From NCBI GenBank assembly GCA_963693365.1, contig CAVNZM010000012.1, positions 868,001 through 932,000 of the forward strand: 64,000 nt of DNA, given 5' to 3'. Made by a program: the position numbers and the translations under genes. This DNA is from Amoebidium appalachense (Eukaryota; Protista; Ichthyosporea). Shown in pieces: positions 1-64,000 of this stretch (position 1 is the stretch's first letter; the number at the start of each line of letters is the position of its first letter). The notes under the pieces are model-generated. The model was given only the letters and a program-made list of their open reading frames with translations, did not search any database and was not told the DNA's origin.

Positions 1-822
1 TGTGTGTGTGCGTGTTTGTGTGCGCCACGGGTTATGGTGATGGTGGTAGGGGAGAGGGGGGAGGGGGGAGGGGGGGGAGGGGGGGGGGGGGGAGGGGGGA
101 GGGGGGGGGCAGCACATGAATCACAATGTGTGCTTGAATGCCTGCGAGCAGCTTTCAGAAAAGACACAGCATTTGGAACGTGCCAGGAGCTCGTGCGAGG
201 GTTATGAGGAACCAAGTGATCATGAGGCGTTTTGATTTCCGTCCTCTGCATTGCTGCCTCCATGTAAGCCGATATTAAGGAACACCATTTGGGGCGATGT
301 AAGGTGTAAGCCATATCATTTGTTTTTACCTTATGAGGGGGGGGGGGGGGGGGGAAGGGGGGGGGGGGGAGAAGCAGGAAGGGGAGGGGGGGGGGGGGTT
401 GAGTACTCCAGACTCAGAATGGGGGGGAGGGGAGGGATACGTGGTGTCTTAGAGTATACATACGGAGCGTAAAAACATAAGGACTTGTTACTGTGATACC
501 TGCAATGAAAAAAAAAAGCTAACATGAGCACTTGATACTGTGATAGCTACAATAAAACAAATCTAATATTAGCACTTGATACTGCAAACATGCTCCATCT
601 TTTATGAAACTTTGTTGGTTTCGAGTTCCCCTTCGAAGGAGGAAGTTGAAGGCGAAATGAATGCCATCGAGTCATTGCAATGATCCGTGACTGGGTGGAT
701 GGGAAAGTGGGTGCCGGTGGGGACAACATTATGCATGCCGTTTGAAGTTGTGAATTATATGTGTGCTCTGTGAATACTATACACGTCACCTAGGTGTGGT
801 CTGTGTGTGTGTGTGTGTGCAT

Positions 823-853
<31 letters not shown>

Positions 854-1652
854 GGGGGGGGAGGGGGTAGGTGGACAAAGTGATTGGAACAGTAAATGAC
901 ACTGTGTGTGCGGTCATCATCATGGCCCGGCCTCGGGGGTACATGTGACACCGTGTGACCTCTGCGGCATGAGCATTATGAGCTGTGAGTGCGTGCACGT
1001 CTGCTTTAAATCTCCTGCCTGCGTGCATGCGTCCTCACGCTTGTGTGGTCGTGCGCGTGCACACGGGGGGGGGGGGGGGGGGGGGGGGGGAGGGGGGGAG
1101 AGCAAAAACTGCAGCGCACACATTAGTAATTTACTAATGGTCCATCGCATATTATTTCGGGAATGGCTTGGCGAACTATCTTATCCTGGCTAATCATGGA
1201 AGAGCCACCCGGGCCCTGGGGCGCCATCTCCTTCCGAATGGTCTGCAATGCACATCCCATCATGCAAGAAAATTTTTTAAACTGCTTCATAAACTACTGC
1301 TGCAGCTCCGCACCGCGCATCACATGGGACATCTGTACAGTTTCCTATACGGACAATGGATTAATTGGTTTCAACATTCCGCTACCTGGTCTGGTACGAT
1401 GTTTTGGGTACCTAATCTAGAGGCCCTCCATACCTAATAACAATATGTTTATGGTGTGATATCAAGTTTCAAATTGACAATTCCTTATACCCTAGTGTGT
1501 ACACGCATCCGCACACCTCGCGTAGTTTAAAATGCTTTGATGTCTCCTCGAGTATTGGTACACCCAAAATTACACATCCGAGGCCGTGCATACTTAACTT
1601 GCCACTCCACCAATCACATACGTTTATCTAAAGCTAAATAAAACCTACCATT

Positions 1653-2203
1653 CTAGTAATTTGTCGTAGGTAACGGAGGTGGGAGTACCCCCTCAGGTCC
1701 ATACAAGTCTGTTCTCTCTCTTCTAGCACCCCCATACAGCCCGTGTACTTCACTACTAATCACATGTTCTGGTAATGGTGGGGGATACACCGCGTTTGTT
1801 TCCAACATAGGATCATAAGCACCCCCTGTGTGAGCGTTTTCTCCCAAGGGATCATACTCGGAAACTGCGGGCGGTGTTTGACCGAGGAAGGAGGGCGGTG
1901 GTGGGGCGTTATTATCAATCGACCACCCTGGGGGATGAAGGATGTGAGAGGGAGGTCTTTCATGAACTGGTGAGTGTATTGGGTGGGCCGACAGAGTGGG
2001 TGAAAGGGTTGCTGGGTTGGCGCTGGGAGAGAATTCCCCATGTGCTGTGGTTTTATCTTCCGGGATGATTTCTTGTTCTTCAACGGTTTCTTGGGGCTCT
2101 ACTTCTGGTTTCGTTTGTGACCGGAACCTGCACCCACCCATGGATTTGTTTTGTTAAAATTAGTTCAAACGTCATGCACGTAGCACTAGGACCTATAATT
2201 CAG

Positions 2204-2248
<45 letters not shown>

Positions 2249-2385
2249 CTCCGACCTGTCCGTCCCATCCTCTCACACCATCGCCCTTAAAGACCCTGCC
2301 ACCAACCATTGTCCCCATAAAAACACAAACAAAAACGAGGATGTGTGCGTACAAATGTGCTAACAGACACGCGCACACACACACG

Positions 2386-2424
<39 letters not shown>

Positions 2425-3393
2425 AAACGGGCACACACACTCGTACACCAACAAGTAAGCTGTCAAATTATTCGAGACTCAAGATAAAGCCACACCGCCT
2501 CTGTTGTGCATTTAACAAAAGCAGTGTCTCCCCCCTTCTCCCCCCCCCCCCATTCACACACACACACACCACCCCGTCGTTAACACCCATTACGTTTACA
2601 ACACCATCCATCCCACGTCTCCTCCCCCCCCCCCCCCCCCCCCTTTCCCGTCGTCCCCTTCAAAATCAAAACCCTCCATTCCTACAGCATGGTATGTCAG
2701 TGCTGCCACCCACCCTACGCTCGCACACACAGACACACACACGCAAACAGGCAACAAGCAAGCAACCATGCACACATACACACATGCACGCACGCATGCA
2801 CACACGCACGAATGTCCGCCCTGCCCCCCGACGAGGGGGGGGGGGGGGGGAGGGGTCGTTCCCTTCCCATGTCCAACATGACATCCCGGTGATGCCACAC
2901 GCACACACACACGCAGCCACACTTGCACATTTTCTTTCTGGTATGCCTACACTTGGTAGGTGTGTGTGGTGGTGGTAGTGGTGGTGGTGGTGGGGAAGGG
3001 GGGGGGGATTGTCTGCACTCACCTTTTGGCCACCTCTGCAGCGCCGTAGGACACCAGCACACAGGCCACCGTCCACCCCCACGGGTTGTCGTTCATGTGC
3101 CGCTCCAACCGACCCTCCAGTTGATCGATGAGCTTGGGATCGATCAGACTGAAAAACTGCCGGTTGAGTATCTGCATAGGTGCCGTGCACGTGTGGTCGG
3201 CCAATGTGAGTCCTTTTATTTGCATTGGAGCTACAGTATAATGCACGTATAATGATGACGTCCGCATGATTTTGGTGGTGTGTATATGCAGAAACGTTGG
3301 CGACACAGGCCTCTCACTCCTTTTAACTCTAACTGACAAGAATAAAATAAGGGGAAGCTGCGGGTAGGTGGGCAGACGGACGGGCAGCGTGGG

Positions 3394-3429
<36 letters not shown>

Positions 3430-4447
3430 GGGAGGGGAGGGGGGAGGGAAGGTCGGGTGGCTAACTAAGGGAAAGAGGGGGAAAAAGGAGTGGGGCAGGG
3501 CGGGGGGGGGGGGGGGGGGGGGGGGGGGGACGTGTGGGTATATGCGTTTGTGTGCCTTGGCGGTAGGGGTGACGGTGGAGGTGGTGGTGGTTTTCCTTCT
3601 TTCTTTTTTTTTTTCTTTTTCTTTTTTTTTTTTTTTTTTGGGGGGGGGGGGGGGAGGGAGGAGAAGAGAGAAATTTGGAAGACAATAAAGCAACATATGG
3701 GGAGTTCTTTTTGCTCCTTCGTATCCCTCTGCTCTATTAGACAGAGGACTATGGTCCTACCCTCCCCCCCTCCCCCTCTTCTCCGAAGGGACAGGAATAA
3801 CAAAAATAACACCCATGTGGTATTCATTTGAAGCACATGTGCCAAAAGCGTGGCAAAAGTGAGCACGGAGAATAAAAAAGGAAATAGTGTATAGAAACGG
3901 CATGCACCTTCAGACATCCGTTAAGGCTTGCACAGTGGAGTGCAGCAAGGTAGAATTGCCTTGTGGAATGCACATTTAGTGATGCAGCGCCCCAAAAAAT
4001 TTGCAGTACCAAAAAACTGACGGTCTCTACAGTCACTATTATCCGCTCCAAAAACTTCTTGCATGCATTTTTACTTGTAAAAGTCAAAACCGTGCTCGAC
4101 TCCAATAGATCCAGAAAAATCCAAAAGGCGCATACCTTGAGAGCCACACCGATGTTGGCCAGTATGAGCGCCAGGATGACGAGATTGAACGCAAAGTTTT
4201 CGAAGCCAGTTTGAAGCAAATGCAAGTGCCGGGAACAACGACGAGTAACCCATTGTAGGAGTTCCCTAGCCGCAGAAGAAACAATGAGAGTGACGATCGC
4301 CGAACCAGCAAGAATGGAGAGGTTCTCAACATCCTGTAAGATCTCTAATTTCGGGGTTTCGGTGCCATGGGCTGCGCAGGAACATGGGAGCAAGCACAAG
4401 GGTAGCCATAGCGCAATTTTAGAAGAAATCAATCTTGGATATTGCAT
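1653..4447 (-). CDS. Unknown multi-exon protein: signal peptide and several hydrophobic segments, then a Pro/Tyr-rich cytoplasmic tail
   Basis: ORF 4447-3824 starts with an ATG and a signal-like segment (LWLPLCLLPCSCAA) followed by TM-like stretches. Exon ~3230-3023 ends at a GTGAGT donor that joins in phase (AK-R-FRSQTK) to the CAG acceptor at 2127 of the last exon (stop at 1653). The junction between exon 1 and exon 2 could not be phased. Confidence 0.5.
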
Positions 4448-4889
4448 CTTCGCCGAACAAACAAAAATAAGTGAAAAGATTGATATCGAGCAACGACGTG
4501 TTCCCTGCTAAGTCCTTCTGCCTTCTACGTGCTACGTCTTATATGGCTGAAGATGCCTCTCCTTTTTTTTTAAAAAAAAACTTCTCGTCCGGTCAGCAGG
4601 AGCCACTGAAAACGCCCGCTTCCAACCTAGCCAAGATCACTTTCTTCAGACAGTGGCTGGTTGATGCCACACACAGCACATGCAGCGTCTCGATGATCTG
4701 GCATGGGCCCCAAGTAAGCCCTTAGAACAAACTACAGGTGAACGGTGGATGTAATCCTAAACCAAAAACTTACTGTCTTGTGTAACAGCGAATAAGCATA
4801 TCCACCTAAAAACATAGAAAACGTTTGTGTGTGGCAGTAACGATAGTACCATTAGCATGCACATTTGTTAACTTTCAAAGTTTCGCTGA

Positions 4890-5200
4890 GGCAAAATGAT
4901 GACGTCACATTGCTGTCTAAATATGAATATGTTTTTGATTGGCCCCTACGGGAGAGCGCGGGAATAAACTTGGCGACATACCGCCATGGAAAATGTAAAA
5001 GACACCAATAGAAAGTAGCTTTACAAATGAAACATTTTTAATTCGGACATGAGTATTTTATTTATTCAATCAAATGACTGTTACAAAAACTGCTTGGCGC
5101 GCTTTTGGGCAACAGCTTCGAAAAGACTCGGCATCGTTTTGTCTTTGGCGCACAGCGGCTGTCACGTGAACGTGTTTGTTTTGCACAAACACAGAGTAAA
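4890..5200. promoter_or_regulatory. Putative bidirectional promoter between the divergent membrane-protein gene and ISWI
   Basis: Repeat-free spacer with TGACGTCA (CRE/ATF, 4900-4907), ATTGG/CCAAT boxes (~4938, ~5005) and GTCACGTGA (E-box, 5161-5169). Confidence 0.35.
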
Positions 5201-5303
5201 ATAGAGAGAAAGTTGTTTATTTTCTCTACATAAGGCGGTAGTTTAGGTTATAGAGACAACTCTTTTGTTCTGGTACGCTTTACGCACAAACACTCGGACG
5301 AAG

Positions 5304-20237
<14,934 letters not shown>

Positions 20238-21848
20238 AGTAGAGATTGTCGATGCATGTCAGCATGTTGTATGATGGGGAAGAATGTGTGAGGAGGGGAA
20301 GGGAGGGAGGGAGGGATGTGGGGTAGGTGGTGTGCCGGGGGAGGATGGGGCTTAGGGGGATACAGTTGTTTTGTGGGTTTGTATGACCTGAGGTGACACG
20401 TAGACACATGCGCATTTGTATTGAGGGATGGAAATATCCAGCCTTAGGCTATCTGTATGGTTTTGTTGGTTTTTCGTTTCTTGTCTATATACGTCATGCT
20501 AGTGCTATCAGAAACTGCGACCGAGTCTTCTCTAGCGTAACTACACTTTTCACCATCTCTTAATCCAGGACGCTAATTTGCTTCATACAGTTGTTTTCCT
20601 ACCAAGTACTTGTCCCGCAATGACATCTATTGTAGCCCAAGTTTGCATGCATGCTTGTGACATGTTCGTAGGCCGCACACCCAGCGTGCCAATTTGGGGG
20701 TTCAAGGAAAATGCCCATCTATAGGGTCAGTGTACTAAATTTCAACCTGTGACTTAGGTCTCTTGGTGTGACTACTGTATGTTTATTCTCCACACGTGTC
20801 ATCACCAACATGAATGCGATCTGGGGTGTGGCGGGTTGGCACGTGGTGGCTGTGCTCCCACTACAATAATTTTTAAAGGCTTTGAAAACCCAAGTGACTA
20901 TATGCAACCATGTTTTATGGAGTCTATATTAGACTGGCTGCCTGCCTGCTTCCGTATCATTGGTTTGGGCTGGGTGGGACTGGTCGTGGTCGTGTATGCG
21001 TATGTGGACGTGTTTGTGTTGGTGTGTGTGTGTGTGTGTGTGGTGGTGGTGGTGGGGTGTGTGTGGTGGGGGGGGGGGGGGGGGGGAAGAGGATGTCAAC
21101 ATCACTCACATGCATGCAGTTTCAGTTCTAGGCGGTTGTACGCATGGAATACAGTGCACGTGTCAGTCTTGCATGGCACATGATACTTCAATACTTACTG
21201 GCCATGCCTCAGCCACAGCCACACGTCACGTACAAATGTGCACACACGATTTCGTCCTCATGTACAATTTAGAGAATACACCGTCTGTGCGCCCAGTTAT
21301 TTTCGGTTGTGCAAATGTATTATTTATTGCAGTCGGGACCTGACTGTATGTGCTGACTCAATACCGTATTTGTGGGTGTTCTGTTGTCATACGTTGCACA
21401 AGCTGAACCAGACACACAAACGCACAACTTGCAGACAAAATAAGGTCACTGAAACCAAATCGGCTATTTTGCAGCTAATAAGAAAACAGCGCGGCCATAT
21501 AAAGGGTGTATGTTGTCAGGAGGCCGCAGCTGCAGGGAGCAAGCTTGCCTACGGAGGTCCCACTCCCCAGCTGAGACTGCAGGCGGGCCCGCAGGCAGGG
21601 GTGCGGCGACTTGACTCGAGTCACGACTTAAAGTTACAATAGGAAAGCTCCTGGCTTGAATCAAGTCAAGTCTAAGAGCTAATCATGACGTGTGCTTTGT
21701 TTTTTTTTGCTTTGTTACTTACGGAACAGGCCTAGGCTACATATGATATTTGATGCTAGGCTTTATGGCAGTCCGTGGTCAGGGCAAACCAGCTAATCAT
21801 GTACATGTAGTCAAGCTGGCCCAGGGAGAAGGGGGTGTGTGGGGAGAG

Positions 21849-21883
<35 letters not shown>

Positions 21884-22376
21884 GGGGGGGGGGGGGGGGG
21901 GGGGGAGGGGGGGGGGGGAGGGAGAGAGAGGGGGGGGGGGGGGGGGGGGGGGAGGGGGGGGGGGGGGGGGGATCCGGAGGGGGAGAGAGAGGGGGAGGGG
22001 GGGGGGGGGAGGGGGGGCTGCTAATAGCACTCTACGCGGTATACGAATCGAGTGAGGGGGGGGGGGGGGGGGGGGGAGGGGGGGGGGGGGAAGGAGGAAT
22101 GGGACTGCAGCGGGAGGGGAGGGGTGAGGGGAGGCGCGGGGGGGGGAAGGAGGTGGGGGGGGGGGGAGGGAGGGGGGAGGGAGGGAGGGAGGGAGGGAGG
22201 GAGGGAGCTCGAGGGGGGAGACAGAAACTCTATCATCTGATGTGATTGCTTGCAGCATCATACTCGTCACCCGGCCCCTACCGGTGTGGCTGGGGTAGTG
22301 ATTATAACCCTGGCAAAATGTGTACTAATAGTTAGGATTGTGAAGGATGGTTTGGCTATGTAAGCACATATATATA

Positions 22377-22419
22377 CTAGTAAATACAGGTACCCCCCGC
22401 CCCGTTGGGGCGGGGCCTG
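22377..22419 (-). mobile_element. Helitron-like 3' terminus (GC hairpin followed by CTAG|T)
   Basis: Minus strand reads CAGGCCCCGCCCCAACGGGCGGGGGGTACCTG-TATTTA-CTAG-T, with an 8-bp perfect stem CCCCGCCC/GGGCGGGG. Confidence 0.4.
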
Positions 22420-23662
22420 CATGGGACATGTGCACAGAATTTGAAGCGGAAGAGAAGAGAACATAAAGTGTATTTGGATGAAAAATTTAGAGGCACAAGA
22501 TATATCATAACATGGCAACACTGTTGCCTGGTGGAGCTTTATTTTTGTTTGTAGGGTTGTATAGAAACTAAAATATGACCCAATGTAGCCTGCACACTTT
22601 CACTGACAGGCGCAGAAATTAATTAACCCCATTACTAGTGTACTGTCGGCGGCTGTGTGGCCAAACGGTAATTTCCCTAGAAAGCCTGCAAGGGTCCTCC
22701 GGGAACAAAACGGAATAAAAAAAAATAAAATAAAAATAAATAAAAAAAACGGGAACAAAACGGGATAAAAATATAATAATAATAATAAGAATAATAATAA
22801 TAATAGCAGTATACGTACTCGTACCAGCGATATCGCAGGCAGCTGTATTCCAAGCAGGGGTGGGTGGAACATGACCCCTTGGAGGTATGGCGTATGGGAA
22901 AATAGCAAAGTGCACTGAGTTAGTGTCTGTGTTGCATTTACTATTGCCTGAATGACATAGGTGGAGTAAAGGAAGTACAATATTACTACAGTCAAAATCT
23001 GCCTGGCTCTCACACCTTCTCTTAAAATATTTGGCACTTTGGGGAGGAAAAGAGGGGGGAGGGGGGGGGAGGAGCCATTGAAAACCCAAATTAGTTATTT
23101 TGCAGCTGATAAAAGAAACAGGTAGGCGGAGGGGGGGGAGAGAAGGGGGGGGGGGGGGGGGGGGGGGGAAGGGGGGTACCCGGTGGTGGTGGTGGTGATG
23201 GGGGGTCATAGCCATGGTGAGTGGGTTCACGGGTGAAGGGAGGGAGCCAGGCTAAGCTGGAGGTTATCTAGAAAGGGAGGGAGCTACTAATAGGAAGATA
23301 GGAAGGAAGGGGGGGGGGGGGGGGAAGGGGGGGGGGGGGGGGGAAGGGGGGGGGGGGGGAGGGGGGGAGGGGGGAGGGGGGTATCTAATATACAACAGCA
23401 ACCGTGCTGTGTGCTTTATTTGGCCATGAACACAAACCTCGCTGAGTACTTCCACACACACTTCAATTTATTTGTTTTCTAAAAGCTGAATCACAGGCAA
23501 GCTACACACGGCACACAATTGGCCGGCAGAAAAGCACGGTGTGTTTGTACAAGCAGTGTGGGGGTGCAGGAAGGCCCAGTACCAAACATAAAGCCTCTTA
23601 CTTACACAATCTTCTGTTCTTTTGTGTTTGCGCAATAGTGTGTCTGTGGTCTCTAGAGCATT

Positions 23663-24787
23663 CTACTGGTGGCATTTCTGTATGTGCTTCTTCAAGTGGC
23701 CACTCTGCGTAAACCTGTCACCACATCCAGGGTGGGTGCAGGCATAGGGTTTCTCGCCCGTGTGTGTGCGCACGTGTCTGTTAAGGTGAGTCCTTATGGC
23801 AAACCCTCTCGTGCACCCTTCAAAATGACATTCATATGGCTTCTCACCCGTATGCATGCGCTGATGACTCACCAACGTACCCTTTAGAGCAAAAGACTTC
23901 TTACAGCCTGGATAATGGCACACAAACGGCTTTTCCCCCGTATGCACTCGCTGGTGGCTTTTTAAATCACCTGCTTGAGCGAACCTTGAGGTACAGCCGG
24001 CATAGGGGCAAGCATGCGGCTTTTCCCCGGTGTGAGTTCTCCGGTGTCTGTTGAGCGCAGAAGACGTAAGGAAATTCTGCCTGCAGTTTGCATAGGTGCA
24101 ACAGAAGGGTTTGTCACCAGTGTGCCTGCGGTGATGCATATCCAAGGTGTTTTTGTGGCTAAAACTCTTGCGGCAATCTGGATATCGGCAGGTAAAACGC
24201 CGTTCCCCCGTGTGCGTTCGTTCGTGCCTGGTCATGTGCGCTGTGTTTGCCGTGGTATAGCCACACCCGTACCTGCACTCACACTTTGCCCTTGCCCTAG
24301 CACTTTTAACAACCCCGCCCATCCTGCCTCTGTGTATTTTTTCACCTCCCTCCCGCTTTTTTTTGACACTTGTCGGCACTTTCTCCTCCACGAAGTCTTT
24401 TGTTGCTTGTCTGCTTGAACGCTCCGGTTTTGTTCTTTGTGCATCTCCCCGCAACCTACACGAGTGTGCGTGTTCTTGGATAGGTACGTCTGCATCACTT
24501 CCATCTAAAACCTCTTGGTTGATTGCGTGTCTTAATTGTGGTCTGCGTCTGAGGGGATGTGCCGGGATAACGTGGCTGAGGGAGTAAGGCGCACATGTTG
24601 CATCCCTACCACACACCGGCTCTTGTTTGACCACCGGTTTGAACTGTGGAATGCGTCTGAGAGGTTGGTCCGGAGGCTGGCCAAGGCATGGGTTGGTTTG
24701 TGCCATTGTTGTTTCTGGCTCGAGGTTTACGTGTAGGTGGCAAACATTGGTGGGTGGGTAAAAGGGCGTGTGTGAGGTGGTGGCCAT
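23663..24787 (-). CDS. Intronless C2H2 zinc finger protein with 7 tandem fingers
   Basis: Seven C-x3/4-C...H-x3/4-H units joined by TGEKP-type linkers. The first in-frame ATG is at 24787; the track start at 24859 is a GTG. Confidence 0.92.
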
Positions 24788-25315
24788 GGTGGTTGCTTGA
24801 CCCGCACACGATGCACGCGAACATGTGTTATCAGGAGTGTGTCTTAATGCGGCTTGCACAAATGCTTGTGTTTGTTGGGAAAGTGACTAGCTAGCCTACG
24901 TAAACGTAACTATTATCATGAACAAGCAGACGGTGAGGCCGGGCAAAAAAAAAAGATGAGTCCCTCTGAGCCCTCACTGAGTCCGGCCGCGTGCATTGCT
25001 TTTGGTTTGGGGGGAAAAAGATTGACCAATCCGTGAAGTGCTAAAAATCCATATATGGTTATGTAAACAAAGCAATAGCCATATATGGTTACATTCTTCA
25101 AATTCCTCAACAACGCTAACACTTGCCAGTGCTCATGCTCTTGCTCTGCAACAGAGGTGAGCGAGAGTTTTTTTTCCTCCTTTTTTTGGGCTTCGTTTTT
25201 TTTCTGCGCTGGATCGGATTGCCGAAGTTAAAAATTACGACGTTCTCGTTTTTTTTCCTGTCCTTTTTTCCCTTTGCAAACCGCACATACCGCACCAGCC
25301 AACACACCCTCCAAC

Positions 25316-31606
<6,291 letters not shown>

Positions 31607-31617
31607 GCAATAGCCCT

Positions 31618-31677
<60 letters not shown>

Positions 31678-31699
31678 AAAATAAAAACCCCCTCCTCCC

Positions 31700-31730
<31 letters not shown>

Positions 31731-32449
31731 AAAAAAAAAAAAGAAGTATAAACACAGCCCACACGTGCGCACGGGTGTGAATGCATGGCCACACCAGCAT
31801 GCACACACACTCGCTGCACACTGACTTCCCGGCAAGCACACCTACACACATGCTCAATGTGGTACACGACCCCACGCACACAATTTCTCACGAGCGGATG
31901 CACGAGAGCCTGTGCATATACATGCAGATATGCTTTAGTGCCAGATTTCCGTTCAGAGTAATGATGGTTTAAAAGGTGTAGATTAGGCTATGTGTGGGTA
32001 GGAGTTTGTGACCTTTAATGTTGTTATGTTTCCACGCGTAGAGACGACATGTAAGGCAAGAGATCAATATGTTACGAGGGGCAAAGCAACATTAGGTCTA
32101 GAACATTATTTGTGTGGCGTTTAAAGAGTTGCCCCGCGTTCGACTACCCAGTGTATAGTAGTGTGATATGAAATAAAGAGATTGTGTTTCTTTGCAATTG
32201 GGGTAGGGCTGTAACACAAAGTTTGGTCGTATGTTGCTCGTGCGAGTATTTGGAGCGACAAAGCTATCTAAAGTGTAGTGTTCCAAATAGATGTATCCCA
32301 AAAACATACAGATGTTGTTGTAGGGACAGTCGGGTGGGCCACTGCCAATGAGAGTGCTGATAGCAAATATCATAGGCTAAGCGTTGGATGAAATGAACAA
32401 ACCAAGCCGAGTCACATCCACATGCCTGCACAATGGCCATGGATCCCCG

Positions 32450-32509
<60 letters not shown>

Positions 32510-32588
32510 AAAAAAAAAAAAAAAAAAAGCCCTGAGCACATCGAAAAATGATGGTGCCACGGGTGTTTGTGTTTATGTGGCTGGGTTT

Positions 32589-32626
<38 letters not shown>

Positions 32627-33129
32627 TGGTGGTGGTGGTGGGGGGGGTTCAAAAATCAACAGCCATTTCATGCAAACCTACACCGACATTAGAATAGAAG
32701 TAAATTTCACTTTCTAGCTGCACTGCAGCTTTCATGGCGTCGCATCGCGTACAACACGATGGGCGCTTTACTCGTGTACAACACGGTTAGAAGGGCAGGG
32801 GCACGTCCACGTACCTGTTTGCTTTCGACTTGCCTATTTGTTCTGGTGTATTCGATACTATGTCTAACTTTCGTGGCCTTCGGCATCTCAACGCTTGCTT
32901 ACTACCTAAAAAAAATTCTCATGGTACTTGGGACAGCGGGTTTAAAACCGTTCGCATTCGTCTGTAATGTTTCGATTTTGTGAATTTCTTCGTCCAATCA
33001 TTCTCTGCCTTGTGCACCTCTTTGCAGACATGTATTCCCCACACCCAACCTACTGGATTCATAGTATGAACAAAATATAACTGATAATAGAAGATAACTA
33101 GCATATTCGCGTAAAAAGGGGACTCTCTT

Positions 33130-34007
33130 CTAATCGATGGTGACGTCAACAAATAGCTGGTCGTCCTTGATGAACTGCCTTTCGCCGTCACTCATGTCTG
33201 CCCGCGTCAGGAACTTGCCCCAACCAAACCCGTTGCTCTGCACACTGCTCTCCTCAGTGGGGCGCCCGACATCCTCAAAGTGCAGCCGTGTATTCTCTTG
33301 GGTGAGGGGGTTCAAGGTCTTGCTCACACTCCGAGCACCCTCGCCTCTCTGGTCGACGAGCGTGAATGTGACTTTCTTGTTGAATGGCCAGGTGAGGGCA
33401 TCGTCAAACATGCCGGGACGCAGGACAAAGAACACGGACACGTTGCCTGCATACGCCTCGCGATCGCCATTGAAGTAGATCCACATGCGGAAGCAGTACC
33501 CGCCCGACGAGAAGTTGTACAGGTCCGGGCCGGTGATACCTCGCGCGTTCACGGCATTGTCAAAGGCCGTGCGGACGTTCTTAAGCACCCAGCGGGTGGT
33601 GTTGTTGTGGTTGGCCCGAATCTGGTAGAGCATGTCGTCACGGAACCGGGTGGCCCGGGCATCGGCGTTGGTCAGTCTGATGGCTGTCTCCGTGAGGGTG
33701 CGCTCCATCTCGGCCATGCGACGGCCCATCTCTTCCATCTGATAAGCGGGAACAGGTTAGACACGGTTTGCATGCGAAAAATGGTTTTTATAACCCGAAT
33801 GTTAGCGAAATGGCTGTGGGTTTGCAGACAGATATCCAGAAGAATGTTGATTGAGTGGAAAGTAAATAGAGAGTGTATGTCTGTGTGTGCGTGCGCGCGC
33901 GGGAGGGGGGGGGGGGGGGGGGTATTTCTTTCTCTTTTCAAATGATTTTATTTTTATTTTTATGGAGAGATAGGAGGAGGGAAGGGGGAGGGGGGGGGGG
34001 AGGGGGG

Positions 34008-34062
<55 letters not shown>

Positions 34063-34962
34063 TCTTTTCCATGTCTATATGTGCTGGGGTGTAATTGTGT
34101 TTGGTTTTCGGACAAATGTGTGCCACAAAAGGGTCCCTGACATCGCTGTCCAGGCAACCAAGCGGAATACTGACCTGCTCGCAAAGCAGAGGAGCGTGCT
34201 GTGGCTCGGACAGGTGCTTCTTCAGATCACGGCGGACAACCCTGGCTGAGCACCCAGACACGGGGCAAGGGATGACACTGTCGGGGCACTCATCCCGCTT
34301 GTGTGTATCCAGCAGGCGGCGTGGTTTGGTCTCCCCACAGACACACATGATGGGGGCCTCAGGGCATGCGTTGTTTAGGTGTGAAGTGACATCCTTGACC
34401 TGTTCATGGAGAAGTGTTATTGGTTGGTCTCAGAATTCCCTTGTATAGCAGTCGGCTTCTTCCTCAAATCTGCACATTTTTACCAGGTTGCTCTAACTCC
34501 CGACTTCAAAGCCGCCCCCTTCCCTCTCCCCACATACACACCCACCCACCCCCGGCACCCCTTCCCTCCTCGCTGTATACTGCTTGCTATCCCTGCTATA
34601 TCAAATCACAATCACAATCACACTCACAAGCCCCCTACTATCAAACAGCCCAACGTTTCTCCATATGCCCCCCCCCCCCCCCCCCCCTCCCCTCAGCACC
34701 CCCTCCCCCCCCCCCCCCACCCACCTACCCATGCATACGCACACTTCTCATTATGGATCAGCCTCCCACTTACTGCACGGCCCACCCCTGTCCCACCTTA
34801 GCAACATTTGCCCTTCCGCCCCATCATTGCACAAGAGAGTGGCAACACGTATGAGGACCACAACTGCTACACATATGCCTTCTCACCGCTGCCTTGCTGT
34901 CCCCTCCCCCCCCCCCCCCCCCTCTCCTCCTCCCCCCCTCCCCCCCTCCGCTCTCCCCTCCT

Positions 34963-34993
<31 letters not shown>

Positions 34994-36048
34994 CCACCAC
35001 CACCACCCATCCACCCGCCCACCCACAAACCAATCCCCTCCCACCTCCCCACCTTTCCCCCCTCCCCATAATTTTTGTTTCTGTTCACAACTTTGTTGCG
35101 CTTTGTGGGGTATTTTTCAGCCCAAAACACACCTTGACATTCAGGTGGCACAAGTCGCACTCCTGGACTCTGTGTGTGCAAGCAACCTCGTGGGCTTCGA
35201 GGTCCTCCCCTCTGCCTGTGAAGTCACAGCCCATGTGCTTACACCGTGCAACACGGTGTGGGCACGTTTTTTCATGTTGGTCCACAGCTGCCATCAAGAG
35301 AATTTGGGTGCACCCGAACTGGGCATATTGACACTGCAGCTCGAGCTTCTCATACAAGCAATTAAACATTCTCGAGGGCTTTCTGAGCTGGGCACTCTGC
35401 AGGGTCTCGCGGTCGATGGGGCATGTTGACCTGAAAGGTGGAAACAACTGCTGGTTAGCACAAATGTGAACAGGGTAAAAAGGCTGAAATCCACACCTGG
35501 TAGTAGAAACGGCAAGGGATATTTGGAATAGGACAATCTCTTCTCCTCAAGCTAACACAACTGTCCTTTATGAGAGATGCATTTGGCTTTTGCTGTATCG
35601 TATTTCGTTCACCTGTTCGAAAGGAAAAGGGAAATTTTGCTTTTGCCTTTTTGTCATTTTTTAAACATGTTTGCATACTTTGGCTGTGCTATTGTGGATA
35701 ATAATGCACAGCAGCAGCCCACAAAACGTGACCCATGCATAGAAGAATTCGAAGCGAATTGAGAACGTAAAATAAATGAGAAGATTTCGAAATTTTTCTT
35801 GGATTTTCTGCGGCTGCTTCGATAATGGAGAAAGAAAATCATGGAAAATCGAATGTGGATACACACCTTGCCTCTAGCCACTTGTGGATGCACGTAGAGC
35901 AGAAGTAGTGGTCACATGGTGTGCAAAGAGGGTCTCGGAGAACCTCAGAGCATATTGAGCAAATGAACTCGTTTACAAAGCTGTTTTTGTCAACAAAACG
36001 ACGAGTCTCGTAGCCTGAAAGGGCATATCCGTTTGTGGTAGGAGCCAT
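33130..36048 (-). CDS. TRAF-type protein: C3HC4 RING, TRAF zinc fingers, coiled coil and MATH/TRAF-C domain; 4 exons
   Basis: Exons 36048-35867, 35430-35133, 34399-34175 and 33738-33130 are in phase. RING: CSIC...PCDHYFCSTC...CPIDR. Zinc fingers: HEKTCPHRVARCKHMGC, CPDSVIPCPVSGC. MATH: GYCFRMWIYFNG, DDALTWPFNKKVTFTLVDQ, GFGWGKF, FIKDDQLFV. Confidence 0.92.
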
Positions 36049-37602
36049 CGTGCTGTTTTCTACTACTCTCCTGGGACTAAAATGTAAGCTACTACACTAT
36101 GCTAACACATTCGTTTGATTACACTCCCTCGTCTTGCCTCTTTCCTTGTTTTCTAGTTTTTCGTTTCTTTGCTTCAACTACGCAGCCACAAAATTTATCA
36201 TCGACAGCAACTATCAGAGTGCAACTGACTGACACCTTTCGATCGCACACAGCGGCCGTTTTTGTGGGACGGTGGTTTTGAGCAGCCATGGTTCAGATAG
36301 CGGCTGCCACGGCCTGCTGTTTTGTTATTGGATGCTCCAAATTGAGAAATAATGATTGGTTCAACCCCAAAAACTGTGCCAAACACCGTTTACGATTGGC
36401 GGAGCCTAATCCGCGTGAGGAGGGTAAAACTGTTTCGCAAAACGTATTCGTTCGGACTATCACGGCGTAGAGGCCGAACAGCTTCAAGTGATCTTGCAAT
36501 TGCTCAGGTGGTAACAAACCAATGTATTGAAAGGGAATGAAAATAATATCTTATTAGCCATTATCAGCGCAATTCCCTTGAGTGTTTGAATACTACTGAG
36601 AGTCTGGGAAATGAGAACTCTGTCATTCAGTAGGAGATTGGCCACCAAGGAATGTGGCAATACAGCATCCGAGAGGAAGGTCAGCCATTCGTCACTGAAT
36701 CGTCATTTCCCATATGCCACCTGGTGCCGAAGACCATACACCGGATTATACAAACATCGTTTTTTATGCTGGATATGTGTGCTAACAGAGCAACGTACCT
36801 AAAATTTCATGTTGCTACGCATTTAGCACATGCTTATTTTGGTCTATGGTTGGTATACCGGCCTCGCGCAGTCCAACGACCTTTGCTTCGATAATAGGCT
36901 CATAGCACAACTTCATTGGTTCTCTGTCGTGCATATGTTTTAGCACTTCTCATTGAGATACTTTCAGCATGTAGATTTTGATTGGTCAAACAGAGCTATT
37001 GGCTGGCCGCGCAGCATTTTCGGAATGCGTGCTGCAAGCAAACGCAAATGGACCAGTATTGTTGAGAACTTTTTTACCTTGCTACAAGAAGAGAAAACAA
37101 CGTATGTAGACATCATAACATCAACATACTAAAATTCTGCCTTCAAAAATTATGTAGAGATATATTAAGAGATTTTTTATTACTAGCACACGTTTATTTG
37201 CGCTAAAGATGCATAGTCGACTCGACACAATGGTGACGCCATTACGCAGATCTATCCCATTAGATCTAAACAAAGGGTGTGACACATGATTGGCTTGCTG
37301 CTGTAGACCAGAATTATGAGTGGTGAGGGGCATTTGGCGCCAAAAATGACTTGAGACGACATCGTGTCACACCTGCTGTAATGCGGCATGCGCACTGTGG
37401 GGAGTAATCCGATGATGTCTGTAGAGAGGAGGTGTTTCTATACATATGTAGTACTATCTATAGCACACGTGCCTAGCTCCTAGCGTGTGTACGTACCACA
37501 CGCACATGCGTGTGTGTGCTTGTGCACGTGTGTGTGTGTGTGTGTGGGGGGGTGCTGTACATGGGTGTGTGCGTGCGTGTGTGCGTGTGTGTACGTGCGT
37601 GC

Positions 37603-37636
<34 letters not shown>

Positions 37637-37741
37637 GTGTGCGTGTGTGTGTGTGTGACGGCTTGTGTGTGTCACAGTGTGTGCGTGTGTGTGCGACAGT
37701 GTGCTTCACGTGGTGAGCGTGACAGTGTGTACATGTGTGTT

Positions 37742-37832
<91 letters not shown>

Positions 37833-37852
37833 AGTGATTGAATTACATTAAT

Positions 37853-37889
<37 letters not shown>

Positions 37890-38186
37890 GTGTGTTTGTG
37901 TGCGTGTGTGTGTGTGTGTACATGTAAACATGTATATGTATGGGCACAAGTGTGTTGGCATGTGCACCAGTGTGCGCATGTATTTGTGTGTGTGTGTGTA
38001 CATGTGTGTGTGTGTGTACATGTACGTGTGTGTGCATGCATGTGTGTGTGTGTGTATATGTGTACGTGCGTGTGCGTGCGTGTGTGTGCGTGTGTGGCGG
38101 TGCATGTGTGTGAACAGTATACTGCATGCGAGTTGCGTGCGTGTGTGTTTGTGTTTGTATGTGTGTGTGTGCGGGTGTGCCTGCAC

Positions 38187-38239
<53 letters not shown>

Positions 38240-38353
38240 GGTGCGTGTGTGTACATGTACACATGTACACACGCATGACAGTGTCTAACTATATACGGCA
38301 AACTCGGGCACATTGAGAAAAACAATCAAGTCAAAGGATTTTTTTTCCGGGGT

Positions 38354-38402
<49 letters not shown>

Positions 38403-38539
38403 TGATTTTTCCTTTTTGATTTTTGTTTGTCTATTTCTTTCCGTGTGCAATAAATATGTCGTACACCGCTATCAACATAATCACATAGTTATCATGAGGC
38501 CCCCGCCCAGCTGCCCGGCCTAAAACATTCTCCCCCCAT

Positions 38540-38573
<34 letters not shown>

Positions 38574-38575
38574 TT

Positions 38576-38648
<73 letters not shown>

Positions 38649-39199
38649 TAACGCGCGCGTGCACACACACACACATACAGAGGGAGAGCCTGAGTGTGTG
38701 GCAGACACACATGCACATGTACACAGTGATATAATTGGCGCATATGGCTGCAAAGACTCTTCACCAGCAAGGCTGGGTGGGGCACCAACCCTTGACTGAG
38801 TGTGCTCTAGAAGTTAGGAATGGTAGAGCTCAGCTGAATGCACCATCATCACTCTAAAAATAGGATACAGCGCTAGTCGGTGCTTAATGGAAGACGGTAG
38901 TTCCTACGCGGGAGCCCTAGAAAGCTCTTCCGGGAACAAAACAAGAACTTTAATTAGGAGACAACAATGATTACGCCGCGGAGTCCCAGCGCCACCCGCC
39001 CACCCGCAAGCGCTAGCATGGCCGGCACAACTTGCATATTGTCTGTCTACATGGTACCGTTAAGTTCTTTGACAGCTGCACACCTCAACACATCACTTAG
39101 GCACCCAATAGAAAGGGAGCTCGAGGCACCCCCCTCCCCCCCCCCCCCCCCCCCCAGGCCCCCTCCCCCCCCCCCTCCCCCGCCGCCCCCTCCCTGACT

Positions 39200-39241
<42 letters not shown>

Positions 39242-39831
39242 CACACACACCCATCCAATGTTTCCCGCCTGCTGTCCTCTTTCACTTCTCCCGATTCCAA
39301 CATATGGCATACCCCTGGGCTTGTCTGGCCTGGCCTACTATGTTATTATTGCAACCCATTTGGATCTGACAGGAGGGAAATGCAATCCAGTGTCGCAGCA
39401 CGTGCAAGCTATCAATTGCTAAAGGGGGTTATCAGGAAGGGATCGGGTATGTAAACATGTACAATCGCAACCACATGAGAAGTTGTATTAGAATTTATCT
39501 TCCGTACCCCACTGACTGTGAACTTGACCCCCCCTCCACCCCCCGGCCGCCGGCCGGCGGGACCTCCGCCGTGCCAACAAATACACACACACAAAACCAC
39601 AACACACACGCACACGAAAAAAGGAACAAAAGGAAAGGGTTATGCACATGCACTCTTAAGATTAAACATATCAAATCACCCACAAGCCCGATCCATGCTC
39701 CTGTTCTCTAGCGATAGTAGGTGTACATGTGCTTGTTTACATAACATTGTCAAGGTATTTACGTGCAGATTGAGTGTATATGTACGTGTGCCGCAGTGCA
39801 CGTGCACGTGTACACATGCATGCATGTGTGT

Positions 39832-39890
39832 GCATGGGTGTTCAACACGTGTGTGTGTGTGTGTGTGTGTGCGTGTGCATGGGTGTTCAA

Positions 39891-39929
<39 letters not shown>

Positions 39930-39950
39930 ATGGGTGTTCAACACGCGCGC

Positions 39951-40002
<52 letters not shown>

Positions 40003-40076
40003 ATGGGTGTTCAACACGCGCGCGTGTGTGTGTGTGTGTGTGTGTGTGCATGGGTGTTCAACACGCGCGCGCGCGC

Positions 40077-40118
<42 letters not shown>

Positions 40119-40133
40119 ATGGGTGTTCAACAC
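39832..40133 (+). repeat. Six copies of GCATGGGTGTTCAACAC separated by variable (GT)n/(GC)n tracts
   Basis: Copies start at 39832, 39877, 39928, 40001, 40048 and 40117. Confidence 0.9.
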
Positions 40134-40208
<75 letters not shown>

Positions 40209-40299
40209 ATCTGTGACCAAGTCCTACTACCGGGTCTGCCTCCTACTTTGTGCAATATGTTCTTTTTAGTAGTGTGTGTGTGGGTGTGGGTGGGTGGGT

Positions 40300-40357
<58 letters not shown>

Positions 40358-41057
40358 CACACCTGAACTACTTATGTACTAATAGCATTTTCTTCCTAAC
40401 AGTCACCTCGAGCTTGGAGACACGTACGTATACACAAACACAAAAACGGACACCCACCCACATTCCAGCCCCTCCAAAACACACACACACACACACACAC
40501 GAGCGCGCATGCACGCACACACACATGCATAGCCTGCACACATATGCAGGCACCCACTCACCCTATGAATGCTCGTAACTCGAAGATGTGGGGTAACATC
40601 TTGGTTTGTTTATTGAACGATTATGTATACCGGTTATCTATATCGATATGTATACCGAATGGCCTCTCAGAGCTCTCGCCTATTATAGGCTATAAACAGG
40701 AGACAATAAAACCATGCTATTTGATCCATAGCATTTACAATAATATCAGCTACTTATTCAGCCAATCATCATTAGAGATACGAACGAATCTCGATAGTGA
40801 TTTGGTACATCAGGAGTGTATGCTGTTCTTAAAAATTGTCGGGGCGGAGTCCGCAGACACCGGAAACCGGGCGATAACTTTGCATTCCTAAAAAGCAATC
40901 TAGCGCGGCAATTTCGTGTGTTGGTTCGTGGCGTGTGTGCGTATGCAAGGGGTCTGGTGGGGGAAGGAGGGGTGGATGTAAACAAAGACGTAACACAGAA
41001 AAAATGCCAACCCAGTGTCGCAATTTGCTTTTCGGAGAGAAGGTGATGGTGGTGATT

Positions 41058-41090
<33 letters not shown>

Positions 41091-41098
41091 ATGTTCGA

Positions 41099-46403
<5,305 letters not shown>

Positions 46404-47363
46404 TCTTACTTGGAAGAAAAGATAGTAAGAACGGGAAAAAAAAAAGTTGGACTTGAAACGAAGATGATTGTAATTATAGGAAGGCTGGCCCGGGTACCAT
46501 ATCAGGAGCGGGCAATTTTTGAATTCTCCCTCCCCGGCCCCGCCGGGGAAAATTTGAGGTTTTTGGACCTCAAAGAAGTCAAATCCTGCAAAATCCACTA
46601 CCGGGAGGCCAAAAAGGGTGATTTTACAAAAAAGGAGGGACATACATGAAAAAGAGAAAATGGGCGAGTTCAGTGGGCTGCCGATAAGTATATCTCGTGC
46701 TGGGCCGGTATACATGCTGCCGTGGTTGCTGCTGTAGACGGCAGTATGGCATCGCATGTGTCACGTGACCTGCACGTGAATGCGACCATGTGCAGGCACT
46801 GAGTCTAGGGGGATTTGTATGTGTGTTTTGGAGCACCGACAAGGCAGAGCCAGGGTGAGGGATGTGTAAACATGGAGTTTAGGGAGATCGTGCTGCTATT
46901 GTAACATGTGCACAAAACAGCCACGTGCACCGGCACACTCCGGTGTACAGAACAATAATATGCACATGCGTCACTGTAATATCATGTATGCGCATGCCGC
47001 ACAAGGTTTAGGAGACCACCACAGTATATACTATTTTCTTTTGGTTGATATCCATGTAGGAATGGTGTGTTGCAGTTGTCATGATCAGCCTGAGGCAGGC
47101 ACGTGCACTCACTGAAACACTAGAACTCATGAATAAAAAATACATTCGCTAAAAACGGCAAGGTAAATTTGGGGCCAAGCTATTATTTCCCCCTTTTAAA
47201 CGTTTTTTTAGCTCCAAGAACTTCGACGCCAAAATTTCTATATTTGGCCATCGTATATGATAATGAACACGTGTACTTAAATTAAAGTAGTTATATAAAT
47301 ATGAGCGGCCCGTTACAAATACAGTGACGAAAAACAGTGACCCACGAGCAGTTTTTCTTTCTA

Positions 47364-47424
<61 letters not shown>

Positions 47425-48761
47425 ACACACACACCAGACACACACACCACCACCACGGTGACCACCACCACCACCACCACCACCACTCACCCCTTAAAAA
47501 AACCACACACATACGTGCACGTGTACACACACACACAGAACACCACCACCACCTCCACTGGACCCCATTTCCTCGTTGTTTTCTTAAGCCTTCAGACCAG
47601 TCCTGCACACTGGAGTTAAACAATTGAATTCACCTAGGCTGACATGCATCCACCCCCGCCTTCCACTTCCCCTCCCCCCCACCCCCCTCCCCCCACCCCC
47701 CCCCCACCCCCACCCCCTCCCCCTCGATGAAGAAGGGCCCCCGTAAGCCTTGGGGGGGGGGGGGGGAGGGGGGGGAAGGGGAAGGGGGAGCTCTTGAGCC
47801 TCCGGGTAGGGAAGTGGGGTCCGGGGATCCGGAGAGGAGGGGGGGGGGGGGGGGGAAGGGGCATATAATATTGGGCCTAGATATCATAGTATGGGGCCCC
47901 GGGGGAGGGAGAGGTGGGGGGGAGGGGGGGAGGATCCACGGGAAAGACCTTTAGGTGCATGTTCTTATTTATACCCCCTTCGAATCATCCCCCCTCCCCC
48001 TCCCCCCCCCCCTCCCCCCCTGAGTGCAGGCCGTGACGTAGCTACGATAACCCTGCAGAAGGCAACAAAAATGTATTAATTACTAGCACTATACATGTGT
48101 TCATAGTGCAGCTTGCACCACGTATGATCTCAGCAACTTTAAAGTAGTCACAAAGTTTAGTTATTTTCATTATTTTCATTGCTCTGAACTCTATTACTCT
48201 GAAATGATCACCGTGCATGTGCCGCAAGATAACAACCCTATATGTGTGCAGCTGCTGCCTGCAGGTTAGACTCGCTGAAAAGACAATTGTCAGTGTGCAT
48301 CCGACGCTTGCAGCTGCAGCTAGCCTCTGCAACATTAATACTTGCCAAGTGAATGCTCTTACACTTGATCATCATTCACTCAAAAAACCGAGGACCGACA
48401 GATTAAATATTAATGTCGATCCGAATGATCAGCAAGTGTCTATGCGTACTACTATATATACACACACGTAAAATGCGAAGCTATCAGTTACAAGGCACAC
48501 CTGCTGCACTGGCACACATACACATACACACCGGCAGATCGATGCTGTCAAAATTTACTTTCATGTACTTCGTAGGTCCGACACAGGTGCACATGAACAC
48601 GTACATATGTACAAGCCGCGCACACACCACACCACACATACACACACACACACACACACTCACACACACACACGCACACACGCACACACGCACACACGCA
48701 CACACGCACGCACGCACGCACACACACACACACACACACGCACGCACGCGCGCGCGCGCGC

Positions 48762-48834
<73 letters not shown>

Positions 48835-49137
48835 CACTGGGTGCGCTCGCTGGGGATTAGTTTTTTGGCACGCTGTTGACTTTATCGTGTGTTTATTATT
48901 TGCTATTTATTGGCCAGCGGCCAACATTTAAAAATATACTATATACCTAAAAATAGATACTGACTACGGCCAGCAGACATTATACACCTTCCAGGACACA
49001 TTAACACCAATAGTCTAACACACCATACTCTCGATCACAAAGAATTCCTAACAAACAGAGAAAAGTGCAAAGGCTCTGTACTATTACTCAGATTCTAAAT
49101 TTTAATTCTTTACAGTAAACTTCGGAATGAAAGCTAG

Positions 49138-49171
<34 letters not shown>

Positions 49172-50928
49172 CCCCTAACATGACTGTACGAAGAACAGGT
49201 ATAACTTGAAGCACTACAACACATATGAGATCCGTTACATTGGTGTACATTCCAATATTAGACACTAGTTTGGCTACTCTGACTACTCTGAGATCCTGAT
49301 TGGCTGCCTGCAGACTTGCGGCCACGATTACTTTGCTTTCGATCGTGCCATTGCAGCTGCGTCTCTCCAGCAGGTGGCAACGCCAGGCCCAGCACAGCAG
49401 ATGCACGAGAAGGGGGTGGGAACTGCCCACCAGCCGAGGGCTGGCCCACATGGCCCAAGTAAGGATGGGGACCGTGCTGCGGCAGTAGCCCAGGCATGGG
49501 GAAGGCAGGGCCGGGCTGAGGCGGCATGATGCCCCACGGTGGGGGCCAGCCATGTGGGTGGTGCGGGCCTGGATGGGGTGCAGGGGGCATGTGCGGCACA
49601 TGGCCCTGCTGCATGTCAAGCGCGGGTGCTGGTGGCATGGCATCCTGATTGGCTGCAACCCAACGTGGGCAGCTCTTGGCCCGATTGGAGCCGGGGCAGC
49701 CCTTGCCCTGGCGGCCACACGTCTTGCAGGTCTTGGGGGCTCTCTGGGGTGGCTGCATAGGAGGGGGCACCGGCAAATCCATCTGCAGGGGCCCCTCAGG
49801 GCCAATGTTGCGATGCTTTTTGCCCACTAGCATGGGCAAGGGCCGCTCACGCTGCGCCCCTGCATCGACACCGTCTGGAACAGGGAGGGGTGGCAAGGGG
49901 GCAGGCCGTATGGTTGCTGGCACAGCGTCTGCCCTCTCCTCGCGCATACGCTTGCGGTGATCTGCCAGGCCCTCGTGTGTGGAGCGCTGTGCATGTGCCG
50001 TCTGCCAGGTCTTCCACTTGTCGAAATGCTTCTTGATGTAGGCCGCATCCTTCATGTAGATTCCCCCAGCCACAGAGGCAGCCTTGTTGAAGTCTTGGGC
50101 CAAAGCCTCGAACAGCTGGCCGTTGGGCTTTGCATGTGCCTTGTAGGTGCCCAGGAGCAGCGTGCTGAATAGCTTGCGCTCCTGAGGGGTAAGCACCGGA
50201 AGGAAGGGGATGGCCACATGTTGCTTCTGCGCCAGGAACTTGTAGTCGCCCCTCAGTGCAGGGTCCGGCTGTGGTGCACCACGCGCCACCTGGTTGCCCC
50301 CCCCCATGGCAGCACCGTCACCCTCCTCGACCTCACAGTCCTCTGGCCCGCCCATCACGCCATTGGCTGCAGGCTCGATGTTATCAGACGGAGGTGGGGG
50401 TGCGGGCACCGCAACTGGCTCCTGCGCCGGGGCATTGGCCACACAGGAGAGCGGGGCAAAGTTGAAGTACTCCTCCGGTAGCTTGTAGCAGCCTACGGGT
50501 ACCCACTGGGGGTCGAGGTGATGGCCGTACAGCATCAGCGCCAGTGCCTCCATGTCGTCAACAATCCAGGGGCTGTAGTGGGGGGGCCCCGATGCCTGGC
50601 CCAGGCGGTTGCGGTAGTGTGCACGCAGGTTGTGGCGGTGGCGCCTATTGGACATGGTGGCGTCCAGCAGGCGCAGCGACATGCGTGTGGCCCCAAAGTG
50701 GGTGGCCAGGGGGTTGTGCACTGCCCCCTCCACCTCGTTGGTGCCCCGGATGCAGCGGTAGCGCATGAGCCCATCTGCGTCGGCAGTGGTCTCGTAGTAG
50801 AGGGGCAGGCCGGGGGGGTCCGACAGACAGCCATTTTGGGCGTGTTCGAGCAGCGACTGTGGGGGCACAAGCAAACATCAGAGAGATGGGTGGGTGGTGG
50901 TGGTGGTAGTGTGTGTGTATGTGTGTGT

Positions 50929-50986
<58 letters not shown>

Positions 50987-51058
50987 TGGGGTTGCTAAGG
51001 AAAAAAACGAGCAGGGAAAGGCAAAAAACAACTGGCTAGGCAGCAAGGGCCGTGCGGG

Positions 51059-51113
<55 letters not shown>

Positions 51114-51697
51114 TGTGTGTGTGTGTATGTTTGGGGGGGGGGGGGGGGGGGGGGAGGCTAGGGTGTGCGTGTGTGTGCAGATGAACCAAGGATGACAAAT
51201 AAGCGAAGAATCTTTTCTGTGGTGGTGGAGTTGTTGGGCGCCTGCAGGGGGGGGGGGGGGGGGGGGGGGATGTTGCCTCGAGTCTTTCAAAGCCATCCTT
51301 CTTGAACAGAGGCTTGCCATCCGGTCCGGGCGGCACATCCTTGTAGGTGTTTTTGAACTCCACCAGCCGCGAGACCAGCGTGTATGGGTCGGGAATAACC
51401 CGCCGGATGCGCTCCATGAAGTAGCTCAGGTCGCCGCCCTTGAGCTCGGTTTCAATGTCGATGCCCTTCTGCTCCAGCACCCCCTGTGAGGCAGGATGCC
51501 AATATTAATTTACTACGCACACTGCAATTTGGGTTTGGTAGACTTTGATACCTGCCGTTATTGTAGGACCCCTCCCCTCCACCCCCCCCATCTTCTCCCC
51601 CAACACAAGTAAAAAATGCATGTGGCTATTTCCCCCCACAACCCTACATTATTTCTCTCTAGGCATATGAATAACCCCCACTCTCCTCCCCCCCCCC

Positions 51698-51748
<51 letters not shown>

Positions 51749-52793
51749 TTCCCCCCCCTCTCTCTGAGGCTCAGGCTCTCTCTCTTCCCTCAGAAGTTTT
51801 GTCGAAGGTGTGCATGGTTGTGGGTGGAATGGTGAGTGTGTGCTAACGAGTGTATGTGTGTGTGCGCGTCAGTCACGCATGTTGTTGTTGCCGTTTTTTT
51901 TATTTTTATTTTTTATTTTTTATTTTGGGGGGGGGGGGAGGGGGGGGGGGCACCTTCACATGTCCGTAATCCTCTTCATTCCACACAAATATTGCCTCGC
52001 TGAGTGCGCGTGCGTACTCAGCCCTGCGGGGGTGTGACTTGTACGTGCCGTCCGCCGTGTTTGCAATGGAGTGGAAGGCGTCATTCAGCACAGTCTGCCA
52101 CACCACCTCCCCAGGCGGTGCCTGGCCCAACATGCCCTCTCTGGGAGCTGCCTCGGGTCCCCCTGGGGCTGCCTCAAGGCCCCCCGGGGCTGCCTGGGGG
52201 TCCTGGGGGGGTGCCTGTGGGCCGGCAAGGGGTTGCTGCTGCTCGGCAGGGGGAGGACTGGCAGGGGGAGGGGCTGGGTCAGGGACCACCGGCACCTCGG
52301 CACCTGGGTCCGGTGGGGGCTGAATGGGCCGTAGCCACTGCAGGTGCACCATCAGCTCAAAGGGCGGCGGGCCCAGCTCTCCCAGGGTCTTGCCCTTGTC
52401 GGGGCCAAAGGGCACCTGCATGGCCGGCGACAGCACCTGATCCACCCGCACCACTGCATGCTTCTTGCCCACCTTCATGCCCCCCCAGCGCTCCGGCTGC
52501 ACAGCCAGCACCACCCCGGTGGCTGCTGCAGCATGTGGGCCCCGCCGGGGCACAATCTCAACCCCTTCACCGAGTGCCTTTGCATGAAGCCGCGCTGCAT
52601 GTCATAGAGGGAAGCAAAAAACTCAGCCAAAAAGCCACAGCACCAACGTTTTTCTCTTCGCTCCACAAAAATCAAATGCATATTCCTTAGCAACCCCCTT
52701 CCCCCCCCCCCCCCCCCCCCCTTCTCCCTCCCCCCCCCCCCCCTCTCCCAGTGCCCAGCTTGTGTGGCACTTGCACGTGTTAACAGTGCTATA

Positions 52794-52824
<31 letters not shown>

Positions 52825-53069
52825 CCACCACCACCACCACCACCAATCACCCCCTCCTTTGATAGCCACCCGACACCCAGCATAACACAACTGGAACACT
52901 GGCCCATGTGGTCAGCCACCCCCCCCCCCCCCCCCCCCCCCCTCCCCCCCCTCCCCCTCCCCTCTCCTCTGGGGGGCCCACAATCTTTCTATATCTGGCA
53001 TAAGCACATAAGCACTGGGGCAAAAAGCAGGTGGGATACACACCTGACAGGTTTGGCCTATCGACCACG

Positions 53070-53600
53070 GCCGAGTAGACCTGCAGGGACGCATATGCAT
53101 CAAGGGCAGCGTAGGTGGCCTGCACCTCTGATAGCGGCTCGTGCCAGTTGGAGCATCGAACAAGTGCCGGCTTGGGCAGCTTCTTGCCTATGACCTGGGC
53201 AGTGATGTCGGCCAAGCCCCGGGCCGCAGAGGTGATAGCTGCACGGGCATAGCAGAACCGGCCCAGCTCCAGATAGCTGGCCACAGGGGTGCCGTAGTCC
53301 TTGTTGAGGTGGGCCGAGTCCGTGCCGATCTGCTTGCCCACCTTGATGATGCTGGGGTCCCTAAGCAGCGCAATCAGCTCGTCCACCAGCCGCGCGGGCG
53401 GGCTGTGGTTGGGGCCCATGCGTGCCAAGTGGAAGATGTACACGGCCCGTGCGGTGGCAATCTGCAGCGTGCAAACCTTGGACCGCGCCTGGCCCACCCG
53501 ATAGACCCACTCGCAGTCCAGCCCCACCACGCGGTGCTGCTGCCCCTCCAGGTCGGCACGAATGGCCGCTGTAGCCACCACCGCCCCCTGGCAGTCGGTG
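53070..53600 (-). other. DEDDy 3'-5' exonuclease domain (WRN-exo/EXD2/RNase D-like)
   Basis: ExoI VVGLDCEW, LQIAT, LLRDPSIIKVG, ExoII IGTD, VRCSNWHEPLSEVQATYAALDA (ExoIII). All catalytic positions appear to be present. Confidence 0.9.
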
Positions 53601-53964
53601 TACACCGGCTTAGGGTAGTTGGCCGGCAGCTCCAGCCCAGGCAGACCGTCCGTCACGCTTACCAGCGCAGCCTCGTTCAGACGGACGGGGCATTTTGGCC
53701 GGGCTAGGGTTGGAAACATGCGCTCAACAAACGCCCGGTCTTGGCAGCACCGATCTGTGTAGAAGAAGGCCGGGCCCTTGCTGTTGAGCGCCGCCGTGGT
53801 GGCAGAGATGCGCTGGATCACGGGCTCAATCTCCTGGTGGCTGCAGTCCCGTGTAAATACCTGCGCCCGGATCTCTGGGGTGCCGCACTGTGTGAGAGGG
53901 CATCTCCGAGCAGCCATGCATGTTCTAGCTTCCCTTACCACATGGCCCTTCACGAGACTTCAGT

Positions 53965-54262
53965 GCCCACACAATCCTTTCCCCCTCCCTCCCCCCAAAC
54001 CCATGTGCCCACATACTTTCCCCTCCCTCTCCCCCAAAACCCTTCCCCCGCCTTCCCCCCAAACCCATGTGCCCACATACTTTCCCCAGGCCTCCCTTTC
54101 CCCCAAAATCTTCCCCCCCCCTCCCCCCCTAAACCCATGTACCTACAATCCTTCCCCCTTCCTCCCCCTAAACCCTTGTGATCACAATCCTTTCCCCCTC
54201 TCTGCCTTCCCCCCAAACCCATGTGCCCACGATCCTTCCCCACTCCCCCTCCCCCCAAACCA
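53965..54262 (+). repeat. Degenerate minisatellite CCCCCAAACCCATGTGCCCAC... (about 6 copies) in a transposase-gene intron
   Basis: AAACCCATGT-like cores recur at ~53997, 54061, 54132, 54171, 54215 and 54256. Confidence 0.8.
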
Positions 54263-54438
54263 TGGGACAGCCCTCCATATGGCACCTACTGTCCCCCCCC
54301 CCCCCCCCCCACCCCACCCCGGGCCTCTTGCCCTCTCTACCTTCAACCCCGACGGTGGTGTCTCTCCCCCCCCCCCCCCCCCCCCCCTGCATCCCTTGCA
54401 ATCACTGGCCCCTACTCCCATTCTGCTTGGCAGAAGCT

Positions 54439-54524
<86 letters not shown>

Positions 54525-55214
54525 ATTCCCCGCCAAAAGAAAGCTCCACCCCAGCCCACCCCAATCTCTACCCAGCAAAAACACATACACACATATCTGG
54601 AGCTTCCTAGTTTTTGCTCGACAGGGCAAGAATTGTCCCCAAAACCCACATACTACAAACCTCTACTCACAGTGTGCCACCTCATTAAATGTGGAGCCTA
54701 AGAGATTTAAAGGCCCTAGAGGGGGGAGGGGGGGAGGGGGGGGAGGGGGGCGTGTGTGTGTGTGTGTGTGTGGGGGGGGGGGGTGGGCGTGTGTGGGGGG
54801 GGGGGGGAGGGGGGAAGGGGGCCTGGGGGAGAGTGGGGGGAGGGGGGAGAAGAGGAGGGACCACACACCGCCAAGCTCGTTTACACAAGTCCATAGGCCT
54901 CGGTACAGAGGCTCCCCATTGATGCCGGTGAGCTTCCCAATTTGGAAGGTGTGGTCGGCCTTGAGCACGTTGTTTACGGGCTTGAGCTGCGTGTCCAGGC
55001 TCTGGTACTTTGCCGTGCGGTCGCTGAACTCAGTATACACGGCACTCAGGTATTTGCCTGAACCCCAAGTACTGTTAGAACTCCACCACCCTCCCATCAG
55101 GACCATCCCCCCCATTCCCTCTAGTCCCTCGTGTTCATCTCACCTCTCTGTATTTTCGTAAGTCTGTATGGCTTTTCCCATCTCAAAAACGCTACACACC
55201 CATCTCCGGCCGTT

Positions 55215-55250
<36 letters not shown>

Positions 55251-55428
55251 CCCCCGCCTCCCGGCGCGCGCAAACCCTCCAAGTCATTGCACCAACTTTC
55301 ACCTTCTTTCCCCTTTGTGCCCCATCTGCAGTTTGTCCCCTGCACGTCCGTTTGCCCTTCCCCCCACACCCTCCTGCCACTACTATAATAACCATTAAGT
55401 ACCGCCACCAAGATCCAGTCTACCACCA

Positions 55429-55484
<56 letters not shown>

Positions 55485-55636
55485 CCGCTCTCCACCTCCT
55501 TTCCCCCAACACACACAGACACACATGCGCACACCCACCATCTAATTTCAGGCATAACAGTTCTCCACGATTTCCCAAGCACACTCACTGGTACATGGAC
55601 CGTTATGCTTTCACCCCTCTGATGATCCCTCTGCCC

Positions 55637-55667
<31 letters not shown>

Positions 55668-55751
55668 ACCACCACCACCACCACCACCACCATGACTGAT
55701 TGCCACCACCACCACCTAATCCATCACCATGTCCCCCCTCCCCCCCCCCCC

Positions 55752-55782
<31 letters not shown>

Positions 55783-58700
55783 ACGGACCCACAAGTACAC
55801 GCACACTCACAGGCGCACATCCACCACCACACATCCACCACCACCATAATAGAAACTTATTGACCACACTTCCAAAACCCATTTCCAAGTCCCCCCCCCC
55901 CCCCTAAAAAAAAAAATAAAAAATAATAAAACAAAACCCTACCAAGCCAACCCAAAAAATGCCCAAGCACGTGCATACAAAACAATGGGGACCATTTACA
56001 CACCCAAAATGCAGTGCACACTTGCCTGAAGGCACATGTCCAGCGTAACCATTTTTGTCACCAAACGCCGAGAACTTAGCCGCCTGCTCCTCTGGGGGAA
56101 GTTCTGTCAGGCGCTGGTCGTGGGGGCGGAAATCGTTACGCTTTTTGAGTTCATACTTGGTCCAATGCAGCGCCCTCGAGTAATACAGGAGCCGCTGCTC
56201 GTCGTATCGCTGCTTGTGGAGCTCCGAGAGGAGGGTGGCAAAGGCGTTTGGGCCCACACCTTTGTCTGCCAGTGCACGCAACAATGTTACCACCTTTAGG
56301 TCGAGCCCACTGCGGTGGCTAAGGTAGGCCGGAAACTGATCACGCATGAAGAGTGGAAGGCGTTTAATTGTCTGGGGGTTTGTGCCGGCAAAGTTTTTTT
56401 TGCATGTGTCACAAAAGTACCGGGCCGTGATAATGTAGTAGCAGCTGTCAAAGTCGATAACACGCCGTCCTACGGGGTTGCTCATGAACCCATTGCGAGA
56501 AGTACGGTGTGGGTTGGGGTGGTTGTGGGGGTCCACGTAGTGATCATCGAAGGGGCACGGCACCATGAAACCGGGAGACAACCTTTCCGGAAGCCAGGCA
56601 AAACATCTGGGTTTGTAGAAAGGCGCTGGATCGCCCCCAAATTTAAAGCCTATAATGGGAGGTGGAAGATGCCACCCCACAGGCGTCTTCTCATCTTTGA
56701 GACTCTCTTTCACTGTGTGCAGGTGCGACTTGATTGTTTCGCCCGCCGCGTCAGAAAACTCCTCTCCACCGTCATCCCCGTCCGTATTATCTTCTCCCTC
56801 TTCCTCCCCTTCATCCTCGTCTACCCGGTACGCATCTGCTGCTGCATTTAGCAAAGGTTCCTCGTCGGGTTGCACCTGTATGTCTGGTGGGTGTGGAGCA
56901 GGGGCCCGATCCATTTCTCTTGGTAACGAATGGACGCTACCTGCCTCAACTACACGGGCCCTTATGTCGGCGGCCTTAGATAGAGGGGGCTGTTCGGGTT
57001 GTACGTTTACGTTTAGTTCCTGCAAAACAGCTTTGTTTGCCGTCCCAAAACCTGCAAAGTTCGCTAAAGGCTGAACAAATGCAGCATCTTTTTTTTTTTG
57101 CGCCCAGCTCCCTCCCTAGCTCCGCCTGTTTTATGCCCAGGGCGCTGTGTTGTGCCCTTAGGGCAGCCTGGCTTCATTTTAAACACTTGGGGCCTGGCCC
57201 CCTGCCCCCCTAGTGCGACTACGTTACCGCAAACATTCCCGTATTCCAGTGTGCTCGGCAATGCTGCTCATGGCCTTCCCGGACTGGTTGTGACCAGTAA
57301 AGAGCGCGCCAATTCCTGACCGCCGCCTACAGCAGTGTATGATCTGTTATCCATATTCGGCAAAAGGGGTCTTGCCCAACCAATGGCTTGAATCCTTGTA
57401 ACTTTGCTTTATCCATATAAGGTTAGCTGAACACCCCCCTCCAATCATACCCCCCCCTTCTCTCTAGTAGTAGCTCCTGGCATGCCGCACCCCCCCCCTT
57501 CTGTCCTGACTCCCTAGGATGTCACCTCAACACCGTCCGGCAAATTTGAGCTGACGATATCAAGAAGCGATTGGGCAAACCTGTGAGCCTAGGTTCTGAA
57601 AATCATAAAATGTCGTTCAATTTGTCGAATGTCATGCATTCTTTAAACAACACTGAGCAAAAATGCAATAAGGAAGAAACAAGTGCTGATTAAAACCCAA
57701 TAGTAAAGCAAATTGCAACATTCCATTGTAAAATTATTATCCTGTGATCTGCTGATATCCAATCAGCACGCGAATGTTTACGAGACTATTGTCCAGCACT
57801 CAGTATTTGCCTTTTGGCAATCTTGTCGGTCATAGTTTTCACCTGCCGTCACCCTCCCTCATTTTACCGTGTGATGGGCGTGTCTGTGCTCGCCACGTTG
57901 TTTGTACAAATAGGGAAAAGTAGTAGTTTAGAATAGAAACTACACGTGTTTCGTGGCGAGAATAGTGTCTAGCTGTTGACACTCCTGTTAGTTTAGGTAT
58001 ATTATAAGCCAACTCGCGTAAGCCTAGGTAGGAGCTGAATTGTAGAGTGGGTAGCCATTTTGGGCAGAAAATCAAAGTGGGCCCGAACTTGCTGCGAAAA
58101 TCCACGTGCATATGTAAAACGAGGTAAGTTACTTGTGTTTTTTTTGTCATTTTCACTAAACTGAATGCCTCACAGCTCTAGAAAGGCTGATTGATACACA
58201 AGTCACATGTGTATTCGTACTGCTCTGTTTCTACTGGCCTTGTATCGGGGACGTTGCTTTCGTGTTAGGTGATGGTTTCGTTTTCTGTACTCTTGTCTTA
58301 ACAACGGAGTAGTTTGTAAGCCAAGTTTCTCTTTTCTAGTTTACCCACCACATTATAAATTATGTTTGGTTGTGTGTTAGGCAATGACGCTGTTGGAAAA
58401 GTCGGGAAAGTGTGTAGCAGGGGAGTTGGCTGGTATTGTGTCCGACCACATGTGTGGGAAGTGGTTAAAAATACACGCACGGGCGACCCTGTGCACGTTT
58501 GTTGTAGAACGTTTAGTAAGCTACGGTACCTCTTGATTATAATTGAAAGCAACCAGGAGAAAACGTTTTGATTTATTTTTAGGGGAGTGTGGCCGTACAA
58601 GGGTCAAATTAAAGGTGAATGTGCCACATTTGAACTTAAAAGAACATGTTCATGTTCAAGTTAGTATCGTGGTGCCAAAATTTCTCGATCTATTCCCTCT

Positions 58701-59461
58701 CATTTTCCCTTTTTCCCCTCCCACCATCTCGTCCATAAAAGGAAGTGGGCTTTTGTTTTGTGCTTCATGCGTCCACGGTTGATCTTTTCCTCTTTCTTTT
58801 TCTTTCCCCTGTGGTCTGGGTAAATATGCATAAAAACAGGTTTCTCTTCCATGTGTGATGGATTATGTGGCTGTTGGCCTTATTTAAAGGTTGCCCTAGA
58901 CAACCTCGTGGGCGAATTAAGATGCATGCAACCCATGTTTTTTCCAAAAGAAAGGAATGAGAGCATTTACACATCGATCCCCTCACGCATCTCAACGGTC
59001 TTACGTGTTTTCCGGGCCTGCTGCCCCTGTCCTTGTGCGGTGTGTTTCTCGTCCGAGATTGTTGCATATGCAGCATGCACAAATTCTCGGAATATTGCTT
59101 ATCTACTATCTGTGTGTTTTTTCCTTGTAAAAGCCTCCCTGTTTGCTTTGCCTTTTCCTCGTGTATGCATGCATTCACTCCCCCGGGGGCAGTGCTCTGC
59201 TTTATCATGTGTGCAAAACGACACGCATATGTTTGTGGTGTGATTCTGTGCGGGCACGTAGCAAGTGGCATACACACTAGCAGGCAATTTATACACGAGC
59301 ATTTCATGCATATTTGAAGAGAATACGGGAATTGAAGCGTCAATCGGCGTGCTCATTGGGGCTTGCAAGTTGCGTTTGTCTTGTTGCTGTCTATTCACCC
59401 GGGCTTTCTACGGGTGCCATCCTGTCTGTGTTTTGTTTGAGTTAGTGATTAATTGGTGAGG

Positions 59462-59584
<123 letters not shown>

Positions 59585-59638
59585 GCCGGTGGTGGCGGTG
59601 TTTTCTGTGCTTTTCTTCTTCTTCTTCTTTTTTTTTTT

Positions 59639-59670
<32 letters not shown>

Positions 59671-60516
59671 GAGAGTTTGGCCTCTCCTGTTTGCTTGTTC
59701 ATTGTGGCCATCTACTTTTAACGTTGTACGGGGCGCAAGAGGGTGGTGTGGGTTGCGGGGTGCATTTTTGTGTCTTGTGGGTTTGGTGCTTTTTTTTGGT
59801 TTGGGTTGGTGTGTGTGTTTGTGTGGTGGTGGTGGTGGGGTGTGTGTGTTTTTGTTTTTTTTTTTGTTTTTTTTTGGGGGGGGGGTACGTCTTTGACATG
59901 TTATTGCCTTCTGCCATAGTGGTGCACTGTTTTTCAGTTTGCCTGTTTCTGCTTGACGGATGACAAACACATGGCTTTCGTCTTTTTGACAAGTGCAAGG
60001 CCTGAACATCTTTCTGCGCTGGCCGTTGCTGTTAACACCTTGCACCCACACACACCTACACAGGCGCGTGCGCACACACACCACACACATGCGTACACAC
60101 GCGCGCGTGTGCACTAACACTCACACTCACGCGCGTGCACACACCCACACAAACCCACACACACGCACGGGTGTGGGCGCGTGCACACAAACATTTATAC
60201 CCGTACAACACACGCGCGCGCGCATGCGCATGCGCGCGCCTGTGCACACGCACACGCGCACACAAACATGTGCGCACACCACACATTGTAAAAAGTGGCA
60301 GCACACACAATGTAAGAGTAGAGGGAGAAAAGCAAGTTAATGACTAGCAGAGCAAGCCCTTGCATGTGCTTCAACACTGTGACTTGCCGTTACTCACATT
60401 GCTTCCCCATCCCTTTTCTTCATCTATCCCCGTTTTACGTTTTTGCATCATTTCAACCCAATTATGGTGCAATCATGTGTTTTTCTGACCGTATGGGATG
60501 GGTTTCAGTGCCTAAG

Positions 60517-64000
<3,484 letters not shown>

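Follow-up and report, generated by a model that had tools for sequence, protein, structure and literature searches.

A spliced, transcribed gene of Amoebidium appalachense predicted to encode a DDE transposase, probably of the Dada superfamily, with a nested DEDDy exonuclease

We analyzed a 64,000-nt stretch of DNA from Amoebidium appalachense (the window) and found a spliced, transcribed transposase gene of six exons on its minus strand, spanning positions 49258-57177. Judged by conserved residues and a structural model, its product is predicted to be a DDE transposase of the C/DxxH group that holds a second nuclease, a DEDDy 3'-5' exonuclease, nested inside its catalytic core. We consider it quite probable that the element belongs to the exonuclease-bearing group of the Dada superfamily and that the exonuclease trims 3' ends at the breaks made by the core. 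The exons are as follows.

56026-57177, minus strand: exon 1, with a basic tip, an acidic linker and the DUF6729 region with the candidate N-terminal zinc-finger ligands; GC donor
54869-55057, minus strand: exon 2, with the first catalytic Asp, D418 (KADHTF), codon at 54956
53044-53874, minus strand: exon 3, with the second catalytic Asp, D487 (codon at 53755), and the exonuclease domain
51954-52594, minus strand: exon 4, with a small beta-rich domain, a Pro-rich disordered linker and DxxH (D895, codon at 52082)
51277-51483, minus strand: exon 5, with the helical insertion domain; GC donor
49258-50856, minus strand: exon 6, with SDPPG, the catalytic Glu E1049 (codon at 50730), a C-C-C-C motif near 49728, a Pro-rich tail and the stop

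Residues are numbered according to P0009, a transcript-derived protein of 1538 amino acids (source name Amoebidium parasiticum). A preliminary description made from the sequence alone had joined six exons in phase into ~1540 codons, and P0009 agrees with this model at all five junctions. The motifs were likewise recovered in the order given there, and its positions for the catalytic residues are the middle bases of the respective codons (starting at 54956, 53755 and 50730). Introns 1 and 5 have a GC donor, the remaining introns GT, and all five end in an AG acceptor. Introns 1 and 3 were precisely spliced out in contigs of the runs X10 and X14, which are RNA by guess only, and retained in the DNA runs X1 and X4; a single X14 contig runs continuously through exons 1-2-3-4. 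Since the X10 and X14 contigs join exons across introns, the exonuclease exon is not transcribed on its own, a possibility raised in the preliminary description. Four isoforms (P0007, P0011, P0013, P0017) keep the exonuclease and end upstream of the catalytic Glu.

The basic tip, which had been described as in phase with the six exons, is so in the transcript proteins, which read through the following site, and not in the assembly.

57089-57099, minus strand: run of 11 A (A11), with the first ~29 codons out of frame in the assembly; A9 in three runs

As assembled, the frame from the ATG at 57177 meets a stop at codon 38, and the GGAREGAGRKKK tip is out of frame with the rest because the run has 11 A. 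Two A's fewer (A9) were found in three of the four runs compared (X10, X14 and X4), with no such row in X1. Either the assembly has a homopolymer error at the A11 run, or the window copy itself carries a frameshift.

A full HMMER protein scan returned 4805 homologues at E<=0.001, compared to few relatives in word-index protein searches, and the conservation counts given here refer to the best 150 of these 4805. Among homologues with a residue at the respective position, D418 was matched by Asp in 129/130 and D487 in 144/144, D895 and H898 of the DxxH motif were kept in 128/133 and 130/133, and E1049 in 122/125; 94 of the 150 kept D, D, DxxH and E together. The two aspartates are 69 residues apart, and 408 residues separate the second from DxxH, in line with the ~400 estimated beforehand. 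The AlphaFold model of residues 171-1124 (mean pLDDT 84.3) aligned to the IS256 transposase ISCth4 on both sides of the insertion (Z 15.0, rmsd 5.7, 322 aligned, model range 19-924) and to foamy virus integrase (Z 10.0, range 240-954). Thus, the RNase H fold expected in the preliminary description appears in the predicted model, and the conserved D, D, DxxH and E together with the IS256-type predicted fold support its assignment to the DDE transposases of the C/DxxH group. ISCth4 was also the top match for the model of P0166 (Foldseek E 2.1e-4; Z 14.5, rmsd 3.5, 261 aligned), a homologue fused to an SH3 protein in which the insert is absent and the spacing from the second Asp to DxxH is 12; the P0166 gene model may have skipped the insert, and it served only as an insert-free fold. 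ISCth4 (PDB 6xg8), which belongs to the IS256 family and is a structural relative of MuDR, is hence the best transposase fold for both models. It differs in being bacterial, in sharing 12% identity and in having no exonuclease insert; its solved chain comprises 401 residues. Neither the exons nor P0009 gave a Pfam MULE/Mutator match, and MULE clusters of the Atlas reached scores of only 0.75-0.77. As in IS256/ISCth4, the RNase H core is predicted to close around its insertion; the exonuclease would loop out of it and form a domain of its own.

The inserted domain was identified as follows.

53069-53545, minus strand: DEDDy 3'-5' exonuclease (PF01612, DNA_pol_A_exo1), Pfam E 2.7e-15, in exon 3

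Its residues D566, E568, D632, Y701 and D705 are intact, and its closest solved fold is the WRN exonuclease (PDB 2e6l, 2fbt; Foldseek E 3.1e-14; VIA Z 27.7, rmsd 1.7, 184 aligned, 32% identity), which upholds the earlier reading of a complete WRN-type exonuclease between the second Asp and DxxH. In WRN, the exonuclease is joined to a RecQ helicase, whereas it is nested in a transposase here. In the best 150 of 4805, the insertion site inside the core is shared by 122 homologues with measurable spacing (median 429), while the D-E-D-Y-D set is kept in 82/94 complete-core homologues and not intact in 12/94 (11 degenerate, 1 absent). Core and exonuclease distances were correlated (rho 0.40, 0/499 permutations); we dropped this as evidence, since kinship alone explains rho 0.40. 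Given the 12/94 cores lacking an intact domain, and given that an exonuclease is named in only 3/36 Dada families (PMC3706591), the exonuclease is not essential for Dada transposition. The chance that it is an accessory rather than part of the core chemistry appears to be about even.

The exonuclease of the same Dada-group transposase might act on RNA, either host silencing RNAs or its own transcript, as a counter-defence and not as a step of the jump. This would fit its dispensability in part of the family, the four isoforms that have it and lack the catalytic Glu, and a fold class shared with RNA enzymes (RNase D, Z 20.2; Nibbler, Z 19.8; also Rrp6, EXD1 and Egalitarian). However, the DNA enzyme WRN is clearly the top match, and the common in-core site of the 122 homologues suits action on DNA breaks, so that we regard a role on RNA as improbable.

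The architecture has been in print since 2013 for Dada families: in Dada-1_LB and Dada-2_LB from Laccaria bicolor and in Dada-1_ES from Ectocarpus siliculosus, Kojima and Jurka (2013, PMC3706591) described a DEDDy exonuclease placed after the second Asp and before DxxH. The novelty claimed in the preliminary description therefore falls, on the very ground that it had named, an already characterised superfamily. The Amoebidium protein matched P0053, a Dada-1_LB-like protein, with ~30% identity (HMMER E 2.7e-69; BLASTP 26% over 970 columns), and P0053 in turn matched the Dada-1_LB exonuclease at ~98/162 positions by hand count (PMC3706591, Fig. S1); the link to Dada-1_LB thus runs via P0053 as intermediate and through the exonuclease region only. 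In a tree of 93 core sequences, the placement of the query was unsupported (supports 0.06-0.42). With the exonuclease-bearing Dada elements it shares the DEDDy domain, inserted at the same site and with its four acidic residues intact, the DDE triad, putative zinc-finger motifs near both termini, introns and a length within 4.7-11 kb (PMC3706591). It differs from them in its host, an ichthyosporean and hence from a group absent from Table 1 of PMC3706591, in having one placeable terminus, and in its zinc-finger ligands. In the main text of the Amoebidium paper (PMC11244446), Dada is unnamed.

The N-terminal ligands lie in a domain that had been suspected in the preliminary description and was recovered by Pfam.

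56150-56716, minus strand: DUF6729 (PF20499), Pfam E 1.5e-18, in exon 1; holds C207, H212, C255 and C258

The putative zinc-finger ligands are C-H-C-C here, compared to the Dada pattern CCCC. Among the best 150 of 4805 homologues, C207 was conserved in 91/94 and C255 in 106/108. The second ligand is apparently His212; 9/92 sequences, the query included, have His and 82/92 Cys. The C-terminal motif near 49728 reads C-C-C-C and the Dada pattern CCHC, and 39/105 homologue tails (best 150 of 4805) matched the C-terminal pattern, with Cys as third ligand in 33 and His in 6. No paper naming DUF6729 was found in our literature search. Our analysis suggests that DUF6729 marks Dada transposases; in that case, many fungal and protist proteins whose sole annotation is '3'-5' exonuclease' or 'hypothetical' would be transposases.

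The extent of the element was assessed from contig depth and flanks.

48839-57492, minus strand: candidate whole element, ~8.6 kb, with one end located at 57487-57500 and the other probably at 48839-48873 or slightly further out
57486-57492, minus strand: 7-bp GGGTGCG at the located terminus, candidate short terminal inverted repeat with 48839-48845
48839-48845, plus strand: candidate end, with a 7-bp GGGTGCG that is inverted relative to the one at 57486-57492

At 57490-57523, depth dropped from thousands to 22, 37 and 159 in X4, X6 and X3, respectively, and several unrelated flanks lie beyond the C run at the 57482-57500 end. On the low-coordinate side, a high-depth X4 contig begins at 48873 and an X1 contig extends to at least 48842. 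The element is thus repeated and has discrete ends, with a sharp depth boundary and several flanks at one end and the other only bracketed. Single X4 contigs had depths of 1460-2873 over five exon or 3'-end pieces compared to 22 in the flank, and depth at the 5' end was ~120 times that of the flank (X4, 2680 versus 22; X6, 4556 versus 37). This suggests ~100 copies, contig depth not being a copy number, and the element is likely a multi-copy DNA transposon. It is highly improbable that a transposase was domesticated here into a host gene of one copy, with a present role as a DNA repair nuclease. Its five introns, its transcription and the lack of a target duplication found at the window copy would agree with such an origin, and domesticated Dada genes exist in fish (PMC8869645), but introns are usual in Dada elements (PMC3706591), and the excess in depth, its sharp boundary and the unrelated flanks argue against it.

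The 7-bp inverted pair was not above chance, an equally high local alignment score being reached in 830/1000 shuffles. At the ends of the window copy, the other end being only bracketed, we found no target site duplication apart from poly-C matches, nor any GG..CC pair accompanied by a repeat (~9 bp) in the flanks; the best 6-bp flank match was 5/6 (GCACGC at 48868-73 versus GCACCC at 57487-92), with the end near 48839-48873 not fixed. The 64-kb window holds no tRNA gene, and among 150 of 176 Rfam rows none lay at either end of the element and none reached the gathering score. The 30-letter flanks of other copies, judged by eye, differ from one another. The window copy is not within a small-RNA gene, although a gene split by the insertion could escape both the tRNA and the Rfam search. 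Insertion into an intron of a host coding gene was considered and rejected: the RNA-covered stretch 57877-58123 has stops in all three plus-strand frames, and a small candidate exon near 57518-57583 is not covered by RNA.

The target-specific Dada elements (-U6, -U1, -tRNA, -5S) share with the Amoebidium protein the DDE and DxxH motifs, the zinc fingers (putative here) and a similar spacing of the first two aspartates (68 in Dada-U6_DR, 69 here; PMC3706591). Their insertions lie in small-RNA genes and are flanked by duplications of 6-7 bp, they have short sub-terminal but no terminal inverted repeats (PMC3706591; PMC8869645), and no exonuclease is reported for them in PMC3706591, in contrast to the Amoebidium copy, which lies outside a small-RNA gene and encodes one. 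According to PMC8869645, Dada elements may not always produce target duplications.

In two related metagenome elements, L003 and L005, the termini are imperfect inverted repeats and the flanks carry duplications of 8-9 bp, which sets them apart from canonical Dada elements; the 9-bp flank repeat matches at 9/9 positions in L005 and 8/9 in L003. A 28-bp perfect inverted repeat in L005 was discarded as Dada-like ends, since it belongs to an outer element that hosts the Dada-like insertion and that we take to be Tc1/mariner-like by its TA-CAGTG ends. With P0009 as query, locus searches gave no relatives in metagenome or viral contigs. MuDR/Mutator-like and IS256 elements have terminal inverted repeats and a duplication of ~9 bp; our literature search found no paper on MuDR-like Dada elements with 9-bp duplications and terminal inverted repeats.

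The exonuclease-bearing proteins might accordingly form a sister lineage of Dada, MuDR/IS256-like in its terminal inverted repeats, 9-bp duplications and lack of a small-RNA target, and grouped with Dada by protein similarity alone. L003 and L005, those of the six related loci showing both ends (2/6), speak for this, as do the IS256-type best fold of the predicted model and the finding of no tRNA in 6/6 loci and of nothing that matched an snRNA, tRNA or 5S gene in the four loci searched for these. Yet the end evidence comes from only these two loci, both relatives of P0053, no 9-bp duplication was found at the window copy, and the authors of the superfamily placed exonuclease-bearing proteins under Dada (PMC3706591). 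We regard a sister lineage as rather unlikely; it alters the label more than the mechanism. The ends of L003 and L005 suggest that the branch differs from target-specific Dada elements in target choice and joining. In a broader proposal, to which we give somewhat less than an even chance, exonuclease-bearing Dada elements would form a separate, widespread lineage, present in fungi, aphelids, Plasmodiophora, a brown alga and ichthyosporeans, without small-RNA targeting, with MuDR/IS256-like transposition, short GG..CC inverted ends and 9-bp duplications, a nested exonuclease that processes the element's own breaks, and DUF6729 as N-terminal zinc-finger region.

For the Amoebidium element as an exonuclease-bearing Dada, cut-and-paste transposition is predicted to be the task of the DDE core (D418, D487, E1049), and the exonuclease would likely trim the 3' DNA ends at the breaks so made; it may shorten 3' overhangs on donor flanks or excised ends. 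We infer that this may tip the outcome towards clean joining or towards repair from the sister copy. That Dada exonucleases process cleaved 3' ends was proposed by Kojima and Jurka (PMC3706591). KolobokD, another C/DxxH-group DDE transposon, also codes for a 3'-5' exonuclease, which has been suggested to digest DNA intermediates starting at their 3' ends, but this enzyme is of the DEDDh/DnaQ type (TREX/ERI1-like) in the Kolobok superfamily and, in the excerpt of PMC9587614, is not placed inside the DDE core, whereas the Amoebidium insert is DEDDy and WRN-like. PMC12730594 nowhere mentions an exonuclease, and PMC6431247 and PMC5718144 name DEDDy for retroelements only.

Overall, with an architecture known since 2013 (PMC3706591), the element opens no new class, and the literature found offers only a one-line proposal on what the exonuclease does. 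The Amoebidium family looks intact, transcribed and high-copy and is therefore usable to test the proposal of 3'-end processing; if the broader proposal of a separate lineage is true, it would lend itself well to testing a two-nuclease transposase for the first time.

The preliminary description had read the transposase gene as six exons joining in phase, and all of the motifs it named are present in the order it gave. The gene lies on the minus strand with the following exons:

57177-56026 (-), exon 1 of the transposase gene
55057-54869 (-), exon 2
53874-53044 (-), exon 3
52594-51954 (-), exon 4
51483-51277 (-), exon 5
50856-49258 (-), exon 6

A protein search with exon 3 recovered a transcript-derived protein that is 100% identical; its cluster has 18 members, and among the 15 listed, 14 with EukProt accessions are named Amoebidium parasiticum. 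The transcript-derived protein P0009 (1538 aa; its residue numbers are used throughout) is identical to the model from residue 6 of the latter onwards and supports the GC donors at introns 1 and 5 (window 56025 and 51276, minus strand), two of the five introns. The junctions of the six-exon model match the transcript protein, whereas the N-terminal tip of the model is out of frame as assembled: the frame opened by the ATG at 57177 closes at codon 38, owing to an A11 run (57089-57099). Two of these A's are absent in three of the four runs compared, and the tip (MKPG...GGAREGAGRKKK) is in frame in P0009; the A11 run is either an assembly error or a frameshift in this one copy. Contigs of X10 and X14, sequencing runs that we guessed to be RNA, skip 449 and 968 bases, which correspond to introns 3 and 1, while both introns are retained in contigs of the DNA runs X1 and X4. 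Since a single X14 contig additionally spans exons 1, 2, 3 and the start of exon 4, the exonuclease exon belongs to the same transcript as the rest of the gene and not to a separate one. Among the isoforms listed, P0007, P0010, P0011, P0013, P0017 and P0018 terminate shortly past exon 4 and do not reach the catalytic Glu, while P0014 breaks off just past exon 1. Internal deletions in some copies, alternative splicing or chimeric assembly may account for such short forms. Isoforms also differ by a 5-residue indel in the Pro-rich linker.

In Pfam, exon 1 matched DUF6729 (E 1.5e-18) and exon 3 matched DNA_pol_A_exo1 (E 2.7e-15), both in line with the preliminary description, with no match on the remaining five of the seven pieces; Atlas clusters combining the two domains had scores of 0.95 and 0.93. 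A HMMER scan with P0009 residues 171-1124 returned 4805 proteins at E<=0.001, 318 of them at E<=1e-30; the alignment was drawn from the best 150. It comprised 149 of these (P0001, which is the query's own cluster, was omitted) and protein P0019. Counting only homologues that have a residue in the respective column, the DDE core was conserved at D418 (129/130), D487 (144/144) and E1049 (122/125), and the DxxH motif at D895 (128/133) and H898 (130/133). For the exonuclease residues, the counts were as follows (D566 130/143, E568 132/144, D632 134/147, Y701 138/145, D705 136/146). Both Asp residues, DxxH and the Glu were all kept in 94 of the 150 homologues; within these complete cores, the exonuclease residues were kept in 82, partly lost in 11 and the domain was absent in one, in a set that is skewed towards exonuclease-bearing proteins because the query itself contains the domain. 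The spacing between D2 and DxxH had a median of 429 (n=122 proteins) compared to 408 in the query. Named hosts among 20 homologues looked up were Podochytrium, Phascolomyces, Amoeboaphelidium, Mycena, Paraphelidium, Apophysomyces, Ephemerocybe and Plasmodiophora. A small beta-rich domain (P0009 residues 735-815, window 52350-52570), found in 82 of the 94 complete homologues at ~25% identity, follows the exonuclease just before a disordered Pro-rich linker (~52145-52350).

An AlphaFold model of residues 171-1124 had a mean pLDDT of 84.3 and a pTM of 0.64, with pLDDT <50 only in the Pro-rich linker and two short stretches. Its top Foldseek match was the WRN exonuclease (E 3.1e-14), which was also found for the exonuclease part in a wide structural search (Z 27.7, rmsd 1.7, 184 aligned), together with RNase D (Z 20.2) and Nibbler (Z 19.8). 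The chain outside the exonuclease aligned with the IS256 transposase ISCth4 (Z 15.0, rmsd 5.7, 322 aligned, model range 19-924) and foamy virus integrase (Z 10.0, range 240-954). For P0166, a homologue without the insert, the insert-free stretch (model pLDDT 91.8) had ISCth4 as top match in both structural searches, followed by integrases, the P element and Hermes. Taken together, these alignments predict an RNase H transposase core interrupted by the exonuclease, in agreement with the fold suggested earlier; the protein-level reading of a transposase with an exonuclease between D2 and DxxH was correct.

The proposed novelty of this architecture was not borne out, as an exonuclease-bearing Dada group was already known (PMC3706591). 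The homologue P0053, which matches the query at E 2.7e-69 (HMMER), carries a Dada-1_LB motif and, counted by hand, agrees with the Dada-1_LB row of Fig. S1 in that paper at ~98 of 162 positions. The Amoebidium element belongs to this exonuclease-bearing group and lies outside the target-specific Dada lineages. In the available text of Kojima and Jurka 2013 (PMC3706591), an exonuclease is absent from the description of other Dada families, and the available part of Kojima 2022 (PMC8869645), which covers >120 fish Dada families, does not mention one. A DEDDh exonuclease is described for KolobokD (PMC9587614). ESM Atlas clusters from molluscs and arthropods that combine Mutator (PF20700), RNase_T and PML_C (scores 0.75-0.77, a lead only) may represent these KolobokD elements.

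A search with P0053 identified six metagenome loci, in two of which, L003 and L005, both ends of the element are visible:

L005:7297-15457, Dada-1_LB-like exonuclease-bearing element, 8161 bp
L003:1322-7638, Dada-1_LB-like exonuclease-bearing element, 6317 bp

Both start with GGTCGC, end with GAGCC and retain every DDE, DxxH and DEDDy residue; their unspliced matches contain 5 (L005) and 1 (L003) stops. Canonical Dada elements are described as lacking terminal inverted repeats and making duplications of 6-7 bp (PMC3706591). In contrast, the ends of these two form imperfect inverted repeats, over 20 nt at 95% in L005 and over 32 nt at 81% in L003, and their flanks share a 9-bp repeat that matches at 9/9 positions in L005 and 8/9 in L003. 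One search, limited to the literature, found no paper on Dada with terminal inverted repeats and 9-bp duplications. None of the six loci contained a tRNA, and the four searched gave no snRNA, tRNA or 5S match. L005 also holds two elements that we take to be Tc1/mariner-like (7269-15712 and 4387-6016), whose 28-bp inverted ends are perfect and begin (A)TACAGTG; the Dada-like element has inserted into the former, immediately within its left end.

In the window's own copy, inverted ends with a 9-bp flank repeat were not seen. At its 5' end, depth falls at 57490-57523 from thousands to 22 (X4), 37 (X6) and 159 (X3); in single contigs it was 2680 versus 22 (X4) and 4556 versus 37 (X6). Contigs run on into unrelated sequence past 57482, 57487, 57495, 57498 and 57500. 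Among the other X4 contigs, five from exons or the 3' end had depths of 1460-2873 and one from an intron 738. Together, these depths suggest ~100 copies, an estimate only because contig depth does not equal copy number. The 3' end is placed at 48873 or further out. Candidate ends are given by a 7-bp inverted pair (48839-45 / 57486-92), which did not exceed shuffled sequences; no target duplication was found at the ends of this copy, and no Rfam row fell at either end among 150 of 176 rows listed. A C run of 6-9 bases at 57490-57498 opens four different flanks (this copy and three contig ends), which may indicate that the element prefers G/C homopolymers as targets or that its own end is C-rich. 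An RNA-covered stretch at 57877-58123 (+), ~380 bp outside the element, has stop codons in each of the three frames and finishes with a GTAAGT donor; it is probably an untranslated first exon belonging to a host gene. The 64-kb window contains no tRNA genes. Ordinary host gene pieces lie at:

23666-24886 (-), host gene piece
33133-33756 (-), host gene piece
35088-35546 (-), host gene piece
25232-25651 (+), host gene piece
62530-62988 (+), host gene piece
6219-6659 (+), host gene piece

These pieces comprise a C2H2 zinc-finger array, an FGGY kinase N-terminus, Kelch repeats, a DBINO match and a TRAF-like MATH domain with a Sina zinc finger nearby. Pfam gave no match on the open frames 46068-46760, 3827-4507 and 1656-2153 (all minus strand; 231, 227 and 166 codons).

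At the sequence level, a transcribed, repeated element encodes one polypeptide with two intact nuclease sites. The core is predicted to be IS256/MuDR-like, with the exonuclease looping out ahead of the helical insertion domain. The DDE core would excise and insert the element, and the exonuclease might, with roughly equal chances for and against, trim 3' ends at the breaks made by this core. The main rival for this step is that the exonuclease acts on RNA as a counter-defence; the WRN match and the fixed position inside the core favour a DNA substrate. The partial loss of the exonuclease residues in 11 of the 94 complete cores, and the lack of this domain in the published description of other Dada families (PMC3706591), favour an accessory role of the exonuclease.
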